48,242 nucleotides of DNA, from contig LJNG01000005.1 of NCBI GenBank assembly GCA_001302985.1, positions 1 through 48,242 of the forward strand, in the 5' to 3' direction. Positions 1 to 48,242 of this stretch are shown here, one piece after another (the first letter of the stretch is position 1; each line of letters begins with the position of its first letter). The translations under genes and the position numbers were made by a program. The notes under the pieces were generated by a model. That model worked only from the letters and a program-made list of their open reading frames with translations. It was not told where the DNA came from and did not search any database. Source of the stretch: Parcubacteria bacterium DG_74_3 (GTDB lineage: Bacteria > Patescibacteriota > Minisyncoccia > Minisyncoccales > DG-74-3).

Positions 1-832
1 AAGAGTTTACCGTCCAATGAAAGACGGGGTTATTGCTGATTTTAGGGTTACCCAGGCCATGTTGAGATATTTTATTGATAAAATTTCCGGGCCCTTTCGC
101 ATTATTAGACCGGAATTACTAATTGGAGTACCAGCTGGCATTACTTCAACCGAAAGAAGGGCAGTTATTGAAGCAGGTATGGCAGCGGGCAGTAGGGGAG
201 TCTATTTAGCCAAAGAGCCAATTTTGGCTGCCATTGGAGCGGAAATTCCCATTAATTCTTGTTCGGGAAATATGATTGTTGATATTGGGGGAGGGACAAC
301 CGAGGTGGCAGTAATTTCTCTGGGAGGAATAGTGAGTTGTCGCTCAATTAGAACAGCCGGGGATAGGATGGATTTGGCGATTTCTGATTTCATTAAGAAA
401 AAACACAATTTAGCAATAGGAGAGAGAACCGCTGAAGAGGTAAAAATAGAAATTGGCTCTGCCCTTTCCGAAAAAGAACCAAGAACTATAGAAATCAGAG
501 GTCGCGATTTAATTACTGGTCTTCCCCGAACAATTAAAGTTTCCTCTAACGAGGCTTGCGAAGCAACCTCAGATACTTTGGCTGAAATTATCCAGGTGAT
601 TAAGTTAGTTTTAAGAGATACTCCCCCTGAATTATCTGCCGACATAATGGATAGGGGTATGGTATTAGCCGGTGGGGGCTCGATGTTAAGAAATTTGCCC
701 GAGCTTTTTGCTCAAGCCACTGGCGTTCCCTGTATTTTAGCTGATGAACCCAAGCATTGCGTAGCCGAAGGAGCGGGAGTTATATTGGAAAATTTAGATT
801 TATATAAAAAGAGCGTAATGAGCCAAAAATGA
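1..832 (+). CDS. mreB: Rod-shape protein MreB, 5'-truncated by the window edge
   Basis: The frame is open from position 2 (..VYRPMKDGVIADF..). It carries the actin-fold motifs MIVDIGGGTTEVAVISLGG and GGGSMLRNL. Confidence 0.9.
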   Translation, partial: RVYRPMKDGVIADFRVTQAMLRYFIDKISGPFRIIRPELLIGVPAGITSTERRAVIEAGMAAGSRGVYLAKEPILAAIGAEIPINSCSGNMIVDIGGGTTEVAVISLGGIVSCRSIRTAGDRMDLAISDFIKKKHNLAIGERTAEEVKIEIGSALSEKEPRTIEIRGRDLITGLPRTIKVSSNEACEATSDTLAEIIQVIKLVLRDTPPELSADIMDRGMVLAGGGSMLRNLPELFAQATGVPCILADEPKHCVAEGAGVILENLDLYKKSVMSQK

Positions 833-1701
833 TAGTCGGGCATCAAAAACAATGGAATTTTCTAAAACAAGCAGCAACTCTGGGTCTTCTCTCCCACGCC
901 TATTTATTTGCCGGTCCTTCGAAATTAGGAAAAAAAACAATAGCCCTAAAGTGGCTTTCTTTAATATTGAACTATCCCCTTGAAGAGCGACGTCACCCTG
1001 ACCTTATTTTGATTGAACCCCAAAACAACGTTATCCAGATTTCCCAAATTAGAGACCTAATCTGGAAATTAAAACTTTCCCCTCATTCAACTTCTTTTAA
1101 GACAGCCATAATAGACCAAGCTCATTTAATGGGAATTGAAGCCCAGAATGCTCTCTTAAAAACCCTGGAAGAACCCAAGGGCAATGTTCTCTTGATTTTG
1201 ATTACTCAATTTCCAGAAAATTTCCTGCCGACTATTATTTCTCGGTGTGAAATTTTAAAATTTCATCTTGTCCCAAAGGCGGAAATAAAAGGGTTCTTAG
1301 AAAATCAAGGACTTTCTACCAAAGAGGCCGAAGATTTGGCCACGATTTCCCAGGGCAGACCAGGAATTGCCATCGACTTTTTATTAAATCCCCAGAAACT
1401 AGAAAGTCAAAAGAAAATAATAAATAAATTAATAAAAATTTCAAATTCTCCTCTAATTATCCGTTTTCAATATGCAAAAGATTTATCTCAAGAAAAGAGT
1501 TTAGAAGAGATTTTAGAAATCTGGCTCTCTTATCTGAGAAAGATTTTATTGGCAAAAATTAATAAATCTCCTGGGTTTGAAGGATACTCTTTTGCTAAAT
1601 TAAAGAATACTCTTTCTGTCTTGGAGAGGACAAGATTCCTGATTACCACAACTAACGTGAATTCTAAATTAGCTTTAGAAATTTTAATGCTTAATTTTTA
1701 A
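829..1701 (+). CDS. holB: DNA polymerase III delta' subunit
   Basis: 290 aa with N-terminal HAYLFAGPSKLGKKT (P-loop-like), a SRC-type motif (ISRCEILKF), and a 4-nt overlap with mreB. Confidence 0.8.
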   Translation: MIVGHQKQWNFLKQAATLGLLSHAYLFAGPSKLGKKTIALKWLSLILNYPLEERRHPDLILIEPQNNVIQISQIRDLIWKLKLSPHSTSFKTAIIDQAHLMGIEAQNALLKTLEEPKGNVLLILITQFPENFLPTIISRCEILKFHLVPKAEIKGFLENQGLSTKEAEDLATISQGRPGIAIDFLLNPQKLESQKKIINKLIKISNSPLIIRFQYAKDLSQEKSLEEILEIWLSYLRKILLAKINKSPGFEGYSFAKLKNTLSVLERTRFLITTTNVNSKLALEILMLNF

Positions 1702-1711
1702 AAAGAATCTC

Positions 1712-2266
1712 ATGTATAAAGACATTATTAATAGAATTAAGCCAGAGCTTGAAAAAACTCTTGATTATCTGGAAAGAGAGCTGGGTAAAATTCGAACTAG
1801 CCGAGCCTCCCCCTCTTTGGTTGAAGACGTGGAGGTACAGTGTTTTGGTCAAAAATTTCATCTGAAACAGTTAGCAACCATCTCGGTTACTGCCAAGAAC
1901 GAGATTTTAATTCAGCCCTGGGATAAATCCTATGTTGAACCAATAGTTACTGCCCTTTCAAGGTCATCGTTGAAAATGAATCCCGTGGTAGAGAGCGACT
2001 TTATTAGGTTTTCTCTCCCTCCCTTAAGTGCTGAGTATCGAGAAAATTTACTACAAATTATTGCTCAAAAAAAAGAAGATGCGAGAATAACTGTCAGGAG
2101 GTGGCGAGGTGAAGTCTGGGATGAAATTCAGACCCTTACTCAGACAGGAAAGATTCCGGAAGATGATAAATATCGAGGCAAGTCAGAACTTCAGGATTTG
2201 GTAGATGAATATAATAAAAAAATTGAGGAGGTGGTAGAAAAAAAGAAAAAAGAGATAATGAAATAA
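1712..2266 (+). CDS. frr: Ribosome recycling factor
   Basis: 184 aa, ..LGKIRTSRASPSLVEDVEV.. plus a K/E-rich C-terminal helix, typical of RRF. Confidence 0.9.
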   Translation: MYKDIINRIKPELEKTLDYLERELGKIRTSRASPSLVEDVEVQCFGQKFHLKQLATISVTAKNEILIQPWDKSYVEPIVTALSRSSLKMNPVVESDFIRFSLPPLSAEYRENLLQIIAQKKEDARITVRRWRGEVWDEIQTLTQTGKIPEDDKYRGKSELQDLVDEYNKKIEEVVEKKKKEIMK

Positions 2267-2271
2267 TAAGC

Positions 2272-3360
2272 ATGATTTTTCAGATTTTAATTGCCATTTT
2301 TAGCATTGTGATTTTATTTTCCCTTCATGAACTGGGACATTTTATTTTAGCAAAGGTCTTTGGGGTAAGGGTCCAAGAGTTTGGTTTGGGCTATCCTCCC
2401 CGAATCTTTGGCAAAACAATTGGCCAAACTTTTTATTCTCTAAATCTTTTACCCTTTGGTGCCTTTGTAAGGGTATACGGAGAGGAAGAAGGAGTTATGG
2501 AAGGCGGGAGTTTTAGAACAAAACCCATTTGGCAAAGAGCCTTAATTGTTTTGGGGGGAGTAATTACCTTTTGGATAATCGCTTTTTTACTTTTCACCTT
2601 GGTGGCAGGTGTCTGGGGATTACCGGTGGCCGTGGAAGATGAGATTAATCACGACTTAAAGGATACTAAAATTCAGATTATTGAAATTCTACCCAATTCT
2701 CCAGCAGAAAGAGCCGAATTAAAATCAGGTGACATTATTAAGAAAATAGAGAGTGGGGGAGATTTACTTGAAACCGACAAGGTGGCTGAGGTAGTGGAGT
2801 TTGTTAAAATTCATCAAGGCAGAGAAGTTGTTTTAACCATCAAAAGGGGCGGGGAGGTTTTAGAAATTGTTCTTGTTCCCAGGGTTTCTCCTCCGGAAAA
2901 CGAAGGACCTATGGGAGTTAGTCTTACCAGAACTGCCCTGGAGCATTATTCTTGGAGAGAAGCACCTCTCCAGGGTATCCTGACGACAGGTAGAGTAACC
3001 ATTGCCATTCCCCGTCTTTTAGGAGATGCCCTGATAAAATCTTTTAGAGGAGAGCAACCCAGGGAACAAATAGAACTTAAAGGACCGGTTGGTGTTGCCC
3101 AGCTTATTGGAGAGATTATTCCTCAGGGAATCAATTACTTCTTATATTTTATGGCAATAATTGCTATTCATGCAGCTCTATTTAATCTCCTACCCATTCC
3201 GGCTGTAGACGGAGGAAGATTATTGTTTCTGGGAATCGAGAAAATTAAAGGAGGACCTCTTGACCCTAAAACAGAAAAAAATGTTAATGCTTTTTTCTTT
3301 ACCCTCTTAATTATTTTGATGGTTTTCGTGACAATAAAAGACATAAAAGGTCTTCTTTAA
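2272..3360 (+). CDS. rseP: Site-2 (M50) zinc metalloprotease RseP with PDZ domain
   Basis: HELGHF zinc motif in TM1, a central PDZ-like segment, and a C-terminal NLLPIPAVDGG motif. Confidence 0.85.
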   Translation: MIFQILIAIFSIVILFSLHELGHFILAKVFGVRVQEFGLGYPPRIFGKTIGQTFYSLNLLPFGAFVRVYGEEEGVMEGGSFRTKPIWQRALIVLGGVITFWIIAFLLFTLVAGVWGLPVAVEDEINHDLKDTKIQIIEILPNSPAERAELKSGDIIKKIESGGDLLETDKVAEVVEFVKIHQGREVVLTIKRGGEVLEIVLVPRVSPPENEGPMGVSLTRTALEHYSWREAPLQGILTTGRVTIAIPRLLGDALIKSFRGEQPREQIELKGPVGVAQLIGEIIPQGINYFLYFMAIIAIHAALFNLLPIPAVDGGRLLFLGIEKIKGGPLDPKTEKNVNAFFFTLLIILMVFVTIKDIKGLL

Positions 3361-3381
3361 AATAAATCTTGTTTTTAGCCA

Positions 3382-4620
3382 ATGAAACAATCTCAACTTT
3401 TTACCAAAACCCTTAAGGAGGCTCCCAGGGACGAAAAAAGTCCCAATGCCAAACTTTTAATTAGAGCAGGTTTTATTGATAAATTAACGGCCGGAGTTTA
3501 TTCTTATTTGCCGTTGGGTTTGAGGGTTTTGAAAAAAATTGAAAATATTATCCGGGAGGAAATAAATAGAATTTCCGGTCAAGAAGTTTTGCTCCCTGCC
3601 CTCCATCCTAAGAAAAATTGGAAAATAACAGATAGGTGGCAGTATAAAGAAATGTTTAAATTAAAAAGCCGGGAGGGAAAAGATTTTAGCCTGGGCTGGA
3701 CTCATGAAGAGATTGTTACCCCCCTGGTTCAGAATTTTGTTAAATCCTATAAAGACCTGCCAGTATTTGTTTATCAAATTCAAGATAAATTTAGAGATGA
3801 ATTAAGGGTAAAATCTGGTTTGTTAAGGGGAGTAGAATTTCTAATGAAAGACCTTTATTCTTTTCATCGAGACGAGAAAGATTTAAATGAATATTACGAG
3901 AAAGTGAAAAAAGCGTATTTTCAAATTTTCAAGAGATGTGGTATAGGCAAACAAACCTTCTTGACCTTAGCCTCGGGAGGTACTTTTAGTAAATATTCTC
4001 ATGAGTTTCAAACCCTTACCCCTTACGGTGAAGACCGAATTTACCTTTGTCCAAAATGTAAATTAGCCACCAACAAAGAAATTATGAAGGAACAGAATTA
4101 TAGGTGTCAAAAATGTAAAAGCCAAAAATTAGAAATCAAAAAAGCTATTGAAGTAGGTAACATCTTTAAATTAAAAAGTAAATTTAGTGAGGCATTTAAT
4201 TTCAAATTTAAAGAAAGAGACGGAAAAGAAAGATTGATTTTGATGGGGTGTTACGGGATAGGTCTTGGTAGATTGATGGGTGCTATAGTCGAGGTTCATC
4301 ACGATAAAAATGGTATTATCTGGCCAGACAGTGTTTCTCCTTTTCAGATTCACCTGCTTTCGTTGGAAAGGTCTTCTCGGGTTGAAAAAATATCAAGAAA
4401 ATTATATAAAGATTTACAAAAGGGAGGCGTTGAGGTTTTCTATGACGATAGAGAAGATAAAAGCCCGGCAGAGAAACTAATTGATGCTGATTTAATTGGC
4501 CTTCCAATGAGAATGGTGGTTAGCGAAAGAACATTAGCCAGGGGCTGTGTTGAGATTAAAAAAAGAAATCAAAAAAGGGGGAAACTTATTTCTATTTCAA
4601 AAGTTAAAAAACTCATTTAA
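3382..4620 (+). CDS. proS: Prolyl-tRNA synthetase, bacterial-type N-terminus but no INS editing domain
   Basis: MKQSQLFTKTLKEAP..LLIRAGFI.., class II motifs and GCYGIGLGRL. It is only 412 aa, with CPKC..CQKC at the usual INS position. Confidence 0.85.
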   Translation: MKQSQLFTKTLKEAPRDEKSPNAKLLIRAGFIDKLTAGVYSYLPLGLRVLKKIENIIREEINRISGQEVLLPALHPKKNWKITDRWQYKEMFKLKSREGKDFSLGWTHEEIVTPLVQNFVKSYKDLPVFVYQIQDKFRDELRVKSGLLRGVEFLMKDLYSFHRDEKDLNEYYEKVKKAYFQIFKRCGIGKQTFLTLASGGTFSKYSHEFQTLTPYGEDRIYLCPKCKLATNKEIMKEQNYRCQKCKSQKLEIKKAIEVGNIFKLKSKFSEAFNFKFKERDGKERLILMGCYGIGLGRLMGAIVEVHHDKNGIIWPDSVSPFQIHLLSLERSSRVEKISRKLYKDLQKGGVEVFYDDREDKSPAEKLIDADLIGLPMRMVVSERTLARGCVEIKKRNQKRGKLISISKVKKLI

Positions 4621-4636
4621 GATTTGACTAATAAAT

Positions 4637-5693
4637 ATGTTTTATAAAATTCGTAAGTTATTTTCTGAAGATATAGCCATTGATTTGGGAACAACGAATT
4701 CCATGGTTTATGTTCGAGGAAAGGGTATTGTGATTCAAGAACCCTCGGTGGTAGCCGTTAATCAAAAAACCGGTCAAATTTTAGCCATTGGAGAAGAAGC
4801 AAAAAAAATGGTAGGCAAGACCCCAGCCCATATTGTTGCCACCCGACCCCTGGTGGCTGGCGTTATTTCTGATTTTGAAGTTACAGAACAAATGCTTCGT
4901 TATTTTATTGAAAAAGCGCGGGAAAGAAAATTTATTTTAAACTTCAGACCTAGAGTAATTGTTGGTATTCCCTGTGGGGTCACGGAAGTAGAAAAAAAAG
5001 CAGTTTCCGATGCTACCAAATCAGCTGGAGCCGGAGAAGTCTTTTTAATTGAAGAACCAATGGCAGCTGCTATTGGAGCCAGGCTTCCGGTTCAAGAGCC
5101 AGGTGGCATTTTTTATTGTTGATATTGGAGGAGGAAGGACTGAAGTGGCTGTTATTTCTTTGGGAGGTTTGGTTTTATCAAAGAGTTTGAAAATAGCTGG
5201 AAATAAACTCAATCAGGATATTATTCAATGGGCTGATCAGGAGTATAAATTATTAATCGGAGAACGGACGGCCGAAACAATTAAAATTGGAATTGGGTCA
5301 GCCCACCCCATGAAAGAAAAACTGGAAATGCCAATGCGGGGAAGAAATTTAGTTACCGGACTTCCTGAAGAAATTTTAGTTTCTGATGGGGAAATTAGAA
5401 AAGCCCTGGAAAGATCTATTGGCCAAATTATTATGGCGATTAAAACCGCTATTGAAGAAACACCTCCCGAACTATTAGCCGATATTATGGCTTCGGGAAT
5501 TCATATGTCAGGCGGAGGTTCTCTTTTACGAAGTTTGGACTACTCTGGTTACAAAAAGGAAACTAAAATTCCAACTAAAATCATTGAAGACCCGATGACA
5601 ACCGTGGTTCGGGGAGCAGGTATGGTTCTGGAGCATCTTGATGAGCTAAGAGAAGTTTTGGCTGAAACAGAATATTTAGAACCGCCACGATAA
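4637..5693 (+). pseudogene. mreB: Second MreB paralogue, split by a +1 frame disruption in a T6 run
   Basis: ORFs 4637..5122 and 5049..5693 together give a full MreB. Removing one T from T6 (5109..5114) restores ..EPGGIFIVDIGGGRTEVAVISLGG.. Confidence 0.75.
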
Positions 5694-5727
5694 ATCCGAA
5701 ACTCGGAAATTTAATTTTATTCTTATC

Positions 5728-6018
5728 ATGCTAAAGAAAGAAGAAGTTGAACACATTGCAAAATTAGCCCGTTTGGGCTTAACCGAGAAAGAACTGGAAA
5801 AGATGAAGAGAGAGCTTTCGAAAATTTTAGATTATTTTGAACAATTGAAAGAAATTGATGTTTCAAGAGTGGAACCCGCCACTCACTCAGTAAAAGTTGA
5901 AAATGTGATGCGGGAAGACGAAGAGAGATTAAAAAAGCCCAAAGACCAGAATAAAAAACTTTTAGATTTAGTTCCAGAAAGGAAAGATAATTATTTAAAA
6001 GTTAAATCGATTTTATAA
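5728..6018 (+). CDS. gatC: Glu/Asp-tRNA amidotransferase subunit C
   Basis: 96 aa, VEHIAKLARLGLTEKELE.. typical of GatC, directly upstream of gatA. Confidence 0.85.
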   Translation: MLKKEEVEHIAKLARLGLTEKELEKMKRELSKILDYFEQLKEIDVSRVEPATHSVKVENVMREDEERLKKPKDQNKKLLDLVPERKDNYLKVKSIL

Positions 6019-6019
6019 C

Positions 6020-7456
6020 GTGAATTTAACCGAGCTAACAATTAGACAAACTCACGAGGGATTAAAAAAAAAGCAATTTTCAGCCTTAGAGATTTGTCGG
6101 GCCTATTTGGATAAAATAGCAAAAGAAGATAAAAAAATTAATGCTTTTTTAACGGTCACCAGAGAGTCAGCTCTTTTGCAAGCAAAAAAAATTGATGAAA
6201 TGATTCTATCGGGCCAAGAGATTTCTTTATTAGCCGGAATTCCCCTAGCCATTAAAGATAACATTTTGGTAAAAAATGTTAGATGTACGGCAGGTTCCAA
6301 AATTTTAGATAATTATATTGCTCCCTACGATGCCACGGTTATCAAGAAGCTTCAAGAGAGAGGAGCGGTAATTTTAGGGAAGACCAATTTAGACGAGTTT
6401 GCCATGGGTGCTTCTGGTGAGAACTCGGCTTTTGGCCCAACAAGAAACCCTCACGATTTAAGCAGAGTGCCCGGAGGTTCTTCGGCAGGTTCAGTAGCTG
6501 CGGTAGCAGCTAATATGTCTTGTGGCGCTTTAGGCTCTGACACCGGAGGTTCAATCAGGCAACCTGCTTCTCTTTCTGGGGTAGTAGGTTTGAAGCCAAC
6601 CTATGGAGCTGTATCTCGATATGGATTGATAGCCTTGGTTTGTTCTTTTGACCAGATAGGTCCGATAACTAAAACCATCGAAGATGCTAAGATTCTTTTT
6701 GAAGCCATTTCCGGCAAGGACCCCCTTGATTCCACCAGCCTGGAATTCAAATTTCAATCTTCGCTTCCCAATTTTCAAATTAAGGAAGTTTGTTTTGGTG
6801 TTCCCAAAGAATATTTTATTGAGGGAATTGACCCTAAGGTTGAAGAAATAATCCAAAAAGCAATAAAAAAATACGAAGATTTGGGGGCGAAAATTGAAGA
6901 GATAAGTTTACCCCATACCAAATATGCTATCGCCACTTATTATATAATTACTCCCAGCGAGGTTTCGGCTAATTTAGCCAGATATGATGGAATAAAATAT
7001 GGTTACTCAACTATTCAATCTAAAAAATCAAAACTAAAATCTTTGTTAAATGTTTATTTGGAATCGAGGGGAGAAGGATTTGGCGAGGAAGTGAGGAGAA
7101 GGATAATGCTGGGAACCTATGCTTTATCGGCTGGTTATTACGATGCTTATTATTTAAAAGCTCAGAAATTTCGAACCTTGATTAAGGAAGATTTTAAGAA
7201 AGCATTTCAAAAAGTTGATTTTATTTTGACTCCGACATCTCCGACACCCGCTTTTAAGCTTGGAGAGAAGACGGAGGACCCGCTAAAAATGTACCTCTGT
7301 GATATTTTTACTTCCCCCGTTAATTTAGCTGGTTTGCCGGGAATTTCTATACCTGCTGGTAAAAAAGGGAATTTACCTGTTGGACTTCAAATAATTGGAA
7401 AGCCCTTTGAAGAAGATAAAATTTTACAAGTAGCTCAAACGTTTGAAACAATATGA
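6020..7456 (+). CDS. gatA: Glu/Asp-tRNA amidotransferase subunit A (GTG start)
   Basis: 478 aa with the amidase signature GGSSAGSVAAVAA..GSDTGGSIRQPA. Confidence 0.9.
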   Translation: MNLTELTIRQTHEGLKKKQFSALEICRAYLDKIAKEDKKINAFLTVTRESALLQAKKIDEMILSGQEISLLAGIPLAIKDNILVKNVRCTAGSKILDNYIAPYDATVIKKLQERGAVILGKTNLDEFAMGASGENSAFGPTRNPHDLSRVPGGSSAGSVAAVAANMSCGALGSDTGGSIRQPASLSGVVGLKPTYGAVSRYGLIALVCSFDQIGPITKTIEDAKILFEAISGKDPLDSTSLEFKFQSSLPNFQIKEVCFGVPKEYFIEGIDPKVEEIIQKAIKKYEDLGAKIEEISLPHTKYAIATYYIITPSEVSANLARYDGIKYGYSTIQSKKSKLKSLLNVYLESRGEGFGEEVRRRIMLGTYALSAGYYDAYYLKAQKFRTLIKEDFKKAFQKVDFILTPTSPTPAFKLGEKTEDPLKMYLCDIFTSPVNLAGLPGISIPAGKKGNLPVGLQIIGKPFEEDKILQVAQTFETI

Positions 7457-8016
7457 TTACATTAAAATATTTACTTGAATGGGAGCCCGTTGCTTCTTTT
7501 CAAGAACTCCCCCTTTTCTTACAAAAACTTATTTTCCCTTCATTTCAGGGAGGACTTCTTTGGATTAAAATTGTTTTTATATCTTTTTCCTTGTTTTTTC
7601 TGGGAGGAACAACATATTTCCTCTTAACCACTTCTTGGTTAAGAAGGCTTATCTTACAAGATCTAATCGAAGTTTTTACCTACCGACCCTATTGGACTAG
7701 AGAGTACAAAAGGAAGTGGAGGAAAATTACTAATAGATTAAACACGGGTCTCGAGTCTGAATACAAATTAGCTGTCATTGAGGCAGAAAAAATGCTCAAT
7801 GAAGCACTGGAAAAAATGGGTTATCCCGAACAAAGCCTGGGAGAAAAATTAGACAAATTAACCAAAGACACCTTGCCAAATATCTCTCAGGTTAGAGAGG
7901 CCAATAAAATCCAAAACAATGTTGTTCGCGACCCCGACTACAGGTTAACTCTTGAACAAGCCAAAAGCGTAGTCCTTACATACGAACAGGCTCTTCATGA
8001 GTTGGAGGTTTTTTAA
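7453..8016 (+). CDS. Hypothetical membrane protein
   Basis: 187 aa with one clear hydrophobic segment and a helical C-terminus. It overlaps gatA by 4 nt. No family recognised. Confidence 0.5.
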   Translation: MITLKYLLEWEPVASFQELPLFLQKLIFPSFQGGLLWIKIVFISFSLFFLGGTTYFLLTTSWLRRLILQDLIEVFTYRPYWTREYKRKWRKITNRLNTGLESEYKLAVIEAEKMLNEALEKMGYPEQSLGEKLDKLTKDTLPNISQVREANKIQNNVVRDPDYRLTLEQAKSVVLTYEQALHELEVF

Positions 8017-8035
8017 TTACTGTTTTAGAGTCAGA

Positions 8036-8064
8036 TTGACTTTTATCAAAAAATAAGATAATAT
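8036..8064 (+). promoter_or_regulatory. Sigma70-like promoter for the tRNA cluster
   Basis: TTGACT (8036-8041), 17-nt spacer, TAATAT (8059-8064), about 17 nt before the first tRNA. Confidence 0.55.
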
Positions 8065-8080
8065 ATTCCCATTGGAACGA

Positions 8081-8151
8081 AGCGGGGTAGAGGAGTAGTA
8101 CCTTACCAGGCTCATAACCTGGAGACGCTGGTGCAATTCCAGCCCCCGCAA
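8081..8151 (+). tRNA. Initiator tRNA-Met (CAT) with atypical D- and T-loops
   Basis: Acceptor AGCGGGG/CCCCGCA with an A1:A72 mismatch, A11:U24, anticodon loop CTCATAA and discriminator A. The register matches E. coli tRNA-fMet. D-loop is AGTAGTA and T-loop TGCAATT. No CCA encoded. Confidence 0.7.
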
Positions 8152-8224
8152 GCCAGTATAGCTCAATGGTTAGAGCAATTGCATCATAAGCAAGAGGTTG
8201 CGGGTTCGAATCCTGCTACTGGCA
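8152..8224 (+). tRNA. tRNA with CAT anticodon (elongator Met or Ile2, undecidable by eye)
   Basis: Acceptor GCCAGTA/TACTGGC, D arm GCTC-AATGGTTA-GAGC, anticodon loop ATCATAA, T arm GCGGG-TTCGAAT-CCTGC. It starts the base after the previous tRNA. Confidence 0.85.
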
Positions 8225-8393
8225 TAAAATTTTGGTGACTGAGTAGGGCTTGGGCATAGGTCGCCTCAGAACTAAAGCTAAGCTCAGTTCGGCGCAGCCC
8301 TGAAGACAACTCATTATTCTACTTGGGAGAACCCCCACCCCACTGAGTTTGCGGATGTAACTTAGTTCTGATAAAAACGCTCAGGACAATTAT

Positions 8394-8469
8394 GGACCCG
8401 TAGTGTAGCCCGGTTTAACACGCTTCCCTGTCACGGAAGAGATCGCCGGTTCAAATCCGGTCGGGTCCG
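8394..8469 (+). tRNA. tRNA-Asp (GTC)
   Basis: Acceptor GGACCCG/CGGGTCC, anticodon loop CTGTCAC, T arm GCCGG-TTCAAAT-CCGGT, discriminator G. Confidence 0.9.
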
Positions 8470-8521
8470 CAAAATAAATTCTTAGTAAGGTCAAATTCTA
8501 TTGCCCGGCCCAATTATTATT

Positions 8522-8542
8522 GAGGGAAAGACCCTCTTTTTT
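8522..8542 (+). terminator. Intrinsic terminator after the tRNA cluster
   Basis: GAGGG-aaaga-CCCTC followed by TTTTTT. Confidence 0.6.
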
Positions 8543-8609
8543 ATTATTTTTCTCCACAGCTTAAGACTTGATTTTAGGTTAATTTTAGGTTAAAATTAAA
8601 AAATAGATT

Positions 8610-9638
8610 ATGGCAAGAATTAATCTGAAAAGGCTTAAAAATAAAGCCAAAAAAGAGATAGTAAAAACTCAAAATTTAAAAGAATTGGATAAACTTTTTA
8701 AGAAATATTCGGGAAAGCGAGGAGAACTGACCTCGATTTTAAGGTCTTTAAAAGAAATGCCCAAAACAAAGAGATTGAAGGTTGGTAGACAAGCCAATGA
8801 ATTAAAAGAATTTTTAATAGCCCAATTTGATAAAAGAGCCAAATTTCTTAAAGATAAAAGCGAAAAAGAAAGCAAAAAGAAAGAGTGGATAGATGTTACC
8901 CTGCCTGGAGAAAAAATTCTCCTGGGGCATTTGCATCCCTTAACCCAGACCAGAAGAAAAGTTGAAGAAATTTTCCAATCTTTAGGATTTTCCGTTATTG
9001 AAGGACCGGAAATTGAAAATGAGTGGTATAATTTTGACACTCTGAACATTCCCAAAGACCATCCAGCCAGAGATTTCTGGGACACTCTTTATCTGAAAGG
9101 AGGAGGTTTGCTTAGAACCCACACCTCTCCTGTCCAGGTGCGATTTTTAGAGAAAAATAAACCTCCTCTAAGAATTATTGTTCCTGGTAGAGTTTTCAGA
9201 CATGAGGCTACAGATGCCAGCCACGAAATTAATTTTTATCAAGTGGAAGGATTAATGGTTGATGATAAAGGCAAAATAAGTATTGCTCATTTTAAAGCAA
9301 TTATCGAAGAATTTTTTAGAAGATTTTTTGGAAAAAGAGTTAAGATTCGTCTGAGACCGAGCTTTTTTCCATTTACCGAACCTTCTTTTGAGGTGGATGT
9401 ATCTTGTCCAATCTGTGGTGGAAAGGGTTGCTCTGCTTGTAAAAACTCAAGCTGGATTGAAATTATGGGAGCCGGAATGGTTCACCCCAATGTTTTTAAA
9501 AATTCAGGCTTAAATCCCAAAGACTGGCAGGGTTTTGCCTTTGGAATGGGTATGGATAGACTGGCGATGGTGAAGTATAAAATTAATGATATCAGACTTT
9601 TTTATTCAGGAGACCTGAGGTTTTTAAAACAATTTTAA
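8610..9638 (+). CDS. pheS: Phenylalanyl-tRNA synthetase alpha subunit
   Basis: 342 aa with HPLTQT, RTHTSPVQ, FRHEATDASH and GFAFGMGMDRLAM motifs. Confidence 0.92.
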   Translation: MARINLKRLKNKAKKEIVKTQNLKELDKLFKKYSGKRGELTSILRSLKEMPKTKRLKVGRQANELKEFLIAQFDKRAKFLKDKSEKESKKKEWIDVTLPGEKILLGHLHPLTQTRRKVEEIFQSLGFSVIEGPEIENEWYNFDTLNIPKDHPARDFWDTLYLKGGGLLRTHTSPVQVRFLEKNKPPLRIIVPGRVFRHEATDASHEINFYQVEGLMVDDKGKISIAHFKAIIEEFFRRFFGKRVKIRLRPSFFPFTEPSFEVDVSCPICGGKGCSACKNSSWIEIMGAGMVHPNVFKNSGLNPKDWQGFAFGMGMDRLAMVKYKINDIRLFYSGDLRFLKQF

Positions 9639-9650
9639 AAAACAAAATAA

Positions 9651-11687
9651 ATGAAATTTTCCTATAATTGGCTAAAAGAATATTTGAAAGGAAAAGTGCC
9701 CAAACCCCAAAAGTTAGCCGAGCTTTTAACTCTCCACAGCTTTGAGGTTGAAGAGGTTGAAAAAATTGGTTCAGATTTTTCATTAGATATCGCTGTTTTA
9801 CCTAACAGAGGACCTGATTGTTTGTCCCACGTTGGCATAGCCAGAGATATAGCTGTCATAACCGGTATTAAATTTCAGTTTCCTACTTTTAAAATTCAAG
9901 AAAAAAAGGATGTTGATGCAAAAAACTTTCTCTCTCTTGAGATTAGAGATAAAAATGATTGCCCTCGATACACGGCCAGAATTGTCACCGACCTTAAAAT
10001 AGCTTCTTCTCCCAAATGGATGCAAAAAAGATTGAGGCTTTTGGGCTTGAGACCGATTAATAATATCGTTGATATTGCCAATTATGTGATGCTGGAAACA
10101 GGGCAACCCTTACATGCATTTGATGCAGATAAAATTACCAATAATAAAATTATTGTCAGGAGAGCCAAAAAGGGAGAAAAAATAATCACCTTAGATAATG
10201 AAAAATATACCCTGGATAGAAAAGTTTTACTTATTGCCGACCCTCAAAAACCCCTAGGAATTGCTGGAATCAAAGGGGGCAAGGGAAGTGAAGTGACTAC
10301 AAAGACAAAGACCATTGTGCTGGAGTCTGCTAATTTTAACCCCAAAGTTATCCGTCGAGGTTCTCAAAAGATTAATTTAAAGACCGATGCTTCTTGGCGG
10401 TTTGAACACGGAATAGACGCCAATTTAACCGAAATAGCCGTCAATCGAGCCGTAGCTTTAATGCAACAAATCGCTGAAGGAAAAGTAATGAAGGGAATGG
10501 TTGATTTTTATCCTCAAAAAGTCAAACCCAGAAGAGTCAGACTAAATTTAATTTATCTAACTCAGCTTTTAGGGAGCAAGGTGGATATCAAAGAAGTCAA
10601 AAATATTTTAGCTAAATTAGAATTTAAAATTCTTCAATCTAAACCTCCAAACTTATTAGTAGAAGTACCAACCTTTAGATTGGATGTTAATCTTCCCGAA
10701 GACTTAATTGAAGAAATAGGAAGGATGGCTGGTCTCCAAAAAATCCCCTCAATTTTTCCCCAAACCGCTTTAATTCCACCTCAAAGAAATTTAGATATTT
10801 TCTGGGCAGACTTTATTAAAAACATTTTAAAGGAAGCAGGTTTCACCGAAGTGTATAACCCCTCTTTTATCAGCACAAAAGAAATTGAAATTTTAAATTA
10901 TAAAATTTCTAAATTAATAGAAATTGAAAATCCAACGAGTGCAGAATTTCAATTTTTGAGACCGAGTTTAATCCCTCTTCTTTTAAAAAATATCAGAGAA
11001 AACCAAAAATACTTTAAAGATGTTAGAATTTTTGAATTGGGAAAAATATTTAAACGGAGAAACAGAAAATATGAAGAAAAGAGAATGCTTACTGGAGTAA
11101 TGACAGGTCCCTCTTTTTACCAGGCAAAAGGAGCTATCGATGCAATTTGTAATAAATTAGGGATTAGTAATGTTTGGTATGACAGCTATGAAGCTACACC
11201 AGAAGAGTCTGAATTCTCTTTTTGGCATCCCAAAATTTGCGCCGAGATAAAAACCGACCACGAAGAAATTGGTTTTTTAGGCGAAATTTCTTCAAAAATC
11301 CTTGAGGGTTTCGAAATAAAAAATAAGTTGATAGTTTTTGATTTGGATTTCGAAAAATTAAAAACCTTAGCTTCAGAAGAGCACGAATATACGCCCATTT
11401 CTTCGTATCCGGCTGCAATTCGGGATATCTCGCTTTTAGTACCTCAGGAAACCAAAGTCATCGAAGTTTTGAATATAATCGATAATATAGGGGGGCATTT
11501 ATTAAGAGATATCGACCTCTTCGATGTTTATAAAGGAGAAGAAATCCCAGGAGGTACAAAGAATTTATCTTTTCACTTAATTTATCAAGCCCCAGATCGC
11601 ACCCTTACTTCAAGAGAAATAGATAAAATTCAACAAAAAATAATTAAGGTTCTGGAGAAAAATCCAGACTGGCAAGTGAGAATTTAA
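9651..11687 (+). CDS. pheT: Phenylalanyl-tRNA synthetase beta subunit, short form lacking the OB-fold B2 domain
   Basis: MKFSYNWLKEYL start with B3/4, B5 and FDX-ACB-like regions present. At 678 aa it goes straight from about residue 40 to ..LDIAVLPNRGPDCLSHVGIARD.. Confidence 0.88.
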   Translation: MKFSYNWLKEYLKGKVPKPQKLAELLTLHSFEVEEVEKIGSDFSLDIAVLPNRGPDCLSHVGIARDIAVITGIKFQFPTFKIQEKKDVDAKNFLSLEIRDKNDCPRYTARIVTDLKIASSPKWMQKRLRLLGLRPINNIVDIANYVMLETGQPLHAFDADKITNNKIIVRRAKKGEKIITLDNEKYTLDRKVLLIADPQKPLGIAGIKGGKGSEVTTKTKTIVLESANFNPKVIRRGSQKINLKTDASWRFEHGIDANLTEIAVNRAVALMQQIAEGKVMKGMVDFYPQKVKPRRVRLNLIYLTQLLGSKVDIKEVKNILAKLEFKILQSKPPNLLVEVPTFRLDVNLPEDLIEEIGRMAGLQKIPSIFPQTALIPPQRNLDIFWADFIKNILKEAGFTEVYNPSFISTKEIEILNYKISKLIEIENPTSAEFQFLRPSLIPLLLKNIRENQKYFKDVRIFELGKIFKRRNRKYEEKRMLTGVMTGPSFYQAKGAIDAICNKLGISNVWYDSYEATPEESEFSFWHPKICAEIKTDHEEIGFLGEISSKILEGFEIKNKLIVFDLDFEKLKTLASEEHEYTPISSYPAAIRDISLLVPQETKVIEVLNIIDNIGGHLLRDIDLFDVYKGEEIPGGTKNLSFHLIYQAPDRTLTSREIDKIQQKIIKVLEKNPDWQVRI

Positions 11688-11688
11688 C

Positions 11689-13671
11689 ATGGTTCGTAAA
11701 CAAAAGCCGAAAATTGAAAAACCGAAAGTCAAACAATCCATTAGGAAAAAACAAAGAAAACCAGACTCAAGTTACGGAGCCAAAGACATTTATGTTTTAA
11801 AAGGATTGGAGCCCGTGCGTAAGAGACCGGCCATGTATATTGGAACTACCGGACCCAGTGGACTGCACCACTTAATATTTGAAACGGTAGATAATAGCAT
11901 AGATGAAGCAATGGCGGGTTTCTGTGACGAAATCAAAGTCTCTATTTTACCAGAAAACAGAATTGAGGTGGTGGATAATGGACGAGGAATTCCCGTAGAA
12001 ACTCATCCTCAGACAAAAAAATCAGCCCTAGAAACGGTGATGACCACCTTACATGCCGGAGCAAAGTTTGGAGGAAAGGTTTATCAGGTGTCTGGCGGAT
12101 TGCACGGAGTAGGAATATCAGTAGTCTGCGCTCTCTCCAGATATATGAGAGTTGAGGTTTGCAGAAACGGAAATAGGTATGCCCAAGAATATTCTCAAGG
12201 TAGGGTAAAGACGAAAGTAAAAAAGGTTGGTACTTGTTCAGTAACCGGAACTACCGTTATTTTTGAGCCCGACTCTCGAATTTTCCCGGAAATCAAATTT
12301 GAATTTGACCTAATTTTAAAGCATTTACGACAACAGGCCTACTTAACCAAGGGAGTTAAATTTATTATTACAGATTTGAGGGCAAAAGAAGAGAAGAGAT
12401 ACGCCTTTTATTTTGATGGCGGAATTGTCTCTTATGTTAAACATTTGGTTCGGGGAAGACCAATGCGTCATCCAAATATTTTTTATGGTTTTGGAGAAAG
12501 AAATGGCGTTGCGGTTGAGACAGCCCTGTGCTATACAAAAGAATACGAATCTTATGAAGAAACTTTTGCTAACAATATTCATACCTCAGAAGGAGGAACT
12601 CACCTGACCGGTTTTAGGTCTGCCCTAACCAGAACCCTCAATGATTATTCTAGAAAAAAGGGACTCTTGAAAGAAAGTGAGGAAAATTTATCGGGTCAGG
12701 ATGTTAGAGAAGGATTAACCTCGGTGATATCGGTGAAAACAAGAGAACCCCAGTTTGAGGGTCAGACCAAAACAAAGTTGGGTAATCCTGAGGCTAGATT
12801 AGCTGTTGAATCACTATTTTCTGAGACATTTACCGACTTTCTAGAAAGAAGTCCTCAGGACGCAAAAGCAATTATTGAAAATTGTATTCTTTCTCAAAAA
12901 GCAAGAAGGGCAGCCAAAGCAGCCAAAGAAACCGTATTGAGAAAGGGAATTTTAGACGGTCTAACCCTGCCCGGGAAATTAGCAGATTGTGCCTCTAGAA
13001 AACCTGAAGAATCAGAACTTTATATTGTTGAGGGTGAATCAGCAGGGGGCAGCGGGAAGCAAGCCAGGGATAGACGCTTTCAGGCCATCTTGCCCCTCAG
13101 AGGCAAAATCTTAAATGTTGAAAGAACTCGCTTAGATAGAGTTTTGGCTTCAAACGAAATCAAATCTTTAATTATTGCTATGGGAACGGCTATAGCCGAA
13201 GATTTTGATATTAATAAGACCAGATACCATCGGATAATAATAATGACAGACAGCGATGTTGATGGCCAACACATTAGAACATTACTTTTAACTCTTTTTT
13301 ACCGCTATTTCAGACCATTGATAAATAAAGGATTCCTGTATATTGCCCAACCCCCTCTTTATCGAATTCAAGTTGGTAAAAAAATTGAATATGCCTACGC
13401 CGAGGAAGAAAAAGAAAAAGTTTTAAAATCAATCCAGAAAGGAAAATTAGGAACCGTGAGTATCCAGCGCTATAAAGGTCTTGGTGAAATGAATCCTGAG
13501 CAGCTTTGGGAGACAACCATGAATCCCGAAAATCGGGTTTTGCTGCAGGTTACCATTGAATCTGCCTATCAGGCAGATAAGGTTTTTGATACTTTGATGG
13601 GCAAAGAGGTTTTTCCCCGCAAGAAATTCATTCAGATCCATGCTAAAAAGGTTAAAAATTTGGATATATAA
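11689..13671 (+). CDS. gyrB: DNA gyrase subunit B
   Basis: 660 aa with GLEPVRKRPAMYIG, GGLHGVG, EGESAGGS and IMTDSDVDGQHI motifs. Confidence 0.92.
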   Translation: MVRKQKPKIEKPKVKQSIRKKQRKPDSSYGAKDIYVLKGLEPVRKRPAMYIGTTGPSGLHHLIFETVDNSIDEAMAGFCDEIKVSILPENRIEVVDNGRGIPVETHPQTKKSALETVMTTLHAGAKFGGKVYQVSGGLHGVGISVVCALSRYMRVEVCRNGNRYAQEYSQGRVKTKVKKVGTCSVTGTTVIFEPDSRIFPEIKFEFDLILKHLRQQAYLTKGVKFIITDLRAKEEKRYAFYFDGGIVSYVKHLVRGRPMRHPNIFYGFGERNGVAVETALCYTKEYESYEETFANNIHTSEGGTHLTGFRSALTRTLNDYSRKKGLLKESEENLSGQDVREGLTSVISVKTREPQFEGQTKTKLGNPEARLAVESLFSETFTDFLERSPQDAKAIIENCILSQKARRAAKAAKETVLRKGILDGLTLPGKLADCASRKPEESELYIVEGESAGGSGKQARDRRFQAILPLRGKILNVERTRLDRVLASNEIKSLIIAMGTAIAEDFDINKTRYHRIIIMTDSDVDGQHIRTLLLTLFYRYFRPLINKGFLYIAQPPLYRIQVGKKIEYAYAEEEKEKVLKSIQKGKLGTVSIQRYKGLGEMNPEQLWETTMNPENRVLLQVTIESAYQADKVFDTLMGKEVFPRKKFIQIHAKKVKNLDI

Positions 13672-13754
13672 TTTTTTTCACGTTTACCCCGTTGAATTTC
13701 GAAGAAATTTTTGCGGGGCTAAAAAAGTTAAGAACTTAAACATCTAAAACTTTT

Positions 13755-13961
13755 ATGGCATTTCAGATTAGAAAATTTTTTAATAAAATTATAAACTTTT
13801 TTAAAGAGGTTCGGTTGGAAATGAAAAAGGTAAACTGGCCGACTCGAAAAGAAACTATAAGATATACCCTTATTGTTATTGCTGTTTTGACGATTGTGGC
13901 TCTTTTTTTAGGAACTATTGACTTTATCTTTACAAGATTTTTAGATAAATTTATATTATAG
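13755..13961 (+). CDS. secE: Preprotein translocase subunit SecE
   Basis: 68 aa, ..FFKEVRLEMKKVNWPTRKE.. followed by a single TM, located upstream of nusG. Confidence 0.85.
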   Translation: MAFQIRKFFNKIINFFKEVRLEMKKVNWPTRKETIRYTLIVIAVLTIVALFLGTIDFIFTRFLDKFIL

Positions 13962-13980
13962 GGATAGCCGAGTTAGCACT

Positions 13981-14526
13981 ATGCCAAAGCAACAGGTTAC
14001 CCAAGTTAAAGATTGGTATGTTTTGCACACCTACTCTGGTTACGAAGAAGCAGTAGCGAAAAATCTAAAACAAAGGATTGAGAGTTTGGGTATGGAAGAT
14101 AAAATTTTTAATGTTATAGTACCTAAAGAAAAAAAGATTAAAATCAAAAGCGGAAAGAGAAAAATAGTAGAAGAAAAAATTTACCCGGGTTATGTTTTGG
14201 TGGAAATGATTGTAACTGATGATTCTTGGTATGTTGTTAGAAACACCCCAAATGTTACTGGCTTTGTTGGGGCGGGTACCACTCCTGTGCCGATTTCCAA
14301 AGAAGAAATTGATAATTTAATGAAAAGAATAGGAGTAAAAGAGCCCAAATATAAAATTGAAGTTAAAACAGGAGATTCGATCAAGGTAATTGACGGTCCT
14401 TTCAAAGATTTTGATGGCAAGGTCTCTGAAATTGATACAGAAAGGGGCAAGGTTAAAGTTTTGATTAATATGTTTGGTAGAGATACACCGGTTGAATTGG
14501 ATTCCCTCCAAATTAAAAAACTATAA
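13981..14526 (+). CDS. nusG: Transcription termination/antitermination factor NusG
   Basis: 181 aa, [12 protein letters not shown].. NGN domain plus a C-terminal KOW ([18 protein letters not shown]). Confidence 0.92.
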
Positions 14527-14951
14527 TGTCAAAGAAAATAAAAAAAATTGTAAAACTTCAAGCACCAGCAGGTCAAGCTACTCCTGCCCCTCCGGTAGGA
14601 CCTGCTTTGGCTCCCTACGGATTAAACATTTCAGAGTTTTGTCAAAAATTTAATGAAGCCACCAAAGGAATGGAGGGTTTTACCATTCCCGCAGAAATTA
14701 GGATTTTTGAAGATAACACTTATGACTTTACATTAAAACAACCTCCCACCTCTGAACTTTTAAAAAAAGTAGCTGGCATTGAAAGGGGGTCGGGTGATCA
14801 AAAGAAAACTAAAGTTGGCAAGATAAATCGAGCTCAGCTTCGAGAAATTGCTGAGAGAAAAATGCCAGACCTAAATGCAACCAACATAGAAGCTGCTATG
14901 AAAATCATTGAGGGAACAGCAAAAGCCATGGGTCTGGAAATTGAAAAATAA
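14526..14951 (+). CDS. rplK: Ribosomal protein L11
   Basis: 141 aa, ..[26 protein letters not shown].. Confidence 0.93.
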
Positions 14952-14986
14952 TCAATAACAATCAATAACAACCAATAACAACCAAT
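14951..14986 (+). repeat. Tandem decamer repeat in the rplK-dcd spacer
   Basis: ATCAATAACA ATCAATAACA ACCAATAACA ACCAAT, running into the dcd ATG. No SD is visible. Confidence 0.8.
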
Positions 14987-15580
14987 ATGACGCTTTCAGA
15001 TAGAGATATAAAAAGATATATTAAAGAAGGTAAAATTAAGATAAAACCTAAACCAAATTTCAAAGAACAATTAGGACCTTGTTCTCTGGATTTGCACTTA
15101 GGAAATGTTTTTAAGGTTTTTAAACCATCCCAATATCCTTATTTGGACCCAAAAAGAGAAATTAATTTTGAGGAAATTATGGAGGAAATAAAAATCGATA
15201 ATGGCTCTCCCTTTATTTTACAACCTAAAGATTTTGTGCTTACCACTACCAAAGAAGAAGTTAGTTTAAGCGATAACTTGATGGCCAGACTGGATGGTAG
15301 AAGTTCTCTGGCCAGACTGGGAGTGATTATTCATGTAACCTCAGCCAGGTTTGACCCTGGTTGGACAGGAAGAGCGGTCTTGGAATTGGGAAATCTTGGA
15401 ACAATGCCAGTTGTCTTGTATGCTGGCGTAACCCGAATTTGTTCTTTGAGTTTTGAAATTCTTTCCAGTCCTGCTGATATACCGTATTGGAAAAAGAAAG
15501 GTCAGAAATATGCGGAAGCGAAATATCCACAAGCTAGTAAATTAAATATGGAATTAAAAAAACAAAAAAGTAAAGATTAA
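14987..15580 (+). CDS. dcd: dCTP deaminase family protein
   Basis: 197 aa, MTLSDRDIKRYI.., LDLHLGN, ARLDGRSSLARLGV, typical of Dcd. Confidence 0.85.
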   Translation: MTLSDRDIKRYIKEGKIKIKPKPNFKEQLGPCSLDLHLGNVFKVFKPSQYPYLDPKREINFEEIMEEIKIDNGSPFILQPKDFVLTTTKEEVSLSDNLMARLDGRSSLARLGVIIHVTSARFDPGWTGRAVLELGNLGTMPVVLYAGVTRICSLSFEILSSPADIPYWKKKGQKYAEAKYPQASKLNMELKKQKSKD

Positions 15581-15584
15581 ATTA

Positions 15585-17201
15585 ATGAAGCGTCTTTTAA
15601 CCTCTGATTTAAAAGTTCAATTTTTAGGGATCACTCCGCTGCTAAAAGATAAGGGCGGGGTTTTAAATCCTCAACACATTGTTTCTTTGTCAGCCCTTTT
15701 GACTTTTAAGGGAAAATCCATTAAAGACATTTTGAAAAAAATAAAAGAAACAGGAGAAAATTTAAACGTGAAAACAAGAAAGATTTTAGAACAATCTTCT
15801 TTAAAGGGCCATGCCTCGGTTGCAACCACTCCCAGCCTCTGTATAGCTTATGAGGGAAGCAAATTTTTAGACTCAGTCTTAACTGGTATTGTCTTCTCAT
15901 CTTCAATAGTAAGTTCGGGAAGAAGAACCACAACTGCCGAGAAAGATATCGTTTACCCCAATGGAATTATTAAGAATAAAAAAGCAAGAAAAATTTATGA
16001 GAATATTTCAAAAAGACTTATCAAAAGTTATAATTTTTTTCTCTCCCAAGGAATTCCAAAAGACGAAACAAGCAAAATTTTACAATACGGAATTTATGGA
16101 ACGGGAATAATTCAATTGCCAATTGAGTCAATAGTTTTATTAAAAAGGGAATATTTAATTGAAAAAGAATGGATGCCACAGGAGCTTGAAATTCTCTTAA
16201 AAAAAATTGAGAAAAAATTAAAGAAATTAGGAGTGGATTTACTTTATACTACCAGAGTCGTAGCGCCAAGAAATATCTATCCTTATCCAAATATTTTCAA
16301 AAATCCCAAAAAACAAAACCTGGTCAGAGAATTTTTGAAAAAAGAAAAATTATTAGAAGGGTCAAAATTAGTTTCGTTAGAAATTTTAGAGGCAAATCTG
16401 GTTTTAAAGAGAAAATTAATTGAGTTAAATAAGAAAAGAAAAAGAATTTTTTCTTCTTTTAGTAAAATTAAAAAGGAATGGCCCAATCTTTTATCACAAT
16501 ATCAAGAAATTTTAAGAGACTATAACTTAGTTCTAAAATTTCGATTTTTATCTTCTGTTCCCTGGCGAATCTGGGGAGAAAAAAAGAGACATAGAACTTG
16601 CCCCCAAGTCGTTGAGTCGATATACTATTGTATTGAAAGAACAATTAAAATATTTCATAAATTTAAAAATCAAATTGAAAAAAGAAAAATTAACAAAAAC
16701 ACAATAAAAAAAATTGAAAAATTTTTTTCAATCCCCCCCTCAATTAAAAAAAATCCCAAATTTTTATCAGAATATCTTTTAGTTGCTTTAAATTCTCTTG
16801 AAGGTTATCAAAAACTAATTAAATTAAAAATTAAACCAAGAGAAGCCATTTTTTTAATTCCCAGAGGACTAAAAATTGATATTTTACAAGAATATGATTT
16901 GTACAATCTTTTAACTGGCTATTATCCGTTAAGACTCTGCCAAACTTCTGAAGAAGAAATGAAAAGAAATACCTGGATAGAGGTTAAGCAAATTAAAAAA
17001 GCCCTTTCCCAGAAGAGATACGGCTGGTTAAATGAATTTATAATTCCAAAATGTCAAATAGTTGGTTTTTGCCCAGAGGAAAAAAGCTGTGGAATCATTA
17101 AAAGATTAATAAAAAACTATTCAGAAAATTTTCATCAAGAGATGAAAAAAGATTTAGAAAAAAAATTTGAAGAAAAATTTAAAAACCTGGGAAAAACATA
17201 A
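15585..17201 (+). CDS. thyX: Tandem-duplicated ThyX-like (flavin-dependent thymidylate synthase) protein
   Basis: 538 aa. The C-terminal half carries the ThyX signature RHRx7S (RHRTCPQVVES). The N-terminal half aligns to the ThyX core (KGHASV.., ..SSIVSSGRR) but has no RHR. Confidence 0.65.
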   Translation: MKRLLTSDLKVQFLGITPLLKDKGGVLNPQHIVSLSALLTFKGKSIKDILKKIKETGENLNVKTRKILEQSSLKGHASVATTPSLCIAYEGSKFLDSVLTGIVFSSSIVSSGRRTTTAEKDIVYPNGIIKNKKARKIYENISKRLIKSYNFFLSQGIPKDETSKILQYGIYGTGIIQLPIESIVLLKREYLIEKEWMPQELEILLKKIEKKLKKLGVDLLYTTRVVAPRNIYPYPNIFKNPKKQNLVREFLKKEKLLEGSKLVSLEILEANLVLKRKLIELNKKRKRIFSSFSKIKKEWPNLLSQYQEILRDYNLVLKFRFLSSVPWRIWGEKKRHRTCPQVVESIYYCIERTIKIFHKFKNQIEKRKINKNTIKKIEKFFSIPPSIKKNPKFLSEYLLVALNSLEGYQKLIKLKIKPREAIFLIPRGLKIDILQEYDLYNLLTGYYPLRLCQTSEEEMKRNTWIEVKQIKKALSQKRYGWLNEFIIPKCQIVGFCPEEKSCGIIKRLIKNYSENFHQEMKKDLEKKFEEKFKNLGKT

Positions 17202-17220
17202 AAGAACATTAAGAATAAAT

Positions 17221-18480
17221 ATGGAAAATTTAAAAAAAATAAAAGAAATCGTCAAAAAACAAAATCAATGGAGAAAAAAAGAATGCTTAAATATGATTGC
17301 TAGTGAAAACTTAGTTTCTCCCTTAGCAGAGAAGTTTTTAATTTCCGATTTTCAGGATAGGTACAATGAACATGGAGTTAAAAATGGAGATTTCATTACC
17401 CATTATCAAGGAGTAAAATACGCTGTTCAAATAGAAAAATTTTGTAATGAAATTTTTGGCAAAAGATTTAAAACAAAATTTGTTGATACGAGACCAATTG
17501 CTGGAGCCATCGCCAATTTATGTGTCTATCACGCTTTTTTAAAGCCAGGTGATTCATTTTTAGCTCCCGGATTAACCGTAGGGGCTCATGTTTCTTCCAC
17601 TCATTATGGAATAGCTGGAGTAAGAGGTTTAAAGAGTATTTCTATGCCCTTTGATCTAAAAAAAATGAGACTAAATATTGAAGGAACGATAAAGCTAATT
17701 AAAAAAAATAATCCCAAATTGATTATGTTCGGTAGATCGATGTTTTTGTTCCCTGAACCAATAAAAGAAATTAGAAAACATACCGATGCCATAATTATTT
17801 ATGACGCAGCTCATGTTTTCGGTTTAATCTACGGTGGTTTCTTCCAAAATCCTTTTAGAGAAGGAGCAGATATTATTACGACCTCTACCCACAAAACTTT
17901 CCCCGGTCCTCAAGGAGGGATGATAATCGCTCGGGGAGATTTTGATAAACAAAAGTGGCAAAAAATTGAAGATGCTGTTTTTCCAGGAGTAATATCTAAC
18001 CATCATATTTTTCGTTTGCCTTCTTTAGCCATTACGGCATTGGAAATGAATAAATTTGGTAAAAATTATGCCAGACAAGTCATAAAAAATGCAAAAGCCC
18101 TAGCTAAGACGCTTTTTGAATTTGGCTTTAAAGTTTTAGCCAAAGAAGAGGGTTTTACTCAATCTCATCAAGTAATTGTTGATGTGAAAAATTTAGGTGG
18201 GGGAAAACAAGTATCTGAAAAATTAGAAATGGTGAATATTATTGTAAATAAAATGGCCCTACCCTATGATACCGACAAAGACGCTACCCATAATCCTTCG
18301 GGAATAAGAATTGGAGTTCAAGAATTAACCAGAATTGGAATGAAAGAAAAAGAAATAAAAGAAATTGCCAAATTTTTTAAAGAATTACTTGTAGATAAAA
18401 AAAGTCCAGAAAAAATAAAGAAAAAAGTCACTGAATTTAAAAAAGAATTTCAAAGAATAAAATACTGTTTTAAGACATAA
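17221..18480 (+). CDS. glyA: Serine hydroxymethyltransferase
   Basis: ..LNMIASENLVSP.., TSTHKTFPGPQGG (PLP lysine). ATG 17221 is preferred over 17167, which overlaps the thyX end. Confidence 0.88.
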   Translation: MENLKKIKEIVKKQNQWRKKECLNMIASENLVSPLAEKFLISDFQDRYNEHGVKNGDFITHYQGVKYAVQIEKFCNEIFGKRFKTKFVDTRPIAGAIANLCVYHAFLKPGDSFLAPGLTVGAHVSSTHYGIAGVRGLKSISMPFDLKKMRLNIEGTIKLIKKNNPKLIMFGRSMFLFPEPIKEIRKHTDAIIIYDAAHVFGLIYGGFFQNPFREGADIITTSTHKTFPGPQGGMIIARGDFDKQKWQKIEDAVFPGVISNHHIFRLPSLAITALEMNKFGKNYARQVIKNAKALAKTLFEFGFKVLAKEEGFTQSHQVIVDVKNLGGGKQVSEKLEMVNIIVNKMALPYDTDKDATHNPSGIRIGVQELTRIGMKEKEIKEIAKFFKELLVDKKSPEKIKKKVTEFKKEFQRIKYCFKT

Positions 18481-18572
18481 TTTTTGAAATATTAACGAGC
18501 TGGCTAATATAAAACATTTTCTATTTTTATCGAAATTTATTGTAATTTAATAATTATTCTTTTAATTTAATA

Positions 18573-19112
18573 ATGATTCTTGGAGCAAAACAACTTTTAA
18601 AATTAGTGAAAGAGAAAAAACTGGTGGAAAATCTATCTGAAAGAGAATTACAAAATCCAGAGGGGGCTGGCTTTGATTTAAGGATAGGGGAGTTATATGA
18701 AATAAAAGGAAAGGGATTTTTAGGAATAAAAGAAAGAGAAACTCCAGAAATAAAATTAATTGCTAAATTCAACCCCAAAAAGCCAAAGAAAAACATTCTC
18801 AAGTCTAATGTCTATTATTTAATGAAGACGGTTGAAAAATTGAATATGCCAGATAATCTTTTAGCTCTGTTTACTCCCAGGTCTACTCTTTTTCGCTCGG
18901 GAGTTTATATTTTTGGTGGTCAAACTGCCCCCGGATATAAAGGAGAACTAACCACCGGAATTTGTAATTTTGGAAAGGAAAAATTTGAATTAGAGATGGG
19001 CTCAAGGGTCTTACATATTATGTTTTTTGAAGTAAAAGGAAAATCAGGTTTATATCGAGGTCAATGGCAGGGTGGTAGAGTTACCACCAAGAAAAAAGAA
19101 AAGCAAGTTTAA
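18573..19112 (+). CDS. Second dCTP deaminase/dUTPase-superfamily protein
   Basis: 179 aa, GAGFDLRIGE.., FTPRSTLFRSGV, APGYKGELT. Whether it acts as a deaminase or a dUTPase cannot be told by eye. Confidence 0.7.
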   Translation: MILGAKQLLKLVKEKKLVENLSERELQNPEGAGFDLRIGELYEIKGKGFLGIKERETPEIKLIAKFNPKKPKKNILKSNVYYLMKTVEKLNMPDNLLALFTPRSTLFRSGVYIFGGQTAPGYKGELTTGICNFGKEKFELEMGSRVLHIMFFEVKGKSGLYRGQWQGGRVTTKKKEKQV

Positions 19113-19218
19113 GATTGCAGGGGGCTTTGAAAATTTTTATATATTTAGAGAAGATATCTTTGCGGACGCTGTGGCGAACACTTAATAGCAAGAATCGCTT
19201 TTTATCTAGATAAATTAA

Positions 19219-19250
19219 AGAGAACTTCTTTTAAGAAGCTCTCTTTTTTT
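19219..19250 (+). terminator. Intrinsic terminator
   Basis: AGAGAACTTCTT / AAGAAGCTCTCT (11 of 12 bp) followed by TTTTTT. Confidence 0.7.
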
Positions 19251-19253
19251 GAG

Positions 19254-19282
19254 TTGACAAATTAATTGTTTTGTGGTATTTT
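19254..19282 (+). promoter_or_regulatory. Sigma70-like promoter
   Basis: TTGACA (19254-19259), 17 nt, TATTTT (19277-19282), with GAAGGAGG at 19311-19318 downstream. Confidence 0.55.
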
Positions 19283-19318
19283 TTAAATGGTTCTTAAAAT
19301 AAAAGAGTGTGAAGGAGG

Positions 19319-19858
19319 TTGGAATTAACAGAAAAGATAACGAGAATGATCCTCGTTGATAGTGACAATCTCTTGGGAACTAAGAGGGAAATTGAAGAGA
19401 GATTAGATGAGATTGAATTCTTAAAATTCCTTGCCAACAATCAGAAAAGCCAAATTTACTACTATTTTGTTCCTCGACAGATAACTCTTTTGGCGGAGGA
19501 AGCAAAAGACCCCTTCGTGGGATTTATGGAATTCCTCTTCAACGAACTGCGACCGGCTTTAGAGAAGAAAGGGCATTTCTTTAAAACTTTTATCAGCAGA
19601 GATAATATAGACTCCAAAATAGTGACAGATATAGCCCGATTATTACTTCGGGGAAAAAAAGATATTAAAGAGATAATTCTAATTTCAGGAGACGGAGATT
19701 TTGCCGAAATTCTCGAGCTGGCAAAAGAGGAGGGAATAAAGATTATTGTGGTTGCCGGAAAAAAAACTTGTTCCAGAAAACTAAAGGAGGTGGCTCAAGA
19801 AGTATTCTACGTTGAAGACCTCATCGGGGAGCATTCAGAATTAATCTTACAACACTAA
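19319..19858 (+). CDS. NYN/LabA-like (PIN-related) domain protein
   Basis: ..ILVDSDNLLG.. and ..ILISGDGDFAEILELAKEEGIKIIVVAG..SRKLKEVAQEVFYVEDL match the LabA/NYN pattern. The TTG start abuts the SD, so the true start is uncertain. Confidence 0.6.
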   Translation: MELTEKITRMILVDSDNLLGTKREIEERLDEIEFLKFLANNQKSQIYYYFVPRQITLLAEEAKDPFVGFMEFLFNELRPALEKKGHFFKTFISRDNIDSKIVTDIARLLLRGKKDIKEIILISGDGDFAEILELAKEEGIKIIVVAGKKTCSRKLKEVAQEVFYVEDLIGEHSELILQH

Positions 19859-19906
19859 GGGTTTTTCAACCCTTTTTTTGTTTTCAAAAATCTATATAAT
19901 AAAATA

Positions 19907-20626
19907 ATGAGAAAAAAACAAAAAATGGGTAAATTTTTTGTTTTTGAAGGAATAGACGGTTCTGGTAAATCTACCCAGGCAAATTTGCTAATTAAGCACC
20001 TAAAAAAAGCTGGCACTATAACAGCTTTTATTGATTTTCCCCAATATGGAAAAAAATCAGCAGGTCTGATTGAAGAGTATTTAGTCGGAAAATATGGCCC
20101 CTCTACAAAAGTCACCCCCTATCAGGCTTCTATTTTTTATGCTTGTGACCGTTATGATGCTTCCTTTACAATAAGAGATTGGTTAAAAAGAGGCAAAATT
20201 GTGGTGGTTGATAGATATATTGGCTCTAATATCGGTCATCAAGGAGGGAAAATAAAAAATAAAAAAGAAAGAGAAAAATTTTTAAGATGGTTATATAATC
20301 TTGAATACAGTATTTTTCAAATTCCCAAACCAGACACTGTTTTTATTTTAAAGGTTCCTCCTAGAATAGCCCAATCTCTGGCTGGCAAAATTACTGATAA
20401 AGAAAAAAAAGTGAAAAAAAGGATTTATCTGGGTCATAAAAAAAGAGACATTCACGAAAAAGACTTGACCCATCTTATTAATACCGAAAGGTCCTATCTG
20501 GAGGCAGCCAAAAAATTCCCCAGAGATTTTAAAATTATAGAATGTTTAAAAAGGGGAAAATTGTTGCCACCAGAAATAATTCATCAAGAAATTTGGAAAA
20601 TCACTAAACAAATTTTAAAATTATGA
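19907..20626 (+). CDS. tmk: Thymidylate kinase
   Basis: FFVFEGIDGSGKSTQ P-loop and DRY motif. The start could be the second ATG at 19925. Confidence 0.88.
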   Translation: MRKKQKMGKFFVFEGIDGSGKSTQANLLIKHLKKAGTITAFIDFPQYGKKSAGLIEEYLVGKYGPSTKVTPYQASIFYACDRYDASFTIRDWLKRGKIVVVDRYIGSNIGHQGGKIKNKKEREKFLRWLYNLEYSIFQIPKPDTVFILKVPPRIAQSLAGKITDKEKKVKKRIYLGHKKRDIHEKDLTHLINTERSYLEAAKKFPRDFKIIECLKRGKLLPPEIIHQEIWKITKQILKL

Positions 20627-21282
20627 ATATTGCTAAATTCATTGACCACACAAATATCCAAAAAGAAGCCAAAAACCAAGACATTAAAAAAACCTGCCAA
20701 GAAGCCAAAAAATATGGTTTTAAAAGCGTTGTTGTCAACCCTCAATGGGCAAAATTAGTCAAGCGAGAATTAAGGGGAATAGGCATTAAAACCGTTATTT
20801 TGGTTGACCCGCCCATAGGCGATAGCTCCCATCAAAAACGGATTCAAATTTGCCATAAAGCGAAAAAAGAAGGAGCTGATGAAATAGATATTGTAATTTC
20901 AATTCCCGATGTCAAATATGGAAGATGGGAAAAAATTTTAAAAGAACTTAAAATGGTTTGTAAAATCTTGCCAACTAAAGTAATTATTGGTTCTGGCTAC
21001 TTAACAGATTCTGAAATAGAAAAAGCTTCGAGAATCGTTAAAGAGGCAGGTTGTATCTGTGTTAAAACCTCAACCGAAAAAGACCCTCTGGACCATTTTG
21101 AGCTAGAAGAGAAAGTTCGACATTTAAAAATAATGAAAAAATCAGCTCCCGGCCTTTTAATTAAAGCCTCAGGAAAAATTCAAACCCTAAAAGACTTCAA
21201 AATGATGCTTCGGGCAGGTGCTGATATCATCGGAACCAGTTCTAGCGTCAAGATTATAAAAGAAGCGCTAAAACGTTCCTAA
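20623..21282 (+). CDS. deoC: Deoxyribose-phosphate aldolase
   Basis: 219 aa, IDHTNI.., VKTSTEKD, IKASGKIQT (Schiff-base lysine context). Confidence 0.8.
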   Translation: MNIAKFIDHTNIQKEAKNQDIKKTCQEAKKYGFKSVVVNPQWAKLVKRELRGIGIKTVILVDPPIGDSSHQKRIQICHKAKKEGADEIDIVISIPDVKYGRWEKILKELKMVCKILPTKVIIGSGYLTDSEIEKASRIVKEAGCICVKTSTEKDPLDHFELEEKVRHLKIMKKSAPGLLIKASGKIQTLKDFKMMLRAGADIIGTSSSVKIIKEALKRS

Positions 21283-21314
21283 ATTCTAGATTCTATTTTT
21301 TAGATTCTAATATT

Positions 21315-22781
21315 ATGTACCAATCAGTAATAGGTTTAGAAATTCATATTGAACTTAACACTCGTTCCAAGATGTTTTGTGGATGCGTCAACGACCCCAA
21401 TGAACGTCACCCGAATGTAAATATCTGCCCAATTTGTCTGGGGCATCCAGGAACCCTGCCCGTAATTAACAAAGAGGCAATAAAAAAAGTAATAAAGACC
21501 GCCCTATCTTTTAATTGTCAGATTCCTCCTCTTTCTAAATTCGACCGTAAAAGCTATTTTTATCCCGATTTACCAAAAGGTTATCAAATAAGTCAATATG
21601 ATACCCCCCTATCTAAAAGCGGATACTTAGATTTCAAAGTGAACGACGAGAAGAGAAGAGTGAGAATTAGGAGGGTACATTTAGAAGAAGATACCGGAAG
21701 ATTGATTCACCCAAAAGGAAAAGATTATTCTCTGGTAGATTTTAACCGAGCTGGCATTCCTTTAATGGAATTGGTTACCGAGCCTGATTTGAGGATAGCT
21801 AAAGAAGCTCGGAAATTTTCTGAAGAACTGCAGCTGATTTTAAGATATCTTGATGTTTCCAGTGCCGATATGGAAAAAGGTCAAATGAGAGTTGAAGCTA
21901 ATGTGAGTTTAGCTTCTCAGGAAGATGTAAAAAAAGGAAAGCTGGGAGTTAAGGTAGAGATAAAAAATCTAAACTCTTTCCGAGCGGTCGAAAGAGCGAT
22001 TAATTATGAGATTAAAAGACAGGAAAAAATTTTAACATCTGGCAAAATAATAGTCCAAGAAACTCGAGGTTGGGATGAAATTTCTGGAGTAACAAAAAGT
22101 CAACGAGAAAAAGAATATGCCCACGATTATCGTTATTTTCCAGAGCCTGATTTACCACCCATTACCTGGCAGAAAAAGGATATTGAAAAAATCAGAGCAG
22201 AAATACCCGAGCTTCCCCAACCCAGACGTCAGCGCTTGCAAAAAGAATACCATCTTTCAGACAAAGAAACAGAATTTTTTGTTTTTAACAAAGAACTTGA
22301 AGAATATTTTGAAAAAGTAATAAGCGAATTAGAACCTAAACTCTCTCCTTCAAAACTTTCTGCCCTAATAAAATTAACAATTAACTATTTAATAACTGAT
22401 TTGCAAGGATTATTAAAAGGAGAGTCGGTTGCGGTTAAGGACTTTCTAATTACCCCAGAAAATTTTGCTGAATTTATTACCCTAATTCACCAGGGAAAAA
22501 TTTCAAGCAAAATTGCCAAAATGGTTTTAGAAGAAATGTTTAAAACAGGAGCTGACCCCTCTCATATCATTGACGAAAAAGAACTCATTCAGATAACTGA
22601 CGAGACTCATATTGAAGAAATTGTAAATCAAGCAATATCAGAAAATCCCAAAGCAGTCTCAGATTTAAAACAGGGAAAAGAAGGCGCTCTGCAGTTTTTA
22701 ATTGGCCAGGTGATGGCTAAAACCAAAGGAAGGGCAAACCCTGAAATCGTTAGTAAAATCTTGGAAAAGAAATTAACTTAA
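21315..22781 (+). CDS. gatB: Glu/Asp-tRNA amidotransferase subunit B
   Basis: 488 aa, VIGLEIHIELNTRSKMFCGC.., with a C-terminal YqeY-like tail. It lies 14 kb from gatCA. Confidence 0.92.
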   Translation: MYQSVIGLEIHIELNTRSKMFCGCVNDPNERHPNVNICPICLGHPGTLPVINKEAIKKVIKTALSFNCQIPPLSKFDRKSYFYPDLPKGYQISQYDTPLSKSGYLDFKVNDEKRRVRIRRVHLEEDTGRLIHPKGKDYSLVDFNRAGIPLMELVTEPDLRIAKEARKFSEELQLILRYLDVSSADMEKGQMRVEANVSLASQEDVKKGKLGVKVEIKNLNSFRAVERAINYEIKRQEKILTSGKIIVQETRGWDEISGVTKSQREKEYAHDYRYFPEPDLPPITWQKKDIEKIRAEIPELPQPRRQRLQKEYHLSDKETEFFVFNKELEEYFEKVISELEPKLSPSKLSALIKLTINYLITDLQGLLKGESVAVKDFLITPENFAEFITLIHQGKISSKIAKMVLEEMFKTGADPSHIIDEKELIQITDETHIEEIVNQAISENPKAVSDLKQGKEGALQFLIGQVMAKTKGRANPEIVSKILEKKLT

Positions 22782-22793
22782 GTAAATAAAAAA

Positions 22794-22818
22794 AGAGAGT
22801 TTTTTTAGAACTCTTTTT
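22794..22818. terminator. Hairpin between convergent genes (possibly a bidirectional terminator)
   Basis: AGAGTT-tttttag-AACTCT flanked by an A-run and a T-run. Confidence 0.5.
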
Positions 22819-22841
22819 AAATTGGGGCATTTGCCTCTTTT

Positions 22842-23189
22842 TTATATCATCGCGAAGGCGCTGACAGCGATTGCTAAATCCCATAACCACATAGACATTT
22901 GTGCCTCATCGCTTAGGTCCTCTCGCCAGAGTACATTCCATTTGGTATAGCCCAGATAGGACAATATGCAGGCCATGGTATAAAAAATTCCCAGAGCCAT
23001 CCAGGCCCACCAGGCACTAAAGATTCCTAACTTTGAAGCAACTACCAAAGAGACAATTGCGGTACCAGTAACAAAGAACCATATTCTTTCTTTTGCTTTG
23101 CTTATATTTTTAGTCGTAGGTTGAGGTAGCGGTATAATACAATAGTAGGCTATGCCACTTACCAAGAGAAAGGCAGAGATAACATCCAC
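22842..23189 (-). CDS. Hypothetical membrane protein
   Basis: 115 aa with 3-4 hydrophobic segments, Trp-rich. No family recognised. Confidence 0.45.
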   Translation of the reverse strand: MDVISAFLLVSGIAYYCIIPLPQPTTKNISKAKERIWFFVTGTAIVSLVVASKLGIFSAWWAWMALGIFYTMACILSYLGYTKWNVLWREDLSDEAQMSMWLWDLAIAVSAFAMI

Positions 23190-23250
23190 CCCTTTTTCCT
23201 CCAGAATATTTTATAACAAATTTTTGAAAATTCGTCAAGGAATAAAAAGC

Positions 23251-24183
23251 TTATTTTAAAAGAAAATTTTTTACTAGTTTCTCCGCTTCCTTATAATTCT
23301 TAATCCATTTAATTCTTTTATCTCTTTTAAACCAGGTCATTTGGCGCTTAGCAAACTGAATTGTATGAAGCTGAATTTTTTCTTTTACTTTCTCTCTCTC
23401 ATTTTTTGTAAGAGAAAAACTTATTTTTCTCTTATTCTCTGAAGCTTTAACTAAAGAGAACCATTCCTGGTAACCAATGGTTTGTAAAGCAGGGAACCAG
23501 CCATATTTTTTTACTAGCCCCTGCACCTCTTTTTCCAGTCCCATCTTCAACATTTTTTCTATTCTTTCTTTAATCTCTTCTTTAAGGCATTCTTTCTCCA
23601 ACAGTAGTCCAATTTGTAAAACATCAAATAGGGGTTTACCCCTCTTTCTTTTTTTCCAGAAAGGAAAACCTCCTACCTTAGAGACTTCAATTGCTCGAAT
23701 TAATCTCCTCTTGTTTTTCTTATCAATAAATTTTGCCCCTTCTGGGTCTAATTTTTTATAAATTTTAAAAAGTTCTTTCTCTGTTCTTAATTCTAATTTC
23801 TTCCTTAATTTTTTTTGGGGGGAAACCCTTGGAAATTTAATATTATCCACAATAGACTGAATATAAAGACCAGTTCCCCCTACAAGAAAAGGCAATTTTC
23901 TCTTTTCTTGAGTCTCTTTAATTTTTTGAAGAGCTATTTTTTTATAAATTACTACGTTAAATTCTTGGTCGGGCCAAATTATATCAATTAAATGATAGGG
24001 AATACCCCTCATTTCTTTTTTGGTGGGCTTTGCCGTACCAATATTCATTTTCTTATATACCTGTCTTGAGTCAGCTGAAACAATTGCTCCATTAAATTTT
24101 TTTACTAATTTAATAGCCAGCTTTGTTTTTCCCACAGCCGTTTGTCCCAAAATAACAATTAGTTTTGGTAAATCTTTTGCCAT
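23251..24183 (-). CDS. miaA: tRNA dimethylallyltransferase
   Basis: 310 aa, ..IVILGQTAVGKTKLAI.., SADSRQVYKKMNIGTAKPT. Confidence 0.9.
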   Translation of the reverse strand: MAKDLPKLIVILGQTAVGKTKLAIKLVKKFNGAIVSADSRQVYKKMNIGTAKPTKKEMRGIPYHLIDIIWPDQEFNVVIYKKIALQKIKETQEKRKLPFLVGGTGLYIQSIVDNIKFPRVSPQKKLRKKLELRTEKELFKIYKKLDPEGAKFIDKKNKRRLIRAIEVSKVGGFPFWKKRKRGKPLFDVLQIGLLLEKECLKEEIKERIEKMLKMGLEKEVQGLVKKYGWFPALQTIGYQEWFSLVKASENKRKISFSLTKNEREKVKEKIQLHTIQFAKRQMTWFKRDKRIKWIKNYKEAEKLVKNFLLK

Positions 24184-24210
24184 TATTTTATTTTATATTA
24201 ATTTGAACAA

Positions 24211-24236
24211 AATAAAAAAGCTGAGATTTTCTCAGC
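24211..24236 (-). terminator. Intrinsic terminator (minus strand)
   Basis: Minus strand reads GCTGAG-aaaat-CTCAGC then TTTTTT. Confidence 0.65.
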
Positions 24237-24351
24237 TCTCAGGTTTTTAAGCAGAAAGCCAGATGTGTTTGCATAGGGACAATTTTTCATTGCGGTGCCT
24301 TTTTTCAGGCTACATTTTCCATCTGCGGAAATAGTGACCCTCGCCTCGGTT

Positions 24352-24600
24352 TTAGGGCAATATTGTTCTGTTATTTTTACGTCCCCCGGTAGGCTCTTCT
24401 GAGGAGAGCCCTTCAAATAGTTGGAAGCCAGCGATCTTACCCTCCAAGACCTTCTTTAGAGCTTCCATAGCATAGGCAAGGGCATCTTCTTTGTTTAGGT
24501 CCTCTTTAGTCTCTATCAGCGGATAATGTGCTTTATGGTATATTGCGAGATGAAAAGCTTTCGGTTTTTCAGGCTTCTCCACCAATAATTGGGTTTCCAT
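24352..24600 (-). CDS. Small hypothetical protein (82 aa, possibly continuing to 24198 after a frame disruption)
   Basis: AGGAG lies 8 nt before the ATG and a consensus promoter lies upstream. A second frame (24416..24198) continues to the terminator. Confidence 0.5.
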   Translation of the reverse strand: METQLLVEKPEKPKAFHLAIYHKAHYPLIETKEDLNKEDALAYAMEALKKVLEGKIAGFQLFEGLSSEEPTGGRKNNRTILP

Positions 24601-24630
24601 CTCTTATTCTCCTTTTAGGTTACTGATTAT

Positions 24631-24658
24631 ATTATATAACATTTTTGAAAAATTGCAA
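24631..24658 (-). promoter_or_regulatory. Near-consensus sigma70 promoter (minus strand)
   Basis: TTGCAA (24658-24653), 16 nt, TATAAT (24636-24631). Confidence 0.65.
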
Positions 24659-24659
24659 G

Positions 24660-24684
24660 AAAAAAAGAGCTGAGTTTTCTCAGC
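24660..24684 (-). terminator. Intrinsic terminator after miaB (minus strand)
   Basis: GCTGAG-aaaa-CTCAGC then TCTTTTTTT. The stem is the same as in the 24220 terminator. Confidence 0.65.
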
Positions 24685-24823
24685 CCCCATGGGAGATTTT
24701 TGTTCTCTTTATTGTCAGGGGTGTATCTTTACCCTCAAAGATGGAGTAAATCCACCCATTCCACTTAAAAGAAAGAGCCACAATCTCACCCTCTCTGATG
24801 ACAGGTATTTTTATTATATATGA

Positions 24824-26110
24824 TTATTTTAATTTTGTCAATCCCTCTAAACCCCAGGGGAGAGCTTTGACAATTTTTACTTCAACGAATTGACCAATTA
24901 AATCTTGAGGTCTGGAACCTGGAACCTCAAATTTTACTGTTTTGTATGTTCTATTTTTTCCCATGCAGAAATTTTTTTTATTTTTCATAACCAAAACTTC
25001 TACTGTTTTTCCAATCAATTTTTTGTTTTTTTCTAAAGCAGTTTTTCTCAAAATCCCCGATAAAATCTTAAACCTTCTTTCTTTTTCTTGATGGGGGACA
25101 TCGTCTTTAAGTTTAAAGGCAGCTGTTTGGGATCTGGGAGAATATTGAGCAATATAGGCCATATCATATTTTATTTCTTTCAAAAGTTTTTCTGTATTCT
25201 CGAATTGTTTTTTGGTTTCCCCGGGAAATCCAACAATAACATCAGTAGATAGAGAGATGCCTGGAATTTTTTCTCTAATCTTTTTGACTAATTTTTTATA
25301 TTGTTCAATTTTATAGGGTCTATTCATTCTCTTTAAAACATCATTATTACCGGACTGAACCGGTAAATTAAGATATTGGGCAAATTTTTTAGAATTTGCC
25401 ATAGTTTTGATTAAATTTTCAGAAAAATCTTTTGGATTTGGTGAAGTAAATCTAATCCAAAAATCTCCCTCAATTTGATTTATTTTTCTTAAAAGTTCGG
25501 GGAAATGAATCGAAGAATCGATAGGGGATTGATAGTCATTTACATTTTGGCCCAAAAGCCAGATTTCTTTAAACCCCCCCCTAATTACGTTTCTTGCTTC
25601 ATCTAAAATTTTTTCATGATTTCGACAGACCAAAAAACCGCGAACATAAGGCACAACACAATAAGCACAAAAGTTATTGCAACCATTTGAAATCGGAATG
25701 AAAGCTGAAAAATCATTTTGATATTTAGGGGAAACATCCAAATAATCTTTATAAACCCTGCCAGCTTTTTTGAGGTTTTGAAACCTTGACCAGTTGAGTA
25801 AGTCTTTAATGTTCAAAACAAAATCAAATTCTTTGGCAAATTTCTTTTTATCTTTTTTTAAAATACAACCCGTTAAAAGGGTTTTGAGGTTTGAATTCTT
25901 CTTTTTAAGATTTTTAAATTTGGGTATTAATCCATAAACTCTGTCAACCGCTGATTGTCTTACCGAGCACATGTTGGTTAGAACTAAATCAGCCTCTTGA
26001 ATGCTTGAAGCTAATTTATATCCCGCTTCTTTCAAAACCGCAGTAATTCTTTCGCTGTCACTTTTATTCATTTGACAGCCATATGTAATTAGAAAGTATT
26101 TTTTGGGCAT
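24824..26110 (-). CDS. miaB: tRNA-i6A37 methylthiotransferase
   Basis: 428 aa, ..ITYGCQMNKSDSE.., radical-SAM CNNFCAYCVVP, C-terminal TRAM. Confidence 0.9.
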   Translation of the reverse strand: MPKKYFLITYGCQMNKSDSERITAVLKEAGYKLASSIQEADLVLTNMCSVRQSAVDRVYGLIPKFKNLKKKNSNLKTLLTGCILKKDKKKFAKEFDFVLNIKDLLNWSRFQNLKKAGRVYKDYLDVSPKYQNDFSAFIPISNGCNNFCAYCVVPYVRGFLVCRNHEKILDEARNVIRGGFKEIWLLGQNVNDYQSPIDSSIHFPELLRKINQIEGDFWIRFTSPNPKDFSENLIKTMANSKKFAQYLNLPVQSGNNDVLKRMNRPYKIEQYKKLVKKIREKIPGISLSTDVIVGFPGETKKQFENTEKLLKEIKYDMAYIAQYSPRSQTAAFKLKDDVPHQEKERRFKILSGILRKTALEKNKKLIGKTVEVLVMKNKKNFCMGKNRTYKTVKFEVPGSRPQDLIGQFVEVKIVKALPWGLEGLTKLK

Positions 26111-26136
26111 TAATTTTATTAAAACTTTTATATTTT

Positions 26137-26193
26137 AAAACAAAACCTCGGCTTTTTTCAACCCCCAAACTTGGTGGAGGGGTCAAACCGAGG
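26137..26193 (-). terminator. Intrinsic terminator (minus strand)
   Basis: CCTCGG..(ACCCC..GGGGT)..CCGAGG nested stems followed by TTTTGTTTT. Confidence 0.55.
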
Positions 26194-26211
26194 CTAATTA
26201 GTATCAAGCCA

Positions 26212-27639
26212 TCAATCTTCTTTTCCTGGCGGAGGGGCTTCAATTCCCATGGGCACTATCTGACAGATTCCTCCTATACACTTTGCTTTCAATCCAATAC
26301 ACCTAACGCTTATAGTGCCTGTCGGACCGCATCTTGGTTGGGGGCAATCGGCATCGGTTTCACACTCTTTTTCTTGACATTTTCCGTTATAGGCTATCAT
26401 AACACCAGCTAATCTGGCAAAACAGGCATTACTGTAGGTTTTTCCATTTGCCCCACAAACCGGGTCCCACAAGGTGATACAGACCTCCTCTTCTCCTGGC
26501 GGAGGGACTTCAATTCCTGGTGGGATTTCAACTTCAGCCGGAATAACGCATTCAAAAGAAATTATACAACCTGCGTTATCTCTTTTGGCCACAATTCTTC
26601 CTTCCTGGCAAAATCCAGAAACTGGTTTTTCGACCTCTGGACAATTTAATTCTTGATTTCCTTCTCTAATCCTTTCCAAAAGTCTTTCTCTTATTTGAAA
26701 AATTTGTTCTTTGAGCTCGGGTATTTCTTCTAATTCCGACCTTAAGCTTTCTAATATTTCAAGCTGTCTTTCTTTAAGGCCGCCGATTTTTTCTAAATAG
26801 TCTTTAAATCTTTCCTGGTCTTGAAGGGACATATTTTCCAGGTCTCCCTGAAGTCGTCTTAAAGCATTTTCCTGGGCTTTTCTAATAGCTTCTTTTGCTT
26901 GTTCAGGAACTTTATCTTCTAACTCTAAGAGCACTTCTAAGTTTTTAAAATTTTTATATTTAGAGCCTTCTATTCCTTCCATTTGTTCTTCTAATCTTTC
27001 TCTTATTTTTTCTCCTCTATCTTCAAGTTTTGTCATTACCTCAGCAAATTTCTCTAAATGTCTTTCCCTTGCTTGTCTGATTTTTTCCAACACTTCAGAA
27101 GGAACCTGGTTTTCTAATTTCTCTAAAAGCCTCTGGTGTAAGAGCTGGTGTTTTACAAACTTATCTAAAAACTCTTCTATCTCCGGGTTTTCCTGGGCCT
27201 TTTCTTTAATTTTTTCGGCTCTTTCTCTTATCCTCTCCATTTCTCTTTGATAGTTTTCTATCGCCTCTCTGATTTCTTCTGGGTCTCTTTCTGCCTGTAT
27301 CATTCTCTTGAGCTCCATCAACATTTCGTTAGCAAATCTTGCTCTTAGCTTTGCTTTGGCAATAGTATTTAAAGTGAAGAGCTCTTGGATTCCTCTACCC
27401 CAGTTTTTTAAAAAATAAAAAGGGCTATCAGGTAAAACTCTCGGTTCTCCAATTTCTAAATCTTCTGGCTCAACATCCTCATCAAGACTTACAGCCTCTA
27501 TTACTTCCTCACTCACCGAAGCAGGAGCCGTTATTAGCTCATTATCTGAAACTACTTCTTGAGCCAAAATTAGTCCAGAAAAAGAGAAGATAGTTGCTAA
27601 TACAAAAATTGAAAGAAAGCACCAGGTTATCTTTGTCAT
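26212..27639 (-). CDS. Secreted coiled-coil protein with a C-terminal Cys-rich region containing a Kazal-like module
   Basis: N-terminal signal/anchor, PDSPFYFLKNWGR motif (resembles DUF5667 as I recall it), a long E/K/R-rich helical region, and CITLWDPVCGANGKTYSNACFARLAGVMIAYNGKC. Confidence 0.6.
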   Translation of the reverse strand: MTKITWCFLSIFVLATIFSFSGLILAQEVVSDNELITAPASVSEEVIEAVSLDEDVEPEDLEIGEPRVLPDSPFYFLKNWGRGIQELFTLNTIAKAKLRARFANEMLMELKRMIQAERDPEEIREAIENYQREMERIRERAEKIKEKAQENPEIEEFLDKFVKHQLLHQRLLEKLENQVPSEVLEKIRQARERHLEKFAEVMTKLEDRGEKIRERLEEQMEGIEGSKYKNFKNLEVLLELEDKVPEQAKEAIRKAQENALRRLQGDLENMSLQDQERFKDYLEKIGGLKERQLEILESLRSELEEIPELKEQIFQIRERLLERIREGNQELNCPEVEKPVSGFCQEGRIVAKRDNAGCIISFECVIPAEVEIPPGIEVPPPGEEEVCITLWDPVCGANGKTYSNACFARLAGVMIAYNGKCQEKECETDADCPQPRCGPTGTISVRCIGLKAKCIGGICQIVPMGIEAPPPGKED

Positions 27640-27676
27640 GTTCTTTATTTAATTTAATTAATAGTTTTCTAGACCT

Positions 27677-29407
27677 TTATTTCTTTTCTTTTATTTCTTT
27701 TTTAACTTTTTCTATAAATTTCGTCAATTTTATAATCCCCACATCTCCCTTGTCTCTTTTTCTTATTCTGACCGATTTTGTTTTTATTTCTTTATCACCA
27801 ACTACTAACATATAGGGGATTTTTTGAACCTCTGCTTCTCGAATTTTTTTTGAGACCGTTTCAGCTTCTGTCCAAACTTCAGTTCTTAGGTTTTCTTCTT
27901 TTAATACTTTCCCGATTTCTTTGGCATATTTTCTATGTCTGGAACCTACCGGTATTACTACAAGTTGGATGGGTGATAACCACAAAGGAAAAGCACCTCC
28001 GTAATGCTCAATTAGGACTCCAATAAATCTCTCTAAAGAGCCCAAAAGAGCCCGATGAATCATAATCGGTCGTTTTTTCTGGCCCTTTTTGTTAATAAAG
28101 TTTAAATTAAATTTTTCTGGAAAATTAAAATCTACCTGAATTGTAGTTAATTGCCATTCCCTGCCTATTGTATCTTTTACTAAAAAGTCAATTTTGGGCC
28201 CGTAAAAAACAGCTTCTCCTAAATAACGTTTATAAGAAAGTTTTTTAGCTTTTAGAGCTTCTTCCAGGGCTTTCTCAGCCAAATTCCAGATTTTATTAGA
28301 CCCCAAATAATTCGTTTTCTTTTTAGGGTCACGAACCGAAAGAGAAACTTTAAATTCCTTGAAACCAAAACTTTTCAAAATATAAAGAGTTAAATCAATC
28401 ATGGATAAAAGTTCAGAATGTAATTGTTCAGGGGCACAAAAGAGGTGGGCATCGTCTTGAGTAAAGCCCCTAACTCTGGTCAGACCGTGCAATGTGCCTG
28501 ACCTTTCGTACCTGTAAACAGTTCCCATCTCGGTGAATCTTAGGGGTAAATCCCTGTAAGACCTTATTTTAGAATTATAAATTTTGACGTGTCCCGGACA
28601 ATTCATAGGTTTTATCATATAGAATTCCTTTTCTACCTTAATAGGAGAATACATGCTCTCTCGATAGAAATCCCAGTGACCAGATCTTTTCCAGAGCTGC
28701 AAATTAGCAATGTGGGGTGTGGCTACCAGCTTATAACCCCTTTCCAGATAAGCATTTAGGGCAAAATCCATAATAATCTTTCTGAGAATAGCTCCCTTAG
28801 GAAGCCACAAGGGTAGTCCCGAACCAAATTCTTCGTCAATGAGGAACAGTTCCAATTTCTTTCCCAAAACCCTATGGTCTCTTTTTTCAGCTTCTGCTTC
28901 TCTTTCGAGAAATTTTTTTAATTCTTCCTCTGTATTAAAGGCTACTCCATAAATTCTGGTTAACATTGGGTTTTTTTCATCACCTCGCCAATAAGCTCCG
29001 GCAATTTTAGTTATTTTGAAACCCTTGATTGGAATTTCTTTTGTGGATTTTACATGAGGTCCCTGACAGAGGTCGAGGAAATTTCCACTTTCGTATACCG
29101 TAATCTTTTCTCCCGACATTTCCTTGATTAACTCTAACTTATAGGGCTGGTTCTGAAAAATTTTTTGGGCTTCTTTTTTCGAAACCCCCCTTTTCTTAAA
29201 AGATAAATTCTGCTTTATAATTTGACGCATTTTATCTTCTATTTTAGGAAGGTCTCCTGGGGTTAAACTTTGAGATAAATCAAAATCATAATAGAAGCCA
29301 TTTTCAATAGCAGGCCCAATTCCAAATTTAACCCCGGGAAAGAGCTCTTGAACTATCTGAGCCATTATATGAGATAAAGAATGACGAATTGTTTCAATTT
29401 TAGCCAT
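27677..29407 (-). CDS. thrS: Threonyl-tRNA synthetase lacking the N-terminal TGS domain
   Basis: 576 aa. It starts in the editing (SAD) domain (RHSLSHIMA, DLCQGPHV), followed by the class II core and anticodon-binding domain. Confidence 0.92.
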   Translation of the reverse strand: MAKIETIRHSLSHIMAQIVQELFPGVKFGIGPAIENGFYYDFDLSQSLTPGDLPKIEDKMRQIIKQNLSFKKRGVSKKEAQKIFQNQPYKLELIKEMSGEKITVYESGNFLDLCQGPHVKSTKEIPIKGFKITKIAGAYWRGDEKNPMLTRIYGVAFNTEEELKKFLEREAEAEKRDHRVLGKKLELFLIDEEFGSGLPLWLPKGAILRKIIMDFALNAYLERGYKLVATPHIANLQLWKRSGHWDFYRESMYSPIKVEKEFYMIKPMNCPGHVKIYNSKIRSYRDLPLRFTEMGTVYRYERSGTLHGLTRVRGFTQDDAHLFCAPEQLHSELLSMIDLTLYILKSFGFKEFKVSLSVRDPKKKTNYLGSNKIWNLAEKALEEALKAKKLSYKRYLGEAVFYGPKIDFLVKDTIGREWQLTTIQVDFNFPEKFNLNFINKKGQKKRPIMIHRALLGSLERFIGVLIEHYGGAFPLWLSPIQLVVIPVGSRHRKYAKEIGKVLKEENLRTEVWTEAETVSKKIREAEVQKIPYMLVVGDKEIKTKSVRIRKRDKGDVGIIKLTKFIEKVKKEIKEKK

Positions 29408-29486
29408 TTTTTTTAATTAATTAATTTTATCATAAAAAGACTTGACCTTTTACCCCCACTTAACTTTTTGGGAAGGCGCTGAGCTT

Positions 29487-29563
29487 AAATAAAAAACCTC
29501 TTTTTGACAAAGAGCTAGTTGGGGAATAAATTGAAAGCTCCTCAACTAGCCTAAAAAGAGGTT
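29487..29563 (-). terminator. Attenuator terminator in the thrS leader
   Basis: Minus strand: AACCTCTTTTT-ag-GCTAGTTGAGG..loop..CCCCAACTAGC-tctttgtc-AAAAAGAGGTT followed by TTTTATTT, ending 80 nt upstream of the thrS ATG. Confidence 0.7.
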
Positions 29564-29604
29564 GTGGTGGTAGTGGTAGTTAAATTTTTTAGGAATTTCA
29601 TCAT
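29551..29604 (-). CDS. Candidate thrS leader peptide MMKFLKNLTTTTTTTSF
   Basis: ATG ATG AAA TTC CTA AAA AAT TTA ACT ACC ACT ACC ACC ACA ACC TCT TTT TAG. The last codons overlap the 5' arm of the terminator. Confidence 0.65.
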   Translation of the reverse strand: MMKFLKNLTTTTTTTSF

Positions 29605-29612
29605 CTTTTTTT

Positions 29613-29641
29613 AATTTAAAGAATTCAGAACCCATTGTCAA
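29613..29641 (-). promoter_or_regulatory. Sigma70-like promoter for the thrS leader
   Basis: TTGACA (29641-29636), 17 nt, TAAATT (29618-29613). Only 8 nt separate the -10 from the leader ATG. Confidence 0.6.
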
Positions 29642-29702
29642 GGTTTATCTGGAGAAGAATTTTGACAAGATTGCAGAGAAAGTCGAAATTTCTTTGCTGG
29701 GT

Positions 29703-32700
29703 TTATATTTCCATAATTTCTTCTATGTTCTCACAAATGATTTTAGGAGCTCCGCCATAGGAATCAACCTTGCCCGTAACAAAAACGATTTTATTTTCCT
29801 GAAAAGCTGTGGGGTTTTTTTCAATTACTCCCGGAAAGACCACAACCTCTATTTTATCGGTTAAATCTTCTAAATTCATAAAAAGCATGGGTTTACCTCG
29901 TTTCGTTAAAATCTTTTTAATAGAAGAGACAATTCCTCCAACCCTTATTTTCTGAACAAAAAGTCCTTGTTTTAAGTCTTTAAGAGGCAGAGTCTTTTTT
30001 TCCAAAACCTCTTTAAATTCTTCCAGAGGATGAGAAGAAACATAAAGACCTAAAAGTTCTTTTTCCCAGATTAATTTTTGGGATAAAGAAGCAGGTTCCA
30101 CCTCTTTTAATTTTAAAAATGGTTGAGAGATTGAACTTCCCTCAAATAGATTTTTTTGGGAAGAGTTGTTTTCCCGACCGAGATTGCGATTAAACTCTAA
30201 GATTTTTTCGATATTTGTGAGCAATTTGTTTCTTTCTTCAAATTGGTCAAAAACCCCGGCTTTAATTAAACTCTCTAAGGATTTTTTGTTTACGGTTCTA
30301 GAATCAAGTCTGTAGATAAAATCATCCATCGACTTAAAATTATTCCTGTTTTTTCTCTCTGAGAGCACGGATTCAACAACATTATTTCCCACGTTTTTAA
30401 TTGCTAATAATCCGAAGCGAATCTTGTTTTCTTTTGGTATTACCGAGAAATTTCTAAAGCTTTCGTTAATGTCCGGTGATAAAACCTCAATTCCCATTTT
30501 TTTACATTCTTCAATTAAAAATCCTATTCTTTCAACATCTCCCTTTTCAGAGGTCAAAAGAGCTGACATAAATTCTATTGGAAAATGGGTTTTTAAGTAG
30601 GCTGTTTGATAGGCAATGGAAGCATAAGAACAAGAATGGGCTCGATTAAATCCATATCTGGCAAAGGGTAAAACCCAGGCCCAAAGACCTTGAGCTACCT
30701 TTTTTTCAACTCCATTTTTTATCATCCCCTTGATAAATTTTTCTTTTTGGGCCAAAAGAAGACTCTTTATTTTTTTACCTACTGCTTTTCTTAAGATATC
30801 GGCCTCTGCTAAAGAAAAGCCGGCTAACTGTTGAGCAATTTGCATCACCTGTTCTTGATAAACACAAATTCCACAGGTGGGTTCTAAAATCACTTTTAGT
30901 TTGGGGTGCAAATATTCAATCTTTTTTCTTTTATGCTTCCTTTCAATATATTCCGGGATTAGAGACATGGGTCCTGGGCGATAGAGGGCAATCATGGCAA
31001 CAATATCTTCAAACTCAGTGGGTTTTAGTTGTTGGAGATATCTTCGCATGCCACCTGACTCTAATTGAAAGACACCTACTGTTTCGCCAGCCTGTAATAA
31101 TTTAAAAGTTTTTCTATCGTCTGGAGGTAGAGATTCAATATCAATTTTTTTGTCTTGTACTACATAAATTCGAGATAAAGTATCTTCAATGATAGTCAGG
31201 TTTTTTAGTCCCAAAAGGTCAATTTTTAACAGTCCCAAATCTTCAACCGAATGCATCTCATATTGAGTAACAATGGCTTCATCGTCTTGAGTGGGGTGCT
31301 GTAGGGGCACAACATTATCTAGGGGCTCCTTTGAGATGACTATTCCGCAAGCATGGGTAGATGCATGACGGGCTCTTCCCTCTAACCTTTTGGCATAATC
31401 AATTAACTTCTTTGTATTTTCATCGGTTTCATAGGCCTGACGAAGCTCGCTGACCTTTTCTAAGCTTTCCTTAAGAGTGAATCCGAAAGGAATGAGTTTA
31501 GCTACCCTATCACAGAAGCTATAAGAAAGACCCAAAGCGCGACCAACGTCCCTAACCACTGCCCTGGCTGCCATGGTACCGAAAGTGATGATTTGAGCTA
31601 CCTTATCTTGTCCGTATTTTTGGGTAATGTATTCAATTACCTCATTTCTTCTTCGGTCTGTAAAGTCAAGGTCAATGTCTGGCATGGAAATACGGGAAGG
31701 ATTTAAAAATCTTTCAAACAAAAGATTGTATTTTAGGGGGTCAACATTGGTAATGCCTAAAGCATAAGCAACAATGGAGCCCGCCACACTTCCTCTACCC
31801 GGTCCCACCACAATTCTATTTTCTTTTGCCCAATTGACAAAATCCTGAACAATCAAAAAATAGGCCACAAAACCCATTTTTTCAATTAGAGAAAGCTCAT
31901 AATTCAGCCTTTCCATTGCCTCTTTTGAAGGAAAGGTTCCATATCTTCTTTTAACTCCAACTTGACACAGCTCTCTTAAATATTCTTTTGGTGTTTTATT
32001 GTCCGGTACCTCAAAATAGGGAAGTCTGGTTTCGCCTAAATTAAATTCGAAATGGCAGGCCTCTACTATTTTCTGGGTATTCTCAATGGCTTGAGGTAAA
32101 TCTTCAAAATCTTTTATCATTTGCTCCTTGCTTCTTAGGGAGAAATCGTCTTCTCTGAGGGTCAGTCTTTCTGGGTCATTTGGGTCAGCCCCGGTATTAA
32201 TCAGCATTAAAATATCTTGGGCTTCTGCGTCTTCTGGTTTTAGATAATGAACATCATTTGTAGCCACTAAAGGAATGCCATATTTTTTAGATATAGAGAC
32301 CAGAGCTTTATTAACAATTCTTTGATCTTGAGAGTTAGGGTGGTGCTGAACTTCTAAATAAAAATTATCTTTTCCGAAAATTTCTTGATAATGGAGAGCC
32401 ATTTTTTCCGCTTTTTCTATTTTTTTGGCTAATATTAATTTTGGAATTCTTCCTGCCAGGCAAGCCGAGGTGCAAATTAATCCCTCCGAATGCTTGACCA
32501 ATAACTCTTTATCAATTCTCGGTTTATAATAAAAGCCCTTCAGGTGGGCTTCGGTGATTAGTTTTACTAAATTTTTGTAGCCTTTTTCGTTTTTGACCAA
32601 TAAAATTAAATGATACCTCTGGTCGTCTATATTTGGTCTTTTTTGGAGCATTCCCTCATAAGCTAAATACATTTCAGCTCCAATTATTGGCTTTATCTCT

Positions 32701-32873
32701 CTCTTTTTTGCTTCCTTATAAAATTCGACTGCTCCATATAGGTTCCCATGGTCGGTCAGGGCAACCGCCTCCATATTCTGCTCCTTGACATAATCTAAAA
32801 GTTCATTTATCTTGGGCAAACCGTCTAACAAGCTATAGTGAGAGTGAACGTGGAGGTGGGTAAATTTTGTCAT
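29703..32873 (-). CDS. dnaE: DNA polymerase III alpha subunit
   Basis: 1056 aa with a PHP domain (HLHVHSHYSLLDG) followed by polymerase core and OB regions. Confidence 0.93.
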   Translation of the reverse strand: MTKFTHLHVHSHYSLLDGLPKINELLDYVKEQNMEAVALTDHGNLYGAVEFYKEAKKREIKPIIGAEMYLAYEGMLQKRPNIDDQRYHLILLVKNEKGYKNLVKLITEAHLKGFYYKPRIDKELLVKHSEGLICTSACLAGRIPKLILAKKIEKAEKMALHYQEIFGKDNFYLEVQHHPNSQDQRIVNKALVSISKKYGIPLVATNDVHYLKPEDAEAQDILMLINTGADPNDPERLTLREDDFSLRSKEQMIKDFEDLPQAIENTQKIVEACHFEFNLGETRLPYFEVPDNKTPKEYLRELCQVGVKRRYGTFPSKEAMERLNYELSLIEKMGFVAYFLIVQDFVNWAKENRIVVGPGRGSVAGSIVAYALGITNVDPLKYNLLFERFLNPSRISMPDIDLDFTDRRRNEVIEYITQKYGQDKVAQIITFGTMAARAVVRDVGRALGLSYSFCDRVAKLIPFGFTLKESLEKVSELRQAYETDENTKKLIDYAKRLEGRARHASTHACGIVISKEPLDNVVPLQHPTQDDEAIVTQYEMHSVEDLGLLKIDLLGLKNLTIIEDTLSRIYVVQDKKIDIESLPPDDRKTFKLLQAGETVGVFQLESGGMRRYLQQLKPTEFEDIVAMIALYRPGPMSLIPEYIERKHKRKKIEYLHPKLKVILEPTCGICVYQEQVMQIAQQLAGFSLAEADILRKAVGKKIKSLLLAQKEKFIKGMIKNGVEKKVAQGLWAWVLPFARYGFNRAHSCSYASIAYQTAYLKTHFPIEFMSALLTSEKGDVERIGFLIEECKKMGIEVLSPDINESFRNFSVIPKENKIRFGLLAIKNVGNNVVESVLSERKNRNNFKSMDDFIYRLDSRTVNKKSLESLIKAGVFDQFEERNKLLTNIEKILEFNRNLGRENNSSQKNLFEGSSISQPFLKLKEVEPASLSQKLIWEKELLGLYVSSHPLEEFKEVLEKKTLPLKDLKQGLFVQKIRVGGIVSSIKKILTKRGKPMLFMNLEDLTDKIEVVVFPGVIEKNPTAFQENKIVFVTGKVDSYGGAPKIICENIEEIMEI

Positions 32874-32951
32874 AAGAAGCTCAAATCTTAAAAAGTATTA
32901 CATCATTTTACTTTCTCTCTCAAAGCAAGTCAAATATGATATGATGAAAAA

Positions 32952-33608
32952 ATGAAGTTTCCCAATTTTAAAGAAGAAAAAAAATTAAAAAAGAAAGGTT
33001 TCCGGGTAATTGCCGGGCTGGACGAGGCAGGAAGAGGTCCCTTGGCAGGCCCGGTAATGGCAGCTGCTGTAATAATTAGAAAGTTTGCCACCTCTAACCC
33101 TCAATTTTTAGAAATTAAAGACTCAAAAAAAATTTCTCCCCCCAAAAGGGAAATACTTTATAATTTTTTAACCAAAAATTCCAATATAGAATGGGCAACG
33201 GGCAAGGTTTCAGAAAAGATTATCGATAAAATTAATATCCTGGAAGCGACAAAATTGGCGATGAAGAAAGCGGTTATCAATTTAGATAATAAACTCAAAC
33301 TTACAGATAACAGAAAAAACATTGATTTTTTAATTTTAGATGGAAATATGGAAATTAATTGTTTAATTCCCCAAAAAGCAATAAAGAAAGCAGACAATAA
33401 AGTTTTTTCTTGTGCCGCAGCTTCGATTATTGCCAAGGTAAAAAGAGACAGATTAATGAAAAGATATCATAAAAAATATTTTGAATATGGTTTTAACGCC
33501 CATAAAGGATATGCCACAAAACTGCATCGAGAAATGTTAGAAAAATACGGACCATGCAAAATCCATAGAAAGACATTTAAACCCGTAAAAGACACCTTGT
33601 CAAAATAA
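32952..33608 (+). CDS. rnhB: Ribonuclease HII
   Basis: 218 aa, GLDEAGRGPLAGPVMAAAV. Confidence 0.9.
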   Translation: MKFPNFKEEKKLKKKGFRVIAGLDEAGRGPLAGPVMAAAVIIRKFATSNPQFLEIKDSKKISPPKREILYNFLTKNSNIEWATGKVSEKIIDKINILEATKLAMKKAVINLDNKLKLTDNRKNIDFLILDGNMEINCLIPQKAIKKADNKVFSCAAASIIAKVKRDRLMKRYHKKYFEYGFNAHKGYATKLHREMLEKYGPCKIHRKTFKPVKDTLSK

Positions 33609-33673
33609 TTTTTATTTGTTATCCTTAATATCAGTTTTAAGTTTAACTGAGTCGCCAAGGGTGACGAAGGAAT

Positions 33674-33970
33674 ATGGCCGTTCCCAGAAGCAAGCATACC
33701 AAAGCGAGAAGGAACAAAAGAAGAATGCAGATTAGACTGGATGTCCCCTCGTTAGTTCCTTGCCCGAGGTGTGGTAAACCCAAAAGACCCCACACCATTT
33801 GTTTGAATTGCGGATATTACAGGGGTAGGGAGGTGTTAGACGTTCTAGGCCAACTAAGCAAAAAAGAAAGAAAGAAGAGAGAAAAAGAGATAAAAGCTAA
33901 AGAAAAAGAGGCCGGAGGAAAAGAAACTCCAAAAAAGCCTTTAAGCTGGGGAGAACTTTCTAAAAGATAA
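33674..33970 (+). CDS. rpmF: Ribosomal protein L32 with a K/E-rich C-terminal extension
   Basis: [17 protein letters not shown].., CPRC..CLNC zinc form. 98 aa versus about 60 typical. Confidence 0.88.
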
Positions 33971-33971
33971 T

Positions 33972-34397
33972 ATGTCAAGCAGACACTTATCTCGTTCAAT
34001 TGCCATGCAATCTCTCTACGAGTGGGATTTTTTAGATAAAAAACAGGATTTGAAAAAGATTATTGAGAAGAACATTCGAGAGTTCGGACCGGGCTTAGAA
34101 AATCACAAGTTTATCTGGCAATTAGTGATAGGAGTTGTAAAACACCTTTCTGAAATCGATAAAATTATCGAAAAAGCAGCCCCGGAATGGCCACTTCAAC
34201 AAATCAACATTGTTGATAGAAATGTTTTGAGAATCGGTCTTTATGAACTATTATTCGGAAGTAAAAAAGAGGTGCCTCCAAAAGTAGCAATTAATGAAGC
34301 CATTGAATTAGCCAAAAGCTTTGGCGGAATGTCTTCGGGTAGATTCGTTAATGGAGTTTTAGGCACCATCTATAAAGAAATAGATAAACCTAAATAA
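33972..34397 (+). CDS. nusB: Transcription antitermination factor NusB
   Basis: 141 aa, [17 protein letters not shown].., ..[19 protein letters not shown]. Confidence 0.88.
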
Positions 34398-34454
34398 CAA
34401 GGAACAGGAAATAGGGAACAAAAAGGTTGGTTGTTTCTTGCTACTTGTTTCTTG
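34398..34454 (+). promoter_or_regulatory. Long imperfect hairpin immediately upstream of rnc
   Basis: CAAGGAACAGGAAATAGGGAACAA (34398-34421) pairs with TTGTTTCTTGCTACTTGTTTCTTG (34431-34454): 22 of 24 positions counting G:U, 9-nt loop. It ends 12 nt before the rnc GTG. Confidence 0.6.
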
Positions 34455-34465
34455 TTTCATGATTT

Positions 34466-35155
34466 GTGAAAGACTTTTCACTTCTTGAAAAGAAAATAGA
34501 TATTCAATTTAAGAACAGAGACCTTTTAATTCAGGCTTTTTGTCACCGCTCATTTTTAAATGAAAATCCTGATTTTTATTTAAGTCACAACGAAAGACTT
34601 GAATTCCTGGGAGATGCGGTTTTGGAGTTAATTGTTACCGAATATTTATATCAAAAATATCCAAAGAAATCAGAAGGCGAACTCACCAGTTGGCGAGCTG
34701 CCCTGGTGAATGCCAGGCAGCTTTCCAAAACAGCCAGGAGATTGGGCTTCAACGATTTTTTATTACTTTCTCGAGGAGAAGCCAAAGAACTAGGGAAGGC
34801 CAGAAGATATATTTTAGCCAATGTTTCTGAAGCCGTTATTGGAGCAATTTATCTTGATTCGGGATATAAGACAGCCAAAGAATTTACCCAAAAACATTTA
34901 ATTAAAGACTTATCTCACATAATTGAAGCAGGTCTTTTCAGAAGTTCTAAATCCCATTTTCAAGAAGAAGCCCAAGAAAGAACTGGAATTACTCCTACCT
35001 ACAAAGTTTTAAAAGAATGGGGTCCGGACCATGCTCGCTATTTCGTTATTGGCATATTTCTCGATAAAGAATTAGTTGCTACCGGCGAGGGCTCCTCCAA
35101 ACAGGAGGCCGAAGAAGAAGCAGCCCAAAAAGCCCTAAAAACAAAAAACTGGTAA
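34466..35155 (+). CDS. rnc: Ribonuclease III (GTG start)
   Basis: 229 aa, ..HRSFLNE..NERLEFLGDAVLE.. plus a C-terminal dsRBD. Confidence 0.92.
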   Translation: MKDFSLLEKKIDIQFKNRDLLIQAFCHRSFLNENPDFYLSHNERLEFLGDAVLELIVTEYLYQKYPKKSEGELTSWRAALVNARQLSKTARRLGFNDFLLLSRGEAKELGKARRYILANVSEAVIGAIYLDSGYKTAKEFTQKHLIKDLSHIIEAGLFRSSKSHFQEEAQERTGITPTYKVLKEWGPDHARYFVIGIFLDKELVATGEGSSKQEAEEEAAQKALKTKNW

Positions 35156-35176
35156 AATTTTCTATATTCTATTCAT

Positions 35177-35638
35177 ATGTTAGTTATTCGTTTATTTAGA
35201 GTCGGCAAAAAAAATCAACCCTCTTTTAAGATGGTGGTGACAGATAAAAGGAACCCACCCCGAGGTGGGAGATTTGTTGAAGAGGTTGGTTTTTGGAATC
35301 CCCTTACCAGAGAAAAAACCTTTGATGCGGAACGCATTAAATACTGGTTATCTAAGGGAGTGAAACCATCAAAAACTGTTCATAATTTTTTGGTTGCAGA
35401 AAAAGTGATTGAGGAAAAGAAAATTCCTAAACATAAAAAAGCAAAAAAGAAAGAAGAAGTGAAAGAAGAAAAGAAATTAGAGAAACAAGAAAAGGTAAAA
35501 GAGAAACCAAAAGAAAAACCCAAAGAAGAAATAGAAAAAAAAGAAAAAGAGCCAGAAAAAGAACAAAAAAAGCCCGAAGAAAAACTAGAAAAAAAACCAA
35601 AAGAAAAACCAAAAGAAAAACCAAAAGAGTCTTCTTAG
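35177..35638 (+). CDS. rpsP: Ribosomal protein S16 with a roughly 65-aa K/E/P-rich tail
   Basis: MLVIRLFRVGKKNQPSFKMVVTD.. followed by (PKEK)-type repeats. 153 aa. Confidence 0.9.
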   Translation: MLVIRLFRVGKKNQPSFKMVVTDKRNPPRGGRFVEEVGFWNPLTREKTFDAERIKYWLSKGVKPSKTVHNFLVAEKVIEEKKIPKHKKAKKKEEVKEEKKLEKQEKVKEKPKEKPKEEIEKKEKEPEKEQKKPEEKLEKKPKEKPKEKPKESS

Positions 35639-35644
35639 GAGGAC

Positions 35645-35673
35645 TTGACAAATGTTAAAAAAGAATCTAACAT
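35645..35673 (+). promoter_or_regulatory. Sigma70-like promoter
   Basis: TTGACA (35645-35650), 17 nt, TAACAT (35668-35673). Confidence 0.55.
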
Positions 35674-35679
35674 TCAGAC

Positions 35680-35792
35680 AGTAGCTTTCAGATTCTCTGA
35701 ACCTTTCAGGTCATCTGAATTATTGAAAGAGAGAATCGATGATAAGGTCGCCCCGCTCTGGCGGGAGCCTCGACCAAAGGTCGGGAGCTACT
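35680..35792 (+). promoter_or_regulatory. Candidate structured leader (three-way junction) upstream of the KhpA-like gene
   Basis: P1 AGTAGCT (35680-86)/AGCTACT (35786-92). P2 GATTCTCT (35691-98)/AGAGAATC (35730-37), enclosing TTCAG/CTGAA. P3 GGTCG..CCCGC-tctg-GCGGG..CGACC. Confidence 0.45.
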
Positions 35793-35836
35793 AGAAATGT
35801 AAATATCACAGTAGACTAGTAAGTCTTGTAAGGATT

Positions 35837-36163
35837 ATGGCTAAAGCATCTAGCGATCAAGAATTCCTTGAATACATTGTCAAGGGCTTAGTTGATCACC
35901 CAGAAGATGTCAAAATTGACCGCAAGGTTGATGAAATGGGAGTTTTACTTTCTTTAAAGGTAAACCCCGAGGACATGGGTCAGATCATTGGTAAGGCAGG
36001 AGCTACTGCTAGAGCTATCAGATCTTTGGTTCGAATTGTTGGTCTTAAAAATCACGCAAGAGTAAATTTAAAGATAGAGGAACCAAGAGGTGGTAGATCT
36101 ACCCCAGCTCAAGCAAAAAAAGCTTCTGCTGAAGAAGGACTTGATGAGGAATTGAAACTCTAA
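35837..36163 (+). CDS. khpA: KH-domain RNA-binding protein (KhpA/YlqC-like)
   Basis: 108 aa, ..LVDHPEDVKI..IIGKAGATARAIRSLV.. (GxxG KH motif). Confidence 0.8.
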   Translation: MAKASSDQEFLEYIVKGLVDHPEDVKIDRKVDEMGVLLSLKVNPEDMGQIIGKAGATARAIRSLVRIVGLKNHARVNLKIEEPRGGRSTPAQAKKASAEEGLDEELKL

Positions 36164-36191
36164 TCTTTAAAACTTTTAAAGTTTTAAAGCT

Positions 36192-36223
36192 AGACCAGAA
36201 GCATTCTTGCTTCTGGTCTTTTT
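36192..36223 (+). terminator. Intrinsic terminator
   Basis: AGACCAGAAGCA-ttc-TGCTTCTGGTCT (12 bp) followed by TTTTT. Confidence 0.8.
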
Positions 36224-36271
36224 ATATTTTAAAATATCATATAGTTTTTAAATAATATTAGTAATTTTTCA

Positions 36272-36955
36272 ATGGTAACCTTTGACATTATTACAATTTT
36301 TCCTAAAATTTTCGACTCTTATTTAAAAGAATCTCTGATTAAAAAAGCTCAGAAAACAGGTAAAATTTCGATTCGCACTCATAATTTAAGAAAATGGACA
36401 AAAGGCCCTCACAAAATCGTAGACGATAGACCTTATGGTGGAGGATTGGGCATGGTTTTAAAGATTGAGCCCATTTTTAAAGCTATTGAAGATATTAAGA
36501 AAACCAAGAGAGTAAGTAATAAAAAAAGAAAAATAGTTTTATTTACTCCTCGGGGTAAGCAGTTTAATCAAAAATTAGCTTTTGGTTTTAGCAAACTTAA
36601 GCACGTAATTTTTATTTGTGGGAGATACGAAGGAGTAGATGAAAGAGTGGCTAAACACATTGCTGACCTGGAGCTTTCCATTGGTCCCTATGATTTAATG
36701 GGAGGAGAACTGCCCGCCATAGTGGTTATAGAAACGGTTGCCAGATTAATTCCTGGAGTGCTTGGTAAACCTCAATTACTCAAAGAAAGAATTACCAAAA
36801 CCAGGGGTTTTATTGAATATCCTCAGTATACCAGACCAGAAATTTTTGAGCCTAAAAAAGGAGTTCGCTGGCGGGTCCCAAAAGTTTTAATGTCTGGTAA
36901 TCACAAAAAAATTGAAGAATGGCGGAAAAAACAGCAAAAAATAATCTCTTCCTGA
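36272..36955 (+). CDS. trmD: tRNA (guanine37-N1)-methyltransferase
   Basis: 227 aa, FDIITIFPKIF.., DDRPYGGGLGMV, SGNHKKIEEWR. Confidence 0.92.
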   Translation: MVTFDIITIFPKIFDSYLKESLIKKAQKTGKISIRTHNLRKWTKGPHKIVDDRPYGGGLGMVLKIEPIFKAIEDIKKTKRVSNKKRKIVLFTPRGKQFNQKLAFGFSKLKHVIFICGRYEGVDERVAKHIADLELSIGPYDLMGGELPAIVVIETVARLIPGVLGKPQLLKERITKTRGFIEYPQYTRPEIFEPKKGVRWRVPKVLMSGNHKKIEEWRKKQQKIISS

Positions 36956-36972
36956 ATTTCCTTCGTTAACGA

Positions 36973-37001
36973 TTGAAAAATAGACCTTTTTAGTATATAA
37001 T
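36973..37001 (+). promoter_or_regulatory. Sigma70-like promoter for the tRNA-Tyr/Thr-rpmG-tRNA-Trp unit
   Basis: TTGAAA (36973-78), 17 nt, TATAAT (36996-37001). Confidence 0.6.
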
Positions 37002-37022
37002 ATAAAATTGAATTCTAAGAAA

Positions 37023-37106
37023 GGGTGGTTGGCGGAGTAGTCAAACGCATCAGTCTGTAAAACTGACGGTCACTGACCTACGGGGGTGCAAATCCCTCAC
37101 CACCCA
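37023..37106 (+). tRNA. tRNA-Tyr (GTA), class II, with atypical D- and T-loops
   Basis: Acceptor GGGTGGT/ACCACCC, anticodon loop CTGTAAA, long variable arm GGTC-act-GACC. D-loop is GAGTAGTCAAA and T arm GGGGG-TGCAAAT-CCCTC. Confidence 0.75.
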
Positions 37107-37112
37107 CAAATT

Positions 37113-37223
37113 ATGCTCCCAAAGAGAAAATTAGAAAAATTATATAAAAACGGTTTATCGATGCAAGAAATTTCCGATAGAACTGGATTGAGTTATAAAC
37201 AAACGTTCCCCTTGCCGAGATAG
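37113..37223 (+). pseudogene. 36-codon helix-turn-helix remnant running into tRNA-Thr
   Basis: MLPKRKLEKLYKNGLSMQEISDRTGLSYKQTFPLPR*. The LYxxGxSxxEIaxxxGxS pattern is typical of recombinase/transposase-type HTH. The stop lies inside the tRNA. Confidence 0.35.
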
Positions 37224-37286
37224 CTCAGTTGGTAGAGCATTCCCATGGTAAGGGAAAGGTCACGAGTTCAAATCTCGTTCTCGGCT
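37214..37286 (+). tRNA. tRNA-Thr (GGT)
   Basis: Acceptor GCCGAGA/TCTCGGC, D arm GCTC-AGTTGGTA-GAGC, anticodon loop ATGGTAA, T arm ACGAG-TTCAAAT-CTCGT. Confidence 0.9.
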
Positions 37287-37293
37287 CAAAAAT

Positions 37294-37455
37294 ATGCCAG
37301 CAAAAAAACCTTTCATTAAAATTCAATGCTCGGAATGTAAACGGGTTAATTACTTTACTCGCAAATCAAAAATTTTAGCCGAGAAAAAATTAGAATTGAA
37401 AAAATATTGCAGGTGGTGCAAAAAGCACACTTTACACAAAGAGGCGAAAAGATAA
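37294..37455 (+). CDS. rpmG: Ribosomal protein L33 (below the ORF-track length cut-off)
   Basis: Hand translation: MPAKKPFIKIQCSECKRVNYFTRKSKILAEKKLELKKYCRWCKKHTLHKEAKR*. CxxC..CxxC zinc form. Confidence 0.85.
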   Translation: MPAKKPFIKIQCSECKRVNYFTRKSKILAEKKLELKKYCRWCKKHTLHKEAKR

Positions 37456-37457
37456 GA

Positions 37458-37528
37458 GGGGACTTAGTTTAAAGGAAGAATGACGCTCTCCAAAAGCGTT
37501 GATGGGGGTTCGATTCCCTCAGTCCCCG
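37458..37528 (+). tRNA. tRNA-Trp (CCA)
   Basis: Acceptor GGGGACT/AGTCCCC, anticodon arm ACGCT-CTCCAAA-AGCGT, T arm GGGGG-TTCGATT-CCCTC. Confidence 0.85.
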
Positions 37529-37540
37529 CTCTAACCAAAA

Positions 37541-37567
37541 ACGCAGCTGAAGGGCTGCGTTTTTTTT
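37541..37567. terminator. Intrinsic terminator between convergent units
   Basis: ACGCAGC-tgaagg-GCTGCGT followed by TTTTTTT, with an A-run upstream. Confidence 0.8.
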
Positions 37568-37585
37568 GATTGGTATTTAATTTCT

Positions 37586-37909
37586 CTATTCTCTCTTTAG
37601 ATAGTCTGGTAAGGGTAATCCCATTTTGCTTAAATTATGTAAAATTGAACCAAATAAAGCTAAAACTATAAGAATAAAAGCTAACTGAAGCACCATGGTT
37701 AAAGCAGGAAAAGCCAGGACCACCATTTCTAAAACCACAAACCCCAAAACATATCCCAGAACCGGCTTTTTCATAAATTTAGCTAATTTTCCCAGGCGAA
37801 ACTCCTTTTTCATAAGAGCAGCTATAATTCCCAATACCACATCAATTGCTATTAAAACCACAATCCAATATATTTGAGTGGTTGCAAAGAGAGGAATTAG
37901 TTCTGCCAT
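37586..37909 (-). CDS. Holin-family membrane protein (TcdE/phage holin_4-like)
   Basis: 107 aa, 3 TM. ..IAIDVVLGIIAALMKKEFRLGKLAKFMKKPV.. and C-terminal MGLPLPDYLKRE parallel the TcdE-type FDTLLGCLSAIKSRKF..GIRK and GLPVPKRLKE, as recalled from memory. Confidence 0.55.
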   Translation of the reverse strand: MAELIPLFATTQIYWIVVLIAIDVVLGIIAALMKKEFRLGKLAKFMKKPVLGYVLGFVVLEMVVLAFPALTMVLQLAFILIVLALFGSILHNLSKMGLPLPDYLKRE

Positions 37910-38046
37910 ATTTTAGTGTTTTCAAATATTAGAGATATTATTCCGACCTTTGAGCATTGTTTCATTGTAAAACACCATCTCGAATTTATACAGAGAGTTT
38001 TCCACAATTATTGAATTCTCTTCGAAAATAAGTTATTCTAAACAAT

Positions 38047-39588
38047 ATGGCGAATAAAAAAATAATTGCAGCAATAACTATAATATTTGTTTTGATATTG
38101 ATTGTTTATCAGGTTTTTTTCTCGAAAAAAGAGCCCTCTTTTGAGCTGGTTCAGGTATCCCACGGCACAGTTTCTCAAGAAATCTCAGAAACCGGACAGG
38201 TGGAAAAGGGTGAAGAAATAAGTTTGGGTTTTCAAAGTGCTGGGAAGATTGAAAAAATCTATGTTCAGGTTGGTCAAAACGTTAAAACTGGAGAAAAATA
38301 TTCTCATTCAGCTTAGAGAAGCTGAAGCTAATTTCGATGCGCAAAAAGCAAGATTAGCAGAATTACAAAAAGGCACCAGAGCCGAGGAAATACAAATTAG
38401 CCAAACACTGTTAAATCAAGCAAACACTGAATTAGACAGCTTATATAAAGATACGGTAGCTGTTTTAAATCAGTCCTATAATTTTGCTGATAATACAATT
38501 AGACAAGAGATTGCAGCATTGTTTCTGTATAGAGTAGGGGCAGCAATACCATATTATGACCTGACTTATAAATATTGTGATAATCAATCAGGGGTTGATG
38601 CTACAGCTCAGAGAAAAATTAGTGAAAATGAATTGAATATCTGGCGAACAGAACTTCAAAATTTAGCGGAGATTCCCCAAATACTTAATGAAGCACTTTT
38701 GAAAGCGGAAAGTCGCTTGACATTGCTGCGAGATTTTCTCAATCGCTTAAACGACACCTTAACTACCGATTGCAAGCTCACCTGGGAAGAGATAAATAAA
38801 ATTAATACCTACAAATCAGTAGTCAATTCAGCTTTAACTAATATCAATACAGCTTTAATTTCTGTTTATAGTCAGAGAAAAGCCATAGAGGCACAAAAGT
38901 TAATTGTTCAAAGTTATCAGGAGCAACTTAATTTGAAATTAGCTGGTAGTACACCTGAGCAGATTGCCTATCAAGAGGCTCAATTAAATCAAGTCTAAAG
39001 CCAGGGTTGCTCTTTTGGAGAATTCTCTTAAAGAAGCGATTTTAATTAGCCCGGTTGAGGGTCAAATTACAAAGATAAACAAAGAAATAGGAGAACAGGT
39101 TCAGCCGATGTTGCAAGATGTAGTAATAACTATTTTACCGGTTTCGCCTTTTGAAATAGAAGCGAATATTTATGAAGAAGATGTGGTTAAAATAGATATT
39201 GGCAATCCGGTGGACATTTCTTTAGTTGCTTTCCCAAAGAATTTTCAAAGGAAAAATCGTGGTCATCTATCCCTCTCAAAAGATTATTGAGGGAGTGGTT
39301 TATTATGAGGTAATCGTGGGCCCCACTTCAGATCTTGAGACATGGATACCAGATACGGTTAAACCCGGAATGACAGCTGATTTAACAATTCAAACGGCCC
39401 TTAAAGAAAACGTTCTAATTGTTCCAGAAAAAGCAATTCAAGAGAAAAATGGAAAAACATTAGTCCAGATTTTCCAAGCAGGAAAAATCCAAGAGCAAAC
39501 CATAGAAACAGGTCTCTGGGGCAGTAACGATTTAGTTGAAGTAGTTTCTGGTTTGGAAGAAGGAGAGCAGGTAGTTATAATGCCCTAA
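38047..39588 (+). pseudogene. MacA/HlyD-type membrane-fusion (periplasmic adaptor) gene broken into four ORFs
   Basis: ORFs 38047..38316, 38237..38998, 39015..39290 and 39226..39588 read through as one adaptor: TM anchor, lipoyl-like halves, long helical hairpin, beta-barrel. Each junction needs a one-base skip. Confidence 0.75.
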
Positions 39589-39598
39589 ATCAGAGGTT

Positions 39599-40312
39599 AT
39601 GGTCAATTCTCTAATTAAATTAGAAAATGTCTGGAAGGTTTATAAATTAGGAAAGGTTGAGGTTGTAGCCTTAAGAGGAATAAGCCTGGAGATAGCTCCA
39701 GGTGATTTTGTAACTCTTATTGGACCTTCAGGTTCGGGAAAATCCACTCTTTTAAACATGATAGGTCTTTTAGATGCTCCAACCAGAGGAAAAGTATTTA
39801 TAAAAGGCAAAGATACTGCCACCCTTTCAGAAGATGAGTTGTCTCACCTGAGAGGTAAAACCATTGGCTTTGTATTTCAAGAATTTAATTTACTCCCTCA
39901 CCTTACTGCCCTTGAAAACGTAGCCCTTCCTATGATTTTTCAAGAAATACCAGAAGAAACCAGAAGAGAAAGAGCAAGAAATCTTTTAATATCAGTTGGT
40001 TTAGAAGATAGAATTTCTCATCAACCTGCTGAACTTTCAGGCGGTGAACGTCAAAGAGTAGCTATAGCCAGAGCTTTTGCCAATAATCCCGAATTGGTTA
40101 TCGCTGATGAACCTACTGGAAATTTAGACTCAGAAACTGGAAAAAAGATAATGGAAATTTTAACAAATTTTCACCAGAAGGAAGGCAAAACCATAGCTGT
40201 AGTCACCCACGACCCTCACATTGCAGCTTATAGCAAAAAGACGGTTAATATCGTCGATGGTCAAACGTCTATCAATCAAGTAAAAGCCAAAAAAGCTTTA
40301 TGGTCCAAATAA
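39599..40312 (+). CDS. ABC transporter ATP-binding protein, MacB/LolD family
   Basis: GPSGSGKST Walker A, LSGGERQRVAIARA signature, ADEPTGNLD Walker B. Confidence 0.9.
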   Translation: MVNSLIKLENVWKVYKLGKVEVVALRGISLEIAPGDFVTLIGPSGSGKSTLLNMIGLLDAPTRGKVFIKGKDTATLSEDELSHLRGKTIGFVFQEFNLLPHLTALENVALPMIFQEIPEETRRERARNLLISVGLEDRISHQPAELSGGERQRVAIARAFANNPELVIADEPTGNLDSETGKKIMEILTNFHQKEGKTIAVVTHDPHIAAYSKKTVNIVDGQTSINQVKAKKALWSK

Positions 40313-41526
40313 ATGAATATTTTAAGATAGCTTTAAGAAATTTAAGAATGAGGTCTCTTCGAAGCTGGTTGACTATTTTAGGTATTGTTATTGGTGTTTT
40401 TTTAATTATTAGTTTACTTTCTTTGTCCGAAGGGATAAAAGAAACAATTTCTAAACAACTTAGAGCTTTAGGAGGGGAAATGATTTTTATTATGCCGGGC
40501 GACCTATCTAATCCCATAGCCATGTTTTTAGGCGGAGCTGAATTACAAAAAGAAGACATTGAAGCCATCAGAAAAACAGAAGGCGTAGATAGGGTACTGA
40601 CCATGTCTTACAAAAGTGTTGTGGCCAGATATGAAGATGAGGGAAAAACAGTATTTTTAGCTGGTGTTCCCTGGGAAGAAGGCCGGGATATTTTAGAAAA
40701 ATTTCAGGGATGGAGTTTAGAAGAAGGGAAATGGCCCATCCCCGGGAAAAGAGAGGTTGTAATTGGTCAGCAGGTAGCTAAAGAAATATTTGAAGAAAAA
40801 GTAAAAGTGAATAAAGAAATTATTCTCAAGGGAAGAAGATTTGAAATAGTGGGAATCTTAAATTCTTTAGGTAGCAAAACCGATGACTCTTTTATTTATA
40901 TGGACACCCCCATTTATAAAGAATTAACCGGAGAGAAAAGAGATACGGCTCAATATGTGATGGTTAAAATTGAAGAAGGTGCTTTGGCAGATAAGGTAGC
41001 TGAAGATATAAAAGAAAATCTTCAGCAAACAAGGAAAAGAAGAGCAGGAACAGATGTGGCAGATTTTAGCGTTATTACCTCAGAAAAAATGGGTGATATC
41101 GCAGGCAACATTTTGTCAATCATTCAATTTGCTATTATAATTTTTGCTGGTATTGCTATTGTGGTTGGTGGAATTGGAATTACCAATACTATGTTTACTG
41201 CTGTTCGGGAAAGAACTAGAGAAATAGGAATTATGAAAGCTGTTGGCGCTCAAAGCTCAGCAATCCTGACAATTTTTCTTTTTGAAGCAGGAATTATCGG
41301 GTTCAGTGGGGGAGTGGGAGGAACGTTGTTGGGAGCTATTTTTGCAAAAGTTATTGAGAAATACGGTCAAGCTCATCCGGTGGTTTATTTTTCTGCTATA
41401 ATTTCACCTGGTTTAATTTTATTTGGTTTGTTTTTCTCCTTCTTTGTTGGTTGTCTTTCTGGATTTCTTCCAGCTAGAAGAGCAGCTCAACTTAAACCGG
41501 TCGACGCTCTTCGTAGATACGAATAA
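40300..41526 (+). CDS. ABC transporter permease, MacB/FtsX family
   Basis: 408 aa: N-terminal TM, large extracytoplasmic domain, and a C-terminal FtsX-type 3-TM bundle (..RTREIGIMKAVGA..). Confidence 0.88.
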   Translation: MVQINEYFKIALRNLRMRSLRSWLTILGIVIGVFLIISLLSLSEGIKETISKQLRALGGEMIFIMPGDLSNPIAMFLGGAELQKEDIEAIRKTEGVDRVLTMSYKSVVARYEDEGKTVFLAGVPWEEGRDILEKFQGWSLEEGKWPIPGKREVVIGQQVAKEIFEEKVKVNKEIILKGRRFEIVGILNSLGSKTDDSFIYMDTPIYKELTGEKRDTAQYVMVKIEEGALADKVAEDIKENLQQTRKRRAGTDVADFSVITSEKMGDIAGNILSIIQFAIIIFAGIAIVVGGIGITNTMFTAVRERTREIGIMKAVGAQSSAILTIFLFEAGIIGFSGGVGGTLLGAIFAKVIEKYGQAHPVVYFSAIISPGLILFGLFFSFFVGCLSGFLPARRAAQLKPVDALRRYE

Positions 41527-41540
41527 TAATCTAAAAGCAT

Positions 41541-41843
41541 ATGTATTTTTCTATTTTAATTGCCAGCTTTGGTGGAGGAGTAGCCAGAGGATTGGTAGGT
41601 TTTGTCAAACACCAATATTCCTACAAAAACGTTGGTTTTAATTTGCCTTATTTTCTGGGAATGTCTTTTCTTTCCGGAGTCATTGGGCTTTTGTCAGCAA
41701 TGGCCGTTAAAGAGGTTGGTTTAAATCTCTTTGGTGATTTTACTCCTGCTCTGAGTTTTATCGTAGGTTACGCAGGTGGGGACTTCATCGAAAATATTTA
41801 TAAAATCATTATCCAAAAATCTTCTCTTTACCCCACTAAATAA
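41541..41843 (+). CDS. Hypothetical small membrane protein
   Basis: 100 aa with 3 hydrophobic segments, directly after the permease. No family recognised. Confidence 0.45.
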   Translation: MYFSILIASFGGGVARGLVGFVKHQYSYKNVGFNLPYFLGMSFLSGVIGLLSAMAVKEVGLNLFGDFTPALSFIVGYAGGDFIENIYKIIIQKSSLYPTK

Positions 41844-41882
41844 ACCCAATTGTGCGGGAAGTCTTCCCGCACAATGATTTCG

Positions 41883-41929
41883 CCCGAGAGCCTGCCCTAA
41901 ATTTATTGAAGAAGTTTTCTCGGGTTTTT
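41883..41929 (+). terminator. Intrinsic terminator (preceded by a 13-bp perfect palindrome at 41849..41875)
   Basis: CCCGAGAG..TTCTCGGG followed by TTTTT. Upstream lies ATTGTGCGGGAAG-t-CTTCCCGCACAAT. Confidence 0.6.
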
Positions 41930-42012
41930 ATTATGGTATAATTTAAAAATGATTAAAGACCAACAAATGCATAAAAACCATTAGGAAGAACACTTGTTCT
42001 CAATAAAAAAAT

Positions 42013-42831
42013 ATGAAGGAAGAAACTAAACTGTCTTTTAAAGAATTTGAAGCTTTTCAAAGAGAACAAGAAAAGCTTATTTTCAAGTGGATTATTTTTG
42101 GCTTTTTATTTTTCATAATTTCTTCCTTTGTGATTGAATTTATAGACCAAGAGATTTTGAAGATAGGCATTGTCAGTTGGTATAATTTTTCGATTTTGGT
42201 TATTGGGGCTTTTGTAATTTTTATTTATAGTTTCATTTCTTGGAAAAAAAATTTAAAAGTATGGCTTTTAAAGTATATATTGGCAATTTACATTCCTTTT
42301 GTGACGAGCTTATGGATTTACTTTACCAGCGACCCTGAATATACCCGTCCTTTGTTTTTAATTTTTTTAGCCACACCCGCTTTTTTGGGAATAATATTTT
42401 ACGATATTAAGGTTTCCCTATTGTCTGTTCTGACCGGAGTAGTTTTTTGTGGGTTATTAATTCTTTATTACCATAATATTGGCTTTCCCTTTCCCTTCTA
42501 CGACCTTATTTTGACTTTTCTATTTATTATCTTTTTTATGTTATTTTTTTCTATCGGTATCTGGCGCACCAGGCTCTTTTTAACCGAACTCCTCGAAAAA
42601 AGAAGAGAAGCTGAAGAAGCCAAATCAGTTCTCGAAGTCAAGGTTCAAGCCCGAACCAAAGAACTCAGAGAACTAACCCAGAACTTAGACCAAAAGGTTA
42701 AAGCCAGAACCACAGAACTCCAAGAAAGAGTCAGTCAACTAGAGAGATTCCAGAAACTGACCATCGGTAGAGAGCTAAAAATGGCTGAATTAAAAAAAGA
42801 GATCGAGAGGTTAAAAAAGGAGCAAAAATAA
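42013..42831 (+). CDS. Polytopic membrane protein with a C-terminal coiled coil (sensor-like, no output domain)
   Basis: 272 aa with about 6 TM segments, then ..EAKSVLEVKVQARTKELRELT..ARTTELQERV..LTIGRELKMAELKKEIERLKKE. Confidence 0.5.
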   Translation: MKEETKLSFKEFEAFQREQEKLIFKWIIFGFLFFIISSFVIEFIDQEILKIGIVSWYNFSILVIGAFVIFIYSFISWKKNLKVWLLKYILAIYIPFVTSLWIYFTSDPEYTRPLFLIFLATPAFLGIIFYDIKVSLLSVLTGVVFCGLLILYYHNIGFPFPFYDLILTFLFIIFFMLFFSIGIWRTRLFLTELLEKRREAEEAKSVLEVKVQARTKELRELTQNLDQKVKARTTELQERVSQLERFQKLTIGRELKMAELKKEIERLKKEQK

Positions 42832-42835
42832 ACAA

Positions 42836-43453
42836 ATGAGTTTAATTGATGAATTAATTCAGGGCGGGTGGTTAAAAACCCCGAGAATAATTGAAGCTTT
42901 TCACACCATTAAAAGGGTGGATTTTTTGCCATCTGACCTTAAAAATTTAGCCGAAGCAAACACGGCTCTACCCATTGGGCAGGGTCAGACAATTTCCCAG
43001 CCCCTGGTAGTAGCTTTTATGTTAGAGCAGTTAGAACCCCGAAAAGGAGATAAAATTTTAGATATAGGTTCAGGTTCTGGTTGGACCACAGCGCTTTTGG
43101 CTGAAATTGTAGGAGAAAAAGGCAAAGTGATTGCGATTGAAATTGTGCCAGAATTGAAAGAATTTGGAGAGAAAAATACAAAAAAATATAATTTTATAGA
43201 AAAGGGAAGAGCTGAATTTATTTTGGCTGATGGCTCCAAAGGCTACAAAAAAGAAGCCCCTTTTGATAAAATTTTAGTTTCAGCTTCTGCCCAAATTATT
43301 TCTCCTGCCTGGAAAGAACAAGTAAAAGTTGGAGGAAGAATCGTTGTGCCCATAGGTACCTCTATTTATCTTTTTATTAAAAAATCAGAAACAGAATTTA
43401 AAGAGCACGAATACCCGGGGTTTGTATTTGTACCTTTAATCAGTGATCAGTAA
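42836..43453 (+). CDS. pcm: Protein-L-isoaspartate O-methyltransferase
   Basis: 205 aa, GQTISQPLVVAFMLE.., ILDIGSGSGWTTALLA. Confidence 0.88.
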   Translation: MSLIDELIQGGWLKTPRIIEAFHTIKRVDFLPSDLKNLAEANTALPIGQGQTISQPLVVAFMLEQLEPRKGDKILDIGSGSGWTTALLAEIVGEKGKVIAIEIVPELKEFGEKNTKKYNFIEKGRAEFILADGSKGYKKEAPFDKILVSASAQIISPAWKEQVKVGGRIVVPIGTSIYLFIKKSETEFKEHEYPGFVFVPLISDQ

Positions 43454-43456
43454 ACA

Positions 43457-44527
43457 ATGGACAAAAATCCAAACGCTAAGAAAAAAACAAACAAATCGGT
43501 AATCTTTGTTCTCTTGTCTCTTGTCTCTTGTCTCTTGTTTCTTGTATGGTACGGCATTTACTTGCCTAAAAGCTTTAGTTCCCGGGAGGAGATGGCATTT
43601 TTAGTAAAAAGAGGAGACAATCTTTTTCAAATTGCAGAAAGGTTAGAAGAGTTAGGTTTGATTAAAAACAGATTTTTTTTTACTTTTTACGTAATTTTAA
43701 AGGGTGAACAAAGAAAACTTCAGGCCGGAGAATATTTTTTTAGCCCGGGAATGTCTATTTCAGAGATTTCCCAAAAAATAATCTCAGGAGATGTAATCAA
43801 AGAAAAAATTACCATAATCGAAGGTTGGAACTTGCGAGATGTTGCCTGGTATTTCGAAAACCTTGGAATGTTCCAGGCTGAAGAACTTTTTGAATTAATA
43901 GGCTTTCCCCTGATAGATTATTCGGTGACCGAAGAACTACCCACACCAAAGGATTTTTCAGACGAATTTGGATTTTTAGAAGACAAACCCAAAAACGTGA
44001 ATTTGGAAGGCTATTTATTTCCCGACACCTACCAAATAAATCGCGGGGAAACACTCGAAACAATCGTAAAAAAAATGTTGGATAATTTTGATAAAAAATT
44101 AACTGCTGATTTAAGAGAAGAGATAAAAATACAAGAAAAATCAATTTTTGAAATCATTACCATGGCTTCTTTACTTGAAAAAGAGGTTAAAACCCCTGAA
44201 GAAAAAAAATTGGTTTCTGGAATTTTATGGAAAAGGTTAGCAAATAACATTCCCTTACAGGTTGATGCTACCTTGAACTACATTACCGGAGAGAAAACAA
44301 TAAAAGTCTCCAAAGAAGATACGGAAATCGATTCACCCTATAATACCTACAAATATAAAGGCCTTCCTTTAGGTCCAATTTGCAATCCTGGCTTAGAGAG
44401 TATTTTAGCTGCCATATACCCTGAAGATAGTTTTTATTGGTTTTATCTCTCCATACCCGGAGGAGAAACAATTTTTAGTAAAAATTATGAAGAGCACAAC
44501 CTTGCTAAGGCAAAATATTTAAAGTAA
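43457..44527 (+). CDS. mltG: Endolytic murein transglycosylase MltG (YceG-like)
   Basis: 356 aa: N-terminal TM, LysM-like region, ..ASLLEKEV.., PYNTYKYKGLPLGPICNPG. Confidence 0.88.
   Translation: MDKNPNAKKKTNKSVIFVLLSLVSCLLFLVWYGIYLPKSFSSREEMAFLVKRGDNLFQIAERLEELGLIKNRFFFTFYVILKGEQRKLQAGEYFFSPGMSISEISQKIISGDVIKEKITIIEGWNLRDVAWYFENLGMFQAEELFELIGFPLIDYSVTEELPTPKDFSDEFGFLEDKPKNVNLEGYLFPDTYQINRGETLETIVKKMLDNFDKKLTADLREEIKIQEKSIFEIITMASLLEKEVKTPEEKKLVSGILWKRLANNIPLQVDATLNYITGEKTIKVSKEDTEIDSPYNTYKYKGLPLGPICNPGLESILAAIYPEDSFYWFYLSIPGGETIFSKNYEEHNLAKAKYLK
43504..43545 (+). repeat. Tandem heptanucleotide repeat inside the mltG TM-anchor codons
   Basis: CTTTGTT, then CTCTTGT x4 (43511-43538), then TTCTTGT. 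Confidence 0.85.
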
Positions 44528-44540
44528 AATATTTAAAGCT

Positions 44541-45089
44541 ATGCCAGAAAAAACATTAGAAAATAAAAAATTAGTAATGATAGTCGCTTTTCGGAATTTT
44601 CGCGATGAAGAATATTTTGTTCCTAAAGAAATTTTAGAAAAATCAGGAGCTGAAATTAAAACTGCCTCCAATCAAATAGGTCAAGCTATTGGAGCAGACG
44701 GGGGACAAGTAAATGTAGATTTGTTGGTTTCTGAGATAAATCCTGCTGAATTCGATGCGATAATTTTTGTGGGAGGTCCGGGTTGTCTTTCCAGTCTTGA
44801 TAATCAAGATTCTTATGATGTAGCTCAAAAAACAATTTCCCACAACAAAGTTTTGGCATCAATTTGCATTAGCCCGGTTATTTTAGCTAAAGCCGGGGTT
44901 CTGGAGGAAAAGAAAGCAACCGTCTGGAGCTCGCCAATGGATAAAAGTCCAATTGAAACTTTGGAGGAAAAGGGAGCAACTTATCAAGCGAAACCAGTGG
45001 TCGTTGACGAAAAAATTATTACTGGTAATGGCCCGGCTGCAGCCAGAGAATTTGGAGAAAAAATAGTTGAGGTCTTGACAGAAAAATAA
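44541..45089 (+). CDS. DJ-1/PfpI family protein
   Basis: 182 aa, ..FDAIIFVGGPG.., nucleophile-elbow-like ASICISPVILAKAG. Confidence 0.8.
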   Translation: MPEKTLENKKLVMIVAFRNFRDEEYFVPKEILEKSGAEIKTASNQIGQAIGADGGQVNVDLLVSEINPAEFDAIIFVGGPGCLSSLDNQDSYDVAQKTISHNKVLASICISPVILAKAGVLEEKKATVWSSPMDKSPIETLEEKGATYQAKPVVVDEKIITGNGPAAAREFGEKIVEVLTEK

Positions 45090-45102
45090 AAACCAGTAAG
45101 AT
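45075..45102 (+). promoter_or_regulatory. Sigma70-like promoter for rplJL
   Basis: TTGACA (45075-80), 16 nt, TAAGAT (45097-102), inside the 3' end of the DJ-1 gene. Confidence 0.55.
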
Positions 45103-45110
45103 TAAAACAT

Positions 45111-45242
45111 CCACAGACAGCAGGCCCTTCGACTAGCTCAGGGTAAGTCCTGCCGAGGATATATCAAGTAACAAAAAACAAGTAACAAGTAACATATAAC
45201 AAACGTTACTTGGTATAAGTCTGTGGTATACACAGATTTTTT
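45111..45242 (+). promoter_or_regulatory. Candidate L10 (rplJ) leader with attenuator hairpin
   Basis: CCACAGAC (45111-18) pairs with GTCTGTGG (45219-26). An inner GCAGG..CCTGC stem encloses ..CGACTAGCTCAGGG.. CTGTG-gtata-CACAG plus ATTTTTTATTTT overlaps the 3' arm of the long stem. Confidence 0.5.
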
Positions 45243-45256
45243 ATTTTCTAGAGATT

Positions 45257-45778
45257 ATGGCATTAACTAAAGAGCAAAAAGAGAAAATTCTCAAAAACTT
45301 GAAAGAAAAAATTGCTCGGCGAAAAGCAATGATTTTTGTTGATTTTTCGGGCTTGAAAGTTAAAGACCTGTCTGATTTAAGGCAGAGGTTAAAACAGGCA
45401 AAATCCGAGCTTTTAGTAGCTAAAAAGACCTTAATGAAAATAGCCTTTAAAGAAGTCAAAGTTAAAACAGACCCCAAAGAAATAAAAGGTGAAATAGCCC
45501 TGGTTTTTGGTTTTGAAGACGAAATTTCGCCTGCCAAAGTGGTTTATCAATTCTCTCAAGAAAATGAGAATTTAGAGATTTTAGGGGGTTATATTGAAAG
45601 TCAAAAAGATGAGTTTTTAGATGCTGAGAAAATGATTACTTTAGGTCAATTACCAACCAAAAAAGAACTTTTGGCCAATTTGGTAAGAGTTTTTTCAGCG
45701 CCCACCACGAATTTGGTCAATGTTCTGGAGGGCAACTTAAAAGGTCTAATTTATGCGCTTAGCGCAATTAAACGTTAA
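45257..45778 (+). CDS. rplJ: Ribosomal protein L10
   Basis: 173 aa, MALTKEQKEKIL..FVDFSGLKVKDLSDLRQRL.. Confidence 0.9.
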   Translation: MALTKEQKEKILKNLKEKIARRKAMIFVDFSGLKVKDLSDLRQRLKQAKSELLVAKKTLMKIAFKEVKVKTDPKEIKGEIALVFGFEDEISPAKVVYQFSQENENLEILGGYIESQKDEFLDAEKMITLGQLPTKKELLANLVRVFSAPTTNLVNVLEGNLKGLIYALSAIKR

Positions 45779-45787
45779 TTAAAGAAT

Positions 45788-46258
45788 ATGGCTGAAGAAA
45801 AAGAAGAAATCAAAAAACCCTCCTCTGCCAAGGCTGCGGAGGGCAAGGAGGAAAAAACTGAAAAAAAGCCAGTTGCGGTTCCGGCAAAATTCAAAAGATT
45901 GATTGAGGAAATTGAAAAAATGAGTGTTTTGGATTTAGCTGAATTAGTGAAGATTTTAGAAAAGAAATTCGGAGTTTCAGCTGCAGCTCCTGTGGTAGCA
46001 GCTCCAGTAGCTCCAGCAGGTGGTGCTCCTCCAGAAAAAACTATTTTTAATGTGATTCTCACTGATTCAGGTGAAAAAAAGATTGAGGCGATTAAGGTTG
46101 TTAGAGATATAACCCAAAAGGGATTAAAAGATTCAAAGGATGTAGTTGAAGCTGTAGCTTCTGGACCTCAGACAATCAAAGAGAATGTTAAGAAAGCAGA
46201 AGCAGAGGAAATCAAAAAGAAATTTGAAGCAGCTGGAGCCAAAGTTGAACTTAAATAA
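45788..46258 (+). CDS. rplL: Ribosomal protein L7/L12 with a roughly 30-aa K/E-rich N-terminal extension
   Basis: ..[29 protein letters not shown] hinge..[22 protein letters not shown].. Confidence 0.9.
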
Positions 46259-46477
46259 GGTAGGACAAGCATAGGACATTTGTCCTCTTGACAAGGTTTT
46301 TTGTCTTTGTTAATTTATATCCAGTGAGCTTAAACCACCAAAAAGGGATTATTGGAGGAATAGAGGAAAGAAATTCAGATTATGATAAATTTCAGAAGCC
46401 ACAATAGAAAGGGAGGAGGCAAGGAGGTGGTTTTTTAATAGGTCCAGTTTTTTAGCTGGATTTTTAATGTCAAAATA

Positions 46478-46582
46478 GAGGGGTTTTCTTCGGGCGCCCA
46501 ATTAGAATCTGCCAAAATTTGCTTTGCAAATTTGGGCAGAAAGAAATTCCTCCCTAATTGGGGGCCCGTTAGAGAACCTCTC
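46478..46582 (+). other. 105-nt rod-like nested hairpin in the ORF-free region
   Basis: GAGGGGTT/AACCTCTC (one G:T), CGGGCGCCCAATTAG/CTAATTGGGGGCCCG (14 of 15), TCTGCCAAAATTTGC-ttt-GCAAATTTGGGCAGA (14 of 15). Confidence 0.6.
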
Positions 46583-46596
46583 AAAAAATTCAGCAC

Positions 46597-46625
46597 TTGA
46601 CACATTTTTTAGTTGAGGATAAGAT
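46597..46625 (+). promoter_or_regulatory. Sigma70-like promoter of a short non-coding unit
   Basis: TTGACA (46597-602), 17 nt, TAAGAT (46620-25). Confidence 0.5.
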
Positions 46626-46753
46626 TAAAAAATGCTTAGTCCATCTTGAGGAGGAATAGGATGGGAAAGAAGTGATATATCGAATAAAAAGGTGGAAATT
46701 CATTAATAGTTTTTACTGCCAATATCCTTCTCAGATAAGGTTAGGTTTTTATA

Positions 46754-46788
46754 AATAGCGAAGTTTTAGCTTCGCTATTTGTTTTTTT
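46754..46788 (+). terminator. Intrinsic terminator
   Basis: AATAGCGAAG-ttttag-CTTCGCTATT (10 bp perfect) followed by TGTTTTTTT. Confidence 0.8.
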
Positions 46789-46839
46789 AAAAAATAAAAG
46801 TAGAGCTCAGACTCTCGTACCTAAACTTTTTAACTATTT

Positions 46840-47100
46840 GGGCATGGGGGCTTGGGCTCTATCCTGGGCCGTGCCCCGAACCGAATTTTTTCTGGTTCGG
46901 GGGTAAGCCCCGAATTAGAGGAGTTCGGGGTAGGGACTGGGAAAAAAACCCAAGAAAAAGGTCGAAAGATTAAGTGGCTTACCCCAGGTTCTCCAAATCC
47001 TAGCTAGGGGGACTGGGGGAAGAAAGCCGAAGGCTTGCTCGCCTTTGCTAGAGCTTGGGCGGGTGAGAGAGGAAGAGCCTGAGGCGAGCCACTTAACAGA
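46840..47100 (+). ncRNA. Candidate GC-rich structured RNA or long 5' leader, family unknown
   Basis: Perfect stems: CCCCGAACC/GGTTCGGGG (46874-46902), CCCCGAA/TTCGGGG (46908-46930), TTAAGTGGCT/AGCCACTTAA (46970-79/47087-96), CCCCAG/CTGGGG, AAGCC/GGCTT, GCTCGCC/GGCGAGC. No ORF of 60 aa or more on either strand. Confidence 0.4.
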
Positions 47101-47125
47101 AAAGAATAAATAACAGAAAACAAAA

Positions 47126-48097
47126 ATGTCAAAGAAAATATTAGCTTTAGGTTCTGTTTTAGCTGTTTTGGCTGGAATAGCAGGTTTAGCAGCTTATGAA
47201 GCCCATGTCATTAACGTGACAGCTCACATTGAGAACGCTTTGTATGTTCATCCAGATGAAATTGCTTTTGGAACAGTTTTCCCACAAGAATATGTAGAGA
47301 GACAATTTACTGTTGAGCTTAGTAGCTCTTTTCAGGCAGCAAATAGAGTAGATGATGTTGAATACGTTATTAAGCAAAAGCCAAAGTGTGAATGTGTTTA
47401 TGAAATTCCGACAGGAGAACAATGTAAGCAAGGACCTTATGCTTCTGTTGATTATGCCACACACGAATGTCCTGTAGATTACAGGGTAATGGAAAACCTC
47501 TGCCAATTCTTATCAAAAGTGGATGCTGATCCAGAAGATGGAAATGATACTTCTCACCCGAGCTATTATGTAGAAGATGCAGCAGGAGATTATTGTATAC
47601 AACCGACCCGTTACCTTTCGGCTGTTTTGTACTATAGTGGGACCGGATGGGGTGGCTGGTCTTGCCCCGCAGGTACACATGCGGTCGGAGGCGGGATTCA
47701 TTCCAGCGAAGGACTTCCTGTAGGAGACCATGGTGTAGCAGAACCAGGAGCCACAATAGGCGGGGAAACTTATCCAGTCTTTCCTCATTACACATTCGCA
47801 CCTGGCGAAACCGGTTATGTTTTACAGAACGGTGGTAACGGTGGTGGCGGGCAAGACATTGTGTTATACGTCGACTGCCTTGCTAACGTTCCTGATGCTA
47901 CTGGTATGTTGACAAAAGAAGGTCAAGATATTCTTGATCTTTGGAAGCTTGACTTAAAAGTTCCTCCAGTTGCAGGATATGTTGGTCAGGATTGGCCAGC
48001 TGGTTGTCCCACCGTTCCTACAAATGATGTAGATTACGGCTGTGATCTCTGGATTGAGGTAACCGGTGTTAGTCCTTCCGTCGGCCCAATAGAGTAG
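47126..48097 (+). CDS. Secreted or anchored Cys/Gly-rich hypothetical protein (paralogue 1)
   Basis: 323 aa: N-terminal MSKKIL + hydrophobic segment + AYEAHVINVTAHIEN, ten Cys, a GGNGGGG tract, and visibly higher G+C than its surroundings. Confidence 0.7.
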   Translation: MSKKILALGSVLAVLAGIAGLAAYEAHVINVTAHIENALYVHPDEIAFGTVFPQEYVERQFTVELSSSFQAANRVDDVEYVIKQKPKCECVYEIPTGEQCKQGPYASVDYATHECPVDYRVMENLCQFLSKVDADPEDGNDTSHPSYYVEDAAGDYCIQPTRYLSAVLYYSGTGWGGWSCPAGTHAVGGGIHSSEGLPVGDHGVAEPGATIGGETYPVFPHYTFAPGETGYVLQNGGNGGGGQDIVLYVDCLANVPDATGMLTKEGQDILDLWKLDLKVPPVAGYVGQDWPAGCPTVPTNDVDYGCDLWIEVTGVSPSVGPIE

Positions 48098-48151
48098 TTT
48101 AATTCAGCTCTTTTAGGTTTTAAAAGAAACTTTTTAAGAGTCAAAACAACT

Positions 48152-48242
48152 ATGTCAAAGAAAATATTGTTTGGATTATCTACAATTTTGGTTGTGATTG
48201 GTGGAATAGCTGCTATGTCAGCCTACGAAGCACACGTCATTA
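48152..48242 (+). CDS. Paralogue 2 of the secreted protein, 3'-truncated by the window edge
   Basis: Hand translation MSKKILFGLSTILVVIGGIAAMSAYEAHVI.. matches the N-terminus of 47126..48097. Both share CAAAACAA..ATGTCAAAGAAAATATT. Confidence 0.7.
   Translation, partial: MSKKILFGLSTILVVIGGIAAMSAYEAHVI

What the first reader, a model, noticed from the sequence alone, without database searches (positions are those of the whole stretch)
8081..8151. Initiator tRNA with an A18/G55 elbow instead of the near-universal G18/Psi55
With the register set by the E. coli tRNA-fMet pattern (1:72 mismatch, here A:A; A11:U24; CTCATAA loop; discriminator A), the D-loop is AGTAGTA. The usual GG is therefore AG. 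The T-loop is TGCAATT, giving U54 G55 C56 A57 A58. In standard tRNAs G18 contacts Psi55 and G19 pairs with C56. Here position 19/56 is kept while 18 and 55 are both changed. The same double change occurs in tRNA-Tyr at 37023. The other four tRNAs in the window have GG and TTCRAWT. Two independent tRNAs with the same paired substitution look like covariation of a tertiary contact rather than decay. It would also remove the substrates of TruB (Psi55) and Gm18 methylation. The anticodon stem has only two of the three canonical initiator G:C pairs. The tRNA also abuts the next tRNA with no spacer, which is unusual for RNase P/RNase Z processing.
Basis: partly seen in the sequence, partly recalled or inferred. 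Interest (0 to 1): 0.6.

Follow-up and report, generated by a model that had tools for sequence, protein, structure and literature searches.

The report
Initiator tRNA with alternative elbow pair
A working initiator tRNA of a tiny-genome bacterium replaces the near-universal G18-Psi55 elbow contact with A18-G55 (plus A57), and the same coupled change recurs in hundreds of tRNAs of related bacteria and of uncultivated phages.

Summary

- **Own genome** (0.54 Mb, 97% complete): 43 of 46 tRNAs have GG plus TTC. Exactly three (initiator Met, Tyr, Cys) have AG plus TGC, and none is mixed.
- **Forty relatives:** 189 distinct tRNAs gave 120 GG/U55, 64 AG/G55 and 0 mixed.
- **401 genomes of the phylum:** 68 carry an AG/G55 tRNA(CAU). 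Targeted searches found one GG/G55 tRNA and one doubtful AG/U55 tRNA.
- **IMG/VR viral contigs:** The mixed forms gave 1 and 0.
- **A third partner:** A57 in 64 of 67 G55 tRNAs against 66 of 161 U55 tRNAs.

Stems keep pairing through compensatory changes. The tRNA is the genome's only initiator candidate.

My reading is a functional tRNA with an alternative, structurally equivalent elbow module. TruB, TrmH, TrmA and TrmI were not detected here, but TruB loss does not explain the trait across the phylum. Ten searches of the paper library found no description of it. Expression was not tested.

The parts
8036..8064 (+). Promoter-like site (TTGACT, 17 bases, TAATAT) ahead of the three-tRNA cluster
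   Evidence: Consensus scan. It found 3 sites against 1.5 expected, so this is weak evidence on its own.
8081..8151 (+). Initiator-type tRNA-Met(CAU). It is 71 nt with no encoded CCA, A1-A72 mismatch, A11:U24 and a 4-nt variable region.
   Evidence: ARAGORN. Rfam 56.5 bits. Cloverleaf kept by compensatory changes in 27 orthologues.
8094..8100 (+). D-loop AGTAGTA, with A18 = 8097 and G19 = 8098
8113..8115 (+). Anticodon CAT
8132..8138 (+). T-loop TGCAATT, with U54 8132, G55 8133, C56 8134, A57 8135 and A58 8136
8152..8224 (+). Elongator tRNA-Met(CAU) with a canonical GG/TTCGAAT elbow. It abuts the initiator with no spacer.
   Evidence: No TilS-family match over the cut-off, and tRNA-Ile(UAU) is present.
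8394..8470 (+). tRNA-Asp(GUC), canonical elbow, third gene of the conserved iMet-Met-Asp cluster
8522..8546 (+). Terminator-like hairpin plus T run after the cluster
   Evidence: It found 1 site against 1.2 expected, so this is weak.
37023..37107 (+). tRNA-Tyr(GUA) with the same elbow: AG at 37039-37040 and T-loop TGCAAAT at 37087-37093 (G55 = 37088)
   Evidence: Orthologues.

Best explanation
This is the organism's functional initiator tRNA-Met. Its elbow is built from an alternative set of tertiary partners. A18 in the D-loop works with G55 and A57 in the T-loop, in place of G18 with U/Psi55 and R57. The other elbow elements stay as in ordinary tRNAs: G19:C56, U54-A58 and G53:C61.

**Shown.** The three positions change together, with almost no intermediates, in many isoacceptors and lineages. 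The genes are otherwise under normal tRNA constraint.

**Inferred: the contact.** A18 still stacks between 57 and 58 and contacts base 55, so the L-shape is kept. G55-C56-A57-A58 probably makes the sharp turn that Psi55-C56-R57 normally makes. The likeness between U-turns and GNRA turns is recalled knowledge, not tested here.

**Inferred: the modifications.** Such a tRNA cannot carry Psi55 or Gm18, so its elbow does not depend on them.

**Inferred: the processing.**
1. It is transcribed with tRNA-Met and tRNA-Asp.
2. RNase P cuts its 5' end.
3. RNase P cleavage at the 5' end of the abutting tRNA-Met frees its 3' end exactly at the discriminator.
4. The CCA-adding enzyme adds CCA.
5. It is probably used without formylation.
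For: **Register and gene quality.** In 27 orthologous initiators, 14 of 20 stem pairs show double-sided compensatory changes and none is broken.

**Covariation.**
- Own genome: 43 GG/TTC, 3 AG/TGC, 0 mixed of 46.
- Loci fetched by BLAST from 40 relatives, so not chosen by loop sequence: 189 distinct tRNAs. They split into 120 GG/U55, 64 AG/G55, 0 AG/U55, 0 GG/G55 and 5 others.
- tRNA-Tyr orthologues: 6 are G18/U55/G57, 11 are A18/G55/A57 and 1 is A18/G55/G57, within plainly one gene lineage.
- Phylum sample of 401 genomes: AG/G55 tRNA(CAU) in 68 genomes. GG/G55 appeared in 3 genomes, of which 1 is a tRNA. AG/U55 gave 26 rows, of which 24 are AGG register artefacts, 1 is not a tRNA and 1 is an odd 79-nt tRNA.
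- IMG/VR: AGTAGTA with GTGCAA in at least 120 contigs, and AGTGGTA with GTTCRA in at least 116. AGTAGTA with GTTCRA gave 1, and AGTGGTA with GTGCRA gave 0.
- Among 601 tRNAs in the first set of viral loci: 0 GG/G55 and 0 AG/U55C56.

**A57.** It occurs in 64 of 67 G55 tRNAs against 66 of 161 U55 tRNAs, and in 142 of 145 against 81 of 449 in viral loci.

**Register of 19:56.** One relative's tRNA-Leu has GC in the D-loop with TTG in the T-loop, a G19:C56 to C19:G56 swap.

**Only candidate.** The genome has two tRNA(CAU) genes and the other is an elongator type.

**Processing parts present.** RNase P RNA and a CCA-adding enzyme family member.

**Elbow-modifying enzymes not found.** TruB_N, SpoU, TrmA family and GCD14 gave no match, and GIDA gave only a 32-residue hit. 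A PseudoU_synth_2 enzyme was found by the same method.
Against: - No structure, probing or biochemical datum shows that A18 touches G55. The contact is inferred from covariation alone.
- Expression, CCA addition and charging are untested. The sequencing-run tool could not be reached in four tries.
- Counts overstate independent events. AG/G55 tRNA-Thr genes of different genera resemble each other more than their congeners' canonical tRNA-Thr. That points to lineage replacement rather than repeated double mutation.
- Several data sets were selected by patterns that contain the motif.
- The idea that the module compensates for lost Psi55 is not supported at phylum level. TruB is present in 10 of 15 genomes with an AG/G55 tRNA(CAU) and in 63 of 85 without.
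- The nearest-neighbour minimum-energy fold of the single sequence is not the cloverleaf, at -31.6 against -29.4 kcal/mol.
- Rare real exceptions exist: L151 GG/G55 and L390 A18/U55.
Confidence: 0.8

Rival explanations
1. Decaying or pseudogene tRNAs. The loop changes are damage in copies that are no longer used.
For: The Rfam scores of the two AG/G55 tRNAs in the window are the lowest of the six (56.5 and 56.9 bits). The anticodon stem has only two of the three initiator G:C pairs.
Against: They are the only initiator-type Met, Tyr and Cys genes in a 97%-complete genome. The initiator form is conserved in 27 of 29 relatives' loci. Compensatory changes occur in 14 of 20 stem pairs with none broken. 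The same two bases change every time.
Confidence: 0.02
2. A different register. The loop reads A17-G18-U19, so G18 is kept, the 19:56 pair is lost, and G55 is an unrelated change.
For: A 7-nt D-loop leaves some freedom in numbering. Infernal's posterior probability is slightly lower in that loop (9 rather than *).
Against: Infernal aligns A to G18 and G to G19. C56 is invariant in the G55 class. The G of AG sits in the invariant G19 column of orthologue alignments, while the preceding column alternates A/G with 55 G/U. A C19:G56 swap in a relative shows that the second base of the dinucleotide pairs with 56.
Confidence: 0.04
3. The structural equivalence holds, but the variant is selectively neutral. 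It was fixed by drift in small, fast-evolving genomes (CPR bacteria, phages) and has no functional consequence.
For: Distribution is patchy among families and isoacceptors: iMet, Cys, Tyr, Thr, His, Leu, Phe and elongator Met in the order. There is no link with TruB at phylum level. It occurs in lineages known for fast sequence change.
Against: The initiator carries it far more often than any other isoacceptor. That holds in 27 of 29 relatives' loci. In large phage clusters it is often the only such tRNA among 15-28, although those loci were chosen by a Met pattern. Within the order, AG/G55 Cys and Tyr genes occur in 0 of 30 cases in TruB-positive genomes, against 5 of 10 for the canonical forms. 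Kin are not independent.
Confidence: 0.35
4. The elbow variant is adaptive. It makes the tRNA independent of elbow-reading factors, or invisible to them. Such factors include TruB acting as enzyme or chaperone, TrmH, and elbow-directed nucleases or defence systems. Alternatively it tunes initiator-specific contacts on the ribosome.
For: It is enriched in initiator-type tRNAs of phage tRNA clusters and of CPR bacteria. No elbow-modifying enzyme was detected in this genome. There is an order-level association of Cys and Tyr forms with TruB absence.
Against: No factor was identified. The phylum-level TruB association is absent. The 17 initiator-like tRNAs sampled from named phages were all canonical at 18 and 55. 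The enrichment in Met is partly an ascertainment effect of my patterns.
Confidence: 0.3

Closest known systems
Canonical bacterial initiator tRNA (the E. coli tRNA-fMet type)
   Same: CAU anticodon, 1:72 mismatch, A11:U24, discriminator A, G30:C40 and G31:C39, G19:C56, U54/A58 and G53:C61.
   Different: A18, G55 and A57 replace G18, U55 and R57. A29:U41 replaces the first of the three G:C pairs. The variable region is 4 nt. No formyltransferase or deformylase family match was found in the genome.
Eukaryotic cytoplasmic initiator tRNA with its special T-loop (A54 and A60). This is recalled knowledge and was not checked here.
   Same: An initiator whose T-loop and D-loop substructure departs from that of elongators. 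Many relatives of this tRNA also have C33 instead of U33. I recall the same for some eukaryotic initiators.
   Different: Different positions are involved (18, 55 and 57, not 54 and 60). Here the same module also occurs in elongator tRNAs (Tyr, Cys, Thr and others).
tRNAs that lack the elbow consensus. Examples are many metazoan mitochondrial tRNAs (stated in PMC4810234, passages read) and staphylococcal cell-wall tRNA-Gly (recalled).
   Same: They depart from GG and T-Psi-C.
   Different: Those tRNAs lose the interaction or work outside the ribosome. Here G19:C56, U54-A58 and loop sizes are kept. The change is a strict two-to-three-position swap in the only genes for their amino acids.
Phage tRNA clusters and bacterial tRNA gene arrays
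   Same: Initiator-like tRNA(CAU) genes with AGTAGTA and TGCAA loops occur in at least 120 IMG/VR contigs, in clusters of up to 28 tRNAs. They also occur in tRNA arrays of MAGs labelled Hyphomicrobiaceae, Chloroflexaceae, Rhodocyclaceae, Actinomycetes and cyanobacteria.
   Different: The window's gene is a chromosomal housekeeping copy in a conserved iMet-Met-Asp cluster, without encoded CCA. Most viral copies encode CCA.

Membership tests
tRNA (Rfam RF00005) | Match to the covariance model at or above the gathering score (29 bits), full length | tested here: met
   56.5 bits, model positions 1-71, E 1.3e-9. ARAGORN agrees.
tRNA (Rfam RF00005) | Cloverleaf kept in evolution | tested here: met
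   In 27 orthologues, 20 consensus pairs, 14 with double-sided changes and 0 broken.
Bacterial initiator tRNA | CAU anticodon with unpaired 1:72 | tested here: met
   A1 opposite A72 (pair flagged as non-standard). Most relatives have C-A. Three have U-A, which can pair.
Bacterial initiator tRNA | A11:U24 in the D-stem (the feature is recalled) | tested here: met
   D-stem GAGG/CCTT read.
Bacterial initiator tRNA | Three consecutive G:C pairs 29:41, 30:40 and 31:39 | tested here: not met
   A29:U41, G30:C40 and G31:C39. In 27 orthologues the 29:41 column is A-U in 23.
Bacterial initiator tRNA | Formylation system present (Fmt, Def) | tested here: not met
   No Formyl_trans_N or Pep_deformylase match in the 97%-complete genome. 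Controls matched in 12 and 10 of 14 genomes. An incomplete assembly cannot prove absence.
Canonical tRNA elbow | G18 with U(Psi)55 | tested here: not met
   A at 8097 and G at 8133.
Canonical tRNA elbow | G19:C56, U54 with A58, G53:C61, 7-nt T-loop | tested here: met
   These are invariant in both classes across 228 tRNAs.
Canonical tRNA elbow | Three-dimensional L-shape with residue 18 stacked between 57 and 58 | not testable with these tools
   No RNA structure prediction or probing was available.
TruB / TrmH substrates | U55 or G18 present, and the enzyme encoded | tested here: not met
   The bases are absent in this tRNA. TruB_N and SpoU_methylase were not found in the genome.

The most novel reading that the evidence does not exclude
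A18-G55-A57 is a distinct, previously undescribed natural architecture of the tRNA elbow, with a GNRA-like T-loop turn that needs no Psi55. It defines a class of initiator tRNAs shared by CPR/Patescibacteria, uncultivated phages and mobile tRNA arrays. It is kept because it uncouples these tRNAs from elbow-reading enzymes or defences, or tunes initiation, rather than being a neutral variant.
Probability: 0.25. Interest if true: 0.8.

Novelty: new variant of a known kind. Interest (0 to 1): 0.62.

Why it matters
G18-Psi55 is treated as an invariant of tRNA, and Psi55 as the most conserved tRNA modification. Passages read in PMC7912444 and PMC4810234 say so. In a yeast suppressor tRNA no single mutation of this pair was tolerated (PMC4117946, passages).

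A natural, recurrent, tightly coupled replacement shows that there is a second workable solution for this contact. It identifies whole sets of tRNAs that must lack Psi55 and Gm18.

- **For structural biology.** It gives a concrete three-position swap to test.
- **For annotation.** Such genes should not be flagged as pseudogenes for missing GG and T-Psi-C.
- **For biology.** It raises the question of why initiator tRNAs of CPR bacteria and of phage tRNA clusters favour it.

Tried and rejected
**Literature.** I ran ten full-text searches. They combined A18, G55, G18, U55, U55G, G18A, elbow, T-loop, covariation, Patescibacteria, Candidate Phyla Radiation, initiator tRNA and TruB.
- None listed a paper on natural A18/G55 tRNAs.
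- I read passages only of PMC7912444, PMC4117946, PMC4810234 and PMC8421152.
- Oliva et al. 2006 (PMC1361619) is not held.
- Older subscription papers and all supplements were out of reach, so 'not in print' means only 'not found in this library'.

**TruB-loss hypothesis.** It is suggestive inside the order but not supported in the phylum sample.

**Cultured-phage link.**
- BLAST of the window's tRNA against the phage collection gave 15 records. I fetched 9, and all 9 have GG/U55.
- BLAST of a viral AG/G55 tRNA gave 75 records. I fetched 8. Seven have GG/U55, and one has GG with an aberrant ATCATAC T-loop.

**Other checks that led nowhere.**
- The genome-contig scan was too unspecific. It stopped at 120 loci, most of them chance hits in large genomes, and only the ARAGORN-confirmed tRNAs were used.
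- The 169-base spacer 8225-8393 has no Rfam match at E up to 1 other than the tRNA edge and no fold signal (z -0.02).
- The CTCATAA-based patterns undercount, because many relatives' initiators have CCCATAA.
- Rows I dropped: identical tRNA sequences were collapsed, and the own genome's loci (L001, L210, L231) and the duplicate locus L252 were left out. In one search, tRNAs whose loops ARAGORN miscalled or that were neither GG/TC nor AG/GC were left out.

**Unpublished genome.** G274 is flagged as unpublished. It is one of the 401 genomes in the tallies. No row or claim rests on it specifically.

Full report
**The object.** The window is contig C4 of a 543,780-base, 21-contig genome rated 97% complete. 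ARAGORN finds six tRNAs in the window, among them tRNA-Met(CAU) at 8081-8151. Rfam's tRNA model matches the same six, this one at 56.5 bits over the whole model.

Infernal aligns the D-loop AGUAGUA so that A falls on consensus G18 and G on G19. It aligns the T-loop UGCAAUU so that G falls on U55.
- A1 opposite A72, A11:U24 and discriminator A.
- Only two of the three G:C pairs in the anticodon stem (A29:U41).
- No base between the discriminator (8151) and the first base of the next tRNA (8152).

**Genomic setting.** A promoter-like site lies at 8036-8064 and a terminator-like hairpin at 8522-8536. Both are weak consensus matches. The order iMet-Met-Asp is conserved in relatives.

**The whole genome.** ARAGORN finds 46 tRNAs.
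- Forty-three have GG in the D-loop and TTC at 54-56.
- Three have AG and TGC: this initiator, tRNA-Tyr at 37023, and tRNA-Cys on contig C1 (complement 91414-91486).
- None is mixed (Fisher p 6.6e-5).

Only two tRNA(CAU) genes exist. The second (8152-8224) has a paired 1:72 and a canonical elbow. A tRNA-Ile(UAU) is present, and no TilS-family match passes the cut-off. So the second gene is the elongator, and 8081-8151 is the only initiator candidate.

**Relatives.** BLAST of the 71 bases in 40 genomes of the same family and order matched in 36 of 41 genomes, counting the own genome, and 30 loci were fetched. Of the 29 relatives' loci:
- 27 hold an initiator with AG[T/C]AGTA or AACAGTA and TGCAA[A/T]T.
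- One (G010) holds a canonical AGCGGTA/TTCGATT initiator.
- One has no initiator call at the hit.

An alignment of 27 of these gives the cloverleaf as consensus. Fourteen of 20 pairs show changes on both sides and none is broken. These are genes under normal tRNA constraint.

BLAST with tRNA-Tyr and tRNA-Cys in the same 40 genomes gave 20 loci each.
- Tyr is AG/G55 in 14 and GG/U55 in 6.
- Cys is AG/G55 in 16 and GG/U55 in 4.
- The flanks of these loci also hold AG/G55 forms of tRNA-Thr(GGU) (5), His, Leu(UAA) and Phe, and of elongator Met (L012).

Pooling the loci fetched by BLAST, which were not chosen by loop sequence, gives 189 distinct tRNAs:
- 120 GG/U55.
- 64 AG/G55.
- No AG/U55 and no GG/G55.
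- Two GG/C55.
- One C19:G56 swap.
- Two loops that ARAGORN miscalled.

The Tyr alignment shows one orthologous lineage in which (G18, U55, G57) and (A18, G55, A57) alternate. One sequence has A18, G55 and G57.

The Thr alignment gives a caution. AG/G55 Thr genes from different genera resemble each other more than their congeners' canonical Thr. Part of the patchiness is therefore replacement of one gene lineage by another, and the number of independent double changes is smaller than the raw counts suggest.

**A third position.** In the own genome plus the BLAST set, A57 occurs in 64 of 67 AG/G55 tRNAs and in 66 of 161 GG/U55 tRNAs. U54, A58 and G53:C61 are invariant in both classes. In viral loci the figures are 142 of 145 against 81 of 449.

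**The phylum.** Four pattern searches of the same 401 genomes read positions 18-19 and 55 of tRNA(CAU) genes.

| Search | Genomes with a match | What the matches are |
|---|---|---|
| Any combination | 364 | 150 of 763 rows were listed; all 23 AG rows have G55 and all GG rows have U55 |
| AG with G55 | 68 (55 of 320 genera) | 70 rows, two not tRNA-like; both initiator-like and elongator-like Met tRNAs, in many families |
| GG with G55 | 3 | One is a tRNA (L151) |
| AG with U55 | 24 | 26 rows: 24 begin AGG, so a normal GG follows an A; one is not a tRNA; one is an odd 79-nt tRNA (L177) |

These patterns require CTCATAA, and many initiators in the order have CCCATAA. The prevalence is therefore a lower bound.

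**Named genomes.** A scan of named species genomes was too unspecific and stopped at 120 loci. The tRNAs that ARAGORN confirmed in them include AG/G55 tRNA(CAU) genes from two kinds of record:
- Records labelled Saccharibacteria, Parcubacteria, Adler-, Nomura-, Doudna-, Niyogi-, Taga- and Kaiserbacteria, and 'Patescibacteria group'.
- tRNA arrays of MAGs labelled Hyphomicrobiaceae, Chloroflexaceae, Rhodocyclaceae, Actinomycetes, cyanobacteria and others.

The named initiators most like the window's are from Adlerbacteria, Parcubacteria and Saccharibacteria records. From this and the genome's size I infer that the organism is a member of the Patescibacteria (CPR).

**Viral contigs.** I scanned IMG/VR with four patterns that differ only at 18 and 55.

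| D-loop | T-loop start | Contigs |
|---|---|---|
| AGTAGTA (A18) | GTTCRA (U55) | 1, a real-looking tRNA |
| AGTGGTA (G18) | GTGCRA (G55) | 0 |

The 120 loci of the first scan hold 601 tRNAs in clusters of up to 28. They comprise 437 GG/TC, 143 AG/GC, no GG/GC and no AG/TC. The 143 are 122 Met plus Ser, His, Leu and a few others. In many large clusters the initiator-like Met is the only AG/G55 tRNA. These loci were chosen by a Met pattern, so the Met enrichment is partly built in.

Named phages did not show the variant. All 17 initiator-like tRNAs I fetched from the phage collection have GG. Sixteen have U55 and one has an aberrant ATCATAC T-loop.

**Enzymes.** Six family searches of the own genome gave the following.

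| Family | Result in the own genome |
|---|---|
| TruB_N | no match |
| SpoU_methylase | no match |
| tRNA_U5-meth_tr (TrmA) | no match |
| GCD14 (TrmI) | no match |
| GIDA | one 32-residue N-terminal hit |
| PseudoU_synth_2 | found by the same method |

The known enzymes that modify G18, U54, U55 and A58 are thus not detectable.

TruB is found in 7 of 41 genomes of the order but in 73 of 100 of a phylum sample. Within the order, AG/G55 Cys and Tyr genes never sit in a TruB-positive genome (0 of 30). Canonical ones do so in 5 of 10 cases. The initiator, however, is AG/G55 in all 6 TruB-positive genomes that gave a hit. Across the phylum sample, TruB is present in 10 of 15 genomes with an AG/G55 tRNA(CAU) and in 63 of 85 without (p 0.54). 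Loss of Psi55 therefore does not explain the initiator variant. At most it may have eased the spread of the module to other tRNAs in this order, and relatedness confounds even that.

**Processing and use (inferred).** RNase P RNA and a CCA-adding enzyme family member are present. With no spacer, the RNase P cut that makes the 5' end of tRNA-Met would leave the initiator ending at its discriminator, ready for CCA addition. The zero spacer is peculiar to this genome. By ARAGORN coordinates it is 5 to 756 bases in the 24 relatives where both genes were called. No formyltransferase or deformylase family match was found, so initiation may use unformylated Met-tRNA.

**Verdict.** The thing is a functional initiator tRNA with an alternative elbow module (A18, G55, A57). 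That module is a recurrent and tightly coupled variant, not a curiosity of one gene. The contact itself and any functional advantage remain inferences. I found no description of it in the searchable library. Older subscription literature and supplements could not be checked. Expression could not be tested because the sequencing-run tool was unreachable.

Noticed in passing
Own genome contig C1, complement 91414-91486 (outside the window): tRNA-Cys(GCA) has the same AG D-loop and TGCAATT T-loop. It is the third and last such tRNA of the genome.
   Followed up: yes
L006, L007, L010-L014, L016-L018, L024, L026, L027 (initiator tRNAs of relatives): The anticodon loop reads CCCATAA, so C33 replaces the near-universal U33 in 13 of the 29 initiators listed from the order, own genome included. 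The window's own copy has U33.
   Followed up: partly
L234:1412-1496 (-), tRNA-Leu(UAA) of relative G040: The D-loop is GAACTGCTATA and the T-loop is TTGGAAT. [quoted passage not shown]
   Followed up: no
Whole own genome: No Formyl_trans_N (fmt) and no Pep_deformylase match in a 97%-complete assembly. Translation may start with unformylated methionine.
   Followed up: partly
Own genome contig C1 88748-88821: A tRNA-Ile with anticodon UAU is present, and no TilS-family match passes the cut-off. AUA is apparently read without lysidine.
   Followed up: partly
window 8225-8393: A 169-base spacer lies between tRNA-Met and tRNA-Asp, where most relatives have a few bases to a few dozen. It has no Rfam match and no fold signal.
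   Followed up: partly
L033:3235-5808 (MAG labelled Verrucomicrobiaceae): An array of 15 tRNAs in which nearly every one has G or another non-U base at 55 and CAG-type D-loops. Several T-loops are irregular (AGCGTCA, TGCTACT), and one tRNA-Asn has GG with G55.
   Followed up: no
L006:1420-1492 (-), L013:820-894 (-): Elongator tRNA-Met genes with GG in the D-loop and C55 (TCCGATT, TCCAAAT). This is a second, rarer departure at position 55.
   Followed up: no
window 8081-8151: The minimum-energy fold of the single sequence pairs the D-arm with the T-arm (-31.6 kcal/mol) instead of forming the cloverleaf (-29.4). The alignment consensus is the cloverleaf.
   Followed up: partly
L263, L306, L323, L359 (IMG/VR contigs): Viral tRNA clusters in which tRNA-Ser isoacceptors (three in L306, L323 and L359; one, Ser-CGA, in L263) and a second Met tRNA also carry AG/G55 (D-loops GACAAGCG and AAAAGTA, T-loop TGCAAGT), beside the initiator-like one. 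L263 and L323 add a tRNA-His.
   Followed up: no

Follow-up and report, generated by a model that had tools for sequence, protein, structure and literature searches.

The 48,242-nt stretch of DNA from Parcubacteria bacterium DG_74_3 that we analysed (hereafter the window) carries, between dnaE and the threonyl-tRNA synthetase gene thrS, an element that is quite probably a ribosome-mediated (leader-peptide) transcription attenuator. Judged by its sequence, it would sense charged tRNA-Thr and control read-through into thrS, and its most likely effect is a higher output of synthetase at low levels of charged tRNA-Thr. The entire device is about 120 nt long. Its parts and their genomic setting are as follows.

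29613..29641, minus strand: sigma-70-type promoter of the leader (TTGACA at 29641..29636, 17-nt spacer, TAAATT at 29618..29613)
29551..29604, minus strand: leader ORF, 'thrL-like', with 18 codons, i.e. 17 residues MMKFLKNLTTTTTTTSF and a TAG stop (sequence reading and ORF parse)
29560..29580, minus strand: control codons, seven consecutive Thr codons (ORF codons 9-15: ACT ACC ACT ACC ACC ACA ACC)
29553..29563, minus strand: region 1 (P1), outer 5' arm of the long terminator hairpin, AACCUCUUUUU (written AACCTCTTTTT where the hairpin is described)
29551..29543 with 29521..29513, minus strand: strands of the inner stem, GGCTAGTTG paired to CAACTAGCT
29513..29551, minus strand: inner hairpin (regions 2:3), proposed antiterminator, GGCUAGUUG/CAACUAGCU with the apical extension GGAG/UUCC (MFE folds)
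29509..29514, minus strand: P2, an internal CUCUUU repeat of region 1; its possible partner is AAAGAG in the 3' arm, which would give a small alternative terminator hairpin
29495..29505, minus strand: region 4 (R2), outer 3' arm, AAAAAGAGGUU (written AAAAAGAGGTT where the hairpin is described), common to the long hairpin and the mini-hairpin
29487..29494, minus strand: U-tract of the predicted intrinsic terminator, UUUUAUUU (written TTTTATTT where the hairpin is described), 80 nt before thrS
27677..29407, minus strand: thrS, the proposed regulated gene (ATG at 29407), encoding a 576-aa ThrRS with tRNA_SAD, class II core and anticodon-binding domains (Pfam, homologue list)
29703..32873, minus strand: dnaE (DNA polymerase III alpha; Pfam), upstream of thrS, its stop codon ending at 29703
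37214..37287: tRNA-Thr(GGT)

A first-pass annotation of this DNA had placed the promoter, leader ORF, Thr codons, hairpin and U-tract at these positions, in agreement with our sequence reading, ORF parse and promoter scan. The promoter scores 10/12 in the scanner, and the ORF opens as ATGATG, its ATG lying 8 nt past the end of the -10 element. P1 is located inside the ORF, where it comprises the last Thr, the Ser and the Phe codons plus the first base of the stop codon, and its partner is 29505..29495. The resulting bipartite terminator hairpin has 69 nt. The 80-nt hairpin segment, followed by UUUUUUAUUU, has a minimum free energy of -26.9 kcal/mol, while shuffled versions reached -12.0 +/- 2.6 kcal/mol (n=200; z = -5.83), none of the 200 being as good. 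Runs of at least five Thr codons, counted in six frames, occurred on average 0.04 times in shuffled windows, and the real window contains this one alone. Chance does not explain the feature: the hairpin beats all shuffles, such Thr runs are rare in shuffled windows, and five other lineages show the whole arrangement as well. Threonine, the amino acid of the run, is the cognate of the downstream gene thrS. An argument from rare codons was rejected: ACC is the most frequent Thr codon in the window, and the Thr codons of the leader are not rare.

For comparison we collected six distinct sequences from independent metagenomes, namely the window, L167, L171, L178, L175 and L176/L177, the ThrRS of the five other lineages being 70-78% identical to that of the window. 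The synteny of dnaE and thrS is kept in relatives, and promoter, ORF, Thr run, hairpin and U-tract recur in front of thrS in all five lineages, the U-tract reading UUUUUGUUU or UUUUUAUUU. The comparisons that the first-pass annotation had proposed all supported it. The short ORF and its Thr run are conserved: an ATG-initiated ORF of 16-18 codons that ends in TSF* is found in 6/6 sequences, each with 5-7 Thr codons, after which comes an invariant UCU UUU UAG. Within the Thr codons of the six lineages only third positions vary (AC is invariant, and the third base differs in 4 of 5 columns), which is the mark of selection on codon identity. The N-terminal residues vary freely among lineages, so that what is conserved of the leader is the Thr run and the RNA-constrained tail. 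One earlier claim did not survive this comparison, namely a preference for ACY codons linked to tRNA-Thr(GGT); it is not conserved, and ACA predominates in relatives. The element can be summarized by the descriptor TTGACA, 16-17 nt, TAAAWT, 8-9 nt, ATG, 7-10 codons, at least five ACN, TCTTTTTAG, hairpin, AAGRGG, T-tract.

As ACN reads GUN on the complementary strand, the Thr run equals seven valines there (VVVVVVV, 29561..29581), and the plus strand also carries a TTGACA-17-TAAATT match at 29504..29532. The element might thus be a Val-codon leader of the opposite strand, or the hairpin might harbour a plus-strand promoter that drives antisense transcription into dnaE. We consider both extremely improbable. 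From the upstream stop to the Val run there are only two codons in 6/6 lineages (AAA, then GAG or GAA), neither of them a start, the length of the plus-strand ORF is unconserved (13-31 aa), what follows is no plus-strand gene but the antisense of dnaE, and this side lacks a U-tract. The Val leader was rejected.

The hairpin is maintained in the relatives as well, through compensatory changes, for which the first-pass annotation had proposed to look. Across the six sequences 92% of the cells are paired, four inner-stem pairs show double compensatory changes, and the covariation score was matched by 0/500 shuffles; RNAalifold recovered the same structure independently. The outer stem P1:R2 (29563..29553 with 29505..29495) is paired in 97% of the cells. 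In L176 an inner stem of 17 bp with an entirely different sequence occupies the same place. The outer stem, P2 and R2 are nearly invariant in the six distinct sequences collected, and P2:R2 shows no covariation.

A hairpin with this position could also be nothing but a terminator or insulator that closes dnaE, or some other structural element or repeat, the ORF and its Thr run being incidental. It does lie downstream of dnaE on the same strand, and hairpins flanked by an A-tract and a U-tract are common at gene ends. Several observations nevertheless make this explanation very unlikely. First, 6/6 lineages have a strong TTGACA promoter after the dnaE stop and ahead of the hairpin. TTGACA-16-TAAAAT or TAAATT scores 10-11/12 in L167, L176, L178 and L175 (promoter scanner), and the promoter is likewise present in L171, where it was read by eye. 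Second, frame, length and Thr run of the ORF are conserved with synonymous-type variation. Third, the motif of the 3' arm occurs at chance frequency in the window and is not repeated elsewhere there, on which grounds a repeat element was rejected. Fourth, relatives without the leader, in which dnaE and thrS are directly adjacent, lack the hairpin too. Among close relatives of this kind, L173, L174, L181 and L183 have thrS only 4-10 nt after dnaE; by sequence, some close relatives lack the leader because dnaE and thrS are apparently fused in one operon. L180 has a dnaE-thrS gap of 115 nt and no leader. The absence of the element from these close relatives counts against an attenuator.

Promoter, ORF and terminator together make a complete transcription unit. 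Thus the element might be a stand-alone small gene for a Thr-rich micropeptide of 17 residues or for a small RNA, equipped with a promoter and an efficient terminator of its own, and thrS might have no regulatory link to it, expressed from another promoter or through constitutive leak-through. The 80-135 nt before thrS in the window, L167 and L175 could hide an AT-rich promoter, and weak 9/12 promoter matches were indeed obtained by the scanner in L167 and L175. However, on the minus strand of the window the scanner returned no promoter-like site from 29487 to 29407, between the U-tract and thrS. In L171 and L178, moreover, the U-tract is separated from the thrS ATG by just about 25-30 nt, too few to accommodate a -35/-10 promoter along with a start site; thrS must therefore be transcribed through the terminator there. 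Besides, the peptide is variable outside the Thr run and the RNA-constrained tail, the element is always found immediately in front of thrS, and threonine, which is repeated, is cognate to that gene. We therefore regard a stand-alone gene as unlikely. A further conserved element between terminator and thrS was ruled out, as this spacer is unconserved in sequence and varies from about 25 to 135 nt. For the same reason an operator at the ribosome-binding site, as in E. coli, is disfavoured.

Translation of the leader ORF probably takes place on an mRNA that is leaderless or nearly so, as the position of the ORF relative to the promoter suggests. The distance from the -10 element to the ATG is 8-9 nt in 5/6 lineages, and this conserved spacing fits a leaderless leader mRNA. 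The first-pass annotation had reached the same idea from two arguments. The spacing holds, but the missing Shine-Dalgarno (SD) sequence is uninformative because only 1/38 genes of the window is preceded by one.

We propose the following mechanism. Transcription would start at or just before the ATG of the 17-residue leader ORF. The ORF would be translated, and its end lies within a conserved RNA of four alternately complementary segments: P1; region 2, the 5' strand of the inner hairpin; region 3, the 3' strand, which ends in P2 (CUCUU); and R2 with the U-tract. With the ribosome absent or departed, P1 would pair with R2 around the inner hairpin to form the long intrinsic terminator, and the transcript would end. 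A ribosome at the UAG stop would cover P1 and the base of the inner hairpin, so that P2 becomes free and may pair with R2 as a small terminator, which would again end the transcript. When charged tRNA-Thr is scarce, the ribosome would dwell on the middle or late Thr codons and cover P1, including the bases that pair beside the U-tract. Such a stalled ribosome would leave the inner hairpin intact; P2 would be held, R2 would stay unpaired, and RNA polymerase could read into thrS. What the sequences show is the anatomy, its conservation, the covariation of the hairpin and, in some lineages, too little space for a thrS promoter of its own; translation of the ORF, the start site, termination at the U-tract and the three-state switching are inferred.

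It had originally been suggested that a stalled ribosome prevents termination by masking the 5' arm. P1 is indeed covered in such a stall, but this account is incomplete: a ribosome at the stop codon masks P1 as well, and a second terminator is needed. The conserved internal CUCUU supplies one with the same 3' arm and thereby restores the classical (trp-like) logic. The P2:R2 mini-hairpin is present in 6/6 sequences with predicted energies of -5.4 to -7.6 kcal/mol (window: -5.6 kcal/mol). Together with the U-tract it was scored as terminator-like in L167, L176, L178 and L175, that is in all four sequences scanned, where 0-0.2 would be expected.

With P1 masked, the state in which R2 is unpaired (inner hairpin) is favoured by 0.9-2.6 kcal/mol in L167, L171, L178 and L176; it is not favoured in the window (ddG -1.0) and in L175 (-2.4), where the mini-hairpin and the inner hairpin are compatible with each other. 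Only 1-5 nt are involved when 2:3 and 3:4 exclude each other. At equilibrium, the pairing of R2 during Thr stalls ranges from 0.04 to 0.9. As it still amounts to 0.6-0.9 in 4/6 sequences, the switch is weak at equilibrium and must depend on folding kinetics. Placing the A site on the last codons or at the stop brings the pairing of R2 back to about 1.0 in 5/6 sequences.

These calculations also bear on a translation-coupled attenuator of opposite logic, as in pyrBI and pyrE. There, a ribosome that follows RNA polymerase closely and has come to the stop codon would occlude the terminator and permit read-through when Thr-tRNA is plentiful, and a stall early in the Thr run would leave the terminator free and lead to less thrS during starvation. 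The location of the stop codon inside the 5' arm is in favour of this model, as a terminating ribosome masks P1. In addition, a ribosome stalled on Thr codons 1-2 of the seven-Thr leader of the window does not reach P1, and the long hairpin stays fully intact. However, a stop-codon ribosome melts the base of the inner hairpin and frees P2, whose pairing with R2 then reaches the above-mentioned value of about 1.0 in 5/6 sequences, and the hairpin so formed is recognised by the terminator scanner. Furthermore, less synthetase at low tRNA charging would be the reverse of characterised synthetase controls such as pheST attenuation and T-boxes; we know of no characterised synthetase control that is lowered when charged tRNA is scarce. 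We thus judge the opposite logic to be improbable. For the preferred attenuator, the early stalls imply that severe starvation, with the ribosome held at the first two Thr codons of the window leader, could result in termination.

Known RNA families do not account for the element. Rfam scans matched no leader family in the window (at gathering score), in 29200..29900 (at E <= 10) or in 20 related loci, and yielded tRNAs and chance-level snoRNA-like matches alone. In particular, Thr_leader (RF00506) gave no match in the window or, at E <= 10, in 29200..29900, leader-peptide families gave none in the five relatives, and the T-box model (RF00230) gave none in the window or the 20 related loci. 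Thus no covariance model assigns the region to a different leader class, which had been named beforehand as a potential objection. A conserved anticodon-like loop motif (GGU/UGU/CGU) was not noticed by eye, and the hairpin loop varies among lineages. Beyond the collected relatives, no real case of a Thr-run ORF upstream of thrS was found among the matches listed for 160 loci of genome and metagenome collections, which are mostly distant relatives and sample the close clade poorly. Our covariance model R1, run over 61 sources, recovered nothing but the sequences it had been trained on and the palindromic reverse strands of these, and a pattern scan of viral contigs for the Thr run and ORF tail found none.

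Candidate Phyla Radiation (CPR) bacteria have tiny genomes. In the literature that we searched there was no paper on leader-peptide attenuation in CPR, nor one in which riboswitches and T-boxes are mentioned along with CPR. We incline to the view that this is the first ribosome-mediated attenuator recognised in Patescibacteria (CPR): an independently evolved, leaderless, nested four-segment switch of about 120 nt with two alternative terminators on one 3' arm, and the first clear-cut Thr-leader control of thrS in any phylum, by which ultra-small bacteria would link the two processes of translation and transcription and respond to the charging of tRNA-Thr so as to tune an essential synthetase. 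If conserved, such an attenuator would provide direct evidence, at the genome level, of coupled transcription and translation for tRNA-charging feedback in CPR. The element would also offer a handle on initiation in lineages with little use of SD pairing (1/38 genes in the window; PMC9297842). Its small size suits in vitro tests of a minimal attenuator RNA. As leader-bearing lineages neighbour others in which thrS is fused behind dnaE, the locus also shows how fast such devices are gained and lost.

Two controls of thrS are well known, the T-box of B. subtilis and the translational operator of E. coli that is bound by ThrRS. The present element shares the gene and the physiological purpose with both, but differs from the former in that no T-box was detected; leader-peptide attenuation would thus be a third solution for thrS. 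In thrL of E. coli (RF00506), too, the leader peptide has a run of Thr codons linked to a terminator, and charged tRNA-Thr is sensed through ribosome stalling. In contrast to our element, thrL regulates the biosynthetic thrABC operon and includes Ile codons, and the two are analogous, not homologous.

Leader-peptide attenuation of synthetase genes as such is already known, from pheST and from trpS, leuS, alaS and a weak thrS candidate of Streptomyces; the documented cases are often leaderless (PMC1262725, PMC8079986). In Streptomyces, leader-peptide attenuators have been predicted before trpS, leuS, alaS and thrS (Seliverstov 2005, PMC1262725; Droste 2021, PMC8079986), and the leaders of alaS, thrS, trpS and leuS of S. 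lividans were reported as leaderless transcripts (PMC8079986). The S. lividans case is the only earlier proposal of a thrL-thrS pair, and the first-pass statement that no Thr-leader attenuator of thrS had been described is therefore nearly, but not entirely, true. However, thrL of S. lividans, MKRVRPFLETTPGFVPAR, contains only two Thr codons and lacks a clear U-tract terminator (PMC8079986), whereas the present element comprises 5-7 consecutive Thr codons, a strong predicted terminator, cross-lineage conservation and covariation; it also belongs to Patescibacteria, while the Streptomyces leaders belong to Actinobacteria.

The precedent for leader-peptide control of a synthetase gene is the attenuation of pheM-pheST in E. 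coli (PMC1262725). As proposed here for thrS, a short ORF of cognate codons and an intrinsic terminator control the synthetase gene by tRNA charging. On the other hand, pheM-pheST concerns Phe, belongs to another phylum and has no sequence relationship to our element. Its hairpins follow one another as 1:2, 2:3 and 3:4 and its ORF is preceded by an SD, while in the present element the ORF ends inside the terminator, 1:4 is nested around 2:3 and the mRNA is probably leaderless. The logic that we propose is that of the trp attenuator of E. coli: with the ribosome at the stop, region 2 is covered and 3:4 terminates, a stall on the control codons allows 2:3, and an untranslated leader terminates. 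What differs is that region 1 pairs with region 4 and not with region 2, with the exception of L176, which possesses an additional 1:2 hairpin.

Reading the minus strand of 29300..29800 directly, we found the promoter, leader ORF, threonine run, hairpin and U-tract claimed by the first-pass annotation all present exactly as described:

Features of the candidate leader between dnaE and thrS
end at 29703, minus strand: stop codon of dnaE (sequence read)
29641..29636, minus strand: promoter -35 element TTGACA, with a 17-nt spacer to the -10
29618..29613, minus strand: promoter -10 element TAAATT; ATGATG starts 8 nt downstream
29604..29551, minus strand: leader ORF, peptide MMKFLKNLTTTTTTTSF, TAG stop (ORF parse)
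codons 9-15 of that ORF, minus strand: ACT ACC ACT ACC ACC ACA ACC, all Thr (ORF parse)
29563..29553 with 29505..29495, minus strand: outer stem, AACCTCTTTTT with AAAAAGAGGTT, enclosing the inner stem
inside the outer stem, minus strand: inner stem, GGCTAGTTG with CAACTAGCT
29494..29487, minus strand: U-tract TTTTATTT, directly 3' of the hairpin
29407, minus strand: ATG of thrS, 80 nt beyond the U-tract

Pfam identified the 576-aa ORF as threonyl-tRNA synthetase (ThrRS) and the 1056-aa ORF as DnaE. The leader promoter scored 10/12, among the top matches of a 6.5-kb promoter scan. For the hairpin region of 80 nt the folding energy is -26.9 kcal/mol, compared with -12.0 +/- 2.6 in shuffles (z = -5.83), and runs of at least five Thr occur at a mean of 0.04 per shuffled window over six frames, while the real window holds one, the leader's own. 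Given this hairpin score and the rarity of such runs, we take the leader to be real rather than a product of chance. Since its 3'-arm motif occurs in the window only at chance frequency, it is not a repeat either. G+C in the window ranges from 29 to 42%, and its genes include a DUF5667/Kazal gene (Pfam) and tRNA-Thr(GGT) at 37214..37287 (ARAGORN). Two tRNA-Met(CAT) genes at 8081..8151 and 8152..8224 (plus strand) abut without spacer and are followed by tRNA-Asp at 8394..8470. In ThrRS (27677..29407, minus strand; start MAKIETIRH; 576 aa, a length shared by its close relatives) Pfam found no N-terminal TGS domain.

The locus recurs, identical, in at least six independent assemblies. Those ThrRS homologues that bear a source name come from Parcubacteria, Gribaldobacteria or the Patescibacteria group, which places the organism among the uncultured CPR bacteria. 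The contigs of the closest homologues, retrieved one by one, all kept dnaE-thrS synteny. The same device lies between dnaE and thrS in five further lineages, within about 240-295 nt of intergenic sequence. None of the 160 loci listed from two large collections, mostly distant relatives, had a Thr-run ORF upstream of thrS.

Leader-bearing relatives: locus, ThrRS identity to the window, leader peptide up to its stop
L167: 78%, MLICLKKFNITTTTTSF
L171: 76%, MLNHLRKLNITTTTTSF
L178: 74%, MLKCLNKFNITTTTTSF
L176/L177: 75-76%, MKIFKENLITTTTTSF
L175: 70%, MGKIKKNLTITTTTTTSF

Each of these ORFs is preceded by TTGACA-16-TAAAAT or TAAATT, scored at 10-11/12 by the scanner in L167, L176, L178 and L175 and recognized by eye in L171. 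As proposed, the short ORF and its Thr run are conserved: ORF length stays at 16-18 codons across the six sequences (window included) and N-terminal residues change freely between lineages, while the last five Thr codons are invariant at their first two bases and variable at the third in four of five columns (ACT/ACA/ACG, ACC/ACA, ACC/ACA/ACG, ACC/ACT). The suggested match of an ACY bias to tRNA-Thr(GGT) did not hold, relatives using mostly ACA. Nor are the leader's Thr codons rare: ACC is used for Thr in the window more often than any other codon. A valine (GUN) leader on the opposite strand was also considered and rejected: every one of the six lineages has just two codons, neither of them a start, between the preceding stop and the Val run; the size of the plus-strand ORF is not constant (13-31 residues), and it is followed by no gene. 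In the window, seven Val codons stand at 29561..29581 (plus strand), with no start codon before them and no conserved ORF, and a mirror-image TTGACA-17-TAAATT match lies inside the hairpin at 29504..29532 (plus strand), again with no gene downstream. Both were judged to be by-products of the minus-strand element.

The predicted compensating hairpin was likewise recovered in relatives. When the two-helix structure was tested on the six-sequence alignment with 500 shuffles and slid controls, 92% of alignment cells held standard pairs and four inner-stem pairs had changes on both sides; none of the shuffles equalled the alignment in covariation score or in paired fraction, and the slid controls fell clearly short. 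RNAalifold, not supplied with the structure, returned the same one. At this position L176 carries a wholly different inner stem of 17 bp. The outer stem hardly varies and is neutral on pairing. When 61 sources were searched with a covariance model trained on the six sequences, no further member was found.

The spacer from U-tract to thrS is unconserved (about 25-135 nt). One might suppose that the element is a stand-alone small gene rather than a control of thrS. The strongest argument against this comes from L171 and L178, where the spacer is only about 25-30 nt, too short for a promoter and start site; essential thrS must there be transcribed through the predicted terminator. In L173, L174, L181 and L183 (named Gribaldobacteria; thrS starts at 3001, 3001, 2784 and 3001) thrS lies 4-10 nt behind dnaE with no leader, which implies co-transcription with dnaE and an attenuator lost or never present. 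The leader is also absent from the 115-nt gap of L180. Since a quick neighbour-joining tree groups the lineages without a leader in a single subclade, nested among the leader-bearing ones, we tentatively suggest that the leader is ancestral and was lost upon fusion of thrS to dnaE.

Other features of these loci were noted. At 29650..29700 (minus strand) of the window, after the dnaE stop but before the leader promoter, stands an imperfect inverted repeat containing CCCAGCAAAGAAATTTCGAC. L175 has almost the same motif downstream of its terminator, where it makes up a long inverted repeat (2920..2990). The window repeat may act as the terminator of dnaE or represent a small mobile repeat. Another conserved motif, AAATTTCCTCTCCCACYCTTCGCTCARCTTTGCTTCGCTCGGGTAATTGA, follows the dnaE stop in L171 (2763..2815), L178 (2758..2810) and L180 (2047..2150). 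In L175 an intein that carries a LAGLIDADG homing endonuclease domain splits dnaE (1..2721; product 1464 aa, 1056 aa in the window). Downstream of thrS, L178 has an apparent single fused ORF (6012..7743) with MiaB-like (UPF0004, Radical_SAM, TRAM) and MiaA-like (IPT/IPPT) domains; the two genes are separate in the window and L171.

The first-pass annotation had argued for a leaderless leader mRNA from a missing Shine-Dalgarno (SD) sequence and a short distance from -10 to ATG. The former is uninformative, also on whether the leader ORF is translated, as just one of 38 window ORFs of at least 150 aa has an SD-like motif (42836..43453, GGAG/GAGG/AGGA upstream of the start) and other starts follow A/T-rich sequence, in agreement with a Parcubacteria subgroup reported to lack the anti-SD sequence (PMC9297842). 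The latter stands: the gap is 8-9 nt in five of six lineages (26 nt in L176), which supports a leaderless or near-leaderless transcript. Leader peptides of Streptomyces lividans are leaderless too (PMC8079986).

How the leader would switch was modelled with a ribosome footprint from A site -15 to A site +11 to +15. Masking of the 5' arm (P1, at the end of the leader ORF) by a stalled ribosome, as first proposed, holds in the model at the middle Thr codons, yet is incomplete, as a ribosome at the UAG stop masks P1 too. Constraint folding revealed a conserved CUCUU (P2) a little 5' of the 3' arm (R2). With AAGAGG it forms a predicted 6-7-bp hairpin adjoining the U-tract (-5.4 to -7.6 kcal/mol), scored terminator-like by an independent scanner in L167, L176, L178 and L175 (0-0.2 expected). 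Without a ribosome, R2 pairs with P1 at probability 1.0, which would give the long terminator. With the A site at middle Thr codons and P1 masked, R2 pairing falls to 0.04-0.2 in L176 and 0.3-0.5 in L178 and is still 0.6-0.9 in the window, L167, L171 and L175; in the proposed scheme such a stall would permit read-through into thrS. Once the A site has moved on to the last Thr codon or beyond it (Ser, Phe, stop), the inner hairpin melts at its base and P2:R2 pairing reaches about 1.0 in five of six sequences (0.76 in the window), so that a ribosome at the leader's end would leave the mini-terminator. With P1 masked, four sequences favour the R2-unpaired state, by 0.9-2.6 kcal/mol; it is disfavoured by 1.0 in the window and 2.4 in L175. 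In all six sequences the effect runs in the direction expected of classical attenuation. At equilibrium it is small in several of them, window included, so the inner hairpin, which forms first, would also have to be trapped kinetically. Because stalls at the first two Thr codons of the window's seven-Thr leader do not reach P1, very severe starvation could cause super-attenuation. We infer the whole switching scheme from thermodynamic models and give its specific three-state form roughly even chances.

Taken together, the comparative evidence makes a Thr-sensing, ribosome-mediated attenuator of thrS quite probable. For thrS itself, the controls studied in depth are a T-box in Bacillus and, in E. 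coli, a translational operator to which ThrRS binds. Among synthetase genes, pheST is an established case of leader-peptide attenuation, and such control has been predicted for Streptomyces trpS and leuS (PMC1262725), for a hisS paralogue of Bacillus (PMC2965389), and for alaS and thrS in S. lividans (PMC8079986). The last prediction qualifies the initial view that no Thr-leader attenuator of thrS had been described; however, that thrL has just two Thr codons and no clear terminator (PMC8079986). In a full-text literature search, leader-peptide attenuation in Patescibacteria was the subject of no paper, and none mentioned riboswitches and T-boxes together with CPR. Rfam matched no family in the window, in the focal 700 nt at E <= 10 or in 20 related loci, hence no covariance model assigned the region to another known leader class; the element would act like a known kind of device but stands outside every curated family. 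The mechanism is textbook, while its setting is new (CPR, SD-poor, probably leaderless, about 120 nt), as is the clean, directly testable pairing of thrS with Thr. As in the trp attenuator, alternately complementary segments are present (P1; region 2; region 3, ending in P2; and R2, with regions 2 and 3 as the inner hairpin's strands), and classical 1:2 pairing has a counterpart in the additional P1:AGAGG hairpin of L176. The E. coli thr leader shares no sequence relationship with the window element. Compared with known attenuators, the architecture differs in its stop codon inside the terminator, its nested 1:4 pairing and its two predicted terminators with a common 3' arm, and the regulated gene and the phylum differ as well.
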